IMG/VR virus record: IMGVR_UViG_3300045988_004573
Location: 32,001-96,000 of that record
From: a virus
Direction: 5' to 3' (one strand)
Length of the DNA stretch: 64,000 nucleotides
Shown here: one piece after another, positions 1 through 64,000 of the stretch
Position numbering within the stretch: the first letter of the stretch is position 1
Layout of the letters: every line of letters begins with the position of its first letter
The notes under the pieces: generated by a model
Seen by the model: only the letters and a program-made list of their open reading frames with translations
Told to the model about the DNA's origin: nothing
Databases searched by the model: none
Position numbers and translations under genes: made by a program

Positions 1-2
1 CT

Positions 3-218
3 ATTGGTGAACTCAAAAGGAGGTATAGCAAGATATACATTCTCCTAGACAATGATGAAGCTGGACTGCAAGATGCAGTGAAACTGTCAGAGTCTACTGG
101 GTTCACCAATATAGTATTACCCAAAGTGAATGATGCTAAAGACATCAGTGACTTATACAAATCTCTTCAAGACCCTAATAGGTTTAGGGGTATTATCATG
201 CCCTTATTTAAGGACTAA
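3..218 (+). CDS. 3' end of a gene entering from the left edge; TOPRIM-like fragment, probably the DNA primase C-terminus
   Basis: Frame 3 is open from nt 3 to TAA at 216-218 (IGELKRRYSKIYILLDNDEAGLQDAVKLSE...PLFKD*). A hydrophobic strand followed by DNDEAG resembles the acidic TOPRIM metal-binding motif of DnaG-type primases. It is absent from the ORF track because it has no start in the window. Confidence 0.45.
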   Translation: MGELKRRYSKIYILLDNDEAGLQDAVKLSESTGFTNIVLPKVNDAKDISDLYKSLQDPNRFRGIIMPLFKD

Positions 219-270
219 GATTGTTTTAGGATAACATTAACAAAAGTTTTAACATTTAACATTTCAAATT

Positions 271-957
271 ATGGAAACTCGTAAAGTAACTATCATCAAT
301 TCCAAGACCCAGAGCCAGAAGGTAATTCAGGACTCTAAGGCTACAACTCTCGGTGAACTCAAACAGGAAATGAGGGAGAGAGGTATTGACTACACAGGCA
401 TGACTTTCTTTGAAGGTCACATGAGAGCTGAACTCAAGGATGATGCAGCTCCTCTGCCTACCAACATCCCCTATAAGGGTCAGGTAGTCAATGACTTGAC
501 ATTCATGTTGACTGCACCTGAGAAGAAGGTTAAGTCTGGTGCTATGTCAAGAGCAGAAGCCTATGCAGAAATCAAGAAGAGAGGCTTGCAGGGTGCTTGT
601 GTGGATAAGTTCGGTAAGAACTTCACACAGTGTTCCACTGCTGACCTCATCTCTCTGATTGAGAAGAACTCTACCAAGGCAGCTCCTGCACCTAAAGCTG
701 AGAAGCCTGTAGAAGTAGCAGCTCCTACTGCTCCTGCAAAGGCAGAGGAAGCTCCTGTAGCACCTGAAACTCCTGCCACTGGATGTAACTGTTCAAAGGC
801 TCTTGCTATCCTCACAGAGGCTCTCTATGAGAATGACACCATTGAGGAGGGGACCTATGATGCAGTCATGGCTACTCTCAAAGGTGGTTCTTACAATGCA
901 CCTGAGAAGATGAACAAGAGGGAGATTGATGAGATGTTTGGCTTTGTTGAAAGATAA
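271..957 (+). CDS. Hypothetical protein with an N-terminal beta-grasp/ubiquitin-like-looking domain, an Ala/Pro-rich linker and a small C-terminal domain
   Basis: 228-aa ATG ORF, followed by its own hairpin plus T-run. Residues 4-90 (KVTIINSKTQSQKVIQDSKATTLGELKQEMRERGIDYTGMTFFEGHMRAELKDDAAPLP...DLTFMLTAPEKKVKSG) follow a strand-strand-helix-strand-strand pattern like ubiquitin. This is followed by a HeH/SAP-like segment and the linker KAAPAPKAEKPVEVAAPTAPAKAEEAPVAPETPA. Confidence 0.75.
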   Translation: METRKVTIINSKTQSQKVIQDSKATTLGELKQEMRERGIDYTGMTFFEGHMRAELKDDAAPLPTNIPYKGQVVNDLTFMLTAPEKKVKSGAMSRAEAYAEIKKRGLQGACVDKFGKNFTQCSTADLISLIEKNSTKAAPAPKAEKPVEVAAPTAPAKAEEAPVAPETPATGCNCSKALAILTEALYENDTIEEGTYDAVMATLKGGSYNAPEKMNKREIDEMFGFVER

Positions 958-976
958 GGTCAGATTGAACAACACA

Positions 977-1017
977 GGTGGAGGGTGAGTAGTATGCTTG
1001 CCCTTCACCTTTTTTTT
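977..1017 (+). terminator. Rho-independent terminator after the 271..957 gene
   Basis: GGTGGAGGG (977-985) pairs with CCCTTCACC (1001-1009), giving 9 bp with one G-U. The loop is 15 nt and is followed by T8 (1010-1017). Confidence 0.7.
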
Positions 1018-1026
1018 ATACACAGT

Positions 1027-2340
1027 ATGAGTGAAGAAGTAACTAATAAGGTAAGGGAGTTATATGACAACATCATGTACTTCCCTAATAAGGTTCTTAG
1101 CATATTCAATGACTTCTTTGGAGAACAGAGAGTGGATATGCAGGGATTCTGGGGCTTTGATGAGTTCCTACGTTCAATGTCTGAGGACAGGCTTAGTTCT
1201 TTCTTCTCCAGTAAGAGTGCTGTACTTAGTAGTCCAGAGTTCAGAAGTGCCAGTAAAGAGAATAAGGCTGTCATAGAAGATATGCTTGATAATGGTGCTT
1301 TGGATAGTGCTGTAACCAGTGATGAAGCACTTGCTACATACTTCCTACCTATAATGTTTACTGCTGTAATGCAGATTATGCCACAAGGCTTCATTCTTGT
1401 GCATTTCCCTCATGTAAGGGTTACTAATGAGAATGACAGGTTTGTGGATATAAACCATCTATGGGTTAAAGTAGGCATAAAGGCAAGTGGTGCAGGCATG
1501 GGTTACTTTGCTGTAAATAGGAGTGAGTATGAACTCTCTCATATGAAGGCAGACTATATGCACAGTCATGTACCAGGAATACCATTTGATAGGCTTACAG
1601 AGTTCAAGTCTCCTTGTCTGGGCAGTGGACCTATCAGAAGTACAGTAGCTACTCTTGCAGTGGAATATGATGAGGCTATATGGCAGTTGTTCTGTCTTGA
1701 ATTGGACAAGTATGTCAGGGTTGAAAGTATCTCTGGAGTACCTTACAGGTATCTGGAGAAGATAGGTACAGGTGGTGGTACAACTAATGGAGAGACTGAC
1801 TTCTCTATGCAGTCTACCACATTCAATGACTACAATACTATATTCTCTAAAGAGGATATGAAGGACTTCGTAAGGCATCTGATAAGAGACAAGAAACTCA
1901 AGTTCAACTTCATCAGAGGAAGCTATGGCTTTGCAATGTCCTACCTTGACTATAGAATACTCATTAGTAATGAGTTCATCAAGTGGTACAACCTGAGATA
2001 TAACTTAGGAACTTCTACTGCAAGTTATAATAACTTAGTTAGTAGGGGAATACTGAAAGAATGTATCATCAACAATGGTAAGATACAGTATTTCAGGAAC
2101 ACAGGGAGAAGTGGTGAGGACTATGGCAGGTATGAGGGTGCTGAGGTGTGTGTATTCAAAGGCAGACCTATCACCATACATATAGTGGATAGTTCTACTG
2201 ATACACTTAATAAAACAGTATTAGTCAGTGCAGGTATTGCTGAGGAAATAGCTAAAGCAGTGCTTACAATAGTAAATTACAAGTATGGAAGAGAACAAAG
2301 AGAAGAAGCTGGAATTAGTACACCAGCAATCTATCTATAA
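1027..2340 (+). CDS. Hypothetical protein; candidate E2/UBC-like fold in its central region
   Basis: The ORF-track start at 985 is a GTG inside the terminator, so the start was re-set to ATG 1027 (MSEEVTNKV). The central region reads as predicted strands (GFILVHFPHVRVTN, FVDINHLWVKVGIKA, GYFAVNRSEY), then YMHSHVPGI, then FKSPCLGSGP followed by a helix. This is reminiscent of the UBC HPN...Cys arrangement, but no motif is decisive. Confidence 0.7.
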   Translation: MSEEVTNKVRELYDNIMYFPNKVLSIFNDFFGEQRVDMQGFWGFDEFLRSMSEDRLSSFFSSKSAVLSSPEFRSASKENKAVIEDMLDNGALDSAVTSDEALATYFLPIMFTAVMQIMPQGFILVHFPHVRVTNENDRFVDINHLWVKVGIKASGAGMGYFAVNRSEYELSHMKADYMHSHVPGIPFDRLTEFKSPCLGSGPIRSTVATLAVEYDEAIWQLFCLELDKYVRVESISGVPYRYLEKIGTGGGTTNGETDFSMQSTTFNDYNTIFSKEDMKDFVRHLIRDKKLKFNFIRGSYGFAMSYLDYRILISNEFIKWYNLRYNLGTSTASYNNLVSRGILKECIINNGKIQYFRNTGRSGEDYGRYEGAEVCVFKGRPITIHIVDSSTDTLNKTVLVSAGIAEEIAKAVLTIVNYKYGREQREEAGISTPAIYL

Positions 2341-2341
2341 G

Positions 2342-3487
2342 ATGGTAATCCCTCAGGAGGTTGAGAAGAAGATAAGACTTCTGTGTAGGGAGATACACAA
2401 TGTGGAATGGTCTGGAGTACTGTTCTACAAGGTAAGTGGTTCATTTGAGGATAAGTCTTTGACAATCACTTGTGTAGACTTGTTCCAGATGGATGAAGGT
2501 ACTGGAGGATATACTGAATATGATATGTCCCCAGATGTCATGGGTTATATGGTAGACCATCCTGAGCTGCTTGATGCAGGTGTATATCAGGGACTTATCC
2601 ATAGTCATAACAACATGGCTACATTCTTTAGTGGTACTGATACAGCTACCTTGCAGTCAGAAGGCAGTGATATGAACCACTTTGTATCACTGATTGTGAA
2701 CAATGCTGGTAAATATACAGCAGGAGTGACTAGGAAGGCTAAGCTCAAACAGACAGTCAATGAGGAGTTCACCTATCCCACATGGGGTGATGAGAGAGTA
2801 TCTGGCAATAGAACCTTTACAGTAGAGAAGGAGTATATCCAATGGTTTAACCTTGACATTGAGATTGAAGGAGTCAGTAATGACTTTGAAGAGGAAATGC
2901 TTGCAAGGATTAAGGAGATTAGGGCAACTAAGTCTAGTAAGAGGAACATTGAGAATGTCAGAAGTCCTTACTATGGCGGAGGCTATAAGAAAGAGGAATA
3001 TGGCAAGCACCCAATAGGTTCTTATGGTAATCCTAAGGGATATACAGTACCTGCTGGACCAGCTAATACTCCTATCAAGAGAGAGGTTAAGCAACCTACA
3101 CTCTTTGATGATACTAATGAGGAGTTTATGATTGACTATGAGAAGTTCAAACTCAATGAGGAGATAGTGGACTGGGTGGTTAAGCAGACCATCACTTGTA
3201 GTGTAATCATTCCTAACTCCAGTAACATTGATGTAGAGAAGTGGGCTAGGTCTATGGATTCTCTGTATAAGAAGAGATTTGCAGATAAGAAGGAGTTTGA
3301 AGCCTTTGCATCAAACTTTGTAGACTTTGTGGTTAACTATACAGAAGACCCAGAGGCTGCTGCTTTCTTGGATGCTACAGAGATGGCTGCTGTATTGGCT
3401 TATCAGGTAAGAGAGAAACTGAACACCCTGCCTAAGAATGAATGGCTGGATGCTTGGATGGAATTGTATGATGATTATATACTGTAA
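2342..3487 (+). CDS. JAB/MPN (JAMM) metallopeptidase-domain protein with a roughly 250-aa uncharacterised C-terminal region
   Basis: The JAMM signature is complete: upstream Glu in HNVEWSGVLFY, then H-S-H-NNMATFF-S-GT-D (HxH-x7-S-xx-D) at nt 2600-2641. ATG 2342 lies 1 nt after the upstream stop; the track start at 2285 overlaps the previous gene. Confidence 0.85.
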   Translation: MVIPQEVEKKIRLLCREIHNVEWSGVLFYKVSGSFEDKSLTITCVDLFQMDEGTGGYTEYDMSPDVMGYMVDHPELLDAGVYQGLIHSHNNMATFFSGTDTATLQSEGSDMNHFVSLIVNNAGKYTAGVTRKAKLKQTVNEEFTYPTWGDERVSGNRTFTVEKEYIQWFNLDIEIEGVSNDFEEEMLARIKEIRATKSSKRNIENVRSPYYGGGYKKEEYGKHPIGSYGNPKGYTVPAGPANTPIKREVKQPTLFDDTNEEFMIDYEKFKLNEEIVDWVVKQTITCSVIIPNSSNIDVEKWARSMDSLYKKRFADKKEFEAFASNFVDFVVNYTEDPEAAAFLDATEMAAVLAYQVREKLNTLPKNEWLDAWMELYDDYIL

Positions 3488-3489
3488 GT

Positions 3490-4662
3490 ATGGAAGATAT
3501 AGTAAGTGAAGTAACTGCTCAGGCTCTTAATCAGTTAGCTGATAGAAGCGTAGAGCAGGCTCGTCAAGAGTTTGAAAGAGCTATGGAGGAAGATACCAAT
3601 GCACTTCCTATCAATGCCTTTGGTGGAACTCTGTCTCCTGTAGGTTCTGCTGGAGAGTTACACTATATATGTACTCTTCTTAGAGACCATAGGGCAGAGC
3701 TGTCAGTTGATGAATTGATAGATAGAGACAATCTTGTCTATAATGTGCAGATAAATGAGGAGAATGGTCAGCACCATGACTATTGGGTCAATGACTATTG
3801 GCACAATCAGTTACTCATAGCTGCTGGAGTTATGGATGAGGTAATGCCTGAGGAGGCTCAGTTGAGTCCAGAAGAGGAAGCAATGTTAGCAGCAGCATTG
3901 GAGAGTGAGCATCAAGAGATACCTGTAAATTCACAGACAATCACTGTAGATGAGACTACAAGTAGATTCAGTGGTGCTATATGGTATGAGCAAATACAAC
4001 AGCAGACTGTCACTTTGGCAGGTGTTGGAGGTATTGGCAGTTATGTAGGTTTCCTGTTAGGTAGATTGAAGCCTCAGAGACTTATCATATATGACCCTGA
4101 CAGGGTTGAGACTGTCAATATGTCAGGTCAGTTGTATGGTCAGACAGATGTTGGTAATTATAAGAGTTTAGCCCTTGCCAATATGGTCAGAAACTATGCT
4201 AACTATAACAATATAGTGGCATTGAATGACAGGTTTGAGGCTAACTCTGAGGCTACTGACATTATGATATGTGGCTTTGACAATATGACAGCCAGAAGGA
4301 CATTCTATGAGAAGTGGAAGCAGAAGGTACTGTCCTATCCTGCTGGTAGTGATAACAGGAAGAAGTGTTTGTTCATAGATGGAAGATTGGCAGCAGAAGA
4401 GTTCCAAGTACTGTCCATTCAAGGAGATGATGAAAGAGCTATGGTGGAGTATGAGGATAAGTGGCTGTTCAGTGATGCAGAAGCTGAGGAGACTATATGC
4501 TCCTATAAGCAGACTACTTTCATGGCTAACATGATAGCATCAGTGATGGTCAATGTCTTTGTGAACTTCGTGGCTAACCAGTGTGGTCCTATCATAGACA
4601 GGGATGTTCCTTTCTTCATATCCTATGATGCAAGTACAATGTTTACTAAAGTTGAAATGTAA
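3490..4662 (+). CDS. ThiF/MoeB/E1-like adenylyltransferase-domain protein with a roughly 160-aa unknown N-terminal region
   Basis: Rossmann loop LAGVGGIGSYVG (GVGGIG at nt 4021-4038). Also IIYDPDRVETVNMSGQLY (D-x-D-x-V-x3-N-x-x-x-Q of E1/ThiF, with the usual Arg replaced by Gly), GNYKSLALA, CGFDNMTARRTF (DN...R) and a downstream Cys in ETICSYKQTTF. The start lies 2 nt after the JAB stop. Confidence 0.85.
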   Translation: MEDIVSEVTAQALNQLADRSVEQARQEFERAMEEDTNALPINAFGGTLSPVGSAGELHYICTLLRDHRAELSVDELIDRDNLVYNVQINEENGQHHDYWVNDYWHNQLLIAAGVMDEVMPEEAQLSPEEEAMLAAALESEHQEIPVNSQTITVDETTSRFSGAIWYEQIQQQTVTLAGVGGIGSYVGFLLGRLKPQRLIIYDPDRVETVNMSGQLYGQTDVGNYKSLALANMVRNYANYNNIVALNDRFEANSEATDIMICGFDNMTARRTFYEKWKQKVLSYPAGSDNRKKCLFIDGRLAAEEFQVLSIQGDDERAMVEYEDKWLFSDAEAEETICSYKQTTFMANMIASVMVNVFVNFVANQCGPIIDRDVPFFISYDASTMFTKVEM

Positions 4663-5462
4663 TGCAAAGAGTGAGTAGTAGAATGAGTTATACTATTGAG
4701 CATATGTATAACTCAAGGGGAGATATAGCTCCCTATAGCAGTCCAGATGCTAGACTAGTCAATTACTCTATGCACACTGTGTTCCCATCATTCTTTAGGG
4801 TTTCCTTACAAGGAGATAAGATTGAGCTTCCTATATTTGCCAAGGAGTATGTGCAAGGCAAGCTCCTTGAAAGGTTGGAAAATAGAGGAAACCCTATGAG
4901 AAGAAGTGACATTATCATACACTTCCACATTGTAGAGAGTAACTATGCTCCCTATAGGACAGCAGATGCTTTAATCAGGAATCTGGTGGAGTTCAACTCC
5001 AGTAGAAGAGGTATGTATCTAACTGCCAGTACCAATAAAGGAGAGACATATCATGGATGTAATGGTACTATATTCAATAAGGATATGGTTCCACTTATTT
5101 TCAATGTCATAGAATGTGAGATTGTGGATAATACTCTTGTATATAAGAGAGTCAAGAGTTACATACATCCATCAGTATTCTATTCTGATGGTACTGTGGA
5201 GAAGTGTATAGCCAACAAGATTATCCCATTTGTCATGCAGAATGGTATAGAGATAAGACCCTATGACTCAAGGGTAGTTGATAACATCAGCTATGTGGGT
5301 ACAGGAAGAATCAGGAAGACTATACCAGAACTGTCAGTTGCCAATGTAGCTGACAGGTTCTTCTGTAAGCCTATTCTTCCCAGTGTGGCATATAGTGATG
5401 ATGACATCAATGATATGCTGAACAGGAACATTGATGATGTATTCAATATCATTGGGTTATGA
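4662..5462 (+). CDS. Hypothetical protein, the last unknown member of the JAB/E1 cassette
   Basis: 266-aa ORF. Its ATG overlaps the E1-like stop (TAATG), and its stop overlaps the UDG start (ATGA). No motif recognised. Confidence 0.7.
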   Translation: MQRVSSRMSYTIEHMYNSRGDIAPYSSPDARLVNYSMHTVFPSFFRVSLQGDKIELPIFAKEYVQGKLLERLENRGNPMRRSDIIIHFHIVESNYAPYRTADALIRNLVEFNSSRRGMYLTASTNKGETYHGCNGTIFNKDMVPLIFNVIECEIVDNTLVYKRVKSYIHPSVFYSDGTVEKCIANKIIPFVMQNGIEIRPYDSRVVDNISYVGTGRIRKTIPELSVANVADRFFCKPILPSVAYSDDDINDMLNRNIDDVFNIIGL

Positions 5463-6169
5463 CACTTGAGGAATACTTTGGTGATTGGCTTAGAGTGATT
5501 GACAGAGCAGAGTTGGATAAGGTATTGACACTCCTTAACAGGATGTATAGGGTAAAACCTATATGTCCTGCACAGGAGAATGTATTCAAGGCATTCAACT
5601 TGTGTAAGTACCGTGACTGTAAGGTGGTATTCATAGGTCAAGACCCATACCCTCAGAAGGGTGTGGCTACTGGCATATTGTTTGGGAATGATGCAAGTAC
5701 TAGAGAAGATGACTGGTCTCCTTCATTAAAAATTGTTAGAGATTCAGTTATAGACTTGCGCAGACCACATAATTTGATTACCTTTGACCCCACCTTAGAG
5801 TCATGGGCTAAGCAAGGCATCCTTATGATTAACTCTGCTTTGACCGCGGAGATGAATAAGGTAGGCTCACACACTATGTTGTGGAGACCTTTCATCTCAA
5901 AGCTGCTAAAGAAGATGTCTGAGTATGACACTGGTATGATATATGTGTTGTTTGGTGGTACTGCCCGTACCTTCAAGCCATATATAGGAAAGTATAATGA
6001 TGTGATAGAGATAGAGCATCCTGCATGCTTTGCAAGAATCAACCAAGACATGCCCTCAGATATATTCTATGAGATTAACAAACTATTAAAAGCAAGGTAT
6101 AACACCACTATTAAATGGTATGATGAGGAACAGTGCAATGGAGATATGGAAGAGTATAACAGGCTATGA
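5459..6169 (+). CDS. ung: Uracil-DNA glycosylase, family 1-like
   Basis: VVFIGQDPYP (water-activating GQDPYH-type motif), KQGILMINSALTAEMNKVGSH (compare UNG QGVLLLNxVLTV...SH) and IEHPACF (HPSP-like). Confidence 0.8.
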   Translation: MTLEEYFGDWLRVIDRAELDKVLTLLNRMYRVKPICPAQENVFKAFNLCKYRDCKVVFIGQDPYPQKGVATGILFGNDASTREDDWSPSLKIVRDSVIDLRRPHNLITFDPTLESWAKQGILMINSALTAEMNKVGSHTMLWRPFISKLLKKMSEYDTGMIYVLFGGTARTFKPYIGKYNDVIEIEHPACFARINQDMPSDIFYEINKLLKARYNTTIKWYDEEQCNGDMEEYNRL

Positions 6170-6635
6170 TAACTTATATGAAGTAAGTAACCTTGGTAGA
6201 GTAAAGTCTCTTAAGAGAGTACCTAATACTATCTTGAAACCGTCTAGTAATGGTAGGTATTTGCAACTAGTACTGCACAAGGATGGCAGTAAGAGTAAGA
6301 AATACATACACAGACTAGTGGCAGAGGCTTTTATATCTAACCCTTATGGCTTTTCAGAGGTAAATCATAAGGATGAGGACAAAACCAACAATAATGTATC
6401 TAACTTGGAATGGTGTGATAGCACATACAATAACACATATAATCAGAGACATATCAAATCAAGAGAGTCTTTGAAGAAACCAATTATAGTTAGAGATATT
6501 AGTGGGGAGATTATAGCGGAGTATTCTTCAATATCCCAAGCATCTATTGCTCTTAATATGGACAAGAGCAATATATCAAAATGCTGTAGAGGTGTTATGT
6601 GTTCCTATAAAAGTTTAACATTTTCCTATAAATAG
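6138..6635 (+). CDS. HNH homing endonuclease (NUMOD4-like N-terminus, HNH core, C-terminal helix-turn-helix-like module)
   Basis: WKSITGYDNLYEVSNLGRVKSL, then HRLVAEAF...VNHKDEDKTNNNVSNLEW (HNH-N), and a C-terminal YSSISQASIALNMDKSNISKCCRG. The start was re-set to the internal ATG 6138 (MEIWK), because the track start at 6120 overlaps UDG. Confidence 0.8.
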   Translation: MEIWKSITGYDNLYEVSNLGRVKSLKRVPNTILKPSSNGRYLQLVLHKDGSKSKKYIHRLVAEAFISNPYGFSEVNHKDEDKTNNNVSNLEWCDSTYNNTYNQRHIKSRESLKKPIIVRDISGEIIAEYSSISQASIALNMDKSNISKCCRGVMCSYKSLTFSYK

Positions 6636-6649
6636 AAGAAAAAAAAAAT

Positions 6650-7183
6650 ATGAACAAGTTGAAACTGAAAGAGACTGGTAAAGAAGTCAAGATGGGTGAG
6701 AAGCTCATCAAAGTTGTGGAATTGTTTGGCGTTCCTGTACCTGTAGCACAAGTAGAGGTCAATGAAACTACTCTTCCTGACCTTATCAAGCATGGTATAG
6801 TAGTAGCGGAGGGTTCTGATAGTGACATTGATGTTACTATTGAGAGTGCAGTACAGCATCTGGCTAATAGGATTGGCTGGAACAAAGAGAACCTTGAGAA
6901 GTACTTCAACAACCTCTATAAGATTAGCCCTGCTGCTGTCTTTGAGATTGTATTGAAGGAAGTGGCTATCCTGCTTGATGAGAGATACCCTGACCACATC
7001 AGCAACAGTAAGGAGATTTGGGTAATCAATAAGGTCAATGGAGAGATTCAGAAACTCAAAGACCTGAGCAAAATCAAGAGCTTCCAGCACTTTGCAGCAT
7101 TCAGAAGCCTTGAGGATGCTCTTGTAGCCAAGAGAGTGATGGCTCCTGCATTGAAGGACTTGTATGGAAAACAGAAGAATTAA
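6650..7183 (+). CDS. Hypothetical protein
   Basis: 177-aa ORF co-oriented with its neighbours and with a protein-like composition. It is preferred over the antisense 200-aa ORF at 6626..7228. Confidence 0.65.
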   Translation: MNKLKLKETGKEVKMGEKLIKVVELFGVPVPVAQVEVNETTLPDLIKHGIVVAEGSDSDIDVTIESAVQHLANRIGWNKENLEKYFNNLYKISPAAVFEIVLKEVAILLDERYPDHISNSKEIWVINKVNGEIQKLKDLSKIKSFQHFAAFRSLEDALVAKRVMAPALKDLYGKQKN

Positions 7184-7616
7184 AGGTGCTACGCCTTTAG
7201 TTGTTGATGACATCAAGTTTAAGTCCAAGATTGAGGCAAGTGTATATAAGCACTTGCTTCAAGCTGGATTTAACCCAGTGTATGAGGGTATGAAGTTCAC
7301 TATATGGAGTGGCTTCAAGCCTACAGTCCCATTCTATACAAGGATAGGGCGAAGCAATGGGCTTAATATGAAGAAAACTATAGACATCACCTATACCCCA
7401 GACTTTACATTCATGTATAATGGTAAGCTAATTATCATAGAGGTCAAAGGGTTACAGAATGATGTCTTTCCATATAAGTTTAAGATGTTCAGAGGTATGC
7501 TTGAGAGAGAACCTTATGTAGGCAATACCCTACTGTTTGAGATATTCAGCATCAAGCAACTAAAGGAGTGTATAGAAATCATAAAATCTTATGACTCCAA
7601 TACAAAGGCTAAATAG
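7164..7616 (+). CDS. DUF1064-like PD-(D/E)xK endonuclease, a possible junction-resolving or recombination nuclease
   Basis: N-terminal VVDDIKFKSKIEASVYKHL, then YTPDFTF...GKLIIIEVKG (D...E-x-K). This pattern is typical of the small phage DUF1064 nuclease family, as I recall it. Confidence 0.6.
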   Translation: MENRRIKGATPLVVDDIKFKSKIEASVYKHLLQAGFNPVYEGMKFTIWSGFKPTVPFYTRIGRSNGLNMKKTIDITYTPDFTFMYNGKLIIIEVKGLQNDVFPYKFKMFRGMLEREPYVGNTLLFEIFSIKQLKECIEIIKSYDSNTKAK

Positions 7617-7875
7617 TTTGGTAAAGTCATTCCCAGAGAAGGATAGGGAATTGATGCAGAAGATGTTAGATGAAAGGAAGTTTGAAGACTTGTGGGAACT
7701 TGTGAAGTCCTCTATCTATATGGTGAGGAAGTACAAGGACAAGTATGAGGCTGACCTTACTGACATGACTGTGTTCAAGTCTGAACTATCCTCCTATATG
7801 GACCAGTTAGGTCTGGGGGATGATGAGGAGTTTGAGGATGAGGAAGAAATGATTGACACTTATGAAGAGTATTAG
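7591..7875 (+). CDS. Hypothetical small protein with an acidic C-terminus
   Basis: 94-aa ORF ending in GDDEEFEDEEEMIDTYEEY. It is co-oriented with and overlaps both neighbours. Confidence 0.55.
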   Translation: MTPIQRLNSLVKSFPEKDRELMQKMLDERKFEDLWELVKSSIYMVRKYKDKYEADLTDMTVFKSELSSYMDQLGLGDDEEFEDEEEMIDTYEEY

Positions 7876-8899
7876 AGAACTGGCATGGAATGTGGATGAA
7901 CCAACCTATAGGGCTGATAGTGCTATAAGCTACTCAACTCTAAGCAGGTTTGAGAGGGAAGGATGGAGAAAGCTTGGCTCACTCTTTGATAAGATTGAGA
8001 CACCTTCACTCACATTTGGAAGTGCTGTTGATACTAAGCTGACTGATGGGGATGAGGCATTCAATGAAAGGTTCATTGTATGTGACTTCCCACCATTGTC
8101 AGATACATTGATAAGCATTACAAAGTTCCTCCACAAGAACTTCCATGAGAACCATAGGAAACTCAGCATGATAGATGATGCTGAGATAAGCAGGGCTGCA
8201 CTGATGTTCAACTATTATGCTAATCCCAAGTATGAGAACTTTAGGGTAAAGAGTATTAAGGAGAGCTGTGATGAGTATTACTCATTACTCACATTAGCAG
8301 GAGACAAGACTGTGCTATCACAGAATGACTATGCTGATGTAATGGCTTGTGTGGATGAGTTAAAGACCAATCCAGCAACCAAGTACTTCTTTAGCTCAAA
8401 TCCCTTTGAGACTCACATTGAGAAGGTGTTCCAGTTGAAGTTCAGGGCAGAGTTCCAAGGCATACCTGTCAGATGTATGTTTGATGAGATTATTGTAGAC
8501 CATGAGAAGAAGATGATATACCCTATAGACTTAAAGACCACAGGTCATCCTGAGGAAGAGTTTGAAGGGTCTTTCTCTCAATGGAGATATGATATTCAAG
8601 CCAAGTTATATACCTATATATTACAGGAGTGTATCAAGAATGATGAGTACTTCAAGGATTTCAAGATACAGCCCTATCAGTTTGTGGTTATAAACAGAAG
8701 GACTGTAGCTCCTATTGTATGGGTGTATGAAGGGAACTTTGGACAGGTAGACCTTAGAGATGAGAAAGGTAATATATTGAGGGATTGGAGGAAGATACTC
8801 GATGAACTCCATTATTACCTGAGATATGCTGGCAAGTACAGTATAAGGGCAATAGCAAATAACTGTGTATTAAAGATAAGTAATTTGACACCATGTTGA
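7862..8899 (+). CDS. RecB/Cas4-like PD-(D/E)xK exonuclease
   Basis: FGSAVDTKLTDG, MFDEIIVD...IYPIDLKTTG (D...D-x-K) and DIQAKLYTY (QxxxY). The track start at 7853 is TTG, so the start was re-set to ATG 7862. Confidence 0.75.
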   Translation: MKSIRELAWNVDEPTYRADSAISYSTLSRFEREGWRKLGSLFDKIETPSLTFGSAVDTKLTDGDEAFNERFIVCDFPPLSDTLISITKFLHKNFHENHRKLSMIDDAEISRAALMFNYYANPKYENFRVKSIKESCDEYYSLLTLAGDKTVLSQNDYADVMACVDELKTNPATKYFFSSNPFETHIEKVFQLKFRAEFQGIPVRCMFDEIIVDHEKKMIYPIDLKTTGHPEEEFEGSFSQWRYDIQAKLYTYILQECIKNDEYFKDFKIQPYQFVVINRRTVAPIVWVYEGNFGQVDLRDEKGNILRDWRKILDELHYYLRYAGKYSIRAIANNCVLKISNLTPC

Positions 8900-11052
8900 A
8901 AGTAGTTAAGAGAGACGGAAGTATTGAGGACTTTAATGTCCAGAAGGTAGTCAATGCAGTCCAGAAGGCATTTGCATCAGTAGGGTGTGAGCTACCTGAG
9001 TATCTGAACACAATGATACCTGCCTTATTTGAAGAGGGAGATGTCATTGGTGTAGAGGATATACAGGATAGAGTAGAGCAACTACTGATGAATGACAAGC
9101 ACTTCAAGGCTGCTAAGTCATATATCCTGTATAGAGAGAAGCACAAGCAGGCTAGGTTTATCAAGGAGAGGATTGACTATATGGATAAGTACAGTCAGTC
9201 CAATGAGAATGCAGCCACTTCATCAGAGACAGATGCCAATGCAAATGTCACTATGAAGAATGTAGCTAACCTTGAGGGAGAGGTCTATAAGACCACTAAT
9301 AGAGTAGTGCAGAGACAAAGGATGAAGGATGAGCTGAATAAGTTATATCCAGAGGTAGCCAAGCAGTATGAGGAGGATTTGAACCATCATATCATATACA
9401 CACATGATGAGGCTACTACTCCTGTGTTGAAGCAGTATTGTATGGCAGTCTCACTATATCCTCTTATGACAGAGGGTGTAGGTAATATAGATGGAATAAC
9501 TCCTTCTGCTCCTAATGACCTACAGTCATTCAGTGGGCAAATCACCAATCTTATATTCTTACTCTCATCACAGTGTAAGGGTGCAGTTGCAGTAGGTGAA
9601 TACTTTATTGCACTGAACTATTATATTGTGCAGGAGTTTGGTACTAACTGGTATGAGAAGCTGGATGTAGTAACTGCCACAGAGCATTGCAGTAAGCAGA
9701 GAACTGTAAGGGATGCTATCTATAAGGCATTCAAGCAGTTCATCTATGGTGTAAATCAACCTGCTGGTAATAGGTCTTATCAGAGTCCATTCACCAATGT
9801 GTCATACTATGACCATACCTACTTCAACTCTTTGTTCAGTGACTTCTGCTATCCTGATGGTACTAAACCACAGTGGGAAGCTATAGACTGCCTGCAAAGA
9901 CTGTTTATGAAGTTCTTCAATAAGCTGAGAACCAAGCAGATACTTACCTTCCCTGTAGAAACTATGGCTATGGTGTATGACCCTAAGACCAATGATATTA
10001 TAGATAAGGACTATAAGGACTTCACTGCTGAGATGTATGCAGAAGGTCATAGCTTCTTCACCTATATATCAGATAGTGCTGATAGTCTTGCATCATGTTG
10101 TAGATTGAGGAATGAGCTTGCAGAGAATACTTTCAATCCTACATCAGGTCTTACTGGTGTAATGACTGGTAGCTGTAATGTTATCACTCTTAACATCAAT
10201 AGGATTGTACAGGACTGGTTCAAGTCTATAGGAGGTGTTTATCCTATGGATAGATTATCTACTGACTTTAAGTCTTATCTTACATCTATACTTGAAAGAG
10301 TCTATAAGTATCACATTGCCTTCAAGACAATGCTGTATGACCTTGAGGATAGAGGTATGTTTGCTGCTTCTAATGGTGGATATATCAGAGTATCAAAGCT
10401 ATACAGTACCATAGGTATCAATGGCTTGAATGAAGCTGCTAGGTTCTTGTGTCTTGAGGTATCTAACAATAAGGACTATATTGAGTTCTTGCAGTTGGTT
10501 CTTGGTACTATTAAGGAACAGAACAAGTTACACTCTATCCATGACAGGAAGAGACCATTCCTGTTCAATTCTGAGGTAGTTCCTGCTGAGGGATTAGGTG
10601 GTAAGAACTATAGATGGGATAAGGAAGATGGATATGTAGTTCCAGAAGATGAGAATCTGTATAACTCATACTTCTATAATGCACATGATGATACCTCGGT
10701 GCTTGATAAGTTCATACTTCATGGAAGGCAGACTTACCAATATACTGATGGAGGTTCAGCAGCTCATATCAATCTTGAAGACCATCTGAGTAAAGAGCAG
10801 TATCTCAAGTTGATAGACTTTGCCATAGTCAATGGAACTAATTACTTCACATTTAATATTCCTAATAGTAAGTGTGATGAATGTGGTTACATTACTAAGC
10901 ATCCTATCACTGAGTGTCCTAAGTGCCATAGTAAGAACATTACCCAATATACCAGAGTGATAGGTTATCTCAGACCTATCAAGTCATTTGGTAAGGATAG
11001 ACAAATAGAAGCTAACAAAAGAGTTTACAGTAAGGATGTTGAAGTATGTTGA
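8893..11052 (+). CDS. nrdD: Anaerobic (class III) ribonucleoside-triphosphate reductase
   Basis: N-terminal ATP-cone (MLKVVKRDGSIEDFNVQKVVNAV), ASCCRLRN active-site motif, C-terminal zinc ribbon CDECGY...CPKCHS, and the glycyl-radical motif RVIGY at nt 10954-10968. Confidence 0.9.
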   Translation: MLKVVKRDGSIEDFNVQKVVNAVQKAFASVGCELPEYLNTMIPALFEEGDVIGVEDIQDRVEQLLMNDKHFKAAKSYILYREKHKQARFIKERIDYMDKYSQSNENAATSSETDANANVTMKNVANLEGEVYKTTNRVVQRQRMKDELNKLYPEVAKQYEEDLNHHIIYTHDEATTPVLKQYCMAVSLYPLMTEGVGNIDGITPSAPNDLQSFSGQITNLIFLLSSQCKGAVAVGEYFIALNYYIVQEFGTNWYEKLDVVTATEHCSKQRTVRDAIYKAFKQFIYGVNQPAGNRSYQSPFTNVSYYDHTYFNSLFSDFCYPDGTKPQWEAIDCLQRLFMKFFNKLRTKQILTFPVETMAMVYDPKTNDIIDKDYKDFTAEMYAEGHSFFTYISDSADSLASCCRLRNELAENTFNPTSGLTGVMTGSCNVITLNINRIVQDWFKSIGGVYPMDRLSTDFKSYLTSILERVYKYHIAFKTMLYDLEDRGMFAASNGGYIRVSKLYSTIGINGLNEAARFLCLEVSNNKDYIEFLQLVLGTIKEQNKLHSIHDRKRPFLFNSEVVPAEGLGGKNYRWDKEDGYVVPEDENLYNSYFYNAHDDTSVLDKFILHGRQTYQYTDGGSAAHINLEDHLSKEQYLKLIDFAIVNGTNYFTFNIPNSKCDECGYITKHPITECPKCHSKNITQYTRVIGYLRPIKSFGKDRQIEANKRVYSKDVEVC

Positions 11053-11491
11053 TACTAAGGTAGTCTTTGCAGAGATACCTGATGAGATAACTCTTGCCAT
11101 CAATATATCTAATTGTCCATGCCATTGTAAGGGCTGTCATAGTCCTTACTTGGCAGAGGATATAGGTACTGAACTTACTTTCAATGAGTTAAGAAGGTTA
11201 ATCAGGAATAACAGCGGTATTAGCTGTATAGCTTTTATGGGTGGTGATTCTGAGCCAGAGAGAATAGATGCTTTGGCTTCTTTTGTAACCAACCATTATC
11301 AATTGAAGGTAGCTTGGTATAGTGGTAGACAAGAGCTTAGTAAGGATATTGAGCTTAGGAACTTTGACTACATTAAACTTGGTCCATATATAGAGGAACT
11401 GGGTCCATTGAGTAGTAGGACTACCAACCAAAGACTCTATAGAGTAGAGAAAGAAGTGTTAATAGATATAACAAATAAGTTTTGGAAATGA
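11036..11491 (+). CDS. nrdG: Anaerobic RNR activating enzyme (radical SAM)
   Basis: NCPCHCKGCHSP contains CxxxCxxC. The protein is small (151 aa), has FMGGDSEP, and its gene overlaps the nrdD 3' end. Confidence 0.85.
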   Translation: MLKYVDTKVVFAEIPDEITLAINISNCPCHCKGCHSPYLAEDIGTELTFNELRRLIRNNSGISCIAFMGGDSEPERIDALASFVTNHYQLKVAWYSGRQELSKDIELRNFDYIKLGPYIEELGPLSSRTTNQRLYRVEKEVLIDITNKFWK

Positions 11492-11955
11492 AGATAAAAG
11501 TAAAAGAAATAACTGAGGGGTGCTTCCCTGTAAGGTCTAATGGTTCAGCATCAGATTGCTATGACCTGTTCCTTGCAGAGGATGTAACACTCAAGAAAGG
11601 TGAAATATATGTAGCCAAGCTGGGAGTAGCTATGGAGATGCCTAAGGGTATCATAGCTAGAGTATATAGCAGAAGCAGCTCTCCCAGTAAGTTAGGTATA
11701 GGAGTAGCCAATGGGTTAGGATTCATTGATACTGTCTATTGTGGAGACAATGACGAGTGGAAATGTCCTATCATAGCATATAAGGCTGTAACTATACCCA
11801 AAGGCACAAGAGTATGCCAGTTTGAGGTAGCTCCCTCACAGTTTGCCAAATGGCATCAGAAACTGAGATGGCTATTAACTACTCCTCTTCTGGAGCAGGT
11901 TGACCACCTTGGTAATGTAGATAGAGGGGGTATTGGGACTACTGGTACTAATTAA
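11488..11955 (+). CDS. dut: dUTP pyrophosphatase (trimeric dUTPase)
   Basis: RVYSRSS, GLGFIDTVYCGDNDEW (motif 3, G-x-ID-x-x-Y-x-G) and a C-terminal RGGIGTTG (motif 5). ATG 11488 overlaps the nrdG stop (ATGA); the track start at 11482 is TTG. Confidence 0.85.
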   Translation: MKIKVKEITEGCFPVRSNGSASDCYDLFLAEDVTLKKGEIYVAKLGVAMEMPKGIIARVYSRSSSPSKLGIGVANGLGFIDTVYCGDNDEWKCPIIAYKAVTIPKGTRVCQFEVAPSQFAKWHQKLRWLLTTPLLEQVDHLGNVDRGGIGTTGTN

Positions 11956-11969
11956 AACAAGTATGGAAC

Positions 11970-12470
11970 ATGGAATTTGTATTGAAAATAGTGTTTGTGT
12001 TGCTACTAGTAGGCATTGCTGCCATAGTAGCACATTTCGTTGATTTGGCTAGGAAGAAGATTTCCTATGATAGGATGTCATTCAGAGAGACTATGGACTT
12101 ATGTGAGCTTCCCATAGTAACATTTATGAATAATGGAAAGAAATTGAATTTCCTCTTGGACACTGGTGCAAGTAAATCTGTTATTCATAGTGGGGCTTTG
12201 GATGGGCTTACTTATAAGAGCCTCAATAAGTCTGGTGATGTATATGGTATAGATGGGAAAAGGCAAGATGCCTCATTTATCAGTATGTCTATAGGATATA
12301 GAGGTAAGGATTATAGTGAGGAGTTCCAATCTATTGATATGAGCATCCCATTCAGTAATCTAAAGTCTGACTTTGGTGTTAATCTGCATGGCATTCTGTC
12401 AAGTACTTTCTTTCAGAAGTATAGGTATGTACTGAACTTTGATGAACTGGTAGCTTATTCTATGGTATGA
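11970..12470 (+). CDS. Membrane-anchored retropepsin-like (clan AA) aspartic protease
   Basis: N-terminal hydrophobic helix (FVLKIVFVLLLVGIAAIVAHFV), then FLLDTGASKSVIHSG with D-T-G at nt 12159-12167, and a later HGILSSTFF (ILG-x-D-like). Confidence 0.7.
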   Translation: MEFVLKIVFVLLLVGIAAIVAHFVDLARKKISYDRMSFRETMDLCELPIVTFMNNGKKLNFLLDTGASKSVIHSGALDGLTYKSLNKSGDVYGIDGKRQDASFISMSIGYRGKDYSEEFQSIDMSIPFSNLKSDFGVNLHGILSSTFFQKYRYVLNFDELVAYSMV

Positions 12471-12736
12471 AAGACTTGATTAAACTTAAGTCAAGAGGCT
12501 ATGAGGAGAACTACTTGAAGAAGCTAAAGAAACCTGATGGTTCAGAGTCAAAGACTTATGTACTCAAGGTATCTACTCCCTATCTTAGATGTGGGGAAGT
12601 GGAAGGAGGCAGAAAGTTCATTGACCTATCAGGGGGTCCTATGATTGTAGTAGGTGCTTATCTTGAGGAAGCTGAGGCAGTAGTCAAATCAATAGACTTC
12701 ACTGTAGGTTATGGCTACACTATAACATTTGAGTAA
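12467..12736 (+). CDS. Hypothetical small protein
   Basis: 89-aa ORF with ATGA overlap upstream and TAATG overlap with the polymerase start. Confidence 0.55.
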   Translation: MKDLIKLKSRGYEENYLKKLKKPDGSESKTYVLKVSTPYLRCGEVEGGRKFIDLSGGPMIVVGAYLEEAEAVVKSIDFTVGYGYTITFE

Positions 12737-14857
12737 TGGATGAGTGGTTTGAAGAAGGAAAGCATGAAGCTATCAAGTACTATGGTGAGCAGATATACTA
12801 TGTGTCTGGAGTTGCAAACTTATTTAGTGATGCAGAGATAGGATGTCCTTATAAGAATATATCAGTAAGGGAATCACTGGAGCTTCTCAGTACACTAAAG
12901 GTTGTAGGATTGGATAGTGAGACTAGAGGTACAGAGATATGGCAAGGTCAGCTGCTGTTACTTCAATTAGGTAACAAGCACTTTCAAGTAGTCATTGACT
13001 GTACCACTGTAGATGTCAAGCTATACAAGGAGTTCCTTGAGAGTGATAGGCTTTTCATAATTCATAATGCCAAGTTTGACCTAAGATGGTTATATAAGGA
13101 GGGTATTGTAATCAGAAATGTATTTGATACTTTCCTTGCAGAGAAGATACTGTTCCTGGGATTTCCACCAGGAATAGTGTCACTCAGCTTGCAGGCTTGT
13201 TGTGACAGGTATCTTAATGTCTACCTTGACAAGACAGTCAGAGGTAAGATTAACTATGGTGTCACTGATGAGGTAATAATCTATTCAGCCAATGATGTTG
13301 TGTTCCTTGAAGATGTCATGGAAGCACAGTTAAAGCAGATAGAGGCTAGAGGTCAGAGAGTCGCCTTAGAGATAGAGAACAGGTTTGTGAGAGTATTGGC
13401 TTATATTGAGTTCTGTGGTATAAGGCTTGACATTGAAAGGTGGAAAGCCAAGATGGTTAAGGATGCTGAAAGGCTGAGAGTAGCAGAGCAGAAACTCAAT
13501 GATTGGGTTGTAGAGTATGTGATGTCCAAAGGAGACACAGATGCTATAGCCTATGATGTTCAGACTAAGAGAGGAAAGGTAAAGAGAGCTAAGGGTACTA
13601 TAGGTAAGTATGTAGCTATAGACCCACAGCAGAACCTCTTTGAGGAGAACAAGCCAAGATGTATCATCAACTGGAACAGTAACAAGCAGGTTATACCATT
13701 GTTTGAGGAGTTAGGGTTCAATGTATGGGCTAAAGACAAGAAGACTGGAAAGATGAAGAAGTCAGTAGACTCAAAGCTGCTTAAACAGCAGTTGGATAAG
13801 AGTCCTCTGGCTAAGTTATATCTTGATTACTCTGGTGAGTTCAAGGTAGTTACTTCATTTGGTCAGAACTTCTTGGATGCAGTCAATCCTGTTACAGGGA
13901 GAATACACCCTACATTCAATCAGATGATGGACACTGGCAGGTTGAGTTGTGGTAAAGGAGGAAAGAAAGGTGGAGGTAAGACTAAGGATGATGACTTTGC
14001 TGAGGAAGAGCAGACTGAGCAGGATGCTGATGTTATCATAGCAGTAGATAAGAGTGTGAATGTTCAGCAGTTGCCATCTGATGCAGAGACTAGAGCTTGC
14101 TTCATACCTGATAAAGACCACATGCTAGTTGATTGTGATTATGGAGACCAAGAAGGTCATGTCTTTACTGAGTTAAGTCAGGATAAGGCATGGATTGATT
14201 TCTATAATGACCCCAATGAGAGAGATGGTCACTCCTTTGTAGCCAAGATGATATTCTCTGATGAGCTAAAGGATATACCAGAGAAGGAAGTAAAGAAGAA
14301 GAGGAAAGACTTGAGGGATGCTGCAAAGCCAGCAAGGTTTACCTTTAATTATAATGGGACAGCCAATGCCTTAGCAGCTAACACAGGTAAGTCTCTTGAG
14401 TTCTGTGAGTTGTGCTTTAAGAAGTACTTCTCAGCATTCAAAGGTATAGCCAGCTACTTTAGAGTGAGTAAGGCTAATATGTGGAAAAGAGGTTATATCC
14501 TAATCTCAAAGTACACTGGACTGAGGGCTTACATCTATGACTATCCTATACTGAAAGGCATAGAGAGAAGAATCAAGAGAATGGGTCAGGAGTTCTGGGA
14601 TTCCTATAGGAAAGCCAGAGACTCTGGTCAAGTCATTGATGATGTCCCTGCTGTGGTTCTTCAACAGATGGCAAGGAAGTTTGCCAATGGAGAACCTATG
14701 GAGGCTATTGCTATAAGGTATGAGTATAAGGTCAAGAAGGGTAAGAAGATTGAGACAAAGTATATTGATATTAACAGGGAAACTGTATTGATTAAACTCT
14801 GGAAGCATCTGGCAAAGAGAAGGTCATCATCTGAGAACCAGTCCTGTAACTATCCCT
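12736..14857 (+). CDS. polA: Family A DNA polymerase with 3'-5' exonuclease, exon 1 (predicted 5' splice site after T14857)
   Basis: Exo I VVGLDSET, Exo II IHNAKFDLRWL, Exo III YSANDVVFL, motif A LVDCDYGDQEGH and motif B RDAAKPARFTFNYNG. The conserved N-x-P-x-QGTAAD block is cut after SCNYP, and the frame then ends in the non-conserved tail LIVGAYSGDII*. Confidence 0.85.
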
Positions 14858-14914
14858 TAATTGTGGGGGCATATAGTGGTGACATTATATGAAAACTCAG
14901 TGAATTGCTGGAAG

Positions 14915-15011
14915 GCTAAGGAGAAATCTATGCTAATCAGCAGCCAAGACTTGTAGAAATGCAAGTAAGGTTCAGAGACTAATCAAAGTAAGCTAAGGAG
15001 AAATCTATGCT
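14915..15011 (+). repeat. Perfect 20-bp direct repeat GCTAAGGAGAAATCTATGCT (14915-14934 and 14992-15011) inside the intron
   Basis: The two copies were read directly from the sequence. They lie 77 nt apart and flank the P7-like GGTTCAGAGACTAA string. Confidence 0.9.
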
Positions 15012-15081
15012 GAAATGGGCAAGAGTGCTGAGTATCTCTTAATTATTTATTTACCCTATTGGATAATTAAGAAATAATTTG

Positions 15082-15089
15082 TATCTTTG
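15082..15089 (+). promoter_or_regulatory. Bacteroidota-type -7 promoter box (TAnnTTTG) for the intron HNH gene
   Basis: TATCTTTG lies 25 nt upstream of ATG 15115. Confidence 0.5.
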
Positions 15090-15114
15090 TACTATAAATT
15101 AAAGATAACAAATT

Positions 15115-15690
15115 ATGAAGAGATGTTCAAGTTGTGGTAAGTTAAAGGATGAATCAGAGTTTTATCATTATAAGTCATCAAAGGATGGCTTGACTCACCA
15201 GTGTAAGCAATGTATGTCTGAATATAGGGCTTCTAAAAGAGAGCATTATAAAGAGTATATGGCTTATAGGAGAGAGGTGGATAATGAAACTATAAAAGCT
15301 AATAGGAGAAAGCATTATAGGAATCATCCTGAGAGTAGAATGTTAATGGCAGCCAAGCAAAGAGCTAAGAATCAAGGATTAGAATTTAACTTGACTATAG
15401 ATGATATAGTCATCCCTGATAAATGCCCTTTGTTAGAAGTTCCTTTTGTTGCTGGAGAAAAAGGTAATTATGAATATACACCCTCCCTTGATAGAATAGA
15501 CCCTACTAAGGGATATATTAAAGGGAATGTATGGGTAATTACTAAAAGAGCAAATACAATGAAGAATAATGCAACAAGGGAGGAATTATTAAAGTTTGCT
15601 GATAACATCTATAAATATTTTGGAGATAATGATATAGTCCAACCTATTGAGAAATCAATAGAACTACAGGATAAAGAGCCTGTAGGGTAA
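15115..15690 (+). CDS. Intron-encoded HNH homing endonuclease with an N-terminal zinc finger
   Basis: CSSCGK...HQCKQC, CPLLEVPF, and SLDRIDPTKGYIKGNVWVITKRANTMKNN (H-N-N type core). It is a paralog of the 20570..21115 gene and sits between the two polymerase exons. Confidence 0.85.
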   Translation: MKRCSSCGKLKDESEFYHYKSSKDGLTHQCKQCMSEYRASKREHYKEYMAYRREVDNETIKANRRKHYRNHPESRMLMAAKQRAKNQGLEFNLTIDDIVIPDKCPLLEVPFVAGEKGNYEYTPSLDRIDPTKGYIKGNVWVITKRANTMKNNATREELLKFADNIYKYFGDNDIVQPIEKSIELQDKEPVG

Positions 15691-15699
15691 TAAATATTG

Positions 15700-15953
15700 C
15701 ACAAGGTACAGCAGCAGCTATGACTAAGATTGCTGGTATAATGTACTTTGACTACTTGGTAGAGTCAGGACTTATATTCAAGGTATTGATACCTAATGAT
15801 GTCCATGATGAGTATCTGATAGAACCACCTACTGATATAGCTGAACAGGAAGCTAGGAAACTTAGTGAATGTATGGAAGCATCAGCAGCTATGTTCTGTC
15901 AGTCAGTCAAGATTAAGGCAGTTCCTGAAATTGCAGACCATTGGGTGCATTAA
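15700..15953 (+). CDS. polA: Family A DNA polymerase, exon 2
   Basis: In frame upstream of the track ATG (15720) the sequence reads QGTAAA with no start codon, completing the polymerase QGTAAD block. It continues MTKIAGIMYFDYL...IPNDVHDEYLIE (motif C, VHDE) and ends ADHWVH* (compare Pol I ...W-x-x-AH*). Confidence 0.8.
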
Positions 15954-15956
15954 ACT

Positions 15957-16286
15957 ATGGAAGCTTGGAGAATAGCTATTCCTATAGCAGTATTCATATT
16001 ATGTACTATAGGTGCATGGTATGCAATAAAGCTAAGGTGGAAAGAGCTGAGAGACAGAATGTATGTATATCCTAAGAATGGTCATCAATATATGCCACTT
16101 TATAGATGCAGGATGAAATGTCCTGCATCTGGTGAGTGGTTTGATGCACTAATCTATCAGGATTGCAAGACTGAGAACCTGTATGTTAGGGATAGGAAGG
16201 ACTTCCTTGACAAGTTTGTTAAACTAACTGAATGGGAAAATGACAAGGGAAGAGGCAGTAATGGGCTTGATACTCATAGTGATTAG
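15957..16286 (+). CDS. Hypothetical protein with an N-terminal membrane anchor
   Basis: 109-aa ORF with the hydrophobic segment IAIPIAVFILCTIGAWYAI near the N-terminus. Confidence 0.55.
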   Translation: MEAWRIAIPIAVFILCTIGAWYAIKLRWKELRDRMYVYPKNGHQYMPLYRCRMKCPASGEWFDALIYQDCKTENLYVRDRKDFLDKFVKLTEWENDKGRGSNGLDTHSD

Positions 16287-16342
16287 TACATTATATGGAG
16301 TGGCAAGCTATTACTATAGTAAACAGTTAAATAAGTATAAGA

Positions 16343-16768
16343 ATGGAAACAACAGTAAACAAGGAGTATCAGAAACTGATTGATATTGTCAAGTCAGTGA
16401 GGGATATGGCTAGCCTTAGTCCTGAAATGTGTACTAGGCTCAAGACAGTAGAGCAGGGTCTTATGAACTTAGGCTCAAGACCTATGCTATCTGATAATGT
16501 GCAGTCCTTTATGGACATAGCCACTAATATGGCTAAGACTTATGCAGCTAAGAACCATGACTATGGTAACTCATTTGAGCAGTCCTGCAATAAGTTTGGC
16601 ATCATAGCATCAGTGGTAAGACTAGGAGACAAGATGAATAGGATTGAGTCTTTAGCTGTCAAGAAAGCTGAGGTTAAAGATGAGTCTATCAAAGATACTC
16701 TTCTGGACCTTGCTAACTATGCTATTATGACTGTAATGTGGTTAAATCAGCAACCTAAAGAGGAATAA
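16343..16768 (+). CDS. All-alpha MazG-like / DUF1599-like nucleotide pyrophosphohydrolase-type protein
   Basis: AAKNHDYGNSFEQS...VRLGDKMNRIESL matches, from memory, the K-x-x-DYG...R-x-x-DK-x-x-R pattern of DUF1599/MazG-like phage proteins. Confidence 0.5.
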   Translation: METTVNKEYQKLIDIVKSVRDMASLSPEMCTRLKTVEQGLMNLGSRPMLSDNVQSFMDIATNMAKTYAAKNHDYGNSFEQSCNKFGIIASVVRLGDKMNRIESLAVKKAEVKDESIKDTLLDLANYAIMTVMWLNQQPKEE

Positions 16769-16770
16769 GC

Positions 16771-17196
16771 ATGGTAATAGCAGTAGACTTTGATGGAACT
16801 TGTGTAACACATGAGTTCCCCAATGTGGGTAAAGATATAGGTGCAGTACCTGTATTGAAGAGACTTGTAGAGAAGGGTCATCATATCATCCTCCATACTA
16901 TGAGAAGTCATAGCAATGGGGAGATTGGCAACTTTGACAAGAATGGCAATCCTATTGAGAGAGATACTTTACAGGATGCTATTGACTGGTTCAAGAAGAA
17001 TGATATTCCTTTGCTTGGAGTCAATGAGAACCCTACTCAGAAGAGATGGACTTCCTCACCCAAGATATTTGCTCATCTGTATATAGATGATGCAGCTCTT
17101 GGAGTACCACTTAAGAGAGACCCTCAGCTAAGTGACAGGCTCTATGTGGATTGGGAGAAAGTGTTGAACTGGTTAGTAATAAGCGGAATGTTATGA
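16771..17196 (+). CDS. Minimal HAD-superfamily phosphatase-like protein
   Basis: N-terminal MVIAVDFDGTCV (the DxDxT nucleophile motif), ILHTMRS (a motif II-like Thr/Ser) and IDD near the C-terminus. Confidence 0.5.
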   Translation: MVIAVDFDGTCVTHEFPNVGKDIGAVPVLKRLVEKGHHIILHTMRSHSNGEIGNFDKNGNPIERDTLQDAIDWFKKNDIPLLGVNENPTQKRWTSSPKIFAHLYIDDAALGVPLKRDPQLSDRLYVDWEKVLNWLVISGML

Positions 17197-17504
17197 CACA
17201 GAGAGGAATTTATGCAGCACCTTGTCAGACTGCCCCTAACAGAGATAGGGTAGATACAAGTGTAGTTGCTTGTAAAGAGATGAGACTCTGGATTGTAGAG
17301 TTCAGTATTAAGGATATAGGTAATGGATGTGCAGTTGTAAAGGCTGATAATCCTAAGCAAGCTGAGGTACTATTGAAGACTCAAGGTACATTCAATGGCT
17401 TGCCCCACCTGTATAGTATCACTCGTATAGAGGAGATTATACCTTCACCTGACTCTATGTTAATCTGTGAGCAGTTAGCAACCAATGTAAAAGATTTGAA
17501 TTGA
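17193..17504 (+). CDS. Hypothetical protein
   Basis: The internal ATG 17193 overlaps the upstream stop (ATGA). The track start at 17151 would overlap the upstream gene by 46 nt. Confidence 0.55.
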   Translation: MTQRGIYAAPCQTAPNRDRVDTSVVACKEMRLWIVEFSIKDIGNGCAVVKADNPKQAEVLLKTQGTFNGLPHLYSITRIEEIIPSPDSMLICEQLATNVKDLN

Positions 17505-17505
17505 C

Positions 17506-18045
17506 ATGAACAAGAAGTTAAGATTACTCTTAACTACTAGGTGTCCTAATAAATGTCCCATGTGTTGTAATAACTCATGGGACTTTTCACGACTGCCAGT
17601 AGTTGAGAGATGGGACTATGAGCAGATAATGTTCACTGGAGGTGAGCCTCTGCTCTATCTTGATAAGCTATGTGGATTAGCAGACTCAATAAGAGCTATC
17701 ACTTCTGCTATGGGTACAGAACCAAAGCTCTATGTATATACAGCTTTGTGTGACTGGATGAAACTCAACAGGGTGATTGACCATGTAGATGGTATAGTAC
17801 TCACTCCTCATAGTAAAGAGAGTGCAGAAGCATTCAAGAAGTTCAATGACTTGGTTAATGCCAGCACCATCCTAATCAATAATCCATTGGAGAGTAAATC
17901 ACTCAGGCTTAACTTGTTTCCTGATATTAAGGAGTATCTTAAAGATGAAGACCTCTCAGGATGGCAAGTGAAGGATATGCAGTGGATTAAAGACTGCCCA
18001 GTGCCTGAGGGAGAGGACTTTAGGAGGGTTGCATTACTTTGGTAG
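17506..18045 (+). CDS. Small orphan radical SAM enzyme
   Basis: LLLTTRCPNKCPMCCNN contains CxxxCxxC at nt 17542-17565, followed by FTGGEPLL (SAM-binding GGE motif). It is only 179 aa and is clearly distinct in sequence from the nrdG at 11036. Confidence 0.7.
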   Translation: MNKKLRLLLTTRCPNKCPMCCNNSWDFSRLPVVERWDYEQIMFTGGEPLLYLDKLCGLADSIRAITSAMGTEPKLYVYTALCDWMKLNRVIDHVDGIVLTPHSKESAEAFKKFNDLVNASTILINNPLESKSLRLNLFPDIKEYLKDEDLSGWQVKDMQWIKDCPVPEGEDFRRVALLW

Positions 18046-18047
18046 GT

Positions 18048-18488
18048 ATGAGGCAATATACACAGAGAGAGTTTATCAAGATATGTATAGCTAATGGTTT
18101 CTATTATAGTAGACATAATGGAGACCATGCTATATATGTCAATGATAAAGGAAGGCATATCAGCATCCCATTAAAACTTGAAAGTGTTATTGCAAGAAGA
18201 TTAATCAAAGAGAATAATTTAGAGATAGATATTAAGAAACTTAAAAAGGAAAAGAGGATGAATAATGTACCATTAGGGGCTAATGAAGACCCCAGAGCAC
18301 CTTGGAATGCACCTCTTGATGTAAAATATAAGAGGTTTGTGAGTGTAACCATATCATATTATGATGAGGTTGAATTACCTCCAGATGCAGAGGAGGAACA
18401 GATTAATGAAGCCTTTCATAAAAAGGTAGAAGATGCTGAGTTTCCTAAAGAGTTTGATATTGATGAAGTTGTAGTAATAGATGATTAA
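18048..18488 (+). CDS. HicA/YcfA-like domain fused to an acidic C-terminal domain
   Basis: The N-terminal roughly 60 aa (TQREFIKICIANGFYYSRHNGDHAIYVNDKGRHISIPLKLESVIARRLIKENNL) align well by eye with HicA toxins (EF...G...GSH...G...P...L). There is no stop before the C-terminal 80 aa, which are rich in D/E. The track start at 18039 is TTG. Confidence 0.55.
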   Translation: MRQYTQREFIKICIANGFYYSRHNGDHAIYVNDKGRHISIPLKLESVIARRLIKENNLEIDIKKLKKEKRMNNVPLGANEDPRAPWNAPLDVKYKRFVSVTISYYDEVELPPDAEEEQINEAFHKKVEDAEFPKEFDIDEVVVIDD

Positions 18489-18491
18489 AAT

Positions 18492-19715
18492 ATGAGATTA
18501 ATTAAACCAAGTTTTTCTATTTGGGACCAACAAGAAGGTCTTGAAGGAATTTACAAACAGATTGAGAGAGCAGGAAGAGTATGTTATAAATCTGAGGATA
18601 AGATAACAGAAGATTCTGCTAAGGACTTTGTAGATAGAATGATTAAATTGGGACATGGTGCTATGTTAGAGCATGGCACTATATACCTCATAATTGATTG
18701 CTCTGGAAGACTGCTCGATGTTGCAAATAAATATGTCAATAACAAGTATTCCGAATGGACTTTACATCCTGACGGAGTACATTACTGCATTACGACTAAC
18801 TATAGAGTACTACTTCAGAATGGTTGGCTTGATGATTTGCAATATTTATGTGAACCTACAGAATATCATGAAAAGAGAGTTACTATACACTTTGTATGTG
18901 ATAGAGGAGTATCCCATGAGTTTGTAAGGCATAGAGTAATGTCTTTTGCTCAAGAGAGTACAAGGTATTGTAACTACTCCAAGGATAAGTTTGGTAATGA
19001 ACTTACCTTTATTATTCCTTGTTGGACTAATTTACCTGAACAAGAATATGGTGATAGAGTTAATCCCAAAGTATTTAATAGAGGAAATACTAATGGTGTA
19101 GAAACAAGTTATGTAGATTCTTTAAGACAGACTGAATATAACTACTTTAACTTACTAAATCAAGGATGGAAGCCTCAACAAGCTAGAGCAGTATTACCTA
19201 ATGCCTTAAAGACAGAGTTAGTAATGACTGGCTTTGTTGATGACTGGTGGGGTGAATATCTTGTTATTGATAAGGCTACAGGTCTTATTGACCAGAGAAT
19301 ACATGGCAAGTTCTATGATGAGCTTAACAATATTGATAGGGATAAGTATAGGGTAGTTGAGAAAGGCTTCTTCCCTCTTAGGTGTTCTAGTGGAGCACAT
19401 CCTCAAGCACAGGAGCTTGCAATACCATTGAGACAGGAATTTATTAACAAAAAAAGATTTGGTAATATGGGAATATTTGGAACTAAAGTAACAACAGAAA
19501 CAGTAGCAAAGCCTACTTTTGCTGAGCAGAAGGCTGCTATTAAGTCAGCCTTCAAGACTGCACATGAGAATGCAAATAATCTTCACTCCCAAATGGAGGA
19601 GGAAATTAAGAGTAAGGAAGCTCAGATAGCTACACTTCAGAGTGATATTGAAACTATCAATGTAACTAAGAAGGAAGCTGAAACTTTCATGGAGAACATC
19701 TCTAAACTCATTTAA
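18492..19715 (+). CDS. thyX: Flavin-dependent thymidylate synthase with a C-terminal coiled-coil extension
   Basis: ThyX signature RHRVMSFAQESTRY (RHRxxSxxxxSxRY) at nt 18927-18968, with QQARAVLPNA downstream. Confidence 0.9.
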   Translation: MRLIKPSFSIWDQQEGLEGIYKQIERAGRVCYKSEDKITEDSAKDFVDRMIKLGHGAMLEHGTIYLIIDCSGRLLDVANKYVNNKYSEWTLHPDGVHYCITTNYRVLLQNGWLDDLQYLCEPTEYHEKRVTIHFVCDRGVSHEFVRHRVMSFAQESTRYCNYSKDKFGNELTFIIPCWTNLPEQEYGDRVNPKVFNRGNTNGVETSYVDSLRQTEYNYFNLLNQGWKPQQARAVLPNALKTELVMTGFVDDWWGEYLVIDKATGLIDQRIHGKFYDELNNIDRDKYRVVEKGFFPLRCSSGAHPQAQELAIPLRQEFINKKRFGNMGIFGTKVTTETVAKPTFAEQKAAIKSAFKTAHENANNLHSQMEEEIKSKEAQIATLQSDIETINVTKKEAETFMENISKLI

Positions 19716-19716
19716 T

Positions 19717-19902
19717 ATGGATGAAGTCATAGATGAAACAAACTTACACTTAGAAGTCCAAAAGAGATGCCACAGAGTTCCTTTATATGATACTATTGAG
19801 GAACTAAAAAACCCAACTGGAATACTTGCTGAGGAATATTCAAGAATTATGAAACAATTAAAAGAGAATAAACAATATGAAAACAGGAATTGCAGTAAAT
19901 GA
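19717..19902 (+). CDS. Hypothetical small protein
   Basis: 61-aa ATG ORF that starts 2 nt after the thyX stop. Confidence 0.45.
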   Translation: MDEVIDETNLHLEVQKRCHRVPLYDTIEELKNPTGILAEEYSRIMKQLKENKQYENRNCSK

Positions 19903-20497
19903 TGTACTGAGTGAAGTCAGTCACTACAGAGTGATTGGAATCAATGCTGATGATAGTATCAGAGTAGTACATACAGAAAGTGGTGATGTAGTTAATATAG
20001 GCAGAACCTATGTACAGAACTACATCAAGTCAGGTGATAACTTTGTTGAAGAGGTGAAGGTTACTAAAGAGGACAAGAAGGATGGTACTTTAGGGATACG
20101 AAGCATCTTTGAAGGCATCCATTCTGGTCAGGTATTCACCGTGTGCTTTAAGAAGCAGAATAAGCCTAAGAGCAAGAAGAAACTGCAAGAAGAGATTAAT
20201 ACTATCATAGAGCAGTTCTCTAATAGTATTGACTCTATAAAGAACAGTAAGAAGGGGGTTGCAAATGCAGCTAAGAATCTTGTTACTGAACTTGTAGAGA
20301 ATCCTATCCTGCCTTATGAGGAAGGAGAGGAAAGAGTGCTTAGAGGCTATAAGATTCAGTTTGAATCTAGAGATGGCAGGTATGATTGTGTTGATATGGA
20401 TATTACCAAGACTGATAAAGAGTCTGGTATCAGACCAGTTAACATCCTGACTATTAAGTGGCTTATTTATAATGGTATAAAATATATTGTGGAATAA
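19877..20497 (+). CDS. Hypothetical protein
   Basis: 206-aa ORF with a Lys-rich centre (KKQNKPKSKKK). No motif recognised. Confidence 0.6.
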   Translation: MKTGIAVNDVLSEVSHYRVIGINADDSIRVVHTESGDVVNIGRTYVQNYIKSGDNFVEEVKVTKEDKKDGTLGIRSIFEGIHSGQVFTVCFKKQNKPKSKKKLQEEINTIIEQFSNSIDSIKNSKKGVANAAKNLVTELVENPILPYEEGEERVLRGYKIQFESRDGRYDCVDMDITKTDKESGIRPVNILTIKWLIYNGIKYIVE

Positions 20498-20542
20498 GAC
20501 CTACAATTTCACTATAAATTTGCTGGTCTTATTTATTTTATG

Positions 20543-20550
20543 TATTTTTG
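20543..20550 (+). promoter_or_regulatory. Bacteroidota-type -7 promoter box for the second HNH gene
   Basis: TATTTTTG followed by CA, 19 nt upstream of ATG 20570. Confidence 0.5.
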
Positions 20551-20569
20551 CATTATAAATAAAACTAGT

Positions 20570-21115
20570 ATGAAAAAGAGTGAGATTATAGAATGTAACG
20601 GAGTCAGCTATAAGAATTGTCCTCATTGTGGTAGAGTACTTCCAGTAAATTGTTTCTCTAAGAGTAATACTTCAGCTTCTGGTTATAGAAGCTGGTGCAA
20701 GGAGTGTATAAACACTTCTAGAAATACTGAAGAGAATAAAGCTAAGTGTAGAAACTACTATAATTCAAGAGGTAGAGAGCTTAGCAGAATAGCTAAAGAG
20801 CATAATATTCAAAAGTATCTATATACATCAGCTAAGGCTAGAGCTAGACAGAGAGGAGAAACTTTTACTATAGATATAGAGGATATTGTAGTTCCAGAGG
20901 TCTGTCCTATACTTGGAATACCACTTAAATATAATAGGGGTATGAAAGGGGATGACTCATATTCTCTTGATAGAATAGACTCTAGCAGGGGATATGTTAA
21001 AGGCAATATATGGGTCATCTCTCTTAGAGCCAATAGGATAAAGAATGACTCTACTGTGGAGGAATTAAGACTTATAGCTGACAAAGTTGAACAAAAACTT
21101 AAAGAAGCAAGATAA
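20570..21115 (+). CDS. Free-standing HNH homing endonuclease, a paralog of the intron-encoded one
   Basis: CPHCGR...WCKEC, CPILGIPL, and SLDRIDSSRGYVKGNIWVISLRANRIKND. The start was re-set to ATG 20570 (MKKSEII) because the track start at 20540 lies upstream of the promoter box. Confidence 0.8.
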   Translation: MKKSEIIECNGVSYKNCPHCGRVLPVNCFSKSNTSASGYRSWCKECINTSRNTEENKAKCRNYYNSRGRELSRIAKEHNIQKYLYTSAKARARQRGETFTIDIEDIVVPEVCPILGIPLKYNRGMKGDDSYSLDRIDSSRGYVKGNIWVISLRANRIKNDSTVEELRLIADKVEQKLKEAR

Positions 21116-21294
21116 TGAGTTTGAAGGAACAATGGCAGCAGGAGTCCAGACATGTAAGGAGATTTAAGAATATTTTTGCATTTATGGATTTCTGCTACAG
21201 ATGTAAGATAACTCCTGATAATAGTGAAACATACTATGATGAGGAGGAAGGCTATATGTATTTGAAATATCCTAATGTAACTCAACTATGGTAA
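21115..21294 (+). CDS. Possible small ORF (59 aa), not in the ORF track
   Basis: MSLKEQWQQESRHVRRFKNIFAFMDFCYRCKITPDNSETYYDEEEGYMYLKYPNVTQLW*. Its ATG overlaps the HNH stop (TAATG), and its 3' end overlaps the next start by 7 nt. It fills an otherwise non-coding gap. Confidence 0.35.
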   Translation: MSLKEQWQQESRHVRRFKNIFAFMDFCYRCKITPDNSETYYDEEEGYMYLKYPNVTQLW

Positions 21295-21881
21295 GTATAA
21301 CTAAAGAAGATTTGATTGGTCAGATTGCCAACTTCCCGTTGAAGATAGTGGAAGCTATGGTGGCAAATCAAGTGAGACAAGGTAATCCAGCCAATGTAAA
21401 AGTATTCCAAGAAAAGGTAGATGCCTCCTTTGTTGAAGGTGGTTTCAGTTGGAATAAGTCAGCGGAAGGTCAGTTCTTCTGGAGTAAGGTAATCAATGGT
21501 AAGCAATTTCCTAAAGAGATTGTTCCTCCTGATAAGTCCATTGAGCCTGTCAAACCAGAAGAGCCTGTCAATGAGAGTCCAGAAGAGGTTGTTGGAGAAG
21601 CTAAGGAATCATCTGCTTATAAGGTAGGTGATGTCATTAGAGTTAAGGTAGGAAGTAATACAAGGTCAAGGGTAATTATAGGATATTTTCCTGAGATGCC
21701 TAATCCTTATCTTACAATAACTGAGGAATCATTCAAAGACCTTATGAAGGGTAAGACAAGCTGTCATATCAATGTGACTGCTATTGAAGAGCCTAAGAAG
21801 TATGTATATCTGACTCTCAAAGATATATCTGAGGGTAAGGGTGTGGGTATAGACCCAGACCTTATCAAGATAGTACAGTAA
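21288..21881 (+). CDS. Hypothetical protein
   Basis: 197-aa ORF followed by a terminator hairpin. No motif recognised. Confidence 0.6.
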   Translation: MVSITKEDLIGQIANFPLKIVEAMVANQVRQGNPANVKVFQEKVDASFVEGGFSWNKSAEGQFFWSKVINGKQFPKEIVPPDKSIEPVKPEEPVNESPEEVVGEAKESSAYKVGDVIRVKVGSNTRSRVIIGYFPEMPNPYLTITEESFKDLMKGKTSCHINVTAIEEPKKYVYLTLKDISEGKGVGIDPDLIKIVQ

Positions 21882-21888
21882 GACATAG

Positions 21889-21930
21889 GGTAGGGTGTAG
21901 TAATACATCCTACCTTACTGTTATATTATT
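21889..21930 (+). terminator. Rho-independent terminator
   Basis: GGTAGGGTG (21889-97) pairs with CATCCTACC (21906-14), giving 9 bp with one G-U and an 8-nt loop. It is followed by T-rich TTACTGTTATATTATT. Confidence 0.55.
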
Positions 21931-21991
21931 AAAGGTGTTAGGGGTGGAGTAAAAACAGCCTTAATACCTTGCACAACTACAATTAAATTAC

Positions 21992-21999
21992 TACTTTTG
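21992..21999 (+). promoter_or_regulatory. Bacteroidota-type -7 promoter box for the RNA polymerase operon
   Basis: TACTTTTG followed by CA, 21 nt upstream of ATG 22021. Confidence 0.5.
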
Positions 22000-22020
22000 C
22001 ACAAACTAATTAAAGAAATT

Positions 22021-25000
22021 ATGAGTAAGACAACTTGTTATACTCCACTCAAAGGAGTAGATGATGTTATAGCAGCTCAAGTACCTTCATGGAATAGTCA
22101 TTATGTAGCTAACCTTAGAGGTATGTATGAAGAAGCTAAAGGCAAGTCTACTACAGATGTGAATGAGTTACTGGCATTTAGAAGGAGCTTAAATGCTAAA
22201 GATGCCAAAGCTCTTACAGATGCTATCACAAACCCAATAGCAGCATATGACCAGCTAAAAGAAGCCTTCTCTACTCAAGAGAGAGTAGACAGGGTGAATA
22301 TGATAGCCAATACATTCTCAGATGTTGTTGATGCTATACAGGAGAGTAATCCTAGTCTTAGCAGAGAGGACATTATTATGGGCTATAAAGACCAGAATGG
22401 TAAGTTTCAGGGTGGTCCAGCATTCATATACAGTGAGGTTTATAAGACCCTTAAAGCTGAGATGGATGAATATGCTGAGAATGGCTATGAGGAAGAGGTA
22501 GAGAAGTACAGACAGGTGTTCAAAAACTGGGGAGCTTTAGTGACTTATGCTAACACCACTCTTAGAGATACAGAAGGTCTTAAGATAGGTACTAAGCTGA
22601 CTTTTGCTGATTCCTCTACTATTGCTGACTATGATGAGAATACTGCTGTAGAGTCATTTGTAGCTGAGGAAGCACCTAGAGAGTCATGGCAGGAAGTGTC
22701 AGAGTCTGTAAGTCCTTTTGGAAGTACCTCTATACTAGTAAGAAGATTGCTAGGAAGATTATCTGGCTATACTTCTGAGAATGAGGAAGATTATGATGAC
22801 CTTGGTCATCTTAGGAGATTACCTGCTGTGCAAGTGCATCAAGCACTCATGGAGACCCTTAGAGGTATGCAGAGCGAGAGCGACATGGTAGCTATCCTAA
22901 AACAGAATATGGATAGTAAGCCATATATTAGCTCTATACTTGAAGAGTTTGCTAAAGACCCTATACTTAGAACTCAGTTCTTTGTAGACTTTAGTAAGGT
23001 CTTTCAGCTATACTCAATGCAGAATGAAACAAGGAAGGGAGGTATTACTACATATAAGAATAGTGTACTCAATATCCTCTCAAGGAAGAGTGCCTATAAG
23101 AGGTATTCAGCAGCACTGGCAACTAGAACTCTTAAGGCTGATAATGCAGTCTTTAGATATGAGGATGAAGGTACTCTAGTGAATGAAGCTAGAGCAAAGC
23201 AGTTAGCTGACTTCATAGAGAAGTACTTAGGTACTGACCAAGACATCTTCAATAAGTTCAATGAGCAGGGATTCTCTAATCAGGATAGGATAGACTTCTA
23301 TAAAGCTGTACTGCCTGTACTTGGTATTAACCTTACTGAATCTGACTATGATGTCCTTGTAAAGGATAATAAGAGGGTTATGTCTCTCAACAGAACTCTT
23401 AAAGACCTTCCTACTATTCTTAGAAAGGCTAAGGATGGTATGAAGTTCCAAGACTTAATTGACTTAAAGATAGGTCAAGGAGCTAGTGAGGGTTATCTAA
23501 AAGAGAAGATAGGTAAGATATTCCAAGTCACAGAGAGCTTAGACAGCAGTAAGAAAGTATTGAGCAGAGTAAGGTTTCAAGATAATACTTACTACAGTGA
23601 TATACAATCCTCCTATCTTGGCAGATTCAGAGATACTATAGATGCTCTGGCAAGAAAGGGCAATAAGGCAAAGCTACAGTCTTACTTAGATGAGCATTTC
23701 TTGAGAAATGATTTCTTTAGAAGCTCTGATGGTAAGATATATAATAAGTGGCTCCAAGACCTTTACTATAGCAACCTTCAAGACCAGAAGAGCTTTGCTA
23801 ATATGTTCACTTACAAGAAGTTCTTAGGCGATGACAATCAGAAATTTGAGGACTTTACAGGTAAGAAGCAAGCTATAACCCTGATAAATGAGTACTTTGC
23901 AGAGTCTAAGGATTATGCTTGGTATCCAGTATTCATATTAGGTGATAGTGGTGCTTCAAAGTGGATTAGAGCTAAGAGATACTCATCAGACCAGATAGTA
24001 ACAGGTCTCTATAATGTATATCTTCAAGAGAAGATATTCCAGAGAGAGATTAAAGAACTCAAGGAAGGACTTAAGAGAGATGGTAAATCTCTTGGAAGTC
24101 TTGCTAAGATAGATGAGACTAAGTTTGGTCTACTGCCATTCCTAAATGAGAAGAAGTACAGTGATATGATAGACATGACAAATATTGAACAGTCTGTCAA
24201 AGCTGCTATTAAAGCTCATCTAAGAGATGCCTTCAATGAGTATATGGTCAAGTTGAATAGGGCAGGTGTCTTAGGTAAGACTCAGAAAGGTGACTATAAG
24301 TACCTGAGTAAGCTAACTAAGTTCACAACTAAAGATAAGCAGAAGTTGACTGGTGATGAGGCAGTTAGAGCTAACCTTATGGATTACTTCTACAATAGTA
24401 AGTTTGCTACTGTAATGCAGATGCAGCTTATGACTGTCAATCCTATATTCTATAAGAATGGGGATAGCACAGATGCCCAGAAGAGATATAAGGAAATTCA
24501 TGCCTCAGGTAATAGAGTAAGTGTAGAAGCTGTAAATCCCTTCACAGGTGAGAGATTCAGTAATAGAGACTATCAGACTACTGTATATTTTGATGATGTT
24601 GAAGTAAACCCAGAAGATACTAATCCTGAGTTTATGGAGGTCATTGCTAAGGTATATGGTAAGGATAGTGATGTCTATAAGACCTATAGGGATAAGACAT
24701 CCTTCACTGATGGTCAAGGTTATAGAACTCTTAAGTCTTATAGAGCTGTGATGGGAATGGCTGGCAAGTGGAATAAGAAATGTGAAGATGCTTATAATGA
24801 GATTGAAAGCATCAGAGCAGATATTAGGTCACAAGGTGGAGAGATAACTGATGAGCAGGCTCAGAGAATAGCTAGCTTAATGGTTACATTCCAACCTATC
24901 AAGCCATTCACTTATACACTTGAAAGATGGACATTAGGTAATAGTGTGTTCCAGATACCTGTACAGATGAAGTATGCTGAGACAGTTATGATACCTGAGT

Positions 25001-28000
25001 TGATGCAGAAGGGCAGTAAGCTGAGAGATATGCTTGAATGGGCTGAACAGAAGGATGTAGATGTGATTGCAGCTACTACTGCTGTAAAGGTAGGCTCATT
25101 TGGTGCTGTGAATGTGAAGGATGCTACTAATAAGGATGAGCTGAATGCCTCTTTAGATAATGCTATTGTTCACAATCTGAGCTATAATGACTATGTTATT
25201 CAGAATAACATTCCTGAGCATATTCAAGGCTCACAGCTATTTGCCACTCAGAGTAGAAAGCTGATATTTGCTGGTTTACAGCAGGTTGATGCTAATGGTA
25301 ACACTATGTACTATGACCACTACACTGATGGCAATAGGGTTAACTTGGGTAATGGCATGGTCAGACTCAATGCTTACAACCTCAACAGGTTCTATATAAG
25401 TCTTATAGCAGCTAACATACTTGAGGACTTTGAAGAATTTTCTTCTACTATAAAGAATCCTGAGAAAGTAAGGCAAGCCTTGGTTCAGATGACTGTTAAT
25501 AACAGCAGGGAGACTAGGGATAACCTTAGAGGTTATGGTAAAGGCTTAGAGCATGACTTCCTTCTAGCATTATTTGAAGGTGGTATTGAACATGATACAG
25601 CAGCATTGTTACTGAGTATGTTCAAGAAGCAAGTCAACAAACAGAAGATAAATGGAGGAAGTGCAGTTCAGGTATCAGCATTTGGTATAACTGGCTATAC
25701 TGAGGACAATAATCTTAGGTTTATCAAAGACCCTAACAATGATGCTAACATTCTATATGCTGAGTGTGAGCTTCCTTGGGACTTAAGCTATACTGATAGT
25801 AATGGTAACAAGGTTGAGCTACAATTCAGTGACTGGTGTAATGCTGATGGTACACTTAAAATAGGTAAGAATGGGGTTTCTCTACTAGAGACTAAATTCC
25901 CAGGAATCACCTCTTTCATAGCATATAGAATACCTACAGAGGATAAGTACTCTATGTTGAACCTAAGAGTAAAGAGATTTACTCAGAAGGTCAATGGTGG
26001 TGGTACTATTAAAGTTCCTGCTCAAGGTACTACTATTGCTGGATTTGACTTTGATATTGACAAGCTCTACTTTATGAGAAGGGAATATAAGGTCAAGAAG
26101 AGTGATAAAGATGGTGAGCTTGGAAGCCAGATAATCAAAGCACTGTTTGGTGAGTCTGAACATACAGATGTAGCTGATGTGTTTGATATACATGACTTCG
26201 AGGAGTTTGATTATTCTAAGCCTGCTTGGGATAAGAGTCAGAGCAGAGTGGCTAGAAACAATATGCTAATCACTCTTATGCAGAAGAGACTTGAAGACCC
26301 TCAGACTATAAAGGATAGGACTACTCCTGGTGGATTTACTCATGCAAGTGCTGCTGCTAAGTATATCAGAACTCTTATGGGTATAGATAATCTGAATTAT
26401 GATTATTCTGACCCTTGGACTATGGTAGTATATAACCAGCAAAACCAAGTAGCTGGAAAGCTGATTGGTATATTTGCTAATCAGAATACCAATAATGCCA
26501 TTGCTTCCTTGATGAAGGAGTTCAGCTTGGTACAACCTATAGCATTTGGTAATCATCCTAATGGACTAAGTAACCTTCTCAACCCTAATGCTCTGACTAA
26601 GGAGCTGTTGGCAGCATCTGTGGATGCTGTTAAAGACCCTGTGCTTAACTTCCTGAACTTGAATACTATTACAGCAGATAGTGCAGGTATGTTATGTAGA
26701 TTAGGGTATAGCTTTGAGGAGATTGGTCTGTTAATGAACCAACCTATAATAAGAGAACTATGTGATTACTGTATGGATAGTAACATGTCTGATATAGATA
26801 CTGCAATAGATAACTTGTTACAGGATTATGGTGCTAGAGGTGATTACGCTGATATTCCATCCTCAAGACTGACTGTAGATGTACTTGCTAAGAATATAAC
26901 TGACTTTAGGGATAACCCAGACATTATGAACAATAGTAACTATGTGTTCAATCAAGCTCAGGTGTTGGAACTATTCAGAAGTATCTATGCTACAGCTAAA
27001 GAGGTAGGAGCTTTTGTTACTAATACTAAGTTCACTGCATCAAATGCAGTTAAATCTACCTTTGGTGGTATGTATGCTCAGCAGGACAGAGTGATTAGGT
27101 ATGTGAATAACCTTAAGACCTCAAAGAACCCTAGACTAAGTATTATAGTGAGTGACTTTGTTGATAGTCCTATTACACTAGGTCTTAATATAGGTAATGT
27201 TGAGGAATATATAGCACAGATACTCAATAATCCTTTTGGATATGAGCAAGTGATGTATGATGCTAATGTCCAAGCTGTAAAGGAACTTGGCAAGTATTAT
27301 CCTTATGGTAATTCAACATACACTAACATTAGGAGCTTTATGACTGACCTGACTAAATCAGGGCTTGATGAAGCTACTATAGACCAGATACATGAGTATA
27401 TGCTAAGGTATATGATTGGTCTGGATGAACACAGTAAGTTCAATCCTGAATATCCCATCAACCTTGATAATGGGGAGACAGTAAGAGCAGAAGACTACTA
27501 TACCAAGTATGTTCCTTTGAAGGTAAGTAACCTTTTAAGAGCAAATAAGGAGTTGAAGAGTCTGCCTATCTTTAGTCTACTCACATTTGAGGAAGGTAGT
27601 GATGGTAATGTACAAATGAAGATTGCTGATAGTGGTGCTTTAACACCTACCCAGAAAGATGAAGTAAGGGATAGCTGGGAAGTACTATTAACTAACCCTG
27701 AGTTATCTCAGGTGGCTAAAGACCTTTATATGTACTCCTACTATCAATCAGGATTTGGATTTGGAGTTATAGGATTCAATCACTTAGCTCCATTAGAGTT
27801 GAAGCTGCAATTAGACCTTAACGGTGAGACTAGTTATACTAGTTTCTTGGATAATGTGTTGGATAACAACATACCAGTTGATGAGGTCAAGTTTGCTCAG
27901 ATGTTTCTTAATACCCACAGAGATAACAATAGGCTAGTATATGAGCCTAAGTCCAAGCAATATAATTACATTAAGAGTTATGTGTACCAGAATGGTATGC

Positions 28001-28500
28001 CAGTAGATAGCTTCATATTAGATGTTACTACTGACAAGAATAAGGTTAAACCCTTCATACTGAGGTCTACCAAAGAAGAGGTACATTACAGACCTGCCAT
28101 ACTAGTAGATGGACTCTTATATGTTGCCAATGGCAGTGCATTCAACAGAAGCACTTCTGGAGCTATGGAGTATAGGCTTGTCAAAGGCAAGGACAATAAA
28201 AAGGTAAGTTTATCTGATATAGGAGTTCAAGATGACAAATCAAGTACTGCTATTGATGGTGAACCTATTGTTGATATTGACACTATGTCTATTGATAATC
28301 TAGTGGATGAATTAGTTAAGAGTCAAGTTAAGACTGGCACTTTGATGGCTGAGGAAGCAGAAGAGGCTTCTAGAGGTATAAGAAGTAACATCTTACAGAC
28401 TACTAAGGAAGATGCAAGAGAGCAACTGATTGGAGCTTTACTTGAGGAGTATAAGAAACTTGGTGTATCATGTAAGTTAAATGGTGAAAAGATTTGTTAA
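22021..28500 (+). CDS. Giant virion-packaged RNA polymerase of crAss-like phages (two-barrel, DxDxD type)
   Basis: 2159 aa from ATG 22021 (the track start at 21997 is TTG). GFDFDIDKLYFM carries the metal-binding DFDID at nt 26047-26061, around residue 1343. Both the size and the motif position are close to what I recall for the characterised crAss-like virion RNAP. Confidence 0.75.
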   Translation: MSKTTCYTPLKGVDDVIAAQVPSWNSHYVANLRGMYEEAKGKSTTDVNELLAFRRSLNAKDAKALTDAITNPIAAYDQLKEAFSTQERVDRVNMIANTFSDVVDAIQESNPSLSREDIIMGYKDQNGKFQGGPAFIYSEVYKTLKAEMDEYAENGYEEEVEKYRQVFKNWGALVTYANTTLRDTEGLKIGTKLTFADSSTIADYDENTAVESFVAEEAPRESWQEVSESVSPFGSTSILVRRLLGRLSGYTSENEEDYDDLGHLRRLPAVQVHQALMETLRGMQSESDMVAILKQNMDSKPYISSILEEFAKDPILRTQFFVDFSKVFQLYSMQNETRKGGITTYKNSVLNILSRKSAYKRYSAALATRTLKADNAVFRYEDEGTLVNEARAKQLADFIEKYLGTDQDIFNKFNEQGFSNQDRIDFYKAVLPVLGINLTESDYDVLVKDNKRVMSLNRTLKDLPTILRKAKDGMKFQDLIDLKIGQGASEGYLKEKIGKIFQVTESLDSSKKVLSRVRFQDNTYYSDIQSSYLGRFRDTIDALARKGNKAKLQSYLDEHFLRNDFFRSSDGKIYNKWLQDLYYSNLQDQKSFANMFTYKKFLGDDNQKFEDFTGKKQAITLINEYFAESKDYAWYPVFILGDSGASKWIRAKRYSSDQIVTGLYNVYLQEKIFQREIKELKEGLKRDGKSLGSLAKIDETKFGLLPFLNEKKYSDMIDMTNIEQSVKAAIKAHLRDAFNEYMVKLNRAGVLGKTQKGDYKYLSKLTKFTTKDKQKLTGDEAVRANLMDYFYNSKFATVMQMQLMTVNPIFYKNGDSTDAQKRYKEIHASGNRVSVEAVNPFTGERFSNRDYQTTVYFDDVEVNPEDTNPEFMEVIAKVYGKDSDVYKTYRDKTSFTDGQGYRTLKSYRAVMGMAGKWNKKCEDAYNEIESIRADIRSQGGEITDEQAQRIASLMVTFQPIKPFTYTLERWTLGNSVFQIPVQMKYAETVMIPELMQKGSKLRDMLEWAEQKDVDVIAATTAVKVGSFGAVNVKDATNKDELNASLDNAIVHNLSYNDYVIQNNIPEHIQGSQLFATQSRKLIFAGLQQVDANGNTMYYDHYTDGNRVNLGNGMVRLNAYNLNRFYISLIAANILEDFEEFSSTIKNPEKVRQALVQMTVNNSRETRDNLRGYGKGLEHDFLLALFEGGIEHDTAALLLSMFKKQVNKQKINGGSAVQVSAFGITGYTEDNNLRFIKDPNNDANILYAECELPWDLSYTDSNGNKVELQFSDWCNADGTLKIGKNGVSLLETKFPGITSFIAYRIPTEDKYSMLNLRVKRFTQKVNGGGTIKVPAQGTTIAGFDFDIDKLYFMRREYKVKKSDKDGELGSQIIKALFGESEHTDVADVFDIHDFEEFDYSKPAWDKSQSRVARNNMLITLMQKRLEDPQTIKDRTTPGGFTHASAAAKYIRTLMGIDNLNYDYSDPWTMVVYNQQNQVAGKLIGIFANQNTNNAIASLMKEFSLVQPIAFGNHPNGLSNLLNPNALTKELLAASVDAVKDPVLNFLNLNTITADSAGMLCRLGYSFEEIGLLMNQPIIRELCDYCMDSNMSDIDTAIDNLLQDYGARGDYADIPSSRLTVDVLAKNITDFRDNPDIMNNSNYVFNQAQVLELFRSIYATAKEVGAFVTNTKFTASNAVKSTFGGMYAQQDRVIRYVNNLKTSKNPRLSIIVSDFVDSPITLGLNIGNVEEYIAQILNNPFGYEQVMYDANVQAVKELGKYYPYGNSTYTNIRSFMTDLTKSGLDEATIDQIHEYMLRYMIGLDEHSKFNPEYPINLDNGETVRAEDYYTKYVPLKVSNLLRANKELKSLPIFSLLTFEEGSDGNVQMKIADSGALTPTQKDEVRDSWEVLLTNPELSQVAKDLYMYSYYQSGFGFGVIGFNHLAPLELKLQLDLNGETSYTSFLDNVLDNNIPVDEVKFAQMFLNTHRDNNRLVYEPKSKQYNYIKSYVYQNGMPVDSFILDVTTDKNKVKPFILRSTKEEVHYRPAILVDGLLYVANGSAFNRSTSGAMEYRLVKGKDNKKVSLSDIGVQDDKSSTAIDGEPIVDIDTMSIDNLVDELVKSQVKTGTLMAEEAEEASRGIRSNILQTTKEDAREQLIGALLEEYKKLGVSCKLNGEKIC

Positions 28501-28502
28501 GT

Positions 28503-31500
28503 ATGGCAGAGAGTTGTGTATTTAAGCCAACTGTCAGAAACAAAGAAGGTAAGGAAGTGAATAGTAGGTTGTTTGACAACCTACTTCACTTCTCTTCCAA
28601 TGACAGGGAGTTTGCTAAAAAGTATTATTTCATAGGTACTAATGATGAGTTCCTAAGAACCAATGCTAGGCATGTAGAGTATGATGAGAATGGTGAGATT
28701 ACATTCAAGTCACTTAAGAACCTAGTATCACTGGATATATCTTCTGAGAAGATTATTGACCAGTTAAACAAAGACATAAGCTCTGGAGAGCATGAGTATG
28801 GAGAAGCAGTATCACTGATGACTAGCTTCAACAATAATAGCCCATATAACGATGAGTATATGGCTACTATAAGTACAGTTGAGGGAGGTAAGGCAAATCT
28901 ACAGGTTGTTAGAAAGACTACAGCTAATCAGACAGCTCTTGAAGAGACATTGACTAACAAAAGCTTGTTTGATAGAATAAAGCAAGCTGTTGAAAGAGTA
29001 GGAGGAAGTATAGACTTTATAGATGAAAGCTATAGCAAGTATGATACTATCAATGCTAAGAAAGCAGAGTCTGGTCTATATAATGTGATATTCCTCTCAA
29101 AGAAAGGCAATCTTACTGCTGATATGGCAGAAGAGGCAGGTCACTTTGCTGTAGGGGCATTAGGTAATAACCCCCTAGTAAAGAGATTGGAAGCACTTTG
29201 TACTCCAGAAGTACAAGAGGGAATACTAGGTGAGCATTACAGAGATGTGCAGGGAAGAAAGAACCCTAGGAGAGAGACTGCTGGTTTCCTAGTTGGTCAA
29301 TATATAATGAATGAGGTAGACCAAGAGTCTACACTTAGCAGACTTGCAGGAAGAATAGTAAATCTAGCTAAGAGAATGTTCTACAGACTCACTCTAGATG
29401 ATGTAGGTAGAATGAGAGAAGAGGCTAAGGCTATAGCTAAGAATATAGCTAGGGGATTTATGTCTGGTGATAATGCTGGTAGTATTGAGAATGCTTTAGA
29501 GAATAGGGAAGTCCTGTATTCATCTGTAGATTCTGTACCAGTTAGTTCCTTCAAGGATGTTATTCAGCAGCTAAACTTACTAGCTTCTGAAATGTCAGCA
29601 GTAGATAAGACATTATATAGGAAGTGGAAGGATATTGAAGCTAATACTGCTATAGGCAGGTTATTTGAAAACCCCTCATTCTTTGCTGATATGGCTGCTA
29701 TAGATGGCTTATCTGTAGCACTAACACAGCTAGCAGATAGTGTTCCTGAAATGATTGACATGTTGGACTCTGTTAACTATAATCCTGATGAAGTTCCTGC
29801 TAATGCTAAGAAGCTGAGACAAGTAAGCCTATTTGTTCAGGAGTCCATTGCTATCATGGGTATTATAGATAATATGCTTACCAGTGATGAGGTACAGTTG
29901 AAGGAGGATGCCAGAGATGCTCTTGATAAAGCATATAAGAACTTAAGCTCTCTTATTAAGGGAGCAGATAAGCTAGAGGTAAACCTACTAAAGAAAGAGA
30001 GGAAGCTATATCTATCCTTCTTAAAAGATATGTATGGGGGTGAGTATGTTGAAAGGGCAGCTAGAGTTGTCTTTAACTTTAACAAGAGAAAGCTTGAAAG
30101 AGTAGCTGAGAGTAGGGAATATCTATCAAAAGCTATGGAATCTCTTGATAGAGATGATAACTTTATGAATAGATACATAGCATCTATGGCTAACAGTAGT
30201 GATATAATCAACCAGTTAGCTTATAAAACCAAAGCTTCTGCCAACAAGTTTGCTGATGACAATACTATTAAAGCGTGGAATGACATAAGAGCTTTGGAAC
30301 AGAGAGTCAAGAAGGCTAAGGTTGATACAAGGAGGCTGTTAGAAGTATCTGCTAGAGATGGTAAGCTGACTGGTAACTATATATCCAAGTATAATTGGGG
30401 TGATTGGGAGAATGACTGGTATGAGTTTAAGAACAAGTGTAAGGAAGATTTCCTCAGTGACCCATCTATTGAGAGTAAGACTCAGATAGAAAGGGAATAC
30501 TTATGGGATGTCTACTTTAGACCTCTAGCTAAGGACTGGCATAAATCCCACTCCACATATGACCAAACCACTCAAAGACCTATGCCTAATGATGGCTATA
30601 GAAACCATAACTATGATAGATTGACAGATACTGAGAAGGCAGCTCTAGATGACATATTGGAGTTGAAGGGGAGTCTTGATGACCTCCTAATCTATCAGTC
30701 TTATAATGGTGAAATGGTTGAAGCAGCTCATACTCATCTTTATAGAATGCCTCAGTTCAGAGGAAGTACTCAGAATAGAATTGAGAACTTAAAGATGACT
30801 AACCCTCTAGGTAAAGCTGTAAGTGGTGCTATAAGGCAAAACTTAATCAATACTTTTACTATTACCAGTGAAGATAGAGACTATGGTAGTGCTATGACAC
30901 ATAATACTATAGATGAGGATGTATTCTCAGATAGGCTTGACTTCGAGAAGGAGAAAGTGAAGAGAGTTCCTTTATATGGTATAAACAAGCTGAAAGATAT
31001 GTCAGAGTTAAGCACTGATATATTCAATGGTTTGTTACAGTATGCAGCTATGGCTAATACTTATGTAGCTACATCCAGTGTAGTAGATATATTGGAGACA
31101 GGTAGGGATGTATTAGCTAATAGAAGAGTGAAAGGTCTAAAGAGAGAAGTAGAGAGGGATAAGAAGTCAAGAGTATTTGGAAGATATTGTGACTTTCTTG
31201 ATGCTCAGGTATATAACCTATATGCAAATAGCAGGTTGAAGTTTGGTCAAATAGCTCTTACTAAGGTGATAGGCTTCTTTGGAGGTTTGGCATCTAAGGT
31301 GTTCTTGGGTGGTAATGTCGCTGGTGGTATGGTCAATGTTATGACTGGCTTTAATGAAATCACTAAGGAAGCTATAGCAGGAGAAGTATATACATTAGCT
31401 GACCTTACTAAGGCTAATGCCCTTTACTTTAAGTACTTACCAGAGAACTGGTTAGAGGCAGGTATGGGTGTGAAGAACAATAAAGTGTCACTCTTTATGA

Positions 31501-32609
31501 AGAGGTTCAATGTTCAGAACAACCTAGATACTGAGACTAGAAACTGGAGTACTAGAGAAAGCAGACTCACTAGGCTTAACCCATTTGGTAATAACCTAAT
31601 GTTGCCCTATAAGAGTGGAGACCATTATATGCAGTCTATGTCCTACTTGGCAGCAGCTAACCATTATAAGTTCTTAGACACTAATGGAGAGACTATATCA
31701 CTATGGGATGCCCTAGAAGTGAAGAACATAGATGATAGTAACCCTAAAGCTGGTAGGACATTAGAGCTTAAAGAAGGAGTACTATATATAGACCCTGAAA
31801 CTAACCAGACTAGAGAATGGAATCTTGATGATGAGGTTAAATTCCAGAACCTATGTAGAGAGACCAACAATAGAATGCACGGTATCTATAACAGAATGGA
31901 TAAGACAGCCTTCCATAACACTTGGTATGGTCAAGCTGCTTTAGCCATGAGAGGTTATGCACTTGGTCTATTATATAGAAGATTCTCTTCTAACCACTAC
32001 AGTGTGTCTTTAGGTAGAGAGTCCGAGGGAAGCTTAGTTACAGCATCAAAGGTATTTGTCAATATGTTTGGAGGTACTAAGAACTTCATTCCATCCCTCA
32101 GAGCATTGCTATGCCCCTTTGGTGATAGTGTAAAGAACTCATTACTTGAGATGGGCTTCTCAGTGGAGCAGTATAGGAATATGAGAAGAAACTGGGCTGA
32201 CTTTGCTCTTATAGGTATGTTATGGGTACTCAAAGCACTCACAGCTAAGTCTGAGGATGACGATGATGATGACGATGATACAACATCAGGACTCATATAT
32301 TACTTTGCAAGTAGGTTGTACATGGAACAGAATGCCTACAATACTCCTTGGGGTATATGGCAGGAGCAAAAGAGTGTGTTAGACTGGATGCCTAGTGGTG
32401 TATCAGTAGCAGGTCAAATACTTGATATAAGTAGACTTATGATTACTCAAGAGGAGTATAAGACTAGTTCAGCTACCCATGAGAAAGGAGATAAGAAGTG
32501 GGAATATAAGATTGGCTCATATATACCTTACTACAGGAGTACAAGGGTATTAGAGCATCCTTATGAAGCAGCTAAGTCATATGAATATGGTAGAGCTACT
32601 TATAAGTAA
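28503..32609 (+). CDS. Large virion-associated protein co-transcribed with the RNAP, possibly an ejected or cargo protein
   Basis: 1368 aa from ATG 28503 (the track start at 28494 is TTG). Coiled-coil-rich, with a glycine-zipper-like hydrophobic segment (VIGFFGGLASKVFLGGNVAGGMVNVMTGF) and a poly-Asp run at nt 32256-32279. Confidence 0.7.
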   Translation: MAESCVFKPTVRNKEGKEVNSRLFDNLLHFSSNDREFAKKYYFIGTNDEFLRTNARHVEYDENGEITFKSLKNLVSLDISSEKIIDQLNKDISSGEHEYGEAVSLMTSFNNNSPYNDEYMATISTVEGGKANLQVVRKTTANQTALEETLTNKSLFDRIKQAVERVGGSIDFIDESYSKYDTINAKKAESGLYNVIFLSKKGNLTADMAEEAGHFAVGALGNNPLVKRLEALCTPEVQEGILGEHYRDVQGRKNPRRETAGFLVGQYIMNEVDQESTLSRLAGRIVNLAKRMFYRLTLDDVGRMREEAKAIAKNIARGFMSGDNAGSIENALENREVLYSSVDSVPVSSFKDVIQQLNLLASEMSAVDKTLYRKWKDIEANTAIGRLFENPSFFADMAAIDGLSVALTQLADSVPEMIDMLDSVNYNPDEVPANAKKLRQVSLFVQESIAIMGIIDNMLTSDEVQLKEDARDALDKAYKNLSSLIKGADKLEVNLLKKERKLYLSFLKDMYGGEYVERAARVVFNFNKRKLERVAESREYLSKAMESLDRDDNFMNRYIASMANSSDIINQLAYKTKASANKFADDNTIKAWNDIRALEQRVKKAKVDTRRLLEVSARDGKLTGNYISKYNWGDWENDWYEFKNKCKEDFLSDPSIESKTQIEREYLWDVYFRPLAKDWHKSHSTYDQTTQRPMPNDGYRNHNYDRLTDTEKAALDDILELKGSLDDLLIYQSYNGEMVEAAHTHLYRMPQFRGSTQNRIENLKMTNPLGKAVSGAIRQNLINTFTITSEDRDYGSAMTHNTIDEDVFSDRLDFEKEKVKRVPLYGINKLKDMSELSTDIFNGLLQYAAMANTYVATSSVVDILETGRDVLANRRVKGLKREVERDKKSRVFGRYCDFLDAQVYNLYANSRLKFGQIALTKVIGFFGGLASKVFLGGNVAGGMVNVMTGFNEITKEAIAGEVYTLADLTKANALYFKYLPENWLEAGMGVKNNKVSLFMKRFNVQNNLDTETRNWSTRESRLTRLNPFGNNLMLPYKSGDHYMQSMSYLAAANHYKFLDTNGETISLWDALEVKNIDDSNPKAGRTLELKEGVLYIDPETNQTREWNLDDEVKFQNLCRETNNRMHGIYNRMDKTAFHNTWYGQAALAMRGYALGLLYRRFSSNHYSVSLGRESEGSLVTASKVFVNMFGGTKNFIPSLRALLCPFGDSVKNSLLEMGFSVEQYRNMRRNWADFALIGMLWVLKALTAKSEDDDDDDDDTTSGLIYYFASRLYMEQNAYNTPWGIWQEQKSVLDWMPSGVSVAGQILDISRLMITQEEYKTSSATHEKGDKKWEYKIGSYIPYYRSTRVLEHPYEAAKSYEYGRATYK

Positions 32610-32625
32610 TCCCTATAAAACAGTA

Positions 32626-32662
32626 AAGGCAAGAGAGGTTATCCTCCCTTGCCTTTTTTTTT
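32626..32662. terminator. Bidirectional rho-independent terminator between the convergent gene blocks
   Basis: AAGGCAAGAGAGG (32626-38) pairs with CCTCCCTTGCCTT (32643-55), giving 13 bp with one mismatch and loop TTAT. T9 follows on the + strand, and a T-rich tract follows on the - strand. Confidence 0.75.
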
Positions 32663-35600
32663 ATCCTAAGCAGTCAAGCTCATGTTGCTTCTCCTGTTTA
32701 GTCCAACTATTGAAGAACTCTTCAATGTCTATTGTCTCACTATACTTAGTTCTAAGTGCTTCCTGCTGTTCAGGTGATAAACTACTAAAGCTTATACCTG
32801 TTGGGTTACTTTCAACCTTTATAGGTTTAGCTCCAGCTTTCCTAACTATAGGCTTTCTCTTAGTTCTAACCTTACCTACAGTAAGCTCACCATCTCTCTT
32901 TACTTGAGGCTCTGGCTTAGTTTCTGCACTTTCAACCTTACTCTCTGTAGGAGTAATCTCTCCTATCAGTGCTTTCTCAGACGCAGACAACTTATCATAC
33001 TGTATTGATATAGGGGATTCAGGTATCTGTCCTACTTCTCCTAGAACAGGGTTAGCCTGCTTATACTCCTTATCATTTAACAGTAGTTGATTACCTTTGG
33101 CTACTGAGTAGGTATTATTGTCGTTAGGTGCAGGATATTCTACATGTATAGGTATGATATTTAATGACTTAACCTTAATACCATACTTGCCTTCCAAGAA
33201 CTGCTTATATAGTGATAGCTGTCTTGAGTATTTAGCTGCTTTTTCCTCACTTATATTCTTAGCTCTGTGGGTCTTCATATCAAAGATATAGAAGTTACCC
33301 TCCCTATCATAAGCTAGTAAGTCAAGTGTTCCAGCAACTGCTATCTCATGTACTCCACCATTACTGTCAGTAACCTGTAGAGTACCTGTAGCTACTATAT
33401 CTCTAGGTATAACTGTCAATCCCTGAGCATCAAGGTAATTCTTGAACTTCTGTAACTGTTCAGCAAACCTATTAAGAGCCTCTTTAGAAGTATTAGGATA
33501 AGTCATCTCTACTGACCTACCATCTTTTAACCAACCTTCTGGACTAGAAGTGATAAGTCCATTAAAGAAATCCCTTACAAACTCATCAATACCAGTACCT
33601 ATGTTGGTAGATGGTGTAACCCAAGGACTATTAGGGTCAAATCTTTCACCAGCCTGCTCATCAGCTTGTATGATTGAAGTAACTCTGGCATATGTTTTAC
33701 CTGTCCTTGTATTAACATAGGTAAGACCATCTTCTGATAGTTGTATCTCCCTAGAATCTGCTTCTATCCTTTCACTAACTTTTTGAGCCTCTTCCATAGC
33801 AGTAGTAATTTCATTCCTAACTTCTTTACCTTGCTCAGTGAGACCAGTGTCAGTATCTACCTTTTCACCTGATTGAGTAGTAGCTGTTCCTGTATCTTGA
33901 CTACTAGTAGGAGTAGAGTTATCTGCATTAACTACTGTAGGAGTAGGATTAGCAGGTACAGGCTCTCTTAGGGCTACTGGGCTTGATACCTCAACCCCAC
34001 TAATAACTCTTTCAAGTCTGTCAATTCCTACTCTTAAGATGTTGTCATATATAAGGTTAGTTACATTTTCCTCCTTATAGTGCTTAGTATTAGGAGTATA
34101 GTAGCTGGGGTCTTTATCAACTTGCCAGTTAACACCTTGTCTGAAAGAACCACTAGGCATAAGCAGATTAGATAGTATTACTGCCATATTTTCAGCAGTT
34201 ACTTCTTTCTCTGTTACACTATTTACTATTCTTCCTAAGTTCTCATCACCCAAGTATAGGTCTAATCCAAGACTACCATCTACATTAGCAGGTCTTATAG
34301 AGTACTCAGCACTTGTTGAGTATATATGTCTCCTCAACATATTGTTGATTCCCTCTATTATAGATAGAGCCTTACTTTCACCAGTGAAGTTAGTACCATC
34401 AGAAGTTAGTTCTGTTAGGTCATTATTCTTAACAAGACTGTTAAGTACTCTTATGAAGTCTCTAGTTCTGCTGTTAAAGTAAACTATATCAGTAGCATTA
34501 CCTGTTGATAGTACCTCTGCAAGTGACTTTCCATTTCTAGGGCTGGTAGTCTCATCCAGAGTCTTAGTCAAGACTGGTATCTCAGATACAGACTCATCTC
34601 CTTTCATAGTAGGCAACCTATAGTATAGTGTAGGTTTACCAGCCTTATCCTTTTTAGCAAAGAGTCTACTTGCAACCTTTCTAACATACTTGTTATATGC
34701 TGCATTCCTTCTTATAGGGTCTTGAGTAGTGTCCTCAATTATAGCTCTGTCTTCTGGAGAGAGGTCTTCACTTATAAGTGAAGCAAAGTCTCTGTCAGTT
34801 TCTCTTGATGTACTTATATTAAGAGGAGGACTAGCCACTATTACACTTGAAGTTACTTTTCTGTTACCTGCTGATATAATCTTGTTAGGTTGCTCAATAG
34901 CAAGTTGTCTTATCTGCCCTGCTCTGCTATCTAGTTCAGTTCTTGGCAGTACTCCAATAGGTTGGTATCTCTTATTGCCAATCACAATAGGACCATCACC
35001 ATCCTCAACTATAGCTAGTACTGGTAGATGTTGCTCATCAGTATAAGCAGTAGAGCTGTTCTTCATACTCTCCTTGACTCCTGTAGTTATATCATCAAGA
35101 GCAGCATAGAATACTACTGACCTATTTCCTGACTTTCTACTAAGCTTACCACTTCTAAGATATTCATCAACTTTCCACTCCCTGAACTTCCTACTTAAGA
35201 AACCACTAAGATTGCTGTTTATTCTAGCTAATGATATGGTAGGCTTCTGCTGTGGAACTTCTGTAGGTGAAGTAACCTTTTCAGCTTCTTTCTTCTCTAC
35301 TTTAATAGCATGACTCGCTTGTTGCAGTAGAGAACCAGACCTCTCATTTATATCACCCCCCTGAGTGGCACTACCTAATAACTTTACTGCTTCTTTAGCT
35401 ATAGCCTCCTGTAGTTCTTCTGTAGAGTTATAGTGTTTACTTCCCAGTTTGTTTATTGCACTTATAGCAGCTTGCTTAGCATCCTCATCATATATAGCAC
35501 TGGCATTCCTAACTGCATTTATAGCTTGCTCTGCTGCTGTAAGTACTTCTCCATCATTATTATTGATGAAATCATCTGATAGTACAGTAACTCCTTCACC

Positions 35601-38600
35601 CTCAGTTTCACTAGGTTGAGTAGGTGTAGTAACAGTTTCAGGAGCTTTCTCAGCTTCCTTCTCAGCAGCTATCTGCTTACCAGACTCTTCAAGATTTGAA
35701 GTAGCATCATCAGATGCAAATATACCTGTCAGAGGTGCTGGTTTATCAGCAGCTACTGGTTTCTCCTCAGCTTCTCTTGTAACTTCCTCTCTTACTTCCT
35801 CATTCTTCTTGTAACTTTCCAAAGCTCTCTTATATGAGTCTACCACAGTTCCTATATTCTCCAAAGAGATTTTCATATTGTCTGGTAGCTTCTGGTTGAG
35901 TGCTTCAATCCAAGTTACTAAGTTTGATTTGCCACTCTCATCTGCTGATGTTAAAGCAGCTACAGCATTATCATAGTTGCTTATATCTACATTCTTTCTA
36001 GCTAAGAACTTAGTCATTGCAGCTACTAAGTCCTTATCTTGCTCTGAAATATCACTGAAAGCATCATTCTTGAGTAACTGATTGTATATTCCCTCAGTAA
36101 CCTCATCATCTTTCTTGTATCTCTGATATAGGGGATTATCCTTTAGAGTTTGGTCAAGCACTACTGCCTCATAATCATCAGCTTCAAACAGAGCATTATC
36201 TACAGCTTCTGCAAATGCAGAGTAGTCCTGTATCTCATTGAGCTTCTTATAGGACTTCTCAGCACCCTCAAGCCTCTTAGTCAGCCTCAACCTATTCTCT
36301 ATATTAGATAGTATGTTTGGGTTCTTAAGAGCTGCATTGTACTGACCTAAGAATGTCATCTGAGCATCATTTATTCTAGCAGCATCCTCTACTTTATTCA
36401 TAAAGTCAGATGTAGCTGCTGTACCTTTCTCTACTAGTCTTGCAATAACATCCTGCTGCTCTTGACTATACTTTCCCCTATTCTTTGGGTTAAGCATTCT
36501 ATATCTATCAACAGGACTAAGTGACATAATATCTGACTCACTCAATACAGGTGTAGTTCCTTCTTCAAGTCCCTTAGATACTCTCTTGTAAGCTGCCATA
36601 GCTTTCTTCTTACTGTCTTGAAGGGTCTTTAGTTGCTTATTGAGGACAGACAGCTTACTCTTTTGTTCATCTGATAGTATTGACTTATTCTTCTCTAAGT
36701 TACTTATCTTAGTCTGGTAAGCCTCAATATCCTTATCAAATGCAGTAGGTTCTGATATAGAGCCATGTCTAGCTATATACTTCTTCTGCTCATCTGTCAA
36801 TGTAGAAGCAATACCTCCACCATAGCCAGAGAGTAATTCATTTTCAAGCTGAGTAGCTCTTTCTCTCCAGTCATCCATACTAAGTTTGCCATATATAAGA
36901 GCTTCCTTAGTCTCTTGTGGAATACTATTACCTAAGCTCTTCTCAAGGTCAGCAGTAGCTACTTGAACTTTCTGCATAACATCAAGCATACTCTGAGCAT
37001 CTTTCTTGATGTCTTCAAGAGGTCTATCATCATATTGGGCTATCTGCTGAGCCATCTCATCACCCTCCTGAGCATTAAGTATATCCATATACCTTTGCAT
37101 ATAAGCATCATATAATGGAGTACCCTTCAATTGCTCAAGCATGAAGTAGTCCTGTACTTGCTTACCTAGTCTACTATTTCTATAGCTAAACTCATCACCC
37201 TCATCAGAAGCCTGTTGCATACTTCTAGCCCATCCTAATGAACCTCTTAAAGAAGTAAGCCTCTCTCTGTTATTGCCTTGAGCTAGCCACTCATTGAGTG
37301 CCTTAGCTGACTCTCTTCTATCCTGATTCTCCTGCTTGTCATTATAATAACTCTCTATGAATGGGTTTCTCCAAAGGTTTCTAGCTACAGCACCTACCTT
37401 GCCTAGAGTACTCTTACCTTCTAATGATACCCTATCACCTTTAGATAGCAAAGCATTGACATTAGGAGTACCCATAGCTTGACCTAATGCACCATATATA
37501 CCAGATTGAATAGCATCTTTACTTATAGCTTTCCTACCTGCTGCTGCAAAGGCTGCACCTAGGTTATCAGACATACTATCTACTATGGCATCATCTGCTA
37601 CACCATCATATCTTTGTGCTATATAATTAGCTAAGTCATTCTCAGCAGCACCTCTAGAGAAAGCATCAGATACATCTTGGCTATACTCTTCAAGACCTTC
37701 ACCAATCATTTCTTTAGCCATATTCCAAGCCATTTGCTTCTTGGTGAGTTCTCTAGCTACTACATTACCAGCATCATCAAGAGAATATCTATTTCCTGCA
37801 AATAGCTTTCCTACCTTACTTCTACTAAGTGCCTCTCTTGTCTTACCATTAAACATAGTAGCCTTTAGAGTCATATTAGCAGTTCCATTGATAAAGGAGT
37901 TAATAGTAAAGTTAGTTAAGGCTGCTTTATCTGCATCCTCTTCTGCTCTCTTTAGAGCATCCTCATACATTGGTTGGAACTCATCCCATACCTGTTGTCT
38001 TATTCTTTGATAAGCACCCTTGGCATCTCTTGAGTAGACTCCTTCACCAGTTCTTGATAATGGAGTAACATCCAGCCAGTGTTGGAATCTCTTCTGAACC
38101 TCTTCCTCCATTCTCTTGACTTGCTCCTCTCCTATCATCTTCTTAGCATCCTCAAGATAGTCCTGCTTTGTATTAAGAGCATTCAAAGCACCTTCACCCT
38201 GACCTACCAGTGCAGGAACTACATAAGCATTATATCTTCTTTGCCAAGTATTTATGCCTTGTAGAGCTTTATTGACATTACTAGCAGTCTCTGCTGTAGC
38301 AGCTAACTTACTACCCATAGTAGCATACTTCATAGTATTGAAGACCCTATTACCTATAGCAGTAAGACCATAACCTTCAAGCATTGAAGCAACTGTGAAG
38401 CCAGACTGCTGCATAAGCTCTGGGATAGTATTTACACTAAAGATATTATCCCATAGGTTCTCCTGTTCCTCAGTAGTTCTTATGACTTCAAGTCTGTTAT
38501 ATGCCTTCTCTGGGTCACCCTCTGTAAACATAGTTCCTTGCTTCATCACTTGGTCTCCATATCTAATCCAAGAATTATCTATGAACTGAGACCACAGGTT

Positions 38601-39302
38601 ATCTAGATAACCCTCTTTCTGGTTCTCTCCAAGTAATCTATCAAGACCTGTCAAGGCACTAAGACCTCCAGTGATATTACCAGCGAATGATATAGTACCT
38701 CCAACTATATTAGCACTCATACCAGCTAGACCATTCCATATCTTATCTGCTAGTGGCTGATTCTCAGATACTTCATCATGTATTCTAGCAGCCATCTTCT
38801 TAGCTGCTGTCTCTGGACCAAAAGCTTCTGACTCAGTTTGGTAAATGGACATAAGCTCTACCTTCTTATTACCATCCAGAGGGAAGTACTCAGTACCTTT
38901 GAATCTCTTATAGTATGGTGAGACTTCATCCAACATCTTGTCAAAGTCTTCCCATTGCCTTCTAGTGCTTCCTATAAGAGTACCATTGTTAGCAACACCA
39001 GTATTGTATTCCTCCTCATAGGTCTGCTTAGTATTCTGATATACTTGCAGGTTCTCTATGTCATCATCTGGGGAAGAGAGATATATACTATCTCTCTTCT
39101 CAGGTGACATACCTTTTAGGATGTTATAGTCTTCCCTATTCCCAAACTTATTCTTAAAGGAGCTATTTCTAAAGTACCTATCCTTTCTGTTATCATCCCA
39201 GTTAGTGTACCCTAACTTATTAAGTTCCTCTATATTATCCTTCTCCCACTGTGCCCTATCTTGAGCTGTGAGACCTTTAACATTAAATACAAAGTCTGAC
39301 AT
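32661..39302 (-). CDS. Giant (2213 aa) virion/tail-associated protein with a C-terminal PD-(D/E)xK nuclease domain
   Basis: Uninterrupted ORF, last in the - strand block. Long coiled-coil and low-complexity regions. RecB-like nuclease motifs lie around residues 1871-2056 (see findings). Confidence 0.8.
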   Translation of the reverse strand: MSDFVFNVKGLTAQDRAQWEKDNIEELNKLGYTNWDDNRKDRYFRNSSFKNKFGNREDYNILKGMSPEKRDSIYLSSPDDDIENLQVYQNTKQTYEEEYNTGVANNGTLIGSTRRQWEDFDKMLDEVSPYYKRFKGTEYFPLDGNKKVELMSIYQTESEAFGPETAAKKMAARIHDEVSENQPLADKIWNGLAGMSANIVGGTISFAGNITGGLSALTGLDRLLGENQKEGYLDNLWSQFIDNSWIRYGDQVMKQGTMFTEGDPEKAYNRLEVIRTTEEQENLWDNIFSVNTIPELMQQSGFTVASMLEGYGLTAIGNRVFNTMKYATMGSKLAATAETASNVNKALQGINTWQRRYNAYVVPALVGQGEGALNALNTKQDYLEDAKKMIGEEQVKRMEEEVQKRFQHWLDVTPLSRTGEGVYSRDAKGAYQRIRQQVWDEFQPMYEDALKRAEEDADKAALTNFTINSFINGTANMTLKATMFNGKTREALSRSKVGKLFAGNRYSLDDAGNVVARELTKKQMAWNMAKEMIGEGLEEYSQDVSDAFSRGAAENDLANYIAQRYDGVADDAIVDSMSDNLGAAFAAAGRKAISKDAIQSGIYGALGQAMGTPNVNALLSKGDRVSLEGKSTLGKVGAVARNLWRNPFIESYYNDKQENQDRRESAKALNEWLAQGNNRERLTSLRGSLGWARSMQQASDEGDEFSYRNSRLGKQVQDYFMLEQLKGTPLYDAYMQRYMDILNAQEGDEMAQQIAQYDDRPLEDIKKDAQSMLDVMQKVQVATADLEKSLGNSIPQETKEALIYGKLSMDDWRERATQLENELLSGYGGGIASTLTDEQKKYIARHGSISEPTAFDKDIEAYQTKISNLEKNKSILSDEQKSKLSVLNKQLKTLQDSKKKAMAAYKRVSKGLEEGTTPVLSESDIMSLSPVDRYRMLNPKNRGKYSQEQQDVIARLVEKGTAATSDFMNKVEDAARINDAQMTFLGQYNAALKNPNILSNIENRLRLTKRLEGAEKSYKKLNEIQDYSAFAEAVDNALFEADDYEAVVLDQTLKDNPLYQRYKKDDEVTEGIYNQLLKNDAFSDISEQDKDLVAAMTKFLARKNVDISNYDNAVAALTSADESGKSNLVTWIEALNQKLPDNMKISLENIGTVVDSYKRALESYKKNEEVREEVTREAEEKPVAADKPAPLTGIFASDDATSNLEESGKQIAAEKEAEKAPETVTTPTQPSETEGEGVTVLSDDFINNNDGEVLTAAEQAINAVRNASAIYDEDAKQAAISAINKLGSKHYNSTEELQEAIAKEAVKLLGSATQGGDINERSGSLLQQASHAIKVEKKEAEKVTSPTEVPQQKPTISLARINSNLSGFLSRKFREWKVDEYLRSGKLSRKSGNRSVVFYAALDDITTGVKESMKNSSTAYTDEQHLPVLAIVEDGDGPIVIGNKRYQPIGVLPRTELDSRAGQIRQLAIEQPNKIISAGNRKVTSSVIVASPPLNISTSRETDRDFASLISEDLSPEDRAIIEDTTQDPIRRNAAYNKYVRKVASRLFAKKDKAGKPTLYYRLPTMKGDESVSEIPVLTKTLDETTSPRNGKSLAEVLSTGNATDIVYFNSRTRDFIRVLNSLVKNNDLTELTSDGTNFTGESKALSIIEGINNMLRRHIYSTSAEYSIRPANVDGSLGLDLYLGDENLGRIVNSVTEKEVTAENMAVILSNLLMPSGSFRQGVNWQVDKDPSYYTPNTKHYKEENVTNLIYDNILRVGIDRLERVISGVEVSSPVALREPVPANPTPTVVNADNSTPTSSQDTGTATTQSGEKVDTDTGLTEQGKEVRNEITTAMEEAQKVSERIEADSREIQLSEDGLTYVNTRTGKTYARVTSIIQADEQAGERFDPNSPWVTPSTNIGTGIDEFVRDFFNGLITSSPEGWLKDGRSVEMTYPNTSKEALNRFAEQLQKFKNYLDAQGLTVIPRDIVATGTLQVTDSNGGVHEIAVAGTLDLLAYDREGNFYIFDMKTHRAKNISEEKAAKYSRQLSLYKQFLEGKYGIKVKSLNIIPIHVEYPAPNDNNTYSVAKGNQLLLNDKEYKQANPVLGEVGQIPESPISIQYDKLSASEKALIGEITPTESKVESAETKPEPQVKRDGELTVGKVRTKRKPIVRKAGAKPIKVESNPTGISFSSLSPEQQEALRTKYSETIDIEEFFNSWTKQEKQHELDCLG

Positions 39303-40639
39303 TATAATCCCTCATTTTGTTGTTGTTCTGGAGCAGTTACATCTATTCCAGCTACTCCTGTACCTTTCCTTACTACTCTATAGTGGTTCTTTGAGAAGTA
39401 ATCTTGGTCTTCATATATATCTACATCAGCTACAGATAAGCCATTCTCCTTCAAGTCATCCTGTAACTTCTTTCTGGCTTTAGGACTTAACTTACTAAAG
39501 TCTATCAACTTAGCATCACTTTCACTGAAATCATCACTCCACCCTGGGGTATCAAAGCTACCTCCAGTATATTCCAATGTTGTGAATGTAGATTGCTTTT
39601 CAGCAGTACTCCTAGACACTCCTCCTGCTGTAGTAGAACTAGATGGGAATGCTACAGGCTTATAAGTACCATCAGGTGCTATTTCAACAGCTCTTCCAGC
39701 ACCTATAACCTTTAGTCTATTTCCATTAGGAAGTAATATACCCTTTGTAGATTCCTCCTTCTGTTCTCTAGCCAATTGTTGCTGCTCTTTAGCCATTTCA
39801 AGTCTATCCTTCTCCATATTCAACCTCTCTCTTTCTGCTGGACTTATATAGCCTCTGTTATTCATAACATCATACTTAGCTGTACCTATACCTTCATATA
39901 GACCAGAGTTAATGAATCCTCTAGCTCTGTCTTGAATATCTTGGCTGTACTTGCTTAACCCTGCCTCGTTGAATACTGTCTCTGCTATCTGCCTTAATTC
40001 AGCAGGAGCATTATCATCATTAAGTATGGTTTGCATTATCTGAGCAGGAGTGTAACCCATTTGTGTCATCTGTTGGAAGTATTGACCTCCAAGTATAGAT
40101 TGGTACTTAGGATTGCCTTGAACTACCTTAGCAAGATTACTTGCCATTTGAGCTGCTCTTTTGGTTAACTCATTACCACTTATAGGATTATAGGTAGCAT
40201 TAGGATTGTCCAGAAGGTAATCTAATTGGGTCTTTGAATAATCGACATCAAACATGAGTGATGGGTCTCTTAGCAGAGCCTCTCTCTGTTCTTTAGTAAG
40301 AGCTTCTCTTCTAGCTACAGCAGTCTCTATTGGAACTACCTCAGAATTATATCTTCTCTTCATGTTAAGAAGCCCTTGCCTACTTGCAGGTGTAAGACCA
40401 TGCTTAGCTAACATACTAGCTTGCTTCTCCAAGTCTTTAGCATAGGAGTTATACATATTAGCTGTCTTACTGTCAGGTACTTCATTAGCATACATCTTCA
40501 TTAAGTCAGCCTTAGCTCCTAGTTCCTCTATACCACTTTGTACAGTATTATAAGCATCTGCTGCCATAGCAAGAGGCTTAAGCATCTCATCAAAGGTGTA
40601 TGGGTTGAATTTTGCATTATTAGTTAATACTATCTTCAT
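39302..40639 (-). CDS. Virion-module protein of unknown function
   Basis: 445-aa ORF with 1-nt and 4-nt overlaps with its neighbours (TAATG, ATGA). Confidence 0.7.
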   Translation of the reverse strand: MKIVLTNNAKFNPYTFDEMLKPLAMAADAYNTVQSGIEELGAKADLMKMYANEVPDSKTANMYNSYAKDLEKQASMLAKHGLTPASRQGLLNMKRRYNSEVVPIETAVARREALTKEQREALLRDPSLMFDVDYSKTQLDYLLDNPNATYNPISGNELTKRAAQMASNLAKVVQGNPKYQSILGGQYFQQMTQMGYTPAQIMQTILNDDNAPAELRQIAETVFNEAGLSKYSQDIQDRARGFINSGLYEGIGTAKYDVMNNRGYISPAERERLNMEKDRLEMAKEQQQLAREQKEESTKGILLPNGNRLKVIGAGRAVEIAPDGTYKPVAFPSSSTTAGGVSRSTAEKQSTFTTLEYTGGSFDTPGWSDDFSESDAKLIDFSKLSPKARKKLQDDLKENGLSVADVDIYEDQDYFSKNHYRVVRKGTGVAGIDVTAPEQQQNEGL

Positions 40640-43320
40640 ATTGTGTACCCTTTCCTTTTGTTTCTCTTAATCTTACCACCTTTGCTTCTCTTAGGAGCAG
40701 CAGTATTATTACCCCCAGTATATTGACCCCTAGTATTATATGGTAATGCCCCTATATCAGCAAGCCATCTTAGGGTATCTCTATCAGTAAGCTCTCTTCC
40801 TAGGTCTCCTAATCCCTGAATGAAATTAGTAAGGTTAGCACTCTTCTCGGCTCTATTACCTTCCAGTATTCTTTGCCTCATATTAGCTAGCTGACCATAT
40901 AGACTAGCTTGCTTACCAAGTAGCTCTGAGTTGAACATATCAACTTTAGTACCTTGTTCAGAGTTGAACATATTGGTCTGTCTGTTGAACCCAGTAACTC
41001 TTTCTTTGAGTGCTTGGTTATACTCCTCAGCCTGTCTAGACATCTGACCTAAGTTCTCACCATAGTTATAGTCTGCCGCCAATATGCCAGCTAGAGCTGC
41101 TGCTCTATTACCACCAGATGTATTCTGAACAGCTCTTCTACCAGCAGCAGCATTCTTATTCAACTGGTTGATATAGAACATCCTATCCAAAGGCTTGTAT
41201 GCCAAGTATTCTCCTATAGGTCTAGTACCTACTGGTCTATTAGCCCCTCTAACGGCATTAGCAAATATATCTATATTTGAATAGTCAGGGTCATTACCAC
41301 CAAATATATCATTCAATACAGCTATACCTGAACCTATAAGAGGTGCATACCTTAAAGGATTCTGTCTTATTCCTTTAACCTCAGTAACATTATCCCCAGC
41401 AACATTAGAGATAACTGGAGTTCTTAATGTTAAAGGAGTTTTAGCAATATCTGCAACATCAGGGAGGAGCGAGGTTAGATTAGGAATTTCTGGAGATACA
41501 CTAAGTTTATCCATTAATGCTTTTACATTATTACTTGGTCTTGTTAGTATATGTCCTTGACCTAGCTTCCTATCATTAGTTATTCTCTTAAAGTCATCAA
41601 GAGTAAACTTAGACAAATCCATATCACCATTAATCTTTGATAAAGCACTAATATAGGCATCTCTATATTTTCTAAAGTTAGGATTATCCCAGTTCTGTAT
41701 ATAGAAGTTCCTTAACTTACTAAATTCAGAGTCAGGTGAATATGTTTTATCCCAATTTATAGTAGCTGTAAATGGACTTATATATGGGTCACTAGTATCA
41801 AATGCTACTCCAGATTGGGCATAGATAGGAAAGGCATGATTGTCATCTTTATTATCAGCACTGAAAGCACTATTATCATACCATAACCAATCCGGTATTA
41901 GTGTGTTAGGGTCTGGTCCTGGACCCTCAAATCTCTTACCTAGCTTTCCACCTTTAGCATATCTATTCATTCTCCTATCCTCATTCTTAATTCTTACCTC
42001 TTCCTGACTCTCAGCCAAAGCACTCATAAATGCCTCAAGCCCTCTCTGACTAATTGAGTCATTAGGTCTTTCCTCACTTTCTTTGCTTAGTTCCTTAGCT
42101 GCATCAGCAAAGGTCTCACCTTTAATACTGTACTTCTCCTTGAGCTTCTTAGGTAACTTCATTCTATCACTGAATACATAGTCATTGAAGATTACCTCTC
42201 CTTCCTCTACTAAGTTAGGTACTCCTTGTGGGTCAATACCCATCTGTACTCCCTCAAATGGATTAGCTTCATGTGAGCCACCATTATCAATGAATGTAAC
42301 TCCATTGGTAAAGTCTCCACCTTGTGAGTTCAACCATCCACCGAATGAGTGCCACTTTCTAGCATTTCTAGCAAAGTTAGCTCTCTTCCTTGTAGTAGGG
42401 TTACTAGAGTGAAGTCCTCTCTGAATACATTCTGATGTTACCTTGCCACCACAGTAGTCAGTAAACTTACCTCTATTCTTTTTCTTGATATGAATACCAC
42501 CACCCTTACTGAATGTATTGATTGTACTGACATCAGGCATAGCATTGAATGAATTAGGAAGACTAGTCAGTCTCATATCACCCAGTGCTTTCATCTGCTT
42601 GTTATTAAGGTCTCTTGTAGCCAAGTCATACCCAATAGCACCAGTGCTGAATATTGGTCCACCATAAGCAGAGAAGTTAGCCATTGCCAAGAAGTCATTG
42701 TTAGTATCTACATTACTTGCAGTATTACTTAATGAGTGCCAAGCTCTTAGGTTAGCCTCATCAATAGCCCTATTGAGTGCCTTTGTTTTATTCTTGGCTT
42801 TATTGCTGAACCATCCATCAGAACCTACTTGACTCTTCTTAACATGAGCCATATCAGTATATGAAGCCCAATCACTTAGCAGTGAGGCATTATCCTTAGC
42901 TGATGATGTATAACCAGCTTGTTGCTTGGTCTTATCCTCTGTCTGAGCAATGAACTCCTCATTAAGATTACTACCAAAGGCTGCATTGACGAGACCACCA
43001 ACAAGGTTGACTCCAGCACCAATAACTCCACCAATACCAGGGATGTTTGAAGCTATAGAACCAATACCTTGTAGAGCATTACCAACACCTGTACTATTAC
43101 CACTAGGGTTGATAAGACCACTTACAGTAGAAGCAGCAGCATTGGCTATACCTCCAAGACCAGAGCCTGATACTCCTAATTTACCCAAGGCTCCTCCAAC
43201 ACCAGAACCCATGAACTTATTGGTAGCTGCCTCATTCCAGTTGGCAAACTTACCTATAAGCCCACCATCATCATAGGTGTTGAAGTATCTATCATTTCTC
43301 TTAATTCTTTTCTTAGCCAT
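40636..43320 (-). CDS. Large virion/tail protein with a Gly-rich, glycine-zipper-like N-terminal region
   Basis: 894-aa ORF. The N-terminus reads GSGVGGALGKLGVSGSGLGGIANAAAS...GIGGVIGAGVNLVGGLVNAAFG. It has its own upstream promoter box. Confidence 0.75.
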   Translation of the reverse strand: MAKKRIKRNDRYFNTYDDGGLIGKFANWNEAATNKFMGSGVGGALGKLGVSGSGLGGIANAAASTVSGLINPSGNSTGVGNALQGIGSIASNIPGIGGVIGAGVNLVGGLVNAAFGSNLNEEFIAQTEDKTKQQAGYTSSAKDNASLLSDWASYTDMAHVKKSQVGSDGWFSNKAKNKTKALNRAIDEANLRAWHSLSNTASNVDTNNDFLAMANFSAYGGPIFSTGAIGYDLATRDLNNKQMKALGDMRLTSLPNSFNAMPDVSTINTFSKGGGIHIKKKNRGKFTDYCGGKVTSECIQRGLHSSNPTTRKRANFARNARKWHSFGGWLNSQGGDFTNGVTFIDNGGSHEANPFEGVQMGIDPQGVPNLVEEGEVIFNDYVFSDRMKLPKKLKEKYSIKGETFADAAKELSKESEERPNDSISQRGLEAFMSALAESQEEVRIKNEDRRMNRYAKGGKLGKRFEGPGPDPNTLIPDWLWYDNSAFSADNKDDNHAFPIYAQSGVAFDTSDPYISPFTATINWDKTYSPDSEFSKLRNFYIQNWDNPNFRKYRDAYISALSKINGDMDLSKFTLDDFKRITNDRKLGQGHILTRPSNNVKALMDKLSVSPEIPNLTSLLPDVADIAKTPLTLRTPVISNVAGDNVTEVKGIRQNPLRYAPLIGSGIAVLNDIFGGNDPDYSNIDIFANAVRGANRPVGTRPIGEYLAYKPLDRMFYINQLNKNAAAGRRAVQNTSGGNRAAALAGILAADYNYGENLGQMSRQAEEYNQALKERVTGFNRQTNMFNSEQGTKVDMFNSELLGKQASLYGQLANMRQRILEGNRAEKSANLTNFIQGLGDLGRELTDRDTLRWLADIGALPYNTRGQYTGGNNTAAPKRSKGGKIKRNKRKGYTI

Positions 43321-43342
43321 AGTATAAATTCTATATTTGTTG

Positions 43343-43350
43343 CAAAGGTA
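43343..43350 (-). promoter_or_regulatory. Bacteroidota-type -7 promoter box
   Basis: The - strand reads TACCTTTGCA, 22 nt upstream of ATG 43320. Confidence 0.55.
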
Positions 43351-43383
43351 GCTAATCTACTTAATATAGACAAGCTTATAATT

Positions 43384-43426
43384 AAAAAAGAAAGGTCAGC
43401 CTAATTGAATTAGTTAGGCTGACCTT
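43384..43426 (-). terminator. Rho-independent terminator after the 1437-aa gene
   Basis: Perfect 13-bp stem (43392-43404 pairs with 43414-43426, AAGGTCAGCCTAA / TTAGGCTGACCTT), followed on the - strand by TTTCTTTTTT. Confidence 0.8.
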
Positions 43427-43431
43427 ATATG

Positions 43432-46400
43432 TTAGACAAAGTAGTGTACTATCATATCATGGAACTCCATTCTATCAGTATTCTCCTTGTTCATGGATAG
43501 CTTGACATAAGCCCAAGTGTTCCTTATTCTATCCATCTTGTTGGCTTTAACACCATTCCAATCTGTATTAGCTCTAGGAACATTAGCTCTCCATACCCTG
43601 AACTTCTTCTTTAATGGTGATGGTCTAGCTGCAAGATTAGTTAAGCTAGATACACCCTTCTGATATTCATTCCATACTTCAAGAGTATCAAAGGTATGAC
43701 CACTTGCAAGTACTTCATTACCTGAGTTATCCTTAGTCCAACAGTCAGCTCTGAACTCTACAGTGTTGAATATCTTATCATAAGGTTCATCTGCATTAGA
43801 CACAAAGGTTACACTATATGGATAGTAGTGACCAAAGAACATATTGTAGTCTCCTGCAAACTGTTCCCACATCTTACCATATTGTATAGCATAGAAGTCA
43901 CTATTGATATTGAACATTGCTGGTACTTGACCATAACTCATAAATGATGTAAATTGACCTAGCAACTCTGAGTAGACTAATGCTGTCTCATTGTTTACAA
44001 AGTACACATCACCATTGTTCTTGTCATAGTAAGTCACAAAGTTCTTGAACCCTACTGGGTCCCATTTCTCAAGACTATTATTCTCACTAGTCCATTGTCT
44101 AAAGCCTAGCTTATCCGACAGAGAACCTATCTGACCATTGAACAGATAGATGCTATTAGTGATGTTGTCTATGAAGTATAGTCCAGAAGGAGATTCTACT
44201 ATTGACCACTTGTTATTGCATCCTATAGTGTTGCTGATATATCTCTTTCCATCTACCTTGAGACCATTGGAAATCTCAATAGGCATACCATCAGAGGTAG
44301 GTATCTGAACCCTAGAGTTAAACAGGATATTACTAAAGCCTTGTTTCTGGAAACAGAATACTTCATTGTTAAAGGTATTCAGTGATACTACTTCTCCCTT
44401 ATCACCATCTAAGTCAAGTGTAGATGCCATAGTGATATTAGTCCAAGTATCTACTATAGCCCCTGCTTGCTTCTCCTTAGTCCATGTGATAGTATTAGGG
44501 AAGTAATCAAGACTGTACTTATTATAGTTCAATGCTCTAGAGCTAAAGAAGTTATTCCTCTGACTATATACAGGATTGATAAGATTGAAGTTAGTAGGAG
44601 TCATAATAAGGTTACTTGTCTGACCTCTGTTCCTATCATATCTTCCATCTATGTTAACCCTAGTCTCACAGTAGAATGACATTATCTCAACTACACTGTT
44701 CTGGTCTTCCATAGTATAGGGATAAGTCTTAAGGCAGTCATATCTCTGGAAGTATGTATCACCCTCTGTATATGTTACACTCAAGTAACTCTTTGGTATA
44801 GGACTACCATCAGTGTCATAACCATCTATAAGTGATATAGGCTCACCTGCTGGAAGCCATATATTATTCTCCAGAGCTTCTGGTGTATCACCACCAAACC
44901 TGTTCTCTACATTGTCATTGTAAAGCTCAGCCAGCCATAGGAAGCCAAATCCATTTAAGTCATTACCAGAGGTAAATCTGATTACATCCTGATATACACC
45001 AACACAACTATCATCCCAAGGCATCTTGGCATCACCAAGCACCTTGTCTACCTTGTTTACAATAGTACCTGTATAGCCCCAAGTTGTTGCAGGCAGTATA
45101 ACCTGCTTTCTATCAGAAGTATAGTTGAATGCTATGACTGCATGAGGGGTTGACTTATACTTCATACTAACAGGGTCTACACCATAGTTAGTGCTTGAAG
45201 CTGTCTTTCCTCCACTATCTCTTGCAAGTTGCAGAGGGTGAGGACCACCTATAGACATGGCATGGGCATTCTCACTATCATTTCCCCACTCTCCTATAAT
45301 AATAGGATAACCATTCTTTCTATTTAACTCCTCTCCTTGTACCCAGTACCTATCATCTACTCTTGAAGGTGCTATTACTTTATCTATATTACCATAGTAG
45401 TTTATATCTCCAAGACCTGAATGACTAGGTGCAGGAAGTCTTACAAGACTCTGCTCCTCAGAGTTGAATATAGCTACTCCTGATATTCCAGTATGGTTAT
45501 TGTCTCCCTCTACATAGGCATTCCAAGGGTTAGAGAAGTATTCAGTATATGCAGCAAACTTTAAGTTTGACATCTTCTTCTGACTAAGCATAGCTGTCCT
45601 TGTGATCTCATTGTCAACAAGAGTACTCTGGTTGTTAAGAGAACCATTTCTATGCCAAGGGTATATGTAGAATGGGAATGTCCAATCATTTTCACCTGCA
45701 TCCTTAACTTGATAGTTATAAGGCTTGTCGAAGTAGAAGCCCCCTGATATTAGACTTCTAGAGCCAAAGGCACTTACATTCTCAACACCCACAAACTCCT
45801 TATAGAATCCTCTCTTATATGTCTTGTTCTGGGGTGTACTAGTTTGTATATCTATATCAGAAGCATTTGCAGTGAATGGTACTCTACCTACTATTCTCAG
45901 CTTCAATGAAGAGGTATCAAGGTTAGCCACAGCATCATCAAACTCAAACTCTGGTGAGTGCATTGTAACTATGGATTGGTCTATAAAGAAGAACTCACTT
46001 CTGTCTGCTATCCAAGAGTTCATATTCTCAACTCCAGTGGCATAAGGCTCTGATGGAGCATTAGCAATACATTGTATCTCAGCATTTCTATGCCAGTTAC
46101 TAGGTATAGGATAGTTATGTCTGAACTCTGCCCATACTCCTTTACTTACAAGGGTCTGACCTTGGTAGGTAACATAAGCAGCTCCTCTATTCTCTCCTTC
46201 ATCATTCTCTATCAATACCTTACCAGGGACATAATCCCTATCTGAATACATACTATCAGCATTGGCAATATCCACACCTAAGTAGGGTCTTGAGAACCAT
46301 GATGCCTGTGCATAAGGAGAATTGGTAAACCTATCACTTAGGTTATATACTGTAGGGCATAGAATACCCTGTGCAACTACTTCTCTATCAGTAGCACTTG

Positions 46401-47745
46401 GATATACAACCACTCCTCTTACTCTTACAAAACCTTGAGATACTGCCAGCTTTATTATCTCCTGAGACATTGATGTACTGGCTTGTACTCCTTGTATTGA
46501 GTCAGACCCATATACTCCCCAGTTTACAGAAGGATAGTAGTTGACCTTGGCATCTCTTATAAATACTGGCTCTGACCACTTACCTGTCTTATATTGGAAC
46601 TGCAATCCAAACCTATAATACTCATTAGAGTGGAATGATAATATATTAGAGCCTTTACTCAAGTGATTCTTATAGGAGTAATATCCTTTTGCTGGGCTAG
46701 AGTCTATATACTTAGAACCAAAGCCTATATACATAGTAGCTACATTCTCCCTAAGCTCTCCACCTACTACCTTATTATTAAGGAGTATGTTACCTAGAAA
46801 CAGTGTATTATCCTTATGAGCCATAGTCTGAGGTACTATACTCTCACCACCTACATACAGTAATTCAGTTGGGTCTACTGTAGTACCTGTAGAGCCATTA
46901 TCAACATATATCAAGTCATCAGTACCATTAACAGCTATATCAACTACATTAAGTACTGTAGGAGTAGCATCTATACTGGTTCTATGTATAGAGTATATCC
47001 TTATATAATCAAACCTAGGGTCAGGGTTCTTTATAGTAATAGTAAAGCTATTGCTTACTTTCTCCTCAGGACTAGCTCCCCTACTACTGAATGATATGTA
47101 CTGCAAGGGAGTAGTATAGAATATATTACTCTCCTGACCATACATGTTATAGTAAGTAAAGGCATACTGGATTACTCCTGATGCAAATGCTCCATTAGAG
47201 TCATCATTCCTAGATACAGTAATAGTCTCATTAAGATTCAGCTCCTGTACGAAGTCAAATGAGCCATCATTCCAATCCAGCTTTACCTCATCAGATGCAG
47301 TAATGTTAATCACTCTAGCTTGATTCCTTCCATCAATCCAATATACCTTCTGGATATTCTCATTCTCATATACTCCAATACTCTCAATAGGATAAGAGGT
47401 ATTGAAGTTAAGTGAGCCTGTGTATAGAGTGATGCACTCAAAGTAACTACCCTTTCTCTCAAGTCTGTATATTCTGTCTGTTGTGTTATCAGTTGTAAAG
47501 AGAGTGAGGTAGTTATTAAGCACATTATATCCAATCACAGTACCTTGAAGAGTAACTACAGAGTTATTCTTATCCTTTAAGATAATCTCCTTGTTACCCT
47601 TCTCATTAGTTATAGACAAGAGAGTATTATGGTCTCTTGCAGTTATTCTGATGTTCTGAGCATCAAAGGCAAACTCAGAGTTGAACTTACTTACTGTAAG
47701 GTCTCTCTGGATTCCTTTAATGGCATGTGCTTCTTGCTTTATCAT
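43432..47745 (-). CDS. Very large tail structural protein (tail tube, muzzle or stabilisation-type protein of crAss-like phages)
   Basis: 1437-aa ORF that looks beta-rich. Its size and its position between head-proximal genes and the giant distal proteins match the crAss virion module. No catalytic motif seen. Confidence 0.6.
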   Translation of the reverse strand: MIKQEAHAIKGIQRDLTVSKFNSEFAFDAQNIRITARDHNTLLSITNEKGNKEIILKDKNNSVVTLQGTVIGYNVLNNYLTLFTTDNTTDRIYRLERKGSYFECITLYTGSLNFNTSYPIESIGVYENENIQKVYWIDGRNQARVINITASDEVKLDWNDGSFDFVQELNLNETITVSRNDDSNGAFASGVIQYAFTYYNMYGQESNIFYTTPLQYISFSSRGASPEEKVSNSFTITIKNPDPRFDYIRIYSIHRTSIDATPTVLNVVDIAVNGTDDLIYVDNGSTGTTVDPTELLYVGGESIVPQTMAHKDNTLFLGNILLNNKVVGGELRENVATMYIGFGSKYIDSSPAKGYYSYKNHLSKGSNILSFHSNEYYRFGLQFQYKTGKWSEPVFIRDAKVNYYPSVNWGVYGSDSIQGVQASTSMSQEIIKLAVSQGFVRVRGVVVYPSATDREVVAQGILCPTVYNLSDRFTNSPYAQASWFSRPYLGVDIANADSMYSDRDYVPGKVLIENDEGENRGAAYVTYQGQTLVSKGVWAEFRHNYPIPSNWHRNAEIQCIANAPSEPYATGVENMNSWIADRSEFFFIDQSIVTMHSPEFEFDDAVANLDTSSLKLRIVGRVPFTANASDIDIQTSTPQNKTYKRGFYKEFVGVENVSAFGSRSLISGGFYFDKPYNYQVKDAGENDWTFPFYIYPWHRNGSLNNQSTLVDNEITRTAMLSQKKMSNLKFAAYTEYFSNPWNAYVEGDNNHTGISGVAIFNSEEQSLVRLPAPSHSGLGDINYYGNIDKVIAPSRVDDRYWVQGEELNRKNGYPIIIGEWGNDSENAHAMSIGGPHPLQLARDSGGKTASSTNYGVDPVSMKYKSTPHAVIAFNYTSDRKQVILPATTWGYTGTIVNKVDKVLGDAKMPWDDSCVGVYQDVIRFTSGNDLNGFGFLWLAELYNDNVENRFGGDTPEALENNIWLPAGEPISLIDGYDTDGSPIPKSYLSVTYTEGDTYFQRYDCLKTYPYTMEDQNSVVEIMSFYCETRVNIDGRYDRNRGQTSNLIMTPTNFNLINPVYSQRNNFFSSRALNYNKYSLDYFPNTITWTKEKQAGAIVDTWTNITMASTLDLDGDKGEVVSLNTFNNEVFCFQKQGFSNILFNSRVQIPTSDGMPIEISNGLKVDGKRYISNTIGCNNKWSIVESPSGLYFIDNITNSIYLFNGQIGSLSDKLGFRQWTSENNSLEKWDPVGFKNFVTYYDKNNGDVYFVNNETALVYSELLGQFTSFMSYGQVPAMFNINSDFYAIQYGKMWEQFAGDYNMFFGHYYPYSVTFVSNADEPYDKIFNTVEFRADCWTKDNSGNEVLASGHTFDTLEVWNEYQKGVSSLTNLAARPSPLKKKFRVWRANVPRANTDWNGVKANKMDRIRNTWAYVKLSMNKENTDRMEFHDMIVHYFV

Positions 47746-47746
47746 A

Positions 47747-48433
47747 TCATTGCAACTTTATATATTCCCTATCTCCCATGTGTCTGAATGACTTGCTGAA
47801 CTCATTGACTCTAGGTATAAGGGTATTATACATTCTTGTAAATGCCTCCATCTCTGATACACTAGGTATCATAAACTCATTGTTACATTGACCAGCCTTG
47901 AAAGCATACTCCTGCTGGGTATTCTGTAGTACAGCAGGACTAACCTTTCCCATATCAAATAGGATAGTAAACCACTCCTTCTTTATGTACAGCTCCAGAG
48001 TCTTTAGGAACACTGGATTATCTGGAAGTAGAGGTAATCCATCATCGTCAGTAGGGATAGCCTTATAACTAAGCTCTATGTCTCCTGTCTTGAAGGAGGT
48101 GAATATTACAGAGCCTTGGGTTTTGAATGATAGCTCTCCCTTATCTTCTGGGTGAGTACCATTGAAGCTATCAGTCATAGCTCTCAAACATACACCATTC
48201 CTGGCTAATCTTACCTGGTTTATAGCAATCAGGTCACAAGGTAGTTGTCCTCTATAGTTGTCTATACATATAGTAGTTACCTTATCTGCATAGATATTAG
48301 GTAATCCCATAACAGCTATGAAGTCTAAAGTATATTGTATAGCACTCTCCAGATTGAGGTCAGTAAGCAATGGATGCCTCATTACTCTAGACAATACCTC
48401 AGGCAATTTAACATATTGATACTCACTCCACAT
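47747..48433 (-). CDS. Virion-module protein of unknown function
   Basis: 228-aa ORF whose stop lies 1 nt before the start of the next gene. Confidence 0.65.
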   Translation of the reverse strand: MWSEYQYVKLPEVLSRVMRHPLLTDLNLESAIQYTLDFIAVMGLPNIYADKVTTICIDNYRGQLPCDLIAINQVRLARNGVCLRAMTDSFNGTHPEDKGELSFKTQGSVIFTSFKTGDIELSYKAIPTDDDGLPLLPDNPVFLKTLELYIKKEWFTILFDMGKVSPAVLQNTQQEYAFKAGQCNNEFMIPSVSEMEAFTRMYNTLIPRVNEFSKSFRHMGDREYIKLQ

Positions 48434-49199
48434 TTTTATACCTCCATTTATGATTTAATGTTTTACTTCTACTCCCTCTGCAACATTCTGTTATCTTGGA
48501 AGCAGCACTCTTACCTTTCCCATAATATCTTGCAGCATCAGTGGCAGACCTAAAGCAAGCTATTATATTATTATCAAGGTCTAGCTGCTCTACTGCTTTG
48601 CAGTAATTATCTCTCCCTTTAGACCTCTTTTCAAAGGAAACATTATTACCAAGCTTAATTCCTGTGTGGGAGTTACTTATCTTTGTTCTATGTTCAATAG
48701 TTAGGTGCTTTCCATAGAAAGGGTGATTAGTCCCAGACATTGCAATACTTATCTTACTTCTAATATCTTCTGATACTTTCCTACCAAGACTCTTTTTTCT
48801 TAAAATCAACTTAGTAGAGTTCTTCATTGGCTTTCCTTTATTTGGAGAAGTCCTCCCCTTTAAGGATTTTCTTATTTTTATTAGAGTTTCTTCTGTTGGA
48901 GTATATCCAGACATCCCATCACCTCCATTGGTTATATTATAAGATAACCCCAAACTTTTATAATGTCTTATCAGCTCTATCTCTAATCTTTTAGCTCTAC
49001 TCTCTTCTAAGTTAGTAAATAATACTTCATGCCTTATATTATCCCAACCATACTTGAGAATAGCTCTAAAGAATAGTTTACATGCTTTATATCCAAAGCC
49101 CTTAGACCATCTTTTGTCTGCATCTCTAGAGGTTATACCTATATATACTTTACCAGATGGAGAGATATGTCTATATAATAGCCATCTTTTATGTTCCAT
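48423..49199 (-). CDS. GIY-YIG homing endonuclease with NUMOD3-like repeats and a C-terminal DNA-binding module
   Basis: GKVYIGITS...RWSKG...YGWDN...E...YNITNGGDG (GIY-YIG core). Repeats TEETLIKIRKSLKG, SEDIRSKISIAMSG and TIEHRTKISNSHTG. C-terminal FRSATDAARYYG...ITECCRG. Confidence 0.85.
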   Translation of the reverse strand: MEHKRWLLYRHISPSGKVYIGITSRDADKRWSKGFGYKACKLFFRAILKYGWDNIRHEVLFTNLEESRAKRLEIELIRHYKSLGLSYNITNGGDGMSGYTPTEETLIKIRKSLKGRTSPNKGKPMKNSTKLILRKKSLGRKVSEDIRSKISIAMSGTNHPFYGKHLTIEHRTKISNSHTGIKLGNNVSFEKRSKGRDNYCKAVEQLDLDNNIIACFRSATDAARYYGKGKSAASKITECCRGSRSKTLNHKWRYKNVE

Positions 49200-49749
49200 A
49201 TTTGTTTCTCTTTCCTATAAGAAGAGCATCTATGATGCCCTGTTTAATGTTATGCTTAAGTCTTAGCTTTAGGTCTTTATTAAAGACCAACTCATAGAAA
49301 GACCTGTTATTGAAGTTAACATCCTCCTTATTGTAGAGTACCTTATATATCTCCTGTTCATCAAGTCTTAATAGAGTCTTGTCTCTATATGCTTCCTCAT
49401 CCTCATACCATAGCTTAAGGGTATTGTCCCAGTCTATAGGAAGGTTAGTCTTAACCTTACCATTCTCATCTATTCTGACTGACTTCTCATACTTCCTTAC
49501 TTCTATAGTACCCATCCTGTGAGGTAACTTAACCTCATTGCCTATCACTATATCATCAACAAGCAGGTTGTTTATCTGTCTGATAATAGCAAAGTACTGT
49601 GACTCTGACAGTACATACTTCTTATCATCAGGCTTGTTCTTTCTATAGTATTTATAGCCATCATACACACCAAGACTATTCCTTATCTTGTGTTCTCTAG
49701 GCATACTGGCTCTTCTTACCCTTTTCTTAAACTCTATAAGACTCTCCAT
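49189..49749 (-). CDS. Possible HU/IHF-like DNA-binding protein
   Basis: IIRQINNLLVDDIVIGNEVKLPHRMGTIEVRKYEK resembles the HU/IHF helix plus the beta-arm entry (G-x-V-x-L-x-x-x-G-x-x-x-V-R). crAss-like virion modules are reported to contain an IHF-like gene. Weak call. Confidence 0.4.
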   Translation of the reverse strand: MESLIEFKKRVRRASMPREHKIRNSLGVYDGYKYYRKNKPDDKKYVLSESQYFAIIRQINNLLVDDIVIGNEVKLPHRMGTIEVRKYEKSVRIDENGKVKTNLPIDWDNTLKLWYEDEEAYRDKTLLRLDEQEIYKVLYNKEDVNFNNRSFYELVFNKDLKLRLKHNIKQGIIDALLIGKRNKYGT

Positions 49750-50438
49750 TATCTCTTAGTGTTAGCTTCATCAAGGTCATCATCTGCATTATTGTTCTCA
49801 TCTGATGGAGCATATTCAGCCTTTCTCAGCTCATTGACTACAAGCTCAATCAGAGGTGGTACAAGAGCCTCCTCAATAGGGAATGTCCTGTCCAGAAGGT
49901 CACATGCAGTACCTTCATCACCATCACAGGTAAGTCCAGATACTTCATCTGCATCCTCAAATATAGCGGTGAACTTGACTTTCTCCAAGTATAGGAACTG
50001 TGGATTCCATGACTTGAAATACAGATAACCATCAGGTGCTATTGAACAGTAGATGATATTCTTCATCCACTTGTTATAGCCTACATATCTCATCCTGTCC
50101 CTACTGATATAAGCTATCTCACCTTGATAGTAATCTATAGGATATACCCTAGGATTGCCTATCATCAGAGTAACAGGTATCTTATCCTTGCTCCTCAAGT
50201 ATGAGCCACCTTCACATACTTCACCACTAATAGCTGGAACCTCTATAAGGTCTAAGCATATAGTCTGGTAGTTACTCTCAGAGATAGCCTTCTTAATATC
50301 AGTATAGTATCTCTGCTTTAACAGGAATGACCTATACTTGCCACATAGGAAGGCTATATGGTCTTCTGTGAATGTGAAGTCATCAGACATACCTTTAAGC
50401 TCATCAAGAACCATATATACAATTTCTCTGTATGTCAT
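49749..50438 (-). CDS. Virion-module protein of unknown function
   Basis: 229-aa ORF with its own promoter box upstream. Confidence 0.65.
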   Translation of the reverse strand: MTYREIVYMVLDELKGMSDDFTFTEDHIAFLCGKYRSFLLKQRYYTDIKKAISESNYQTICLDLIEVPAISGEVCEGGSYLRSKDKIPVTLMIGNPRVYPIDYYQGEIAYISRDRMRYVGYNKWMKNIIYCSIAPDGYLYFKSWNPQFLYLEKVKFTAIFEDADEVSGLTCDGDEGTACDLLDRTFPIEEALVPPLIELVVNELRKAEYAPSDENNNADDDLDEANTKR

Positions 50439-50475
50439 ATCAATTAGCTTATTTATTATATAATTAAACCTCTTG

Positions 50476-50483
50476 CAAAGGTA
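50476..50483 (-). promoter_or_regulatory. Bacteroidota-type -7 promoter box, lying inside a 9-bp inverted repeat
   Basis: The - strand reads TACCTTTGCA, 37 nt upstream of ATG 50438. It is flanked by AACCTCTTG (50467-75) and CAAGAGGTT (50504-12). Confidence 0.5.
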
Positions 50484-50522
50484 AGAATTATATCTTATCT
50501 CTACAAGAGGTTAAGTGATTTA

Positions 50523-50867
50523 TTACTCATTTACTAACCTAAGTAGTTCATCCTCACTGAATCTTAGTATATCATTCTCAGTTATTCTAGGAGTGACATC
50601 ATTCAGTGCTTGGACTAATGAGGTATTCACTGCAAACTCTGGGTATGGTATAAGACAGGTAGAGCCAAACAAGCAGTATAACACATTGGTTATAGTCTTA
50701 TAATCCTCCTCATCTATATACAAGCTGAAAGAACTCCTCAGTAAGTCCTCTATGAACAGTAGAACCAGCAGCTTATTTACTTCTTTATATCCTTTATATC
50801 CGAAGGTTGACAAAGCTTGAAAATAATTGCTGACCCCAGTATAAGCCATATTATCAAGTCCATCCAT
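50523..50867 (-). CDS. Virion-module protein of unknown function
   Basis: 114-aa ORF that overlaps the upstream gene by 14 nt. Confidence 0.55.
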   Translation of the reverse strand: MDGLDNMAYTGVSNYFQALSTFGYKGYKEVNKLLVLLFIEDLLRSSFSLYIDEEDYKTITNVLYCLFGSTCLIPYPEFAVNTSLVQALNDVTPRITENDILRFSEDELLRLVNE

Positions 50868-51513
50868 GACATCTGCATCCAGTATTTATAGTTTTACCTT
50901 TAACTCCCCTAAAGAACTTATTCCAGTACTCGATAGCCTGTGCATAGTGACCTGTCCTTATACTTAGCTCTAAAGCCTTGAACCTAAGTAAGGCATCTAT
51001 GAAGTTCTTGGGTATCTCACACTCATCCTCTACCTCTTTCATATAGTTGACCATAGACCTATAGAAAGGGTACAGGTTAGCTACTACTCCCATAGTAGTC
51101 TGATTATCCATGCCACAAGGTGTATCTGCTGATGGTGTTCCTTTAGTGACCACATATACAAAGAACAGTGTATCACACAGAGATACTCCTAGTGCTGTAC
51201 TGTTAAGCTCTAATCTTACTCTCTTTTCACCATCACCTTCTTGACCAGAGAAGCAGACCTCATCATCTTCCTTAGTCCTTATAGGACCACATCCATTACA
51301 TTCAGGCAATGAGTAGATAGTCTCATTATCTGTAGCTACCTCATGGTAGAATATAGGCTTAGTGCTTGGACCATTAGCTACATAAGTGTCTTGAGTATCT
51401 ATTATGATAGCATCAATATACACACCATTATAGTATTGCAGGTCTTTCACAGAAGCATCTATAATAAGTTTCTTACCATCAGGAGTTATTCTTAATTCAT
51501 TAAACTGTACCAT
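50854..51513 (-). CDS. Virion-module protein of unknown function
   Basis: 219-aa ORF. No motif recognised. Confidence 0.65.
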   Translation of the reverse strand: MVQFNELRITPDGKKLIIDASVKDLQYYNGVYIDAIIIDTQDTYVANGPSTKPIFYHEVATDNETIYSLPECNGCGPIRTKEDDEVCFSGQEGDGEKRVRLELNSTALGVSLCDTLFFVYVVTKGTPSADTPCGMDNQTTMGVVANLYPFYRSMVNYMKEVEDECEIPKNFIDALLRFKALELSIRTGHYAQAIEYWNKFFRGVKGKTINTGCRCHGWT

Positions 51514-51537
51514 AGCTTATCTATTAAGGGTTGATAA

Positions 51538-51566
51538 TAAAAAAGGGGCATATAACTATGCCCCTT
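51538..51566 (-). terminator. Rho-independent terminator after the 333-aa gene
   Basis: AAGGGGCATA (51543-52) pairs with TATGCCCCTT (51557-66), a perfect 10 bp with loop TAAC. It is followed on the - strand by TTTTTTATTATC. Confidence 0.8.
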
Positions 51567-51580
51567 ATACTTAAGCCCCT

Positions 51581-52582
51581 TTAAGCTAGGGCAGCTATTT
51601 GCTTGTCTGTTGGAAGTAGAGCATTGACAGCAGCAATCAGTGCCTTCATGTCAGTGTGACTACCATCATCAACACATACTATTGTGATGTCCTTCTCAGA
51701 CTTCTGTACACCCTCATTGCTATCAGTGAAAGCATAGTGAATGTCAAGAGTATCATACTTAGCTGTTGGGTCTACTAGGTAAGTAGTCTTGATAACATTA
51801 GGATAACCCATCATTCTGTAGTGGTCTCCTCTAGCACCCATACAGAAGTACTCAAGGTCTGCAATGTTATGACCATCCTCTACTTGGTTAGTAGCCTCTT
51901 GAGCTTCAACTACACCCCAGATATACTCATCACCATCAACAATCACTGTAGTAGGTTGAACTGTGAAAGGAATGAATGCTTGTGGCATTGTTCCAAGTTC
52001 CCAAGCCTGTACAGCTTCCTCAAAGATGATACCTGTGTAAGTACCTGTAAGGTCAGCCTCCTTAGTCTTAGGAGCAACCAGTTCCTCATCATCAGCAGTC
52101 TTTAGGTAAACTGTTACAAGAGGAGTAGTGTCTCTTGACACATTGTCAGCTATAGAGATAGCCATCTTCTTGTAGAAGTCTGATGCTGTCATGTTGGCAG
52201 TAGCCTTAACATAACCATACTTCTGGTTAGTGTCCTCTTCTCCTAGACCAATGTACTGTCTGAAAGCAATCCTTGTGATATACTCCTGACCTGCTACTGG
52301 TGTAGCATTTACATTAGCATCCAGAGTCAACAGCACTCTTGTAAGCTTATGAGCCAAGTCCCCAGAACCTGTAGCCTTAGCATACATAATCTTATCAACA
52401 GCTATCAAGTCACTTCTTACAATGCCAGCAGGAGACATGTACTGGAAGTACATTTGAGTCTTAGCTGTGTCCCCCTTAGGCAGTATAGAACCTGCTGCAT
52501 CAGTAGCTAGCAGATTAGCACCTGACTTAAGAGCTTTAGCGACATATAAATGTCTTACTTGATTGATACTAAAATTAGCCAT
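51581..52582 (-). CDS. Probably abundant virion structural protein; identity unresolved
   Basis: 333-aa ORF immediately followed by a strong terminator. The composition (A/T/V/G-rich, few Cys or Trp) looks structural. Confidence 0.65.
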   Translation of the reverse strand: MANFSINQVRHLYVAKALKSGANLLATDAAGSILPKGDTAKTQMYFQYMSPAGIVRSDLIAVDKIMYAKATGSGDLAHKLTRVLLTLDANVNATPVAGQEYITRIAFRQYIGLGEEDTNQKYGYVKATANMTASDFYKKMAISIADNVSRDTTPLVTVYLKTADDEELVAPKTKEADLTGTYTGIIFEEAVQAWELGTMPQAFIPFTVQPTTVIVDGDEYIWGVVEAQEATNQVEDGHNIADLEYFCMGARGDHYRMMGYPNVIKTTYLVDPTAKYDTLDIHYAFTDSNEGVQKSEKDITIVCVDDGSHTDMKALIAAVNALLPTDKQIAALA

Positions 52583-52611
52583 TTTGATAATTAGTTTAAT
52601 TAAACAATTTC

Positions 52612-53319
52612 TTATTTGCTACCTGACACTTGAGTCTTACTTATTATAGCTAGTCTGACTGCTCTTTCAAGTATAGCTCTATGTATGACAGGATTTAATT
52701 CACACTCTGTTCTGACCTTTATACCATTAACTGATAACTCACTAAGGTCAACCAGAACTATAGGTTTAGGTCTTGAGAGGTATCTTACCAGATACTTGTC
52801 TATGTTATAATCTGAGATTATCTCAATAACTCCATCACCTATATCAAGTCTGACTGCTCTGCCTTTTGATGGACCTCTGAAAGGATTCTTAGCTATCCTG
52901 TAGTACTCATCTTGAGTTACTGGAACTATAGTAGCCTCTTCTCCATCTAGACATCCTAGTCTCTCATCCTTTAATGTAGCTGACTCATAAGTAATGAACC
53001 ATACATCCTCAGGAAGTTGGAAGAACATTGAAGTCTTTGACAATCCTACATGACCTGTCAGTTTGTCTGACAGTACTACTGTCTTAACCAAGTCACTTAA
53101 GTATCTCCTTATCTCCTCTGTTCTTTCAAAACTCTCTCCAAACTGATTCTTGCCTGTGTATGACTCTACTACTATCTCTTCTTGAGCCTTAGTGAGAAAC
53201 ACTGACTTCTCATATTCATCAAGAGTGATGTCCAGCTTGTTCTCATCTCCATAAGGAGGAACAGTACTATAGCTGTTCAGCAGAGTGTCAAATTCATTAG
53301 AGAACTCTTGTGTTGTCAT
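52612..53319 (-). CDS. Virion-module protein, tandem paralog B
   Basis: It shares with the 53319..54032 product: EFSN-FD-L, EYEKSV-LTKAQ-EI, Y-RRPKPIVLVDL and ECELNP-IH--IL-RAV-LA. Confidence 0.7.
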   Translation of the reverse strand: MTTQEFSNEFDTLLNSYSTVPPYGDENKLDITLDEYEKSVFLTKAQEEIVVESYTGKNQFGESFERTEEIRRYLSDLVKTVVLSDKLTGHVGLSKTSMFFQLPEDVWFITYESATLKDERLGCLDGEEATIVPVTQDEYYRIAKNPFRGPSKGRAVRLDIGDGVIEIISDYNIDKYLVRYLSRPKPIVLVDLSELSVNGIKVRTECELNPVIHRAILERAVRLAIISKTQVSGSK

Positions 53320-54032
53320 TATTCACTCCTTTGTCCTACTTGTAAAAGACCATTTGCATCTCCAGTATAGACTATCTTAGCAAGCTCCACTGCTCTTTGC
53401 AGTATCTCCTCATGTATAAGAGGATTAAGTTCACACTCACTTATAGTGCTTACTCCATTGATACTTACATCACCATACTCTGATGCTAGGTCTACTAATA
53501 CTATTGGTTTAGGTCTTCTGACATATCTGACAGTGTACTTGCTTACTGTTTCACCAGAGTGAGGTATAACCTCAACAATTACATTCTCATTGCCAGAACC
53601 CTCTGTAACTAATCTCCAAGCCTGATACTTCAAAGGCTCTTTATAGAGCCTGGACATTAACCTAGAGTACTCATCAAAGCTAATAGGAACTACCTGCTTT
53701 ACTCCTGTATTAGTAGTAAGTGTCTCATTTATTATTAAGAACACATCCTCAGGCATCCTATATATCTTGGCTCTAAGGTCAAAGCCAGCTCCACTTTGTG
53801 ATGTACAATCTGCAACTGATATAAGTCCAGAGAAGTCTATCTGCCTCTTGGCTGAACCATCAAAACCCTCCTGATACTTATTACCCTGAGGGTTAAAATA
53901 GTTCTTCAATATCTCATCTTGTGCCTTGGTCAATAAGACAGATTTCTCATACTCATTGATACCAGGAGCAGCATTGGACATAATATTATTATAAAGTATA
54001 TCGAAACTATTGCTAAATTCAACTACATTCAT
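53319..54032 (-). CDS. Virion-module protein, tandem paralog A
   Basis: See the paralog at 52612..53319. The two genes overlap by 1 nt. Confidence 0.7.
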   Translation of the reverse strand: MNVVEFSNSFDILYNNIMSNAAPGINEYEKSVLLTKAQDEILKNYFNPQGNKYQEGFDGSAKRQIDFSGLISVADCTSQSGAGFDLRAKIYRMPEDVFLIINETLTTNTGVKQVVPISFDEYSRLMSRLYKEPLKYQAWRLVTEGSGNENVIVEVIPHSGETVSKYTVRYVRRPKPIVLVDLASEYGDVSINGVSTISECELNPLIHEEILQRAVELAKIVYTGDANGLLQVGQRSE

Positions 54033-54621
54033 AATATCTAAATTTTATTTTACCAGCAGTCTTTCTTAGTCCTCTACACACAGCAGATATGTTTCTTTGT
54101 TCTATACCTAATACTATAGAAGCTTCTTTGATAGAATTAAACTTTACCCACTTATTACCTATATAAGCCTCTATCTTCACATAATGAGATTTGACTCTTT
54201 TAGCTACCCAGCTCGAAGTTTGACCTCTACCTTTTCTGCTTTTGGACATTTTAGCTTTAGTCTCATCAGAGTGTTTTAGACCTATATGAGCTTTGGATAT
54301 TTTATCTCTACAGGAATTACTTAGTTTCACATGGTACCCTAGTCTTCCTTCTCCTCCATCTGTTATATTATAACTCAAGTTAAGACTTTTGTAATGAGAT
54401 ATTAGAGATTTCTCAACAGTTTCTGCTTCTTCCTTAGTCAGGTTATCAGCTAATATAGTATGTTCTATATTATCCCATCCATACTTTAGAATAGCATTAA
54501 AGAATTTGATACACCCTTTATATCCTTTACCTTTATTCCATCTACTCTGAGGATTCTGACTGGTAATTCCTATATAAACTTTTCCTGATGGAGAGGTATG
54601 TTTATATACTAACCACCTCAT
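54019..54621 (-). CDS. GIY-YIG homing endonuclease, second copy
   Basis: MRWLVYKHTSPSGKVYIGITSQNPQSRWNKGKGY...YGWDNIEH...YNITDGGEG. NUMOD3-like SNSCRDKISKAHIG and SDETKAKMSKSRKG. C-terminal FNSIKEASIVLGIEQRNISAVCRG. Confidence 0.85.
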   Translation of the reverse strand: MRWLVYKHTSPSGKVYIGITSQNPQSRWNKGKGYKGCIKFFNAILKYGWDNIEHTILADNLTKEEAETVEKSLISHYKSLNLSYNITDGGEGRLGYHVKLSNSCRDKISKAHIGLKHSDETKAKMSKSRKGRGQTSSWVAKRVKSHYVKIEAYIGNKWVKFNSIKEASIVLGIEQRNISAVCRGLRKTAGKIKFRYYECS

Positions 54622-55601
54622 TCTTTAAGTTTAGCCTGTAGAGAAAAGAGTAGTTCCTGATGCTTAGGCATGTTCAGATACTTGGCTGCAATGTTAAGAG
54701 TAGGCTCTTCATTATCCCCACATAGAGGAGTACCATCAGCCTTTAAGTATAACATACCACCTCTGTTGCTGATAAGACCACCTTCAATAGCCTTCTTGAT
54801 AAGAACCTTAGTACTTAATAGAGGGTCAGTTGCTACTCTTACAAAGAGCCTTGCATCAGCTTGAATGAGCTTACCAACCTTCTCTTGCAGGAACTCAATC
54901 TTAGAGTTCTTAGATGTAGGTCTACCATCAATAGTCTCAATGATAGTTCTAAGTATATCTGCATTCTCCTGTATCTTACCAAACTCCATATAAGCCTGCA
55001 TAGTTGCATTCATCTTCTTCTTAGAAGCCTGTGACTCCTCATTCTCATGGATGATTACAAACTGATAGGTAGCTTTAGGGTGGTCCTCAAGGTCTTGAAG
55101 GGATGGTGCTATCAGGTCTCTGTTGGCTAAAAGCACCTTATATTTGATATAATCATCTGGGTCAGCTAGGTTAAGGAAGTTGTCTTGCTTAGTCAGCCTT
55201 ACCTGATAATTATCCCAGAAATTGTCTACCTTATTATATATTGACAGTGCATTGTACTCAAGTCCCATCACCTCCTCTAGGCAAGCCTTCTCAGCATTGG
55301 TAAGTACATTTACATACATACCAGATGTAAGTCTAGGAACAGTAAGCCATCTTACTGCACCCTCTGCCATACCTCCATATAGGATATGCTTAGGGTCTCT
55401 TACTATACCTGTCTCTTTAGGTACATGCTTTACAATGACTCTCTCATTTCTCAAGCAGTTGACTATAGGTTCATCTACAGCAGCAGGTTGCTTAGCCTGT
55501 CTTCTTCTTGGTTGTTTAACTGGTGCCTCAACTACCTCCTGCATAGGAGTCTCATCCATTATAGTATCATCATCCAGCATTACTTCTACTTCTTTAGCCA
55601 T
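54618..55601 (-). CDS. Virion-module protein of unknown function
   Basis: 327-aa ORF. AAGGAGA lies 8 nt upstream of the ATG on the - strand, one of the few Shine-Dalgarno-like sites in the window. Confidence 0.65.
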   Translation of the reverse strand: MAKEVEVMLDDDTIMDETPMQEVVEAPVKQPRRRQAKQPAAVDEPIVNCLRNERVIVKHVPKETGIVRDPKHILYGGMAEGAVRWLTVPRLTSGMYVNVLTNAEKACLEEVMGLEYNALSIYNKVDNFWDNYQVRLTKQDNFLNLADPDDYIKYKVLLANRDLIAPSLQDLEDHPKATYQFVIIHENEESQASKKKMNATMQAYMEFGKIQENADILRTIIETIDGRPTSKNSKIEFLQEKVGKLIQADARLFVRVATDPLLSTKVLIKKAIEGGLISNRGGMLYLKADGTPLCGDNEEPTLNIAAKYLNMPKHQELLFSLQAKLKE

Positions 55602-55634
55602 TACTCTTCTCCTTATAGTTAGTTTATAGAAAGA

Positions 55635-55663
55635 AGGGGGACAAGGGATTACCTCATCCCCCT
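55635..55663 (-). terminator. Possible terminator after the candidate capsid gene
   Basis: AGGGGGA (55635-41) pairs with TCCCCCT (55657-63), giving 7 bp and a 15-nt loop. TCTTTCTAT follows on the - strand. The long loop makes this weak. Confidence 0.4.
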
Positions 55664-55669
55664 AATACC

Positions 55670-57181
55670 TTATCCTTGCAGTATTGCAGGAATCAATGAC
55701 AATGTTCTAGTTGGGTCAAGCACACATACACCAAGTGTTGCCATCTTGTGTATAGTAGCACTATCCTCATCATAAGACATATGTGGATTACCCATCTGTC
55801 CTGTGAATGGGTTTCTTAGACCCCACTGATAGCTTCTCAGCTCATTATCACCCTTAATCTTACACTTGAAGATATTAGGTTGGTCCATAGAACCAATGTA
55901 CCAGATGTCAAATCTGTATGACATTGCCACACCTCCCATTGGGTGAAGAACCTTGTTTCTTACTGGGTCATCATAGAATGGGTCTACATCAAGTCTTACC
56001 CTTACTCCATTAGGAGCTTTGTACTCTACAAATTGGAAACCAGCAGATAGAGCATTGCTGTGGAGCTTGGATTGAGTCTTCTCAACTACCTTAGTTGAGT
56101 TGTTATCCATAACAAATGTAGTCCAACCACTAACTGTTTGAAGAACTGCCTTGTGGAATAGGATAGCACCTCTTTCACCTGTCTTGATGACAAATAGTCT
56201 GTCATTCATACCAAGCTTAGCAGCACTCAGCTCATATAGAGCATCCTCAAGAAGCTTCAATGAGAAGTTGTTGTAGTACATTACATTAGCTACCTCAGTC
56301 TGCTCAAAGATACCAGCACCAGTCTTGATAACATTACCAGACTTACCGAAGTTCATGTACTCACCATTGGCATTTCTGTTAGAAGTACCAAAAGCCATTA
56401 CATTGTTCTTGTACTCAGAGAATTGGCACTCAAGCTCCCAGTCTACATAGTGCATCCACATATTAGCTGTGTCCTTAACTTGCTTACCATCTACATTCCT
56501 TACCATAGGAATACCAAAGGCAAGCTTTCTACCCAGCTTATTACCCCATACCTTGTGGTGGATTCTAATAGTAGACCACTCATTTCTCATAGATACGGGA
56601 GTGCTGAATCTGATGTCACCAACCTTTCTTGAACCCTCTCTTTCTACAGGAGCATACTCAATAGAGAATCTCTCTCCAGCTAGCAGTCTCTCAGCAGGAA
56701 TACCTTGAGTAAGACCACCCATAGTCTCACACTTATAGACTGCATTTGTACCCTCCATTCTAGCATCACCAAGGATTCTAATAGGATATACTTGGTTCAG
56801 ATTACCTACGATAACCTCACCATCAGCAAACCAATCCTCTGGGAATACCAGATAGAAAGGTGATGTACCAATACCTACATTACCACTCTCCTCAGTAACT
56901 ACTGTACCATTCTCATCTCTTGCCTCAACCAGAGGTATATTCCTTCTTGATGAGCCAATAACATCCCAGTAGTACTCATCATCAGTCTCAAACTCTCTTA
57001 CAGGGAATTGATTAAGGAATGTGTCCAGAGTCTTACCTCTATAGAATGCAAGCAACTGAACCATAAGGTTAGTTGCCTTCTGAGGTTGCAACTGGAAGAT
57101 TGAGCCAAGGTGATTGTCACTTGTCAGACCCTTCCAGTGCTGGAAGCCTAACATTTGAAATTTACCTAATTTACCAGCCAT
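55670..57181 (-). CDS. Candidate major capsid protein
   Basis: 503 aa, preceded by an acidic coiled-coil scaffold-like gene and followed by a hairpin. The size matches my recollection of crAss-like major capsid proteins (about 500 aa). No diagnostic motif can be read by eye. Confidence 0.55.
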   Translation of the reverse strand: MAGKLGKFQMLGFQHWKGLTSDNHLGSIFQLQPQKATNLMVQLLAFYRGKTLDTFLNQFPVREFETDDEYYWDVIGSSRRNIPLVEARDENGTVVTEESGNVGIGTSPFYLVFPEDWFADGEVIVGNLNQVYPIRILGDARMEGTNAVYKCETMGGLTQGIPAERLLAGERFSIEYAPVEREGSRKVGDIRFSTPVSMRNEWSTIRIHHKVWGNKLGRKLAFGIPMVRNVDGKQVKDTANMWMHYVDWELECQFSEYKNNVMAFGTSNRNANGEYMNFGKSGNVIKTGAGIFEQTEVANVMYYNNFSLKLLEDALYELSAAKLGMNDRLFVIKTGERGAILFHKAVLQTVSGWTTFVMDNNSTKVVEKTQSKLHSNALSAGFQFVEYKAPNGVRVRLDVDPFYDDPVRNKVLHPMGGVAMSYRFDIWYIGSMDQPNIFKCKIKGDNELRSYQWGLRNPFTGQMGNPHMSYDEDSATIHKMATLGVCVLDPTRTLSLIPAILQG

Positions 57182-57213
57182 AAAAACTTAATTTATTAGT
57201 TAATCAATTTATA

Positions 57214-58392
57214 TCATACATCAAGTGACCAGCCTTGTCCTATATAAGACTCTGGGTCCTCTTGAACACCACCTACAAATTGGGGATTACCTTTAGGTCT
57301 ATTGGTATTCCTTAGTGTATGTTCCAACTCTCTGAGGCTGTTCTTGACTTCTTTCTTTACTTTACCTTTGACAAGCATATCAAGGTTCTTGAAACCATCA
57401 GTAAGAGTAAAGATAACTCCCAGCTTCTTTCTGAACTCAACTGGGTTCTCTGTCTCATACTTCTGGATAGCTGTCAGATACTCACCATCCTCAGTCTTAT
57501 AGACTGGCTTGGCAATGTTATCATAAGCCTTTTGCCTTGTTGCCTTATCCATAGTGATACCCTCAAATATCTCCTTATCTTCAAGCATCTGCTTCTTGAG
57601 GTCTTGAGCTTCTTTCTTAACTCTCTTCTTCTCATTCTCAGCCTCTTCCTGACCTTCCTTAATAAGGTCATCATATTGCTGCTTGAAGTAGGACTTGTTA
57701 CTCTCTAGGGCATCCTTAGCATCCTCTATGTCTGAGCCACTATCAAATGACTTCTTCACTTCTCTAGCTGCTCTTTCCTTTGAGAAGCCTCTGTTGATAA
57801 GGTCTTGGAATATGAGCTGCTTTCTAAGGTTCTCACCTTTATCTGATTCATCCTTGATGGCATCCTCAGTAATCTTCTCAAGATTACCTAAGACAGCTTC
57901 ATACTGTCTAATCTCATCAGGCTCTAGTTCAGCATTAAGTGCAGCACTAATTCTCTTCTGTGTCTCATCAAGTCTGGCATTAACCTGCTTGTCTATGGCT
58001 TCTGCCAAGTCCTCTGGAGACTTAATACCTTTAACAAACTCTTCATCAAGGTCAGGGAGGACACCATCTTCTACTAAGGCACTGGCAATGGAATAGTAGA
58101 AGTTAGAATTGGGAGAAGAACCATTATCCTTATTAGAGTCAGGTGTCTCTCCTTCCTTGTCTTTCTTATCTTCTTTATCCTCACTACCTACGCTCTCTGG
58201 TTCAAATAAATCATCAGGATTTACTTCTTCCTCAGTAGTTGGTTTATCTTTGTCCTTGTCACCCTCCTCTGCATCTGGCTTCTCTTCTCCAGTAGCAGGA
58301 GGTGTCTCTTGTGTTTCATCACTATCATCAAAGAGGTTCAGTGTATCAATCTCTTCTCCAGATAGTATAAAGCTATCATTCAAACCATCCAT
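57214..58392 (-). CDS. Acidic coiled-coil protein, a scaffold-like candidate
   Basis: The start was re-set to ATG 58392 (MDGLNDSF), because the track start at 58425 is a TTG inside the promoter box. The N-terminal 110 aa are strongly D/E/K-rich and are followed by long predicted helices. Confidence 0.5.
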   Translation of the reverse strand: MDGLNDSFILSGEEIDTLNLFDDSDETQETPPATGEEKPDAEEGDKDKDKPTTEEEVNPDDLFEPESVGSEDKEDKKDKEGETPDSNKDNGSSPNSNFYYSIASALVEDGVLPDLDEEFVKGIKSPEDLAEAIDKQVNARLDETQKRISAALNAELEPDEIRQYEAVLGNLEKITEDAIKDESDKGENLRKQLIFQDLINRGFSKERAAREVKKSFDSGSDIEDAKDALESNKSYFKQQYDDLIKEGQEEAENEKKRVKKEAQDLKKQMLEDKEIFEGITMDKATRQKAYDNIAKPVYKTEDGEYLTAIQKYETENPVEFRKKLGVIFTLTDGFKNLDMLVKGKVKKEVKNSLRELEHTLRNTNRPKGNPQFVGGVQEDPESYIGQGWSLDV

Positions 58393-58422
58393 ATTTTCTT
58401 CTCCTTTGGTTATTAAACTATG

Positions 58423-58430
58423 CAAAGGTA
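58423..58430 (-). promoter_or_regulatory. Bacteroidota-type -7 promoter box
   Basis: The - strand reads TACCTTTGCA, 30 nt upstream of ATG 58392. Confidence 0.55.
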
Positions 58431-58507
58431 TTAACTATTCCGCAAGTAGGCAAGTATCTAATACAGATAGTTGTTAAACTATAAATGAAATCCTTATTTA
58501 CTGGTAC

Positions 58508-58542
58508 AAAAAGAGAGGTGTAGTATCACTACTACACCCCTC
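58508..58542 (-). terminator. Rho-independent terminator
   Basis: GGTGTAGTA pairs with TACTACACC (9 bp, loop TCAC), extendable to 13 bp with one mismatch. TTTTTGTACC follows on the - strand. Confidence 0.7.
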
Positions 58543-58550
58543 CGAGCTTA

Positions 58551-58838
58551 TTATGCTTCCCTAAAGTACTTATATACTTTACTGCCACCACTCTTGTAGT
58601 CATCATCCTTAAACCAGAAGTTGATTGCAGACTCAACTACTTTAGTGTCAATGTTATCACCAAACCATGCCTTAAGTAGCTCACAGTAGTCATGGTACTG
58701 TGCATTAAGTGCTACATAAACATCGGCATAAGTTGCACTTTGTGGTATGATACCCCTATATCTCTCAGCTACTTCCTTAGCTTTAGACATATCATACTTC
58801 TCACCTACAAACTTTCTTACCACCACCTTTACAACCAC
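58551..58838 (-). CDS. Hypothetical small protein
   Basis: The 95-aa form starts at a GTG (58838). The first in-frame ATG is at 58790 (MSKAKEV), so the start is uncertain. Confidence 0.5.
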   Translation of the reverse strand: MVVKVVVRKFVGEKYDMSKAKEVAERYRGIIPQSATYADVYVALNAQYHDYCELLKAWFGDNIDTKVVESAINFWFKDDDYKSGGSKVYKYFREA

Positions 58839-58874
58839 AAGCCATAATCTTAAGTTTTATAAGTTAAACAATAA

Positions 58875-59423
58875 TTACGTCGATGGTAGAGTAGGTACCT
58901 CCATACTATCAAACTCATCCTTTGTGATTGGCTCTAGTGCCTTGCTAAGGTCTACCTCTATACCTAATAGCTTCATAGTATTCTGTAAGTCATCAAGGGT
59001 ATTAAGCTTGATAAACTTACTACCATCCTCAGAAGCAGCTAGGTCAGCCTTCTGTATTCTGATAGCCTTAACCTTACTATATCTGTTAGTACCTTCTCCA
59101 TTAGTATATTTGATAATGTCAAATGGAGCATAGATATTACTAAATAGTAAGAAGTTCACTAAAGATGAGCTAATGAGTGGACCAATATACTCTCCAAGAG
59201 ACAATAGAGATACCTTTTGTCCATTAGTTAAGTCAGTTGTCCAAGACTTAACTCTACAATATATGTAGTCATCTGGAATAAGTTCTTCTAGAGAACCATC
59301 GCTCCCTCTCTCTCTAATGCTCTTAACCTTACCAGTTGAGTTATCTCTTACTAGTAGTATCTCATTCTTGTCAACCTCATTAGGGTCTCCCTCTACTACT
59401 CTAAAGTTAAGTACTCTCTTCAT
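58875..59423 (-). CDS. Hypothetical protein
   Basis: 182-aa ORF that overlaps the upstream gene by 17 nt. No motif recognised. Confidence 0.6.
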   Translation of the reverse strand: MKRVLNFRVVEGDPNEVDKNEILLVRDNSTGKVKSIRERGSDGSLEELIPDDYIYCRVKSWTTDLTNGQKVSLLSLGEYIGPLISSSLVNFLLFSNIYAPFDIIKYTNGEGTNRYSKVKAIRIQKADLAASEDGSKFIKLNTLDDLQNTMKLLGIEVDLSKALEPITKDEFDSMEVPTLPST

Positions 59424-59751
59424 TTGTAGTCTTTATCAAATTAAAACTAGTTTGTCTGAGTTTACAGGTAAGGTCTTTACAAGTGAGTAACATAAGCTCC
59501 GATACCTGCTTTCTCAACTCTTTTATCTCATCCTCTAATTCATCATTCCTCTTAATCATCTCATCAAGCCTCTCCTTATTATCATCAGAGAGCTGCTTGT
59601 AGAACTCTAGTGATTCTTTCATATTGTGAATGACAGTCTGGTCTACTTCACTATTATACTTCTTCCTTGTGAAGAACCATGAAGTCCAACCTGAGGCAAA
59701 GGTAGTTACTATACCTATTAGTGCTGTTATAAGTACCCCAGTATCAATCAT
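59407..59751 (-). CDS. Type II membrane protein with a coiled-coil ectodomain (holin, antiholin or i-spanin-like)
   Basis: N-terminal transmembrane segment GVLITALIGIVTTFASGWTSWFF, followed by a charged helical region. Confidence 0.5.
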   Translation of the reverse strand: MIDTGVLITALIGIVTTFASGWTSWFFTRKKYNSEVDQTVIHNMKESLEFYKQLSDDNKERLDEMIKRNDELEDEIKELRKQVSELMLLTCKDLTCKLRQTSFNLIKTTNEEST

Positions 59752-59759
59752 AGCTGCTT

Positions 59760-60059
59760 TTAATTAGATAGTGTGTAGAATAGCACACCTAGAGCTGTAG
59801 CTATAAATACAGGAACTGCTCCTAGTACACTTGCCAGAATATCCATCCAGCTAAACTCATCATCAATCACTGCCTCTTTGAACCATGAAAACATGGCTAC
59901 TGGAATAAGCCCTATGAAGGGGAATGCTATAGTAGTAGCATCAATAACACCTTCTTGAAGAGTGGCAACTATGGTAAACAGTGCTACTATAAACCCTCCA
60001 ATAGAGAAGTGTAGTATCTTGTCTACCCCAATCTTTGTAATTAGTTCATTAAATGTCAT
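59760..60059 (-). CDS. Small protein with three transmembrane segments; holin candidate
   Basis: 99 aa with three hydrophobic segments: ILHFSIGGFIVALFTIVATL, IAFPFIGLIPVAMFSWF and ILASVLGAVPVFIATALGVLFYTL. Confidence 0.5.
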   Translation of the reverse strand: MTFNELITKIGVDKILHFSIGGFIVALFTIVATLQEGVIDATTIAFPFIGLIPVAMFSWFKEAVIDDEFSWMDILASVLGAVPVFIATALGVLFYTLSN

Positions 60060-60433
60060 ACCTTAATAAATTTAATAAGTTTGTAACCTCCAAGTGCAAT
60101 AGCTGCTCCTCCCAAAACCATTAGACCTACTTGCCAGTTATGTAGTTTATTCACTTCCTTAGTGACTTCTACAGTATTGACTACTGTTATAGTATCAGTC
60201 ACATTAACAGTATCTCTAAGCTCCTTAACCCTATATATGTACTTGTACTTCTCTAAGAATACAGTATCACCCTTCTCTCTTATGATAGTACTGTCATTCC
60301 TATATAGAGTATCAACAGACACCCTATCCCTGTATTCAATCTTAACTTTATCTACAGGAACTTCCACATACTTAGTTGCAGCACAACCACTTAACAGGAT
60401 GCCTAGCAGTATAGCTAACAATAACTTCTTCAT
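60056..60433 (-). CDS. Lipoprotein with a C-terminal transmembrane helix; unimolecular-spanin-like architecture
   Basis: From ATG 60433: MKKLLLAILLGILLSGC, with lipobox LSGC and the Cys codon at 60383-60385. The C-terminus has WQVGLMVLGGAAIALGGYKLI. The track start at 60463 lies upstream of the promoter box. Confidence 0.55.
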   Translation of the reverse strand: MKKLLLAILLGILLSGCAATKYVEVPVDKVKIEYRDRVSVDTLYRNDSTIIREKGDTVFLEKYKYIYRVKELRDTVNVTDTITVVNTVEVTKEVNKLHNWQVGLMVLGGAAIALGGYKLIKFIKV

Positions 60434-60440
60434 AATGCTG

Positions 60441-60448
60441 CAAAGGTA
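60441..60448 (-). promoter_or_regulatory. Bacteroidota-type -7 promoter box
   Basis: The - strand reads TACCTTTGCAGCATTATG. Only 7 nt separate the box from the ATG, which implies a very short or absent leader. Confidence 0.5.
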
Positions 60449-60456
60449 AGAAAAAT

Positions 60457-60486
60457 AAATCACCTATGTAAGAGCATAAGTGATTT
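60457..60486 (-). terminator. Possible terminator after the 182-aa fibre-associated gene
   Basis: AAATCACCTATG pairs with CATAAGTGATTT (12 bp, one mismatch, 6-nt loop). ATTTTTCTT follows on the - strand. Confidence 0.45.
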
Positions 60487-60510
60487 ATTTATATTTAATA
60501 TAATCTTGAT

Positions 60511-61059
60511 TTATAGTGAGGTCCCATCCATGTTTGTCCAAGAATCCCCATTCCAACAGATATATTTTTTTAAAGTACTATCATAATAAAGATAGCCAAT
60601 ATCCTCTATACTAAGAGAAGGTCTACTATCAGAACTTCCTACAAAGTTTTTGTAATTGGTATATAGGGCAAAAGTTACCCCCTTTTGGCTAATAACAGCA
60701 TTCTCATCTTCACCCAGTTCCTGAACTACTGGCATATTTGAACCTAATCTCCAGTTCTTGCCATCTTGCCAAGAAACATCATCTACAGCATCAATTCCAT
60801 ACCATTCTGTAATAGTATTTCCATCAAGTACATAGGTTATCCATAATCCTTGCTTCCTAATTGACATAGGAACTTCAAGTCTTGTAGTTTCCCTACTTTC
60901 TGTATATGAAAGGAAGTACATATTAAAACTTGACAGAATGTCTGTAAGTGTAATGCCACTTTCTCTATCTGTAATAGCATCAATGAAAGTCTTAGGGAAG
61001 ATGTCTTTATATCCTCCCCCAAGATTATCTCTTTTAATTAATTGTTGTATATCTTTCAT
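60511..61059 (-). CDS. Small tail-fibre-associated protein carrying the shared C-terminal fibre motif
   Basis: The C-terminus SSDSRPSLSIEDIGYLYYDSTLKKYICWNGDSWTNMDGTSL matches the C-termini of the two upstream fibre/spike genes. Confidence 0.6.
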   Translation of the reverse strand: MKDIQQLIKRDNLGGGYKDIFPKTFIDAITDRESGITLTDILSSFNMYFLSYTESRETTRLEVPMSIRKQGLWITYVLDGNTITEWYGIDAVDDVSWQDGKNWRLGSNMPVVQELGEDENAVISQKGVTFALYTNYKNFVGSSDSRPSLSIEDIGYLYYDSTLKKYICWNGDSWTNMDGTSL

Positions 61060-61079
61060 AAACTATATTGTTTTTTTTT

Positions 61080-63026
61080 TTATACAGTTGTACCAGTTGC
61101 ATTCACCCAAGCTGAACCATTTCCCCAGATAGGTTTATTTAAGGTAGTATCAAAATAAAAGATACCAGCTTGTGGGGCTGCTGGTCTTGAGCTTGAAGGA
61201 CCAACAGTAGGAGTAGGGTTTAAGGAGCTTGTGGCTACATGTAACCATTCACTCCATGTATTATTATCCATCCTTTTCCTGATAAAAAGATAAGCATAAG
61301 GTTGTTCTCCTCTTACAAACATAGGAAAGAACAACTGTTTTGTCAGACCTTTATAATATCCATTTGTAGGATGGATACTTAAAAGTAGGCCACCTTCAGC
61401 ATTAAGAGGTGATTTATAAATACTGTCTGCTCCGATAACAGTACTAACTATTCCAATCGGTAAACTATCTGGAAGTGTATCTAAGTTAAATGGACTTGAT
61501 GCAACAGAACTCAAATCATCATATTCACCAATATCAGAAGGAGCACCACACAAATTGTTTTTGAATATGTATCTATCAAGATTAGCATTTTCTGCTAATT
61601 CTACAAACTTAACATTAGAAGCCTCCCAAGCATTTACTCTATTATTAACAATGATGGCTGACCCTATTGTTCCTCCCAACTTAAATGCAGAATCAGTATT
61701 AATTCTCTGATGAAAGTTTCCATCAATAAGAACTGCTCCGCAATTATCAAAAGTAACAGCAGGATTATTCCATAACTCCATTCCAACTTGGTCTCCTGTT
61801 ATATTGTTGCAATAATTTGCTTTTACACTATTACTAATAGCATTGCCATACTTTAACTGTCCACCAATATTATTTGTAATAATTACATCTGAAATTTTGT
61901 CTACTGAAAAATATACTTTAGACTTAATAAATGTGTTTTTGGTAATAATCAGACTACATGTTGTCTGAGATTCCATTTTTATATATATATCATGAGAATT
62001 GCTGCTTACAAATGTATTATTTTCTATTATGAATCTATCAGCAGTAATAGAATTTTTCATAGGATTAACAAATGCTATAGTCCCAACAACACCTTTAATA
62101 TTTTCAAAGTGATTGTTGATAATCTTAACATTCTTAATTTCAACATCTGCTTCTGGCTCAAAATCTATAGCTCCTGGCATTACACCACCAGAGCTATTTT
62201 TAAAAAGATTATTATCAATTGTAAAATTGTTACATACATAAACAGATATACCCTGCCTACTAACTATATTTTTACCATCAAAAATACAATCTCTTACTGT
62301 AACATCATTAACAAAAGAAGTCATCCATCTTCCCTCATCCGGGGATAGCAGTGCTCCAGCAGTTATTCCATCCCCACAATAGCTTAAAAATTTACATCCT
62401 TCAATAATACAATTATCTATATTTCCAAGATTAATAAGTGCTGAGAATTGAAAAATTTCAGCATGAGTGTGTATCAATTCGAGATTATAGAATCTAACAT
62501 TTTTTATTTTTGGAGCAGTCAAATCTGCATCTTCTGGAGGAGTTGTGAAAATATTACAGCACCAGCCATCAGCAATTATTTGAGCACCTGCTAATCCATT
62601 AAATTGTACACCGCTCTTTATATGGATACCATCTTCTCTTCTATTAAATGACTCATTATTTACCCCAAATATTTTATATTTATTAGTAAAAATAATCTGT
62701 GCATTATATGGAGCTATATCAACCGCAGTTTGTATTGCTTTTAGGTCATTAGTAATACCATCCCCTTCTGCACCAAACCACTCTGGATATAAGGTTGAAG
62801 TACTTGTGTTTCCTGTTATAGTAACAGTATTAGCTATTTTTATAGTTCCTATAAGAGCTGTATTATTAAGAACTAATGTTCCATTATTAATACCTCCTCC
62901 TTGAAAGTCTAAGGTACACCCTTCTGGAATAGTAAGAGTTCCTCCTACAAGGTCTATAACCTTAGTTATTTTATATATAACATTAGGCTTATTAAATTTA
63001 TCTTGAACTGCCATATTTATTATCAT
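61080..63026 (-). CDS. Tail spike with a right-handed parallel beta-helix (pectate-lyase-fold) domain; probable glycan depolymerase
   Basis: LYPEWFGAEGDGITNDLKAIQTAVD is the typical N-cap of pectin-lyase-fold proteins. It is followed by many Asn/Ile/Gly-rich repeats of about 22-25 aa (NCIIEGCKF, VRDCIF, IINNHFENI, IIENNTF). The C-terminal fibre motif is GIFYFDTTLNKPIWGNGSAWVNATG. An alternative start exists at ATG 63014. Confidence 0.75.
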   Translation of the reverse strand: MIINMAVQDKFNKPNVIYKITKVIDLVGGTLTIPEGCTLDFQGGGINNGTLVLNNTALIGTIKIANTVTITGNTSTSTLYPEWFGAEGDGITNDLKAIQTAVDIAPYNAQIIFTNKYKIFGVNNESFNRREDGIHIKSGVQFNGLAGAQIIADGWCCNIFTTPPEDADLTAPKIKNVRFYNLELIHTHAEIFQFSALINLGNIDNCIIEGCKFLSYCGDGITAGALLSPDEGRWMTSFVNDVTVRDCIFDGKNIVSRQGISVYVCNNFTIDNNLFKNSSGGVMPGAIDFEPEADVEIKNVKIINNHFENIKGVVGTIAFVNPMKNSITADRFIIENNTFVSSNSHDIYIKMESQTTCSLIITKNTFIKSKVYFSVDKISDVIITNNIGGQLKYGNAISNSVKANYCNNITGDQVGMELWNNPAVTFDNCGAVLIDGNFHQRINTDSAFKLGGTIGSAIIVNNRVNAWEASNVKFVELAENANLDRYIFKNNLCGAPSDIGEYDDLSSVASSPFNLDTLPDSLPIGIVSTVIGADSIYKSPLNAEGGLLLSIHPTNGYYKGLTKQLFFPMFVRGEQPYAYLFIRKRMDNNTWSEWLHVATSSLNPTPTVGPSSSRPAAPQAGIFYFDTTLNKPIWGNGSAWVNATGTTV

Positions 63027-63040
63027 TTTTTAATTTGCTG

Positions 63041-63048
63041 CAAATATA
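63041..63048 (-). promoter_or_regulatory. Bacteroidota-type -7 promoter box
   Basis: The - strand reads TATATTTGCAGC, 14 nt upstream of ATG 63026. Confidence 0.5.
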
Positions 63049-63074
63049 AGTAAAAGTTCTTATATATGCAAGTA

Positions 63075-63110
63075 AAAGTAGTACTTGATTTATATATCAA
63101 ATACTACTTT
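63075..63110 (-). terminator. Hairpin terminator after the partial fibre gene
   Basis: AAAGTAGTACTTGAT (63075-89) pairs with ATCAAATACTACTTT (63096-110), giving 15 bp with one mismatch. The stem ends in a T-run on the - strand. Confidence 0.55.
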
Positions 63111-63116
63111 ATTTAG

Positions 63117-64000
63117 TTAGACTATTACCACTCTTGTTATAAGAGTACCATCTTCATTCATCCAAAGATTGTTCTCACTATCATAGATAATCCATTGCAT
63201 TAAATCCACATCAAAGTATCTGTATCCAGTAGAAGGATGTTCAGGTCTTTGAGCTGTAGTACCTGCTTTTCTATTGGACTTAAATCCATCTCCATCTACC
63301 CATACATTGTGGTTCCACCATACAGGGTGATTTAATGTACTATCAAAATAAGCCTTACCATTATCATAAGTGAGGTCTTGTAGCACAGGAAGATCAGTTG
63401 TAGCAAAAGCCTTAACTAAGCTATCCTTAGAAACCATTTCTTCTGTAAAGAAGTGGGATAATGTATAGCTTCCTGTACTTGGTAAGTCACTTCCACCACC
63501 CAAGTAAACTATATTATTATCATAATCACAGCTTCTTACATAGGCTTGTATTCCATTTAGAATAACCAAATCACCCCCATTGAAGTTAGCAGAAGCTCCT
63601 GCATTAGTCATATTACATATACCATAACCATTCATAGTACATGGTATATTAGTAGCAGGATTAGTTGGATTCAAGAAAGCTTTTGCATTTGAATACTGAG
63701 TACTGTTACCATACCAGTCATAGAATTTCTGATTAGGAGACACTCTTGTACAAGCTCTGTTATTCTGTACTAATGCCTCAAAGTCCAGCTTATAATTAGC
63801 TAATCTTGGTAATACCTCAGCTAAAGTTACTGAATTGATACCTGTGTGAATTTCTGGGTATGATGAATGTCTGTTTACATTTATGTTACCTGTATATTCA
63901 ACTCTGCCATCAACAGCTACATATAAGTTATTATATGTGAGTTCTCTAAATACACACTTAGTAACAGCTAATCCATCAATAATCTTGTAGGTCTTTATAC
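63117..64000 (-). CDS. Tail fibre protein, 3' portion; the gene continues beyond the right edge
   Basis: The track start at 63743 is a GTG. I translated the same frame upstream and found no stop up to nt 64000 (...YKIIDGLAVTKCVFRELTYNNLYVAVDGRVEYTGNINVNRHSSYPEIHTG...RVSPNQKFYDW), so the ORF is truncated by the window. It contains two copies of the fibre motif: GKAYFDSTLNHPVWWNHNVWVDGDG and GYRYFDVDLMQWIIYDSENNLWMNEDG. Confidence 0.7.
   Translation of the reverse strand, partial: IKTYKIIDGLAVTKCVFRELTYNNLYVAVDGRVEYTGNINVNRHSSYPEIHTGINSVTLAEVLPRLANYKLDFEALVQNNRACTRVSPNQKFYDWYGNSTQYSNAKAFLNPTNPATNIPCTMNGYGICNMTNAGASANFNGGDLVILNGIQAYVRSCDYDNNIVYLGGGSDLPSTGSYTLSHFFTEEMVSKDSLVKAFATTDLPVLQDLTYDNGKAYFDSTLNHPVWWNHNVWVDGDGFKSNRKAGTTAQRPEHPSTGYRYFDVDLMQWIIYDSENNLWMNEDGTLITRVVIV

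Follow-up and report, generated by a model that had tools for sequence, protein, structure and literature searches.

The window analysed here, a stretch of 64,000 nucleotides from a viral record in IMG/VR, carries near its left end a compact group of genes lying between a Toprim DNA primase gene, which extends past the left edge of the window, and a uracil-DNA glycosylase (UDG) gene (Table 1). All six ORFs listed in the initial annotation are present, and the crAss-like replication module in which it had placed them was recognized from the primase C-terminus on one side and from the UDG, a PD-(D/E)XK exonuclease and NrdD on the other. The genes follow the order primase, ubiquitin-like protein (Ubl, ORF1), terminator-like hairpin, ORF2, JAB peptidase, E1-like enzyme, ORF5 (where present) and UDG, which is kept from crAss001 (gp79-gp74) to the Flavobacterium phage FpV4 and was found in about 170 phage loci, a recurrence that argues against a chance assemblage. 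The Ubl-ORF2-JAB-E1 order occurs in 84 of 90 gut-type loci and in about 74 of 80 diverse loci, the others being cut by contig ends or intron-split, and the primase lies directly 5′ of the Ubl gene, or is separated from it by the UDG, in nearly all surveyed loci. The cassette, as judged from these comparisons, is made up of four core genes (Ubl, ORF2, JAB and E1) and one accessory gene (ORF5), and it lies within the DNA-replication genes of a widespread group of gut and environmental crAss-like phages. Its genes bear the label 'thiamine biosynthesis' in databases, and our literature search found no paper describing such a cassette in crAss-like phages. Since the cultured phage crAss001 carries the same gene set, the system is open to experiment.

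Table 1. Features of the cassette and its immediate neighbours (positions in the window).
Feature	Position	Strand	Remarks
Toprim DNA primase gene, C-terminal end	3..215	+	frame-3 translation ending ...YILLDNDEAG...PLFKD, stop
ORF1, putative pro-Ubl, 228 aa	271..957	+	N-terminal beta-grasp, Gly90 tail, variable C-terminal extension; homologue crAss001 gp79
Ubiquitin-like beta-grasp domain and flexible tail, aa 1-90	271..540	+	AF2 model, Foldseek
Ubl tail motif KKVKSG	523..540	+	predicted mature C-terminus and JAB cleavage site at Gly90
ORF1 variable C-terminal extension	541..957	+	three short helices, low-complexity Pro/Ala/Glu linker, acidic-aromatic end
Terminator-like hairpin	976..1018	+	16 pairs, loop of 3, then T8; between Ubl gene and ORF2
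ORF2, core member, 437 aa	1027..2340	+	homologue crAss001 gp78; phage-restricted
ORF2 conserved His/Cys centre	1555..1632	+	YMHSH 1555-1569; PCLGSGP 1612-1632; Cys197 at 1615-1617
JAMM/MPN+ (JAB) metallopeptidase	2285..3487	+	probable start; C-terminal domain of about 190 aa; homologue crAss001 gp77
E1-superfamily adenylating enzyme	3490..4662	+	homologue crAss001 gp76, annotated 'thiamine biosynthesis protein ThiF'
E1 Rossmann domain, aa 150-390	3937..4659	+	preceded by variable N-terminal extension, aa 1-149
ORF5, accessory orphan, 266 aa	4662..5462	+	homologue crAss001 gp75
Family-1 uracil-DNA glycosylase (UDG)	5459..6169	+	ATGA overlap with ORF5; persistent cassette neighbour

From ORF2 through UDG, neighbouring genes overlap or nearly touch, and the junctions read from the sequence are those described previously: TAA-G-ATG between ORF2 and position 2342, TAA-GT-ATG at 3487/3490, TAATG at 4660-4664 and ATGA at 5459-5462. 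The single coupled unit proposed for the cassette holds for ORF2 to UDG but not for ORF1, which is set apart by the hairpin and its T-run (dG -25.7 kcal/mol, z -3.3). Equivalent hairpins followed by a T-run lie at the same junction in crAss001, a bajarodcaudo virus, DAC15, cr128_1, cr106_1 and FpV4, with mutually unrelated stem sequences. Our survey found this arrangement between the Ubl gene and ORF2 in 85 of 88 gut-type and 48 of 74 diverse loci, and at the other junctions in 0 of 168 cases for JAB, 0 of 170 for E1 and 1 of 131 for ORF5.

Three lines of evidence, namely a predicted structure, a fold search and a conserved tail ending in Gly, bear out the proposal that ORF1 is a Ubl. Residues 1-80 were modelled by AF2 with a block-mean pLDDT of 89-94, as strands 4-10, 15-22, 45-48, 53-55, 66-68, 71-73 and 76-81 and a helix at 27-36. 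Nearly all of the best 50 Foldseek matches in the PDB consist of or include a ubiquitin-like fold, among them DIX, SUMO1, UBX, a B. fragilis ubiquitin and ubiquitin itself. Domain-sized matches had probabilities of 0.9-1.0 and target-normalised TM scores of 0.5-0.7, while their E-values (2e-3 to 9e-3) are modest, as no more than 80 residues of the 228-residue protein are matched. The tail position is occupied by 'SG' in all 88 gut-type loci, K-x-K-[S/A/N]-G is kept in 74 of 74 diverse loci with a detected Ubl, and the Gly itself is present in all of the approximately 160 phage loci checked. FpV4, with KSGG, is the sole SGG case, the tail elsewhere being Ser-Gly rather than Gly-Gly.

The length of what follows the tail Gly ranges between 1 and about 250 residues across loci (about 135 here), and in gut-type loci the linker directly after it is of variable length. 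The extension in the window has no Pfam match; its three short helices (aa 94-135, nt 544-666) were modelled at 94-104, 107-114 and 123-135, residues 137-172 have a pLDDT below 50, and the protein ends in the acidic-aromatic EIDEMFGFVER (nt 922-954). In cr106_1 and L009 the extension is found on a separate gene, 3′ of an HNH endonuclease insertion, and in P0352 a BRCT domain takes its place. Stand-alone Ubl genes of 77-92 aa end with KSG plus 1-5 aa, and in three loci (L122, L124 and L134) a native stand-alone Ubl gene lies directly 5′ of ORF2, the extension being absent. The region after the Gly is thus dispensable, and its variability, together with the stand-alone versions, fits a precursor that would be trimmed by the JAB enzyme. 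Ubiquitin itself is produced as fusions that are cleaved after its last Gly. Trimming of C-terminal Ubl extensions by JAB enzymes is known for QbsD on QbsE and for BilC on BilA, and is predicted for lambda TAPI/TAPK (PMC1779556 and general knowledge).

ORF2 had been put forward as an E2, a role for which neither its structure nor its sequence provides the expected signature. Its AF2 model is confident (pLDDT 82.3), yet no PDB fold matched it below E=0.9, no UBC fold was among the 50 matches listed, and BFVD returned its own family only. Sequence searches gave no Pfam or PDB match for ORF2, Pfam Prok-E2/UQ_con profiles matched none of 32+7 family members, and an hhalign comparison with PRTRC_B (Prok-E2_D) aligned the Cys loop alone, at a probability of 0.4%. 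An E2 (UBC) fold was found in no cassette member. ORF2 was detected as 168 stop-to-stop ORF segments across about 170 loci, and among 185,579 species genomes on 3 MAG contigs only. Among 155 diverse homologues, its centre is conserved at Y177 (97%), H179 (91%), S180 (98%), H181 (99%), C197 (99%) and G199 (99%). ORF2 is a candidate Cys-dependent transfer enzyme, which may have an E2-like role without the UBC fold.

The JAMM active site described for the third protein is complete and kept across the family, with EWSG at nt 2405-2416 and HSH-x7-S-x2-D (HSHNNMATFFSGTD) at nt 2600-2641, each active-site residue being 93-97% conserved among 156 non-identical homologues. Pfam Prok-JAB matches it at E=3.3e-4 (21 bits, under the 25-bit cut-off), a weak PDB match to RPN11 aligns the JAMM motif, and its C-terminal part has no Pfam match. 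While its identity as a JAMM peptidase stands, the gene start given at 2342 had to be moved: translation most likely begins at ATG 2285, with a 56-nt overlap with ORF2, since the 19 residues gained in this way (MEENKEKKLELVHQQSIYK) can be aligned to the N-termini annotated for cr106_1 and crAss001, two relatives in which the Met at 2342 is replaced by Leu or Ile.

The adenylation signature of the ThiF/MoeB/E1 type noted in the next gene was confirmed, with GVGGIGS at 4021-4041, DPDRVETVNMSGQ at 4093-4131 and FDNMTARR at 4276-4299, as was the downstream Cys (Cys337, nt 4498-4500, within ICSYKQT at 4495-4515), which is 99% conserved in the family. Pfam ThiF matches at E=1.1e-16 (61 bits, above the 28.1-bit cut-off). 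A family profile searched against the PDB, which could have placed the protein in a non-E1 Rossmann family, returned solved E1-like enzymes, the best being UBA5 (3.5e-12), MccB (9e-12) and PaaA, and the others including TcdA, MoeB, ThiF, Uba1, Cap2 and BubCD; these alignments end before Cys337, the position of which relative to the catalytic Cys of UBA5/ThiF was read by hand. Near-invariant residues are R159, GxGGIGS, D202, D204, N210, Q214, K225, D264, N265, R269, D297, R299 and C337. The E1 has no CxxC zinc motif, and it lacks the N-terminal extension in FpV4, Dulem41 and cr111_1. The canonical Arg of the N-x-x-R-Q motif, which matters for ATP binding in MoeB, is Gly213 here and Gly in 98% of the family, so the adenylation chemistry could be altered.

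The closest solved relatives, which include MccB, PaaA and TcdA, raise the question of whether the E1 adenylates another carboxylate (a peptide as in MccB/PaaA, a modified nucleoside as in TcdA), with the JAB being an ordinary protease and the beta-grasp a mere adaptor, never cleaved or activated, in a DNA- or replisome-binding protein. The short helices and acidic tail of ORF1 and the BRCT domain in P0352 would suit replisome-style appendages, and the hairpin parts ORF1 from the enzymes. However, such a non-covalent role leaves unexplained why a basic tail ending in Gly is the sole constant feature after the beta-grasp, the remainder being reducible to 1-5 residues, and why the Ubl adjoins ORF2-JAB-E1 even where the UDG separates it from the primase; we regard it as decidedly improbable.

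The same proteins could also form a sulfur-carrier system, in which the E1 would adenylate the Ubl Gly for conversion to a thiocarboxylate, and the eventual sulfur acceptor would be a small molecule, a nucleotide or a nucleic acid; the JAB would merely mature the carrier, as in CysO/Mec+/MoeZ, QbsCDE and TtuB/TtuC, and ORF2, with its His/Cys centre, would use or relay sulfur. Known systems likewise combine Ubl, E1 and JAB without an E2 (PMC1779556 and general knowledge), and both the near-invariant Cys of ORF2 and its lack of a UBC fold in the model agree with this. The top NCBIfam matches of the E1 are ThiS-adenylyltransferase ThiF models (NF006395, 8.7e-16; TIGR02354, 1.4e-15), but they score far under their cut-offs (58 vs 159 and 152 bits), and UBA5/MccB structures outscore ThiF/MoeB in the profile search. 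Moreover, searches of the cassette revealed neither a rhodanese domain nor a cysteine desulfurase, ThiG/ThiH/MoaE or any further enzyme that accepts sulfur, and known carriers end in Gly-Gly, unlike the Ser-Gly of this Ubl. We know of no sulfur-containing product in these phages, which also counts against a sulfur carrier, and we consider it unlikely.

ORF5 is a fast-evolving orphan and the fastest-evolving member of the cassette, with 33% identity to its crAss001 homologue, while the remaining four proteins reach 47-64%. It matched nothing in Pfam, NCBIfam, PHROG or PADLOC, and profile searches gave no significant match in the PDB or Pfam. Its homologues form 264 clusters at 50% identity, of which nearly all of the 150 listed span 204-273 aa, and among the 80 diverse loci, those with the full order include 39 in which it was detected and 35 in which it was not.

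Such fast evolution is expected of an arms-race protein, and the enzymes might act on host Ubl immunity (Bil, type II CBASS or Bub) rather than mainly in a phage Ubl pathway, with the JAB stripping host conjugates off phage proteins, for example, or the E1 and Ubl titrating host components. Ubl systems on the host side are reported either to attack proteins of the phage or to prime enzymes of the cGAS-like type (PMC11601603; PMC10097602), and the E1 weakly matches the E1-E2 (Cap2) and BilD models of PADLOC. Against such counter-defence, neither the Cap3 nor the BilC model of PADLOC matches the JAB protein at E<=1, and the site is a replication module, not a variable anti-defence island. The phage keeps a Gly-tailed Ubl of its own in close linkage with the enzymes, in about 160 loci whose hosts span gut Bacteroides and Flavobacterium, which argues for a self-contained pathway; a counter-defence or decoy function is, in our view, unlikely. 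The resemblance to BilA-B-C-D that had been pointed out extends to gene order but no further, as PADLOC found no BilA, BilB or BilC and its BilD match (E=2e-5) is confined to the Rossmann core of the E1. The cassette departs from the definitions of Bil, CBASS, PRTRC and ThiS/ThiF alike.

We favour the interpretation that the phage encodes in this cassette a system for activating and conjugating a Ubl, co-expressed with replication genes, with a probability of roughly 0.6, its chemistry being predicted. Points that speak against it are that no UBC fold was found in any member, that the E1 has Gly213 in place of the canonical Arg and no CxxC zinc motif, that the Ubl tail ends in Ser-Gly, and that the Foldseek E-values of the Ubl are modest. 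ORF1 would be made as a precursor composed of a beta-grasp Ubl, a flexible basic tail up to Ser89-Gly90 and the dispensable extension. The JAMM peptidase would cleave after Gly90 and expose its carboxylate, and would probably reverse conjugates as well. Using ATP, the E1-like enzyme would adenylate Gly90 and then load the Ubl on Cys337, after which transfer to an amine of the presumed target could proceed either directly or via Cys197 of ORF2, which by the latter route would act in place of an E2 although it is not of the UBC fold. ORF5 could serve as a specificity or target-side factor. The conserved hairpin may ensure that more Ubl is made than enzyme, or it could alternatively place ORF1 in the primase transcription unit.

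The UDG (NCBIfam ung, 9e-40, below cut-off; Pfam UDG, 1.4e-9) is located 3′ of the cassette in gut-type loci, and either 5′ or 3′ of it in about 64 of the 80 diverse loci.

The cassette lies within a replication and nucleotide-metabolism module, the parts of which are listed in the following table. At the DNA level, the crAss-like phage matches of the window in GenBank were short and roughly 72-80% identical, and the encoded proteins are collinear with those of Steigviridae, e.g. crAss001 and cr106_1.

Gene features of the cassette and its flanks in the window
Feature	Position (nt)	Strand	Remark
Toprim primase gene end	3-215	+	left edge of window
ORF1	271-957	+	ubiquitin-like protein (Ubl) precursor
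ORF1/ORF2 spacer	69 nt	+	
ORF2	1027-2340	+	
JAB gene	2285 or 2342 to 3487	+	start 2285 probable
E1-like gene	3490-4662	+	
ORF5	4662-5462	+	
Family-1 uracil-DNA glycosylase (UDG)	5459-6169	+	
HNH homing endonuclease	6120-6635	+	NUMOD4 3e-13, HNH_3 3e-7, NUMOD1
3' of cassette, besides this HNH endonuclease: DUF1064 protein, PD-(D/E)XK exonuclease, anaerobic ribonucleotide reductase			

The tight junctions reported in the initial annotation (TAA-GT-ATG, TAATG and ATGA) are present in the sequence, and the single coupled unit that it proposed holds for the block from ORF2 to UDG; ORF1, however, is set apart by a hairpin of 16 pairs followed by T8 (976-1018). The JAB gene and its motif were also recognised correctly within 2342..3487, but the start is probably at 2285. 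Translation from there overlaps ORF2 by 56 nt and adds 19 residues that align with the annotated N-termini of cr106_1 and crAss001, where the Met at 2342 is replaced by Leu or Ile. In this overlap (2285-2340), which encodes the end of ORF2, a disordered tail (...GREQREEAGISTPAIYL), as well as the start of the JAB protein (MEENKEKKLELVHQQSIYK), relatives conserve the protein sequences of both frames. At the other end of the block, the start of the HNH homing endonuclease gene (6120) overlaps the final 50 nt of the UDG gene, and the domain types of this endonuclease match those of the one by which the Ubl gene is split behind Ser-Gly in cr106_1 and in the related locus L009.

The adenylation signature that had been read from the E1-like gene was borne out by Pfam ThiF (PF00899), which matched residues 166-364 with 61.1 bits against a cut-off of 28.1 (E=1.1e-16), and by the family profile, which had 62 PDB matches at E<=1e-3, all of them E1-like enzymes; a placement in a non-E1 Rossmann family was not obtained. 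UBA5 (3.5e-12), MccB and PaaA head the solved matches, followed by TcdA, MoeB, ThiF, Uba1, Cap2 and BubCD. At least 96% of the 145 E1 sequences compared conserve R159 (the N-terminal Arg), GxGGIGS, D202/D204, N210, Q214, K225, D264-N265..R269 and D297/R299, and 99% of them have Cys337, which lies within C-[ST]-x-K-Q-T. The nucleotide-binding and catalytic set is complete except for the Arg of N-x-x-R-Q, which is Gly213 (nt 4126-4128) in 98% of the family; the next Gln is kept, and UBA5 aligns its own Arg to Gly213. This substitution might signal altered nucleotide handling. In ThiF (C184) and UBA5 (C250) the Ubl-accepting Cys follows the adenylation core, and Cys337 presumably sits at the same position, immediately N-terminal to the helix lining the tail channel; we infer this equivalence, since the profile alignments end before that region. 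At its N-terminus the E1 carries an extension of 150 residues that varies between relatives, has no Pfam match and is missing from FpV4, Dulem virus 41 and cr111_1; this extension therefore does not hide an E2 domain.

The crAss001 homologue gp76 is named 'thiamine biosynthesis protein, ThiF' in GenBank, which is a family-level label only. Scores with the ThiF equivalog models stopped at 58 bits, where the cut-offs are 159 and 152, and the cassette contains no ThiS, ThiG or ThiH.

The JAMM active site noticed earlier in the JAB protein is present in full, with EWSG at 2405-2416 and HSH-x7-S-x2-D (HSHNNMATFFSGTD) at 2600-2641, which completes the E ... HxH-x7-S-x2-D pattern of JAMM/MPN+ enzymes. 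In a set of 156 non-identical homologues, 93-97% conserve any given residue of the motif. The Prok-JAB profile (PF14464) gave 21 bits (E=3.3e-4), under its curated cut-off of 25 bits, and the comparison with RPN11 in the PDB gave E=0.79. The likeness to Prok-JAB is real, yet too distant for the HMM cut-off.

Structure prediction alone recognised ORF1 as a Ubl; by sequence, the PDB profile search and the hhalign comparisons with ubiquitin and PRTRC_C found nothing. In the AlphaFold2 model, for which the input alignment held 83 homologues, residues 1-80 have block-mean pLDDT values of 89-94 and a beta-beta-alpha-beta-beta...beta topology, and beyond this fold come a less ordered stretch (82-93) with KKVKSG, three short helices, a Pro/Ala/Glu linker modelled as disordered and a short helical segment at the end. 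Nearly all of the best 50 Foldseek matches in the PDB are ubiquitin-like folds or proteins containing one, including DIX, SUMO1, UBX, the Bacteroides fragilis ubiquitin and ubiquitin itself; domain-sized matches had probabilities of 0.9-1.0, target-normalised TM scores of 0.5-0.7 and E-values of 2e-3 to 9e-3. The predicted model has the beta-grasp fold expected of ubiquitin-like modifiers, and ORF1 carries their flexible Gly-ending tail, to be exposed directly or after trimming. The suggestion that ORF1 is a candidate Ubl is upheld by the model, the Foldseek matches and the conservation of the tail.

Ser-Gly occurs at the same ORF1 position in all of the 88 gut-type loci, and the residues right after it differ in number and identity (A, AVA, ATT, AIV...). 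Among the diverse environmental loci, K-x-K-[S/A/N]-G is kept wherever a Ubl was detected (74/74), and the Ubl tail of Flavobacterium phage FpV4 reads KSGG. The region after the Gly is about 135 residues long in the window and up to about 250 in other loci; in cr106_1 and L009 it forms a separate gene behind an HNH endonuclease insertion. A group I intron was rejected as the cause of this split: Rfam found no intron at the ORF1/HNH junction of L001 or L009, and the split is therefore taken as the insertion of a free-standing endonuclease. That the extension is dispensable is shown independently of the HNH split by three loci (L122, L124 and L134), since their native stand-alone Ubl genes lack any endonuclease; these encode 77-82 aa, lie directly before ORF2 and continue for 1-5 residues past the Gly. 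Such comparative tail data weigh more than the fold match for ORF1 as a Ubl, and the constant, basic, Gly-ending tail followed by a dispensable extension has, at the sequence level, the look of a Ubl precursor. ORF1 might instead serve as a non-covalent adaptor, with the E1 acting on another carboxylate, and this reading would share the fold match; set beside the constancy of the tail, it appears very unlikely to us.

One ORF1 homologue, P0352 (L010 1419-1916, ENA ERZ28612945, on a contig of only 1.9 kb), keeps an ...IASG tail and the first following helix, after which a BRCT domain (PF00533, PF12738) replaces the usual C-terminal part. ORF1 itself ends (922-954) in the acidic-aromatic EIDEMFGFVER, represented in the closest relatives by EI[DN][DEK]MF.F; a candidate likeness is to the C-terminal tip with which bacterial SSB binds its partners. 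In L009 (9608-14099; Logan SRR10499737_90) the JAB and E1 genes are each broken by a group I intron with a LAGLIDADG endonuclease (Rfam RF00028; 10746-10998, 76 bits, and 13219-13473, 96 bits), and the helicase region also contains a LAGLIDADG gene. The cassette genes are repeated targets of selfish elements.

ORF2 had been put forward as a candidate E2, and here the comparisons went against the initial annotation. The ORF2 model (pLDDT 82.3) had its best PDB fold match at E=0.95, no E2 was among the 50 Foldseek PDB matches listed, and the BFVD fold search returned its own crAss-like family only. No sequence match of ORF2 and 39 relatives was found in Pfam, NCBIfam, PADLOC or the PDB, neither UQ_con nor Prok-E2 profiles were detected in 32 + 7 family members at E<=10, and hhalign against PRTRC_B, UBE2D2 and unnamed PRTRC proteins was negative or insignificant. 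The ORF2 Cys loop (PFDRLTEFKSPCLGSG) was repeatedly aligned by hhalign to the active-site loop of PRTRC_B (PFPNISSNGQVCLGSA; Prok-E2_D), with a probability of only 0.4% and over the Cys loop only. The order of elements in the model (strands 121-169, YMH strand, Cys197 loop, two helices) would fit a UBC fold, but is not evidence for one. With neither a UBC fold nor an E2 profile found, ORF2 as an E2 is rejected.

ORF2 was nevertheless detected in essentially every locus with E1, and conserves Y177, H179, S180, H181, C197, G199, E233, S234, G237 and P239 at 91-99%. Because these residues and the Cys loop are conserved, yet no match reaches E2 level, we treat ORF2 as a candidate Cys-dependent transfer enzyme and do not file it as an E2; it is a core member of the cassette and a partner family restricted to phages. 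A search of 185,579 species genomes found it on three MAG contigs only (L093-L095). These sole 'cellular' matches, one of them on a 94-kb contig, come from MAGs labelled Bacilli, Acholeplasmatales and Spirochaetia; the contigs are probably mis-binned crAss-like phage, and cellular homologues of ORF2 are rejected.

The other partner, ORF5, was assigned nothing by Pfam, NCBIfam, PHROGs or PADLOC, and a search of 1.84 billion representatives detected no relatives outside these phages. Pfam found nothing in 62 of its members, and the best PDB profile match (0.015) was to an unrelated glutaredoxin. ORF5 is 33% identical to its crAss001 counterpart, the other four proteins 47-64%, and it went undetected in about half of the distant loci. 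By these comparisons it is the fastest-evolving member of the cassette, and likewise a phage-restricted partner family.

The five cassette genes correspond to crAss001 gp79-gp75, of which gp77 is annotated as 'metalloprotease domain containing protein', gp76 as ThiF and the others as 'hypothetical'. The same gene set is found in cr106_1, cr111_1, cr128_1, DAC15, bajarodcaudo virus 1, Dulem virus 41 and FpV4, and E1 tblastn matches also occur in DAC17 and the crAssBcn isolates. About 350 contigs in IMG/VR bear the E1, 160 of which were covered by our locus survey with iterated HMMs. The order Ubl-ORF2-JAB-E1-ORF5-UDG was present in 84 of the 90 gut-type loci, and Ubl-ORF2-JAB-E1, with or without ORF5, in about 74 of 80 diverse loci; where the full order is missing, the locus is truncated at a contig end or broken up by introns. 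Thus the co-occurrence for which the initial annotation proposed to survey crAss-like genomes does exist, as a recurring four-gene core with ORF5 as an accessory. A primase lies 5' of the cassette almost everywhere among the surveyed loci, and UDG adjoins it, on either side, in about 64/80 diverse loci. In FpV4-like phages, UDG stands between primase and Ubl, and the Ubl therefore keeps company with ORF2, not with the primase. In the openly accessible literature searched, no account of these genes turned up for either crAss-like phages or Flavobacterium phages.

A stable hairpin with a T-run directly after it lies between the Ubl gene and ORF2 (dG -25.7 kcal/mol in the window). Hairpin and T-run recur, with unrelated stem sequences, in six annotated relatives including FpV4, and in 85/88 gut-type and 48/74 diverse loci, whereas the same scan at the JAB, E1 and ORF5 junctions gave 0/168, 0/170 and 1/131. 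These counts come from an energy-based scan with controls; a scan for perfect stems only missed most gut-type loci. The simplest reading of the sequence is that the hairpin is a partial terminator. Partial termination would leave more Ubl than enzymes, fitting a substrate that is used stoichiometrically; alternatively, ORF1 could be transcribed with the primase. In crAss001 the replication module consists of middle genes, transcribed 10-30 min after infection (PMC8375218), and from its position the cassette may be expected to have the same timing.

Known systems that combine an E1 with a Ubl or a JAB enzyme share different features with the cassette. The initial annotation saw in it a mirror of BilA-B-C-D, and with Bil it does share the part list and order (Ubl, second protein, JAB, E1), separate and unfused genes, and a Ubl whose C-terminal extension would be taken off by a JAB enzyme. 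The resemblance stops at gene order: the PADLOC models of BilA, BilB and BilC found nothing in ORF1-ORF3, and BilD matched over 100 residues with 21 bits (E=2.2e-5), short of Bil membership. Moreover, Bil is host-encoded and the cassette belongs to the replication module of lytic phages, its second protein lacks the UBC fold, it has an extra orphan (ORF5), and its Ubl is a single beta-grasp ending in Ser-Gly. Type II CBASS likewise pairs an E1-type adenylation domain with a JAB, and the E1 profile reaches Cap2 at 1e-5. However, the cassette has no CD-NTase, effector or E2-E1 fusion, the N-terminal extension of its E1 is unconserved, and its substrate would be a dedicated Ubl instead of the C-terminus of an enzyme; PADLOC E1-E2 matches cover the E1 core only, which does not amount to type II CBASS. 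The likenesses to Bil and CBASS could also reflect a counter-defence or decoy directed against host Bil, CBASS or Bub; given the phage's own Ubl, tightly linked to the enzymes, and the place of the cassette in the replication module, we regard this as quite unlikely.

PRTRC cassettes resemble ours as mobile-element systems with a small Gly-ending Ubl (PRTRC_C, ...GIKG), a ThiF-family E1 and large uncharacterised partners beside replication/partition genes, and the ORF2 Cys loop PCLGSG resembles VCLGSA/MCIGSA of PRTRC_B. PRTRC_B, however, is a recognisable Prok-E2_D and ORF2 is not; the NCBIfam PRTRC models gave 38.5 vs 144.75 for ThiF, 11.6 vs 101.8 for PRTRC_A and no other match, and no ParB occurs in the cassette neighbourhood, so that PRTRC is not indicated. 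On curated cut-offs, membership in Bil, CBASS, PRTRC and ThiS/ThiF is rejected, and the cassette lacks their defining partners (UBC E2, CD-NTase, ParB, ThiG/ThiH).

Sulfur-carrier systems (CysO/Mec+/MoeZ, QbsE/QbsD/QbsC) likewise combine Ubl, E1 and JAB without a UBC E2, and have a short C-terminal extension trimmed by the JAB; the terminal residues of QbsE are GG-CF, and a stand-alone phage Ubl has SG with 1-5 aa behind it. A sulfur-carrier role for the cassette would explain these parallels, but we find neither a rhodanese domain nor sulfur-acceptor enzymes, the context is DNA replication and the tail is Ser-Gly, and we consider such a role unlikely. By analogy, Bil appears functionally closest, with a further resemblance to the JAB-assisted sulfur carriers. 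UBA5-UFM1 comes in through the E1, whose best solved match is UBA5 and which is compact, without a separate Cys domain. UFM1 has a single terminal Gly exposed by trimming. On the other hand, the alignment with UBA5 does not extend beyond the N-terminal half of the domain, the Arg of N-x-x-R is Gly in the phage proteins, and the cassette has no UFC1-like E2. Another Ubl-JAB pairing encoded by phages is that of TAPI (Ubl) and TAPK (JAB + NlpC/P60) in lambda and T1 (PMC1779556). There the Ubl is fused via a linker to a C-terminal domain, with release predicted at the last Gly (PMC1779556). TAPI/TAPK belongs to the tail module and lacks an E1, unlike the cassette with its E1 and its place in the replication module. 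No further pairing of this kind was found in the literature searched.

The cassette as a whole is best explained as a phage pathway of Ubl activation and conjugation, to which we give a probability of roughly 0.6. The parts exist, are conserved and are linked; from this we infer the following mechanism. The JAB enzyme would cut the ORF1 precursor after Gly90, and the E1 would adenylate Gly90 and load the Ubl onto Cys337. The Ubl may then pass to targets directly or via Cys197 of ORF2, the JAB enzyme could also reverse the modification, and ORF5 might work on the target side. Because UDG and primase are constant neighbours and ORF1 carries replisome-style appendages (short helices, the acidic-aromatic end and, in one case, BRCT), the associations, and associations only, suggest that the system acts in DNA replication or repair. 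It is a more speculative proposal, and a doubtful one, that crAss-like phages run a self-contained conjugation pathway in which ORF2 (His181/Cys197), as a new enzyme family other than UBC, performs the conjugating step and the Ubl ends up on replication or repair proteins. Equally tentative is the timing that the constant UDG and primase neighbours would suggest under conjugation, namely attachment of the Ubl during phage DNA synthesis. If true, this would be a bacterial-virus counterpart of SUMO/ubiquitin control of DNA glycosylases and replisomes.

Compared with the initial annotation, the finding now stands firmer on Ubl, JAB and E1 and weaker on E2: the cassette is a virus-side Ubl/E1/JAB system in a replication module, with two phage-restricted partner families. 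To our knowledge, work on prokaryotic Ubl-E1-JAB systems has until now dealt with host functions, either metabolic (sulfur carriers) or immune (CBASS, Bil, Bub); predicted here is the same chemistry, kept by a virus in its own replication module. The system spreads from Flavobacterium phages to a crAss family that is highly abundant in the human gut, and has cultured, tractable carriers (crAss001, DAC15, DAC17, the crAssBcn isolates and FpV4). If the Ubl is conjugated, these phages would encode a complete bacteriophage pathway of Ubl activation and conjugation, possibly with a new class of Ubl-transfer enzyme. Even as a sulfur carrier, the cassette would give roles to conserved crAss genes and correct the widespread misannotation of a 'thiamine biosynthesis protein', a 'metalloprotease domain protein' and three 'hypothetical proteins'.

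The 64-kb window has no tRNA genes. Near 32600, GC skew and AT skew flip sign and the coding strand switches; long plus-strand ORFs stop at 32609 and minus-strand ORFs start at 32661, which marks a convergent junction of two large gene blocks.

Follow-up and report, generated by a model that had tools for sequence, protein, structure and literature searches.

The locus analysed here raises the question of what a small, retroviral-type aspartic protease with its own membrane helix might do for a phage: on which side of the host membrane it would act, whether it depends on the products of the genes beside it, and what kind of protein it would cut. The gene lies in a 64,000-nucleotide stretch of a virus record from IMG/VR (hereafter the window), a segment of the genome of a crass-like phage in the subfamily Asinivirinae of the Steigviridae. 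Around the locus, the sequence shares about 76% nucleotide identity with the uncultured phage cr126_1 (Kolpuevirus) and is matched more weakly by Bacteroides phages of the crAss001 type, and a near-identical IMG/VR contig (L007) encodes a protease that is 97% identical. No phages are more abundant in the human gut than the crassviruses, and the genes of their replication modules are understood mostly by annotation alone. The literature that we searched describes no aspartic protease with an established role in any tailed phage, and identifying the substrate of this one would expose a step of crassvirus infection, be it host takeover, exclusion or the organisation of the replication complex.

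The protease gene and its setting

The protease gene (positions 11970-12470, plus strand) has an ATG start and encodes 166 amino acids; the assignment draws on the ORF, Pfam matches, an AF2 model and dN/dS. Upstream lies a dUTPase gene (11482-11955, plus strand), assigned from the Pfam dUTPase family (2.8e-8) and PHROG 135 (1e-26), and downstream are a gene for an 89-aa protein (12467-12736, plus strand) and exon 1 of a family A DNA polymerase gene (12736-14857, plus strand), which matches Pfam DNA_pol_A (1.6e-29) and a 3'-5' exonuclease domain and whose end was set by comparison with the intron-less allele in L007. The matches on both sides agree with the first-pass annotation, made from the letters and ORFs alone, which had placed the gene between dUTPase and DNA polymerase and described the 89-aa gene as translationally coupled to it: the stop codon of the protease gene shares bases with the start of the 89-aa ORF in an ATGA at 12467-12470, and the stop of the latter overlaps the polymerase start in a TAATG at 12734-12738.

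Close homologues of the protease number 348 in a collection of 5.8 billion proteins, and an exhaustive profile search recovers 1,733 clusters (50% identity) at E<=1e-3, 214 of them at E<=1e-30 and nearly all with proteins of 160-170 aa. Together with a dN/dS of 0.09-0.14 against three close relatives, these counts exclude a chance ORF, and the gene is under strong purifying selection.

Identification of the protease is not new, since its crAss001 orthologue, gp66 (AXQ62709.1), has been labelled 'aspartyl protease' in GenBank since 2018; it is followed there by gp65, a 'muconolactone isomerase', and gp64, 'DNA polymerase I', and the same labels recur in some 40 further records besides cr126_1, IAS virus and cr116_1. 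The idea that such a gene is unexpected in a phage replication module, put forward in the first-pass annotation, must thus be given up. The window protein is 57% identical to gp66 over its full length, and shares with it and with the other Steigviridae orthologues (IAS virus, DAC15/17, cr85_1, cr106_1, cr126_1 and the PhiCrAssBcn phages) both the helix-plus-lobe architecture and the flanking dUTPase and DNA polymerase I genes, with no difference of substance; it adds one more sequence variant, from an uncultured relative. Our searches found no literature on the function of gp66 or on aspartyl or retropepsin-like proteases of crassviruses. The discovery is accordingly a modest one, given that public annotation already covers the family and its identity as a protease, and the gains are a predicted topology corrected to cytoplasmic and the removal of a wrong label from the neighbouring gene.

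Gene order and exchange of the polymerase gene

Gene order around the protease is fixed as far as the contigs reach. Among 93 crass-like loci a dUTPase gene lies upstream in 89, the shortfalls falling at truncated contigs, and a DNA polymerase gene (PolA) lies downstream in 92; the order dUTPase, protease, DNA polymerase persists even where the protease is only 25-32% identical, as in IAS virus, cr116_1, Dulem virus 41 and cr108_1. Annotated phage records with a homologue number 49, and all of them belong to the Steigviridae/Asinivirinae or to unclassified relatives that share the layout; no Steigviridae genome that was examined lacks the protease. Homologues in bacterial genomes are either crass-like contigs binned into metagenome-assembled genomes or distant (25-33%) chromosomal proteins of Flavobacterium, and in PHROGs neither the protease nor the 89-aa protein matches a family.

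The polymerase itself is far less constant. PolA identity ranges from 31% to 98% beside proteases of similar identity, and on two contigs (L114 and L116) the gene downstream of the protease encodes a polymerase of a different, PolB-type family (PHROG 1252, 5e-147) with DxxSLYPS and NTDG motifs and a weak match to Escherichia coli Pol II. The polymerase gene has thus been swapped in place while the protease stayed, which argues against a partnership of the protease with any specific polymerase.

The 89-aa protein encoded between the two is conserved in its own right, with 1,049 homologues and a dN/dS of 0.16-0.26. Its AF2 model (pLDDT 94.9) consists of eight strands and no helix; the sequence matches nothing in Pfam or the PDB, and a Foldseek search of the PDB gives no fold match (best E 0.6, TM-score below 0.4). 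Its only matches in BFVD are its own orthologue, which carries the propagated 'muconolactone isomerase' label, and, more weakly, a small ORF that takes its place in cr108_1. We reject that label, as the model is all-beta rather than ferredoxin-like alpha+beta and neither Pfam, the PDB nor Foldseek lends it any support; the predicted structure is that of an orphan all-beta fold. The gene is found in 86 of the 93 loci, and IAS virus, cr116_1, Dulem virus 41 and four contigs (L088, L093, L114 and L116) keep the protease without it. The earlier suggestion that this protein is a partner or substrate of the protease therefore stands only in its weaker form: it may regulate or inhibit the protease or be cut by it, but being absent from several protease-bearing lineages it is not obligatory in any of these roles. 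It has neither a signal sequence nor a hydrophobic helix, and is presumably cytoplasmic, as is the predicted location of the protease domain.

Retropepsin fold and putative active site

The protease domain almost certainly has the single-lobe retropepsin fold. The lobe comprises residues 35-166 (12072-12467, plus strand), as delimited by AF2 secondary structure, the conserved termini and alignment with HIV-1 protease, and no Pfam domain is found elsewhere in the protein. The AF2 model, built as a single chain on a 42-sequence alignment, has a pLDDT of 87.3 and begins with one helix (residues 2-30), after which comes a beta-rich domain. All of the best 50 Foldseek matches in the PDB are retroviral proteases/retropepsins or Ddi1 RVP domains, and the top ones (HIV-1 and FIV proteases, Ddi1 RVP) have a probability of 1.00 and target TM-scores of 0.60-0.72, in keeping with the single retroviral-type lobe that had been proposed from the sequence. 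Searched against the PDB, the family profile finds FIV protease at 1.3e-7, with the FIV, EIAV and HIV-1/2 proteases spanning about 1e-7 to 1e-4; the FIV alignment covers the active-site loop and the flap, pairing the flap sequence GIGGGK with 'giegnk' of the profile, and residues 5-42 of HIV-1 protease align without gaps to residues 44-81 of the window protein.

The conserved elements are those of an aspartic protease. The putative catalytic triad, D64-T65-G66 (12159-12167, plus strand; D64 codon at 12159-12161), lies in the sequence FLLDTGAS, within the signature L62-L63-D64-T65-G66-A67, and aligns with D25-T26-G27 of HIV-1 protease. The two motifs picked out initially in the 166-aa ORF, FLLDTGASKS and GILSSTFF, are exact and occupy residues 61-70 and 141-148. 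D64-T65-G66 is invariant among 42 close homologues, and conservation of the DTG, suggested at the outset as a check on the assignment, extends to the whole family as D(T/S)G in 151/151 representatives (DTG in 132, DSG in 19). Among 58 divergent members, 29-50% identical to the query, P48, D64, G66, G141 and F147 are invariant, and conservation is 90% or higher at T65, G93, H140, L143 and Y163. A flap-like beta-hairpin is predicted over residues 82-110 (12213-12299, plus strand), with AF2 strands at 82-92 and 98-110 and tip glycines, G93 and G96, that are invariant in close homologues; the third motif, H140-G141-I-L-S-S (12387-12404, plus strand), is preceded by L139 and falls on a predicted strand (141-143) and short helix (145-150). 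The ends of the domain are similarly constrained, S37, F38, E40, D43, L44, L160, A162 and Y163 being invariant in close homologues, and the segments MSFRETMDL and LVAYS occupy the positions of the dimer-interface strands of retropepsins. Such conserved ends (S37-L44 and L160-S164) are consistent with a putative interleaved-strand homodimer.

Profile scores for the window protein are marginal. It passes the Pfam cut-offs for Asp_protease_2 (PF13650; 25.7 bits against 24.3) and RVP (PF00077; 21.9 against 20.7) by margins of only 1-1.5 bits, and its 17.0 bits do not reach the cut-off of 57.95 for NCBIfam TIGR02281 (the clan AA DTGA subfamily); both points are counted against the interpretation that we favour below. 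Asp_protease_2 is matched at E<=1e-3 by 55 of the 58 divergent members (best 6.2e-9). As far as tested, the sequence and the predicted fold agree with clan AA in every respect; the conserved catalytic elements suggest that the protein is an active protease, and by analogy with the retroviral enzymes it would probably work as a homodimer.

A membrane anchor with predicted N-out/C-in topology

The N-terminal transmembrane helix seen in the first reading covers approximately residues 3-24 (FVLKIVFVLLLVGIAAIVAHFV; 11976-12041, plus strand), has a 19-residue Kyte-Doolittle mean of 2.97, and lies within the AF2 helix of residues 2-30. Calling a helix wherever the 19-residue Kyte-Doolittle mean is 1.6 or more, we find one at the N terminus of 134 of the 151 family representatives. 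It is followed by a basic juxtamembrane segment, residues 25-34 (DLARKKISYD; 12042-12071, plus strand), and this segment sets the predicted topology. Averaged over the family, 0.12 lysines or arginines precede the helix, as against 4.0 in the 15 residues that follow it. Basic residues mark the cytoplasmic flank of a transmembrane helix (the positive-inside rule), so that the anchor is most likely N-out/C-in and the protease domain cytoplasmic, a prediction drawn entirely from that rule. The charge bias is the reverse of that of a signal peptide or a type II anchor. Cleavage of host envelope proteins, which had been proposed originally and which implicitly assumes a periplasmic domain, is not the most likely activity of a domain predicted to face the cytoplasm.

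Among the 17 representatives that lack the helix, 16 have no export signal. Eight of these helix-less N termini were checked and are basic and amphipathic, with hydrophobic moments of 0.43-0.77 (at least 0.6 in six of the eight), and they resemble peripheral membrane-targeting helices; other helix-less members look like truncated gene calls or have weaker hydrophobic segments. The one exception, P0208, has a lipoprotein-type signal (MKKNVVLITAFTVAISIVGC) and a linker in place of the helix.

Expression in crAss001

Timing of expression can be taken from the crAss001 orthologue. Between 10 and 30 min crAss001_66 shows log2 changes of +10.4 and +9.0 (PMC8375218, supplementary file 2, sheet Fig. 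4b), close to those of its neighbours gp64, the polymerase (+10.9 and +8.8), and gp65 (+12.1 and +9.1), and gp68, the dUTPase, behaves alike; in the same published time course early genes of crAss001 are already up at 10 min, and the major capsid gene follows at 60 min (PMC8375218). The crAss001 orthologue is thus a middle gene. The structural atlas of crAss001 does not mention proteolytic processing of virion proteins, and this silence, together with the middle timing, argues against a maturation protease.

Relationship to other aspartic proteases

The retroviral proteases (MEROPS A2; HIV-1/2, FIV and EIAV) share with the phage protein the single-lobe fold, the hydrophobic-hydrophobic-D-T-G-A signature, a flap with a glycine tip and a hydrophobic-Gly third motif, H140-G141-I-L-S-S being the counterpart of the 'IGRN' element. 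At about 20% identity they differ in that the phage protein is encoded by a free-standing gene with its own anchor rather than excised from a polyprotein, and in that residues 125-135 form an additional helix, as in Ddi1. The RVP domain of Ddi1 (3s8i, 5yq8 and 4z2z) is among the best structural matches (query TM-score about 0.51) and is likewise cytoplasmic with an inserted helix, but identity is 8-13% and the ubiquitin-like, HDD and UBA domains of Ddi1 proteins are all missing from the phage protein.

Clan AA lobes are also known from prokaryotes, in APRc of Rickettsia, RimB of Pseudomonas, PerP of Caulobacter and a set of Flavobacterium proteins, none of which has a single N-terminal N-out anchor. 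APRc is membrane-embedded, and RimB is a cytoplasmic homodimer whose catalytic aspartate has been proven (PMC11957791); APRc is absent from the best 50 Foldseek matches and from the PDB matches of the family profile at E<=0.01. The Flavobacterium proteins have the motif KLNFLLDTG in common with the phage protease and are 28% identical to it, but they are secreted pseudo-dimers of 436 aa with a signal peptide, two retropepsin lobes and a PDZ domain.

Among profiles, the best match over the full length is PDC-M08B of PADLOC, one part of a multi-gene, as yet unvalidated candidate for phage defence, with residues 37-162 aligning with positions 4-123 of 127 (6.8e-6), and the profile is matched by 57 of 58 members of the protease family (best 2.2e-11). 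The PDC-M08B profile lacks a membrane helix, and the setting differs too, the phage protease belonging to the replication operon of a lytic phage rather than to a bacterial defence island. No PDC-M08A partner is found among the matches listed for 50 proteins of the window (25 of 36 matched families), and with only a B-like match we reject the presence of a complete PDC-M08 defence system. Our search found no literature on PDC-M08. We take the similarity to hint at a role in exclusion or defence, and not to make the protein a member of that system.

Proposed role and alternatives

The interpretation that we favour, and hold to be reasonably probable, is that the gene encodes a homodimeric, membrane-tethered aspartic endopeptidase that faces the cytoplasm and cuts proteins close to the membrane, whether these belong to the host or to a competing phage. 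Each chain of this small clan AA enzyme would consist of the N-terminal helix, a short basic linker and one lobe with one catalytic aspartate; two copies would pair as in HIV protease, each contributing its D64 to an active site over which the two flap hairpins would lie. The N and C termini of retropepsin dimers build a base opposite the flaps, and combining this architecture, as known from HIV protease, with an N-terminal anchor suggests that the base of terminal strands would sit at the cytoplasmic face of the host inner membrane and the cleft would open to the cytoplasm. Synthesis would take place in the middle phase of infection, from an operon common to the dUTPase and the DNA polymerase, and the most likely targets would be one or a few specific membrane-proximal proteins rather than virion proteins. 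We would name any particular substrate with far less confidence, as the sequence holds no clue to it; this, and the fact that our literature search found no experiments on any member of the family, are counted against the proposal.

Several other explanations were weighed against it, and the most immediate concerns the side of the membrane. Were the helix a type II signal anchor (N-in/C-out), or the domain exported in some other way, the protease would cut envelope proteins in the periplasm. P0208 gives this some substance, for its lipoprotein-like signal would export the protease domain, and so do the Flavobacterium relatives, whose signal peptides and PDZ domains are typical of periplasmic proteases; both are counted against a cytoplasmic topology. 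P0208, however, stands alone as a cluster, on one contig of 2.6 kb where its neighbours are unrelated, and its nearest relative (L116, with a domain 90% identical) has an ordinary helix; we treat P0208 as a singleton rather than as evidence of export; with the reversed charge bias of the family and the 16 representatives that have no hydrophobic export signal, amphipathic basic N termini among them, a periplasmic protease seems to us unlikely. The anchor might instead be temporary, the protease cleaving itself at M-S-F-R/K-E (residues 36-40) to yield a soluble cytoplasmic dimer. Autoprocessing is general among retropepsins, and the retroviral proteases free themselves from Gag-Pol in this manner; APRc of Rickettsia also autoprocesses (cited in PMC11957791). 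S37, F38 and E40 are invariant or nearly so and lie immediately N-terminal to the protease core, and the natural helix-less variants start a few residues ahead of the MSF(R/K)E motif. These same residues, though, sit on the N-terminal dimer-interface strand of retropepsins, a position that explains their conservation without any cleavage, and there are no direct signs of processing, which leaves self-release from the membrane a doubtful proposition.

A more specific version of the substrate that we favour is that the protein is an exclusion or defence protease related to PDC-M08, whose targets would be proteins of a superinfecting phage, such as its ejected cargo or RNA polymerase, destroyed on arrival at the cytoplasmic face of the membrane. 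The breadth of the PDC-M08B match, middle-phase expression and membrane location all fit, but PDC-M08 is itself an unvalidated candidate, its A component is missing from the matches listed, and the similarity to PDC-M08B may stem merely from the common retropepsin fold; we regard this role as improbable in that particular form. Stated more broadly, the cytoplasm-facing, inner-membrane-tethered, PDC-M08B-related retropepsin may be the first phage aspartic protease of phage-host or phage-phage conflict, with membrane-associated host proteins, or proteins ejected by a superinfecting crassvirus, as its substrates. This is a speculative possibility, and if true the protease would contribute to the unusual persistence of the Steigviridae in Bacteroides populations. 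The fixed position just upstream of the polymerase gene, whichever family that polymerase belongs to, could also point to a non-catalytic scaffold that ties the DNA polymerase or the replisome to the membrane, yet such a scaffold would have no need of the catalytic elements conserved in all 151 representatives, crassvirus gene order is generally conserved and makes adjacency weak evidence, and polymerase alleles are exchanged beside an unchanged protease; we find this very doubtful. Maturation of the capsid or virion is extremely improbable. To our knowledge no prohead protease is annotated in these crassvirus genomes, which speaks for it, but the gene is a middle rather than a late gene of a replication operon, its product is membrane-anchored, and it is restricted to one crassvirus family; on timing, anchor and lineage, as well as the silence of the atlas, we set a capsid maturation protease aside.

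Other features of the locus

A pair of genes with JAB-like and ThiF/E1-like products lies 7 kb upstream of the protease gene. The association of Ddi1 with ubiquitin would make a connection by analogy, and we do no more than note it, as nothing supports a functional tie. The order dUTPase, protease, polymerase is also that of betaretroviruses, and a cassette of common origin was considered and rejected: the window dUTPase is closest to YncF/YosS of Bacillus (1e-28), the dUTPase of FIV matching it at only 2.5e-5, and the resemblance in gene order is therefore coincidental.

Polymerase exchange and intron insertion beside the protease gene

The DNA polymerase gene adjoining the protease is swapped in place. 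Among the loci with protease-family homologues, PolA alleles at 31%, 38%, 78% and 98% identity adjoin proteases of similar identity (L001-L093), and the same position is occupied in two loci by a PolB-type polymerase (PHROG 1252), at 5402-7279 in L114 and, as a split gene, at 5471-8160 in L116. In the window, the DNA polymerase I gene is itself split by a group I intron, which is recognized by a match to Rfam RF00028 at 14848-15081 (65.3 bits; the gathering cut-off is 50). Comparison with the intron-less allele of L007, an IMG/VR contig almost identical to this region, places the intron at 14858-15699; the L007 gene is contiguous exactly where the window has this 842-nt insertion, and its product is 791 aa long. 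The intron contains an ORF for an HNH/EndoVII-type homing endonuclease (15115-15690) and is followed by exon 2 of the polymerase gene (approximately 15700 to 15953). Comparable splits are present in the polymerase genes of the crass-like phages cr116_1 and Dulem virus 41, as well as in the PolB gene of L116. The replication module also has free-standing homing endonuclease genes besides the intron ORF, including one at 6120-6635 (+) with NUMOD4 and HNH_3 domains. The PADLOC 'HEase' model is matched by three proteins of the window.

Relatives of the protease

In a conserved chromosomal protein of the Bacteroidota, about 436 aa in length, a signal peptide precedes two retropepsin-like lobes, one with the active-site motif NFLLDTG and the other with NFLVDTG, and the C-terminus is a PDZ domain. 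The protein is encoded in Flavobacterium croceum DSM 17960 (L099, 5887-7197), in L113 (6163-7314) and at other Flavobacterium loci within L094-L113. The phage protease is 28% identical to its first lobe, and the protein may represent the source of the phage gene in the host lineage. One member of the protease family, P0208 (235 aa; L117, 1831-2538), has a lipoprotein-type signal peptide and a low-complexity linker of about 80 residues in place of the transmembrane helix. Its contig is 2.6 kb long, with OST-HTH and rotamase genes adjoining. P0208 is either truly an exported form of the protease or a chimera created during assembly.

Neighbouring genes

The 89-aa product of the gene at 12467-12736, which has an orthologue in L001 (6094-6411), is named 'muconolactone isomerase' in public records. 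This label is seemingly wrong, since the predicted structure is an all-beta fold (pLDDT 94.9) and a fold search of the PDB with the model gave no match; the naming thus appears to be a propagated error.

The module that carries the protease gene also includes adjacent JAB-like and ThiF/E1-like genes (2285-3487 and 3490-4662, both +), whose crAss001 orthologues are gp77 ('metalloprotease domain') and gp76 ('ThiF') respectively. The JAB-like protein scores 20.8 bits with Prok-JAB, below the cut-off of 25, and the ThiF/E1-like protein scores 61 bits, where the cut-off is 28. The PADLOC CBASS-type 'E1-E2' models are also matched, at 2e-11, by one window protein, which is most likely the ThiF/E1-like one. 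The two genes may form a ubiquitin-like conjugation or deconjugation pair.

What the first reader, a model, noticed from the sequence alone, without database searches (positions are those of the whole stretch)
14858..15699. Group I intron with an HNH homing endonuclease splits the family A DNA polymerase within the conserved N-x-P-x-QGTAAD block
Exon 1 ends its conserved sequence at ...SCNYP and then runs into 11 non-conserved codons and a stop. The frame of the downstream ORF reads QGTAAA upstream of its first ATG, with no possible start codon. It continues through motif C (VHDE) to a Pol I-like C-terminus. The 842 nt in between contain strings that match group I core elements as I remember them from the Tetrahymena intron: GGTTCAGAGACTAA versus GUUCACAGACUAAA, and GATATAGTC versus GAUAUAGUC. 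GACTA/TAGTC could form P7. Other elements are a GNRA-capped hairpin, a second 3' hairpin, a possible P1 with a U-G pair at T14857, and a terminal G at 15699. Splicing at exactly these positions restores the frame (NYP-S-QGTAAA). Introns with HNH endonucleases in phage family A polymerases are established (SPO1/SP82 I-HmuI/II), and introns have been reported in crAss-like polymerases.
Basis: partly seen in the sequence, partly recalled or inferred. Interest (0 to 1): 0.7.

Follow-up and report, generated by a model that had tools for sequence, protein, structure and literature searches.

The report
Mobile group I intron in crAss-like polymerase
The DNA polymerase gene of this gut crAss-like phage is interrupted by an 842-base self-splicing group I intron that carries its own DNA-cutting enzyme; this is a well-known kind of selfish element, here with an unusual histidine-less (PacI-type) nuclease and an insertion site not among those I found listed for phage polymerases.

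Summary
Rfam's group I intron model hits 14848-15081 (65.3 bits, cutoff 50, E 2.6e-14).

Joining 14857 to 15700 gives a 791-aa family A polymerase. It aligns without a gap to the uninterrupted cr126_1 enzyme. A roughly 95%-identical metagenomic genome (L037) lacks precisely bases 14858-15699.

A hand-built P1-P10 structure holds up on an unfitted alignment of ten related introns:
- 92% of cells pair, against 31-40% when partners are slid.
- 36 of 77 pairs change on both sides.
- 0 of 500 shuffles reach the observed values.

The guide sequence co-varies with the first exon-2 bases. The ORF (15115-15690) sits in the P8 loop and reads through P8', J8/7, P7', P9 and P9.1.

The "HNH" label is right only at superfamily level. 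No Pfam HNH model matches any of 75 family members, and no histidine is conserved. Both a sequence profile and a confident AlphaFold model find PacI, the tyrosine-using beta-beta-alpha-metal enzyme, as the closest solved structure.

Between genomes the intron and ORF are 95-99.8% identical while the flanking exons are only 67-77% identical, and ORF dN/dS is 0.02-0.25. That pattern indicates active lateral spread.

Verdict: real, well supported, and a new member of a known kind. Interest is moderate.

The parts
12736..14857 (+). polA exon 1 (3'-5' exonuclease domain plus most of the family A polymerase domain); ends ...AAC TAT CCC T
   Evidence: ORF list. Pfam DNA_pol_A_exo1 4e-18 and DNA_pol_A 7e-43 on the spliced product. 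78% identical and colinear with cr126_1 PolA.
14858..15699 (+). Group I intron, 842 nt
   Evidence: Rfam RF00028 at 65.3 bits. Precisely absent from the 95%-identical L037. Covariation.
14854..14869 (+). P1 hairpin: CCCU|UA (14854-59) paired with UGGGGG (14864-69). U14857-G14866 is the wobble pair at the 5' splice site.
   Evidence: Sequence. Rfam places the consensus splice-site U at 14857. Recovered 6/6 in an unconstrained fold. L045 has UCCU/GGGA and cr116_1 has UCCGAU/GUCGGA.
14861..14865 (+). 5' part of the internal guide sequence (UUGUG). It forms P10 with exon-2 bases CACAA at 15700-15704.
   Evidence: Co-varies with exon 2 in relatives: CUGUG/CACAG (L031), CUUGAU/GUCAAG (L032, L034), UGAAU/AUUCA (L045), UGUAU/AUACA (L046), UGGAU/AUCCA (L019), UUUGU/ACAAA (cr116_1).
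14870..14891 (+). P2, 9 bp with a GUGA loop
   Evidence: 7 of 9 pairs change on both sides; 96.7% of cells pair.
14895..14902 (+). P3 5' strand (ACUCAGUG); pairs with 15026-15033
   Evidence: 4 of 8 pairs change on both sides; 96.3% of cells pair.
14906..14942 (+). P4 (14906-11 / 14937-42) enclosing P5 (14915-33). P5 has a GAAA loop and a CUAAG/UAUG motif resembling the 11-nt GAAA-tetraloop receptor.
   Evidence: Rfam alignment. P4 is invariant. The inner P5 stem has 2 of 3 pairs changed on both sides. The receptor reading is an inference from established knowledge.
14943..14971 (+). P6/P6a
   Evidence: All 5 inner pairs change on both sides.
14972..14981 (+). J6/7 plus the P7 5' strand (UCA GAGACUA). 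A14976 is bulged and G14977-C15639 is the presumed guanosine-binding pair.
   Evidence: Matches the Rfam consensus GUUCAaAGACUA. Invariant in 10 of 10 relatives.
14991..15011 (+). Extra hairpin between P7 and P3' (at the P7.1/P7.2 position). It is a near-exact copy of the P5 hairpin.
   Evidence: Sequence. Recovered 5/5 in the unconstrained fold. Replaced by other hairpins in L032, L034, L036 and L046.
15026..15033 (+). P3 3' strand (UGCUGAGU)
15034..15039 (+). P8 5' strand (AUCUCU); pairs across the ORF with 15622-15627
   Evidence: Compensatory changes in L036 (AUCUA/UAGAU) and L045 (AUCUU/AAGAU). Entirely different sequences in L019, L046, L013 and L048.
15037..15116 (+). Two stable hairpins in L8 upstream of the ORF. 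The second buries the AUG at 15115.
   Evidence: MFE -21.5 kcal/mol, z = -4.9. Dispensable: deleted in L004, L006 and L008.
15115..15690 (+). Intron ORF, 191 aa: an N-terminal Cys4 zinc ribbon, a helical region, and a PacI-like beta-beta-alpha-metal nuclease (beta 123-127, beta 139-143, alpha 144-152). The tail, residues 171-191, is disordered.
   Evidence: PHROG 3322 'endonuclease' 2.5e-38. PacI is the best match by profile and by fold. AlphaFold2 mean pLDDT 87. dN/dS 0.02-0.25.
15622..15627 (+). P8 3' strand (GGAGAU), inside the ORF
15628..15640 (+). J8/7 (AAUGAUA) plus the P7 3' strand (UAGUCC); this is the S element
   Evidence: Invariant in all relatives. P7 is recovered 5/6 in the fold.
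15644..15661 (+). P9, 7 bp with a GAAA loop
   Evidence: 5 of 7 pairs change on both sides, and the GAAA loop is kept in all relatives.
15664..15685 (+). P9.1, 7 bp
   Evidence: 7 of 7 pairs change on both sides.
15697..15699 (+). UU of a possible P9.0 (with A15641-A15642), and the terminal guanosine G15699
   Evidence: A terminal G is present in all 12 relatives examined. P9.0 is weak: 69% of cells pair.
15700..15953 (+). polA exon 2: (S)QGTAAA ... VHDE (motif C) ... C-terminus, stop at 15951-15953
   Evidence: Aligns through the junction to solved family A polymerases (NYPVQGTCAD...VHDE).

Best explanation

Splicing (inferred):
- In the pre-mRNA, the guide sequence UUGUG-GGGG (14861-14869) pairs with the end of exon 1 (CCCU, with U14857-G as a wobble pair) to form P1.
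- Exogenous guanosine, bound at the P7 G14977-C15639 pair, attacks after U14857.
- The guide then pairs with CACAA (15700-15704) to form P10.
- The terminal G15699 enters the G site and the exons are ligated.
- The result is ...N-Y-P-S-Q-G-T-A-A-A..., one 791-aa polymerase.

The intron ORF:
- The P8 loop carries a 191-aa ORF whose last 23 codons double as P8', J8/7, P7', P9 and P9.1.
- Its product is a PacI-type beta-beta-alpha-metal nuclease. By homology, D126 and N147 hold the metal, and invariant Y134 takes the place of the usual histidine.
- It most likely acts as a homing endonuclease. It would cut or nick intron-less polymerase alleles during co-infection, so that repair copies the intron together with a few flanking exon bases.

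What is shown and what is inferred:
- Shown: the structure, the boundaries, the presence/absence polymorphism, the higher identity of the intron than of its host gene, and purifying selection on the ORF.
- Inferred: catalysis of splicing, nuclease activity, and the nuclease's target.

The overall confidence of 0.85 combines about 0.93 that this is a functional splicing intron with about 0.7 that the ORF is an active homing endonuclease.
For: - Rfam RF00028 scores 65.3 bits, E 2.6e-14. The same hit appears in 12 related loci.
- The spliced product is colinear and gap-free with intron-less cr126_1 PolA, 78% identical across NYP|SQGTAAA, and with solved Pol I-family structures.
- L037, 95% identical, aligns to window 12437-14857 and then 15700-15961. 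Its junction AACTATCCCT.CACAAGGT equals the predicted ligated exons.
- Covariation was measured on an unfitted MAFFT alignment. 92.4% of cells pair against 31-40% for slid partners. 36 of 77 pairs change on both sides against 10-14. No shuffle out of 500 reaches the observed values.
- P10 and P1 co-vary with the exon sequences.
- An unconstrained fold of the ORF-less intron recovers every helix except P3, which competes with P7 because the two form a pseudoknot.
- Between the window and L004, the intron 5' part is 95% and the ORF 99.8% identical, while the exons are 69% and 74% identical. ORF dN/dS is 0.02-0.25.
- ORF homologs down to 44% identity all sit in polA at or next to this site.
- For the nuclease: PHROG endonuclease families at 2.5e-38 and 1e-35; PacI is the best PDB match by profile (E 0.0084) and by fold (probability 1.00, E 1.2e-3); D126, Y134, N138, N147 and K150 are invariant.
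Against: - There is no RNA evidence here: no junction reads and no splicing assay.
- P4, P7 and most of P8 are invariant, so covariation says nothing about them.
- P9.0 is weak.
- Rfam does not reach threshold for the more diverged relatives L036, L048 and cr116_1.
- The similarity to PacI is remote (14% identity, TM-score 0.34-0.44), and only one of PacI's two Cys4 zinc sites is present.
- Nuclease activity and its target are untested.
- The ORF start codon is buried in a hairpin, so expression may be low.
- Natural copies with ORF deletions exist (L008), which shows that the ORF can decay.
Confidence: 0.85

Rival explanations
1. The intron is a genuine, splicing-competent group I intron, but the ORF is no longer, or never was, an active homing endonuclease. 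It could be a decaying passenger, or a protein retained for another role such as a maturase or competition between phages. The intron would then persist mainly by vertical descent.
For: - There is no canonical catalytic histidine.
- No Pfam nuclease model matches the ORF.
- The AUG is sequestered in a hairpin.
- Deletion variants exist: L008 lacks the first 30 codons.
- Relatives are annotated as Srd or anti-sigma proteins in some phages.
Against: - The ORF is 99.8% identical between genomes whose exons are about 70% identical. That is the signature of recent transfer, not vertical descent.
- dN/dS is 0.02-0.25.
- All residues that align with PacI's metal ligands and tyrosine are invariant in 75 homologs.
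- Intron-plus and intron-minus alleles coexist within one roughly 95% lineage.
Confidence: 0.15
2. The polymerase is truly split. Two polypeptides, 12736-14892 and one starting at ATG 15720, would assemble without splicing. A free-standing endonuclease gene would lie between them, and the ribozyme-like sequence would be a relic.
For: - GenBank annotates the equivalent cr116_1 gene as two separate "DNA polymerase I" CDSs.
- Gene callers did the same on the metagenomic contigs.
- An ATG exists at 15720.
Against: - The conserved QGTAAA lies upstream of that ATG, and no start codon precedes it.
- The ribozyme helices are maintained by compensatory changes across lineages with under 50% exon identity.
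- The guide sequence tracks the exon sequence.
- The break falls inside a codon, in a contiguous active-site segment.
Confidence: 0.03
3. The intron splices but is not autonomous. Efficient splicing in vivo would need a phage or host protein cofactor, possibly the intron ORF acting as a maturase.
For: - The ORF is large and overlaps the 3' core (P8' to P9.1), so translation and folding compete.
- The intron is AT-rich (35% GC) with short P1 and P8 helices.
Against: - A complete set of core and peripheral elements is present, with plausible GAAA loop-receptor contacts.
- Phage group I introns of this general type that have been tested self-splice in vitro (PMC3428280, PMC11878797).
- ORF-deleted natural variants persist.
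Confidence: 0.1

Closest known systems
Group I introns with HNH nicking endonucleases in phage family A polymerase genes: SPO1 (I-HmuI), SP82 (I-HmuII), Bastille (I-BasI), cyanophage Pf-WMP3 (I-PfoP3I), Xanthomonas phiL7, and T7-like PhiI/W31 (I-TslI)
   Same: [quoted passage not shown] It carries an endonuclease ORF that partly overlaps ribozyme core elements. An extra hairpin lies between P7 and P3', as in subgroup IA. The first three intron bases are UAA, as noted for Pf-WMP3 (PMC3428280).
   Different: - Insertion site. The known sites are 674 (SPO1, SP82, Bastille, Pf-WMP3), 676 (phiL7) and 881 (PhiI, W31) in E. coli Pol I numbering (PMC3428280). This intron lies in the codon between Pro and Gln of N-x-P-x-QGTAAD, about residue 848 by my recollection of Klenow N845/Q849.
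- ORF position. Here it is in L8 and reads through P8'-P9.1. In Pf-WMP3, PhiI and W31 it starts in P6a.
- Nuclease. Here it is PacI-like and lacks the histidine. It is not an I-HmuI-type HNH with NUMOD domains.
Group I introns reported in crAss-like phages (Yutin et al. 2021, PMC7886860)
   Same: The host is a crAss-like phage, a core replication gene is interrupted, and the element is recognised through its endonuclease ORF.
   Different: That paper reports introns in the Delta and Zeta groups (MCP, PolB, primase, ATP_43b) and says the alpha-gamma genomes lack such insertions. This one is in PolA of a Steigviridae/Asinivirinae-type genome; the nearest records are cr126_1 and cr116_1. In GenBank, the equivalent cr116_1 gene is annotated as two polymerase CDSs plus a hypothetical protein, with no intron feature.
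Restriction endonuclease PacI (PDB 3LDY/3M7K), His-Me finger group 20 of Jablonska et al. 2017 (PMC5714182)
   Same: It is the best solved-structure match by both sequence profile and fold. The two share an N-terminal CxxC...CxxC ribbon followed by a beta-beta-alpha-metal unit with the D-R-x-D...G-Y...N...N-x-x-K pattern. There is no catalytic histidine, and an invariant tyrosine sits in the loop where PacI's catalytic tyrosine lies.
   Different: - PacI is a 142-aa bacterial restriction enzyme that cuts TTAATTAA as a homodimer.
- This protein is 191 aa and intron-encoded, with a long helical insert (residues 31-87).
- It lacks PacI's second Cys4 site.
- Its target is presumably a long asymmetric polA sequence.
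- Identity is only about 14%.
PacI-like free-standing HNH endonucleases of lactococcal Skunavirus phages (PMC12724721)
   Same: These are phage-encoded PacI-like nucleases interpreted as homing endonucleases.
   Different: They are free-standing, and that paper states that none lies in an intron. They are also rare (2 of 268). Here the nuclease is intron-borne and tied to one polymerase site across many lineages.

Membership tests
Group I intron (Rfam RF00028) | Covariance-model score at or above the curated gathering threshold | tested here: met
   65.3 bits against 50, E 2.6e-14, at 14848-15081.
Group I intron (Rfam RF00028) | P1 formed by the 5' exon end and an internal guide sequence, with a U-G wobble at the 5' splice site | tested here: met
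   CCCU/GGGG with U14857-G14866. The U is conserved in all relatives, and P1 changes compensatorily in L045 and cr116_1.
Group I intron (Rfam RF00028) | Terminal guanosine at the 3' splice site, and P10 between the guide sequence and the 3' exon | tested here: met
   G15699. UUGUG/CACAA here, with P10 re-formed from different sequences in seven other lineages.
Group I intron (Rfam RF00028) | Conserved core P3-P4-P6 and P7-P3-P8 with the P3/P7 pseudoknot, supported by covariation | tested here: met
   P3, P5, P6 and P8 show changes on both sides. Overall 92.4% of cells pair, and 0 of 500 shuffles reach the observed values. P4 and P7 are invariant, so covariation is uninformative for them, but they match the family consensus.
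Group I intron (Rfam RF00028) | Precise excision restores a functional host gene | tested here: met
   Gap-free alignment to intron-less PolA. A natural allele lacks exactly 14858-15699.
Group I intron (Rfam RF00028) | Guanosine-dependent self-splicing activity | not testable with these tools
   Needs an in vitro transcript plus GTP, or RNA from infected cells.
Subgroup IA2 group I introns (typical of phages) | Two extra hairpins, P7.1 and P7.2, between P7 and P3' | tested here: inconclusive
   A 44-nt insert lies at this position, but it holds only one clear hairpin (14991-15011). The insert varies among relatives.
Canonical HNH endonucleases (Pfam HNH, HNH_3, HNH_4, HNH_5, Endonuclease_7) | Match to a curated HNH profile | tested here: not met
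   No HNH or His-Me Pfam family matches the ORF at E <= 0.1 or any of 75 relatives at E <= 0.01. NCBIfam gives nothing.
Canonical HNH endonucleases (Pfam HNH, HNH_3, HNH_4, HNH_5, Endonuclease_7) | Conserved catalytic histidine at the end of beta-1 | tested here: not met
   The motif is S-L-D-R-I-D, and no histidine is among the invariant or nearly invariant columns.
His-Me finger / beta-beta-alpha-metal superfamily | Beta-hairpin followed by an alpha-helix that carries the metal-binding Asn | tested here: met
   The AlphaFold2 model (mean pLDDT 87) has beta 123-127, beta 139-143 and alpha 144-152. Foldseek hits are PacI, Gme HNH, Cas9 HNH and colicin DNases.
PacI-like group (His-Me group 20, PMC5714182) | Closest similarity to PacI by sequence profile and by structure | tested here: met
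   hmmsearch gives PacI as the top PDB hit, E 0.0084, over both the ribbon and the nuclease block. Foldseek rank 1, probability 1.00, E 1.2e-3. The similarity is remote.
PacI-like group (His-Me group 20, PMC5714182) | Tyrosine in the loop between the beta strands substitutes for the histidine | tested here: met
   Y134 is invariant in 75 sequences and aligns with the Tyr of PacI's ...FEGY... segment. Its catalytic role is inferred, not shown.
PacI-like group (His-Me group 20, PMC5714182) | Two Cys4 zinc sites per subunit | tested here: not met
   Only C4, C7, C30 and C33 are conserved as a set. PacI's cysteines inside the nuclease block align with S124, I142 and T143.
Homing endonuclease (functional class) | Encoded inside a self-splicing element; presence/absence polymorphism; the element is more similar between genomes than its host gene | tested here: met
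Homing endonuclease (functional class) | Site-specific cleavage of the intron-less allele near the insertion site | not testable with these tools
   Requires purified protein and target DNA.

The most novel reading that the evidence does not exclude
The intron ORF represents an uncharacterised family of intron-encoded homing endonucleases built on the PacI-type, histidine-less beta-beta-alpha-metal active site, with tyrosine as base or nucleophile. The family would be specialised on the N-x-P-x-QG segment of family A polymerases. It would have seeded introns at four or more adjacent positions: after the Pro codon, +1, +2, and after QG. This would span crAss-like and other phages. It would add a mechanistically distinct member to the known homing-endonuclease families, and a rare-cutter scaffold related to PacI.
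Probability: 0.45. Interest if true: 0.5.

Novelty: new member of a known kind. Interest (0 to 1): 0.35.

Why it matters
**Annotation.** CrAss-like phages are the most abundant human gut viruses. Here, and in the deposited cr116_1 genome, the polymerase is easily mis-annotated as two genes plus a hypothetical protein. Recognising the intron gives the correct 791-aa enzyme.

**Ecology.** An element that is 95-99.8% identical sits in polymerase genes that are only about 70% identical. Intron-plus and intron-minus alleles also coexist within one lineage. Together these indicate ongoing DNA exchange between co-infecting gut phages. Such introns can affect competition between phages (PMC11620839).

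**Enzymology.** If the PacI-like ORF is an active homing endonuclease, it would be a tyrosine-based His-Me enzyme with a long target. That would be of some interest for understanding this catalytic variant and as a possible engineering scaffold.

None of this changes the general picture of phage group I introns.

Tried and rejected
- **Rfam's P8.** The Rfam alignment treats the local hairpin at 15038-15071 as P8. I rejected this. L004 and L006 delete its 3' half and L008 deletes more. The long-range pairing 15034-39/15622-27 that brackets the ORF is re-formed from different sequences in L019, L046, L013, L048, L036 and L045.
- **Repeat as ribosome-binding sites.** The 20-nt direct repeat GCTAAGGAGAAATCTATGCT (14914 and 14991) looks like a Shine-Dalgarno sequence plus ATG. 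I rejected that reading. Each copy is a hairpin with a GAAA loop, the inner stem co-varies, and the short frames end after 8-11 codons.
- **First GATATAGTC.** The copy at 15402 is not the S element. It lies mid-ORF, encodes conserved D97-I98-V99, and has no P8' or P9 next to it.
- **Searches that found nothing useful.** A single-sequence phmmer search of the ORF against the PDB gave only spurious ferritin and saposin hits. Pfam and NCBIfam gave nothing useful.
- **Intein.** Rejected because of in-frame stops, a frame change, and the presence of ribozyme structure.
- **PacI structure paper.** PMC2886031 could not be retrieved. Statements about the PacI mechanism therefore rest on PMC5714182, PMC3384342 and PMC4081073.
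- **Rfam on diverged relatives.** Rfam at E <= 0.001 does not detect the diverged relatives in L036, L048 and cr116_1. Their P1, P10, R/S elements and P8 were read by eye only.
- **Deposited phage genomes.** I looked for the same intron in deposited phage genomes. None holds an ORF above 60% identity, and megablast found only a 49-nt core match in cr116_1.
Full report
**1. The observation**

- The sequence is as described. The exon-1 frame reads ...SENQSCNYP, then runs through LIVGAYSGDII to TGA at 14890-14892.
- The frame of the ORF that starts at ATG 15720 is open back to a stop at 15672. It reads QGTAAA just upstream of that ATG.
- GGTTCAGAGACTAA is at 14969-14982.
- GATATAGTC occurs twice, at 15402 and 15632. 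Only the second is structurally meaningful (see section 4).
- Joining 14857 to 15700 yields a 791-aa product with ...NYP-S-QGTAAAMTK....
- Rfam's group I intron model (RF00028) hits 14848-15081 at 65.3 bits (gathering 50, E 2.6e-14). It is the only Rfam match in the 64-kb window, even at E <= 0.01.

**2. What genome this is**

- Megablast against deposited phages finds crAss-like genomes. cr126_1 (Steigviridae, Asinivirinae, Kolpuevirus) matches the polymerase at 77%, and that match ends at window 14853, four bases before the proposed 5' splice site.
- Gene order around the polymerase is dUTPase, aspartyl protease, a small protein, PolA. This is the phiCrAss001-like arrangement.

**3. Are the boundaries right?**

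- cr126_1 has an uninterrupted 789-aa PolA. The spliced window product aligns to it at 78% identity with no gap at the junction: SENQSCNYPSQGTAAAMTKIAG against SENQSCNYTSQGTAAAMTKIAG.
- The same segment aligns through the junction to solved family A polymerases (NYPVQGTCAD...VHDE).
- Four IMG/VR contigs encode the C-terminal 224 residues without interruption at 96-99% identity.
- One of them, L037, aligns to window 12437-14857 at 95.3% and continues at 15700-15961 at 95.4%. The 842 bases are therefore precisely absent from a genome of the same lineage. Its sequence at that point, AACTATCCCT.CACAAGGT, is exactly the predicted ligated junction.
- The other close intron-less alleles encode the same residues with different codons, CCA AGT CAG instead of CCC TCA CAA. 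All intron-bearing alleles of this clade carry the CCCT|CACAA version, which P1 and P10 need. That fits co-conversion of flanking exon bases during homing.

**4. The RNA structure**

From the sequence and the Rfam alignment I derived these elements:

| Element | Coordinates and notes |
|---|---|
| P1 | 14854-59 / 14864-69; U14857-G14866 wobble at the splice site |
| P2 | 14870-91; GUGA loop |
| P3 | 14895-902 / 15026-33 |
| P4 | 14906-11 / 14937-42 |
| P5 | 14915-33; GAAA loop |
| P6/P6a | 14943-71 |
| P7 | 14975, 14977-81 / 15635-40; A14976 bulged; G14977-C15639 at the position of the guanosine-binding pair |
| Extra hairpin | 14991-15011, between P7 and P3' |
| P8 | 15034-39 / 15622-27; brackets the ORF |
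| J8/7 | 15628-34 |
| P9 | 15644-61; GAAA loop |
| P9.1 | 15664-85 |
| P9.0 (possible) | AA 15641-42 / UU 15697-98 |
| Terminal G | G15699 |
| P10 | UUGUG 14861-65 / CACAA 15700-04; directly abuts P1 on the guide strand |

An unconstrained ViennaRNA fold of the intron, with L8 replaced by a tetraloop, recovers P1, P2, P4, P5, P6, the extra hairpin, P8, P9 and P9.1 completely. It also recovers P7 at 5 of 6 pairs. P3 is the pseudoknot partner of P7 and cannot coexist with it in a nested fold.

**5. Covariation**

- The ORF protein has hundreds of homologs. Every context I fetched, from 100% down to 44% identity, lies inside a family A polymerase gene. The one exception, L047, is item 5 of section 10.
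- I cut out the ORF-bearing loop from ten introns at this site and aligned them with MAFFT alone (A2).
- Counting my structure on that alignment gives 92.4% of cells paired, against 31-40% when 3' partners are slid by 1-3 columns.
- 36 of 77 pairs change on both sides, against 10-14 for the slid controls.
- The covariation score is 0.395 against 0.06-0.08, and no shuffle out of 500 reaches any observed measure.
- By helix, the number of pairs changed on both sides is: P2 7 of 9, P3 4 of 8, inner P5 2 of 3, P6a 5 of 5, P9 5 of 7, P9.1 7 of 7, P8 1 of 6.
- Further P8 support comes from more distant introns, where the ORF is bracketed by entirely different complementary strands: GUGUAAG/CUUACGC in L019, AUCUUUAAAA/UUUUAAAGAU in L046, and AUAUUUUGAUA/UAUCAAAAUA in L013.
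- P4 and P7 never vary, so covariation is silent on them.
- P10 follows the exon: CUGUG/CACAG (L031), CUUGAU/GUCAAG (L032, L034), UGAAU/AUUCA (L045), UGUAU/AUACA (L046), UGGAU/AUCCA (L019), UUUGU/ACAAA (cr116_1). Only L036 has a weak 3-bp P10.
- Natural deletions remove 15059-15112 in L004 and L006, and 15059-15203 in L008. The local hairpin that Rfam aligned as P8 is therefore dispensable, whereas the long-range P8 is kept.

**6. The ORF**

- ORF 15115-15690 (191 aa) lies in L8. Its last 23 codons are P8', J8/7, P7', P9 and P9.1, and it stops 9 nt before the 3' splice site.
- In the AlphaFold2 model (mean pLDDT 87), exactly this tail, residues 171-191, is disordered. It is also poorly conserved in the family. 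The tail therefore looks like a by-product of reading into the ribozyme.
- Pfam and NCBIfam do not recognise the protein. None of 75 relatives matches any HNH or His-Me Pfam model.
- PHROGs place it in "endonuclease" families: 3322 at 2.5e-38, 1035 "endonuclease VII" at 1e-35, and 3118 "HNH endonuclease" at 3e-14.
- The family conserves C4, C7, C30 and C33 (a zinc ribbon; some relatives carry Pfam YonG_N) and the block CPLLEVP...PSLDRID.TKGY..GNV.VIS..AN..KN. D97, C104, P105, L107, D126, Y134, N138, A146, N147 and K150 are invariant, and no histidine is conserved.
- A profile search of the PDB gives PacI (3LDY) as the best hit, E 0.0084. It aligns both the ribbon and ...VDRSDSFEGYSPQNARLACFICNRIKSN... 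to ...LDRIDPTKGYIKGNVWVITKRANTMKNN....
- Foldseek with the model also ranks PacI first (probability 1.00, E 1.2e-3). Canonical HNH domains follow at much weaker scores.
- PacI is the textbook exception among HNH enzymes. Its catalytic histidine is absent, a tyrosine in the loop takes its role, and Asp and Asn hold the single metal (PMC5714182, PMC4081073, PMC3384342).
- I therefore read D126 and N147 as the metal ligands and Y134 as the catalytic tyrosine. This is an inference from homology.
- The protein differs from PacI in three ways: it lacks the second Cys4 site, it has a long helical insert, and it is not a restriction enzyme.

**7. Mobility**

| Comparison with the window | Exon 1 | Exon 2 | Intron 5' part | ORF |
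|---|---|---|---|---|
| L004 | 69% | 74% | 95% | 99.8% |

- The comparisons with L005, L007 and L009 show the same pattern.
- ORF dN/dS is 0.02-0.25.
- Together with the intron-plus (window, L003) and intron-minus (L037) alleles in one roughly 95% lineage, this is the expected footprint of recent endonuclease-driven spread, with the protein under selection.
- The ORF's AUG is buried in the second of two stable hairpins (z = -4.9). This could limit or time its translation, but that is speculation.

**8. Comparison with what is known**

- Group I introns with endonuclease ORFs in phage PolA genes have been known since SPO1.
- The catalogued sites are 674 (SPO1, SP82, Bastille, Pf-WMP3), 676 (phiL7) and 881 (PhiI, W31) in E. 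coli numbering. In Pf-WMP3, PhiI and W31 the ORF starts in P6a (PMC3428280).
- Bastillevirinae polymerase genes often carry one to three introns with diverse nucleases (PMC11878797).
- In crAss-like phages, introns were reported for the Delta and Zeta groups (MCP, PolB, primase), with the alpha-gamma genomes said to lack them (PMC7886860).
- The present intron lies at about residue 848, between P847 and Q849 by my recollection of Klenow numbering. It sits in PolA of a Steigviridae-type genome, the ORF is in L8, and the nuclease is PacI-like.
- PacI-like phage nucleases have been noted only as rare free-standing genes (PMC12724721).
- These are differences of detail within an established class.

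**9. Verdict**

- It is a new member of a known kind.
- Splicing and nuclease activity remain inferred.

**10. Side observations**

1. cr116_1's rIIA-like gene carries another group I intron (80.8 bits). Its P3-P7 core shares a 49-nt stretch at 98% identity with this one.
2. cr116_1's polymerase is deposited as two CDSs flanking a 44% homolog of this ORF. By eye it has P1, P10 and S elements and is inserted one base further 3'.
3. Related introns occupy four adjacent positions around this codon.
4. L034's polymerase has three intron signatures.
5. L047 may be a free-standing version of the ORF.
6. L031's ORF has an in-frame stop in table 11.

Noticed in passing
L002 (cr116_1, MT774389) 3207-4340; window 14900-14948: The rIIA-like gene of cr116_1 is split by a different group I intron (Rfam 80.8 bits at L002 3935-4203). 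An annotated "intron-encoded endonuclease" lies 5' of the core. Its P4-P5 region is 98% identical over 49 nt to the window's intron, so ribozyme modules are shared between introns in different genes.
   Followed up: partly
L049 (cr116_1, MT774389) 858-3833: The deposited cr116_1 genome annotates "DNA polymerase I" as two CDSs, with a hypothetical protein between them that is 44% identical to the window ORF. By eye the gap has P1 UCCGAU/GUCGGA, P10 UUUGU/ACAAA and the S element AAGATATAGTCC, so it is an unannotated intron. It is inserted 1 nt 3' of the window's site. Rfam does not reach E 0.001 there.
   Followed up: partly
L036, L045, L046, L019 (after the Pro codon); window, L031, L032, L034 (+1); L049 (+2); L013, L048 (after the QG codons): Related introns with related ORFs occupy at least four adjacent insertion positions within about 9 nt of the same polymerase motif, in different phage lineages.
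   Followed up: partly
L034 about 660-3620: One polymerase gene carries three pairs of group I R/S core elements, two of them detected by Rfam at 72.3 and 56.2 bits. A LAGLIDADG ORF sits in the first and the PacI-like ORF in the second. This is a multi-intron polymerase in a relative.
   Followed up: no
L047 2380-3100: A 51%-identical ORF homolog lies just after an apparently complete polymerase reading frame. It is followed by a second copy of the polymerase's last codons (..FCKR..). No R/S core elements are present. This may be a free-standing version with a duplicated target.
   Followed up: no
L031 2501-3076: The 81%-identical ORF has an in-frame stop at codon 32 under table 11, although the database protein is 191 aa long. 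This may reflect stop-codon recoding in that contig, as described for some crAss-like phages.
   Followed up: no
window 14914-14933 and 14991-15010: A 20-nt direct repeat, GCTAAGGAGAAATCTATGCT. Each copy folds into a hairpin with a GAAA tetraloop and a CUAAG/UAUG internal loop that resembles the 11-nt GAAA-tetraloop receptor. L9 is also GAAA in all relatives, which suggests L9-P5-type tertiary contacts.
   Followed up: partly
window 15037-15116: Two stable hairpins lie between the P8 5' strand and the ORF. The second sequesters the ORF's AUG (MFE -21.5 kcal/mol, z = -4.9). Both are missing from the natural deletion variants L004 and L006.
   Followed up: partly
window ORF 15115-15687 against T4-type Srd: The nuclease half of the ORF matches PHROG families annotated "Srd anti-sigma factor" (8e-9) and "decoy of host sigma70" (1.7e-5). 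Foldseek also finds "anti-sigma factor" proteins of T4-like phages. Those proteins may contain the same PacI-like fold.
   Followed up: no
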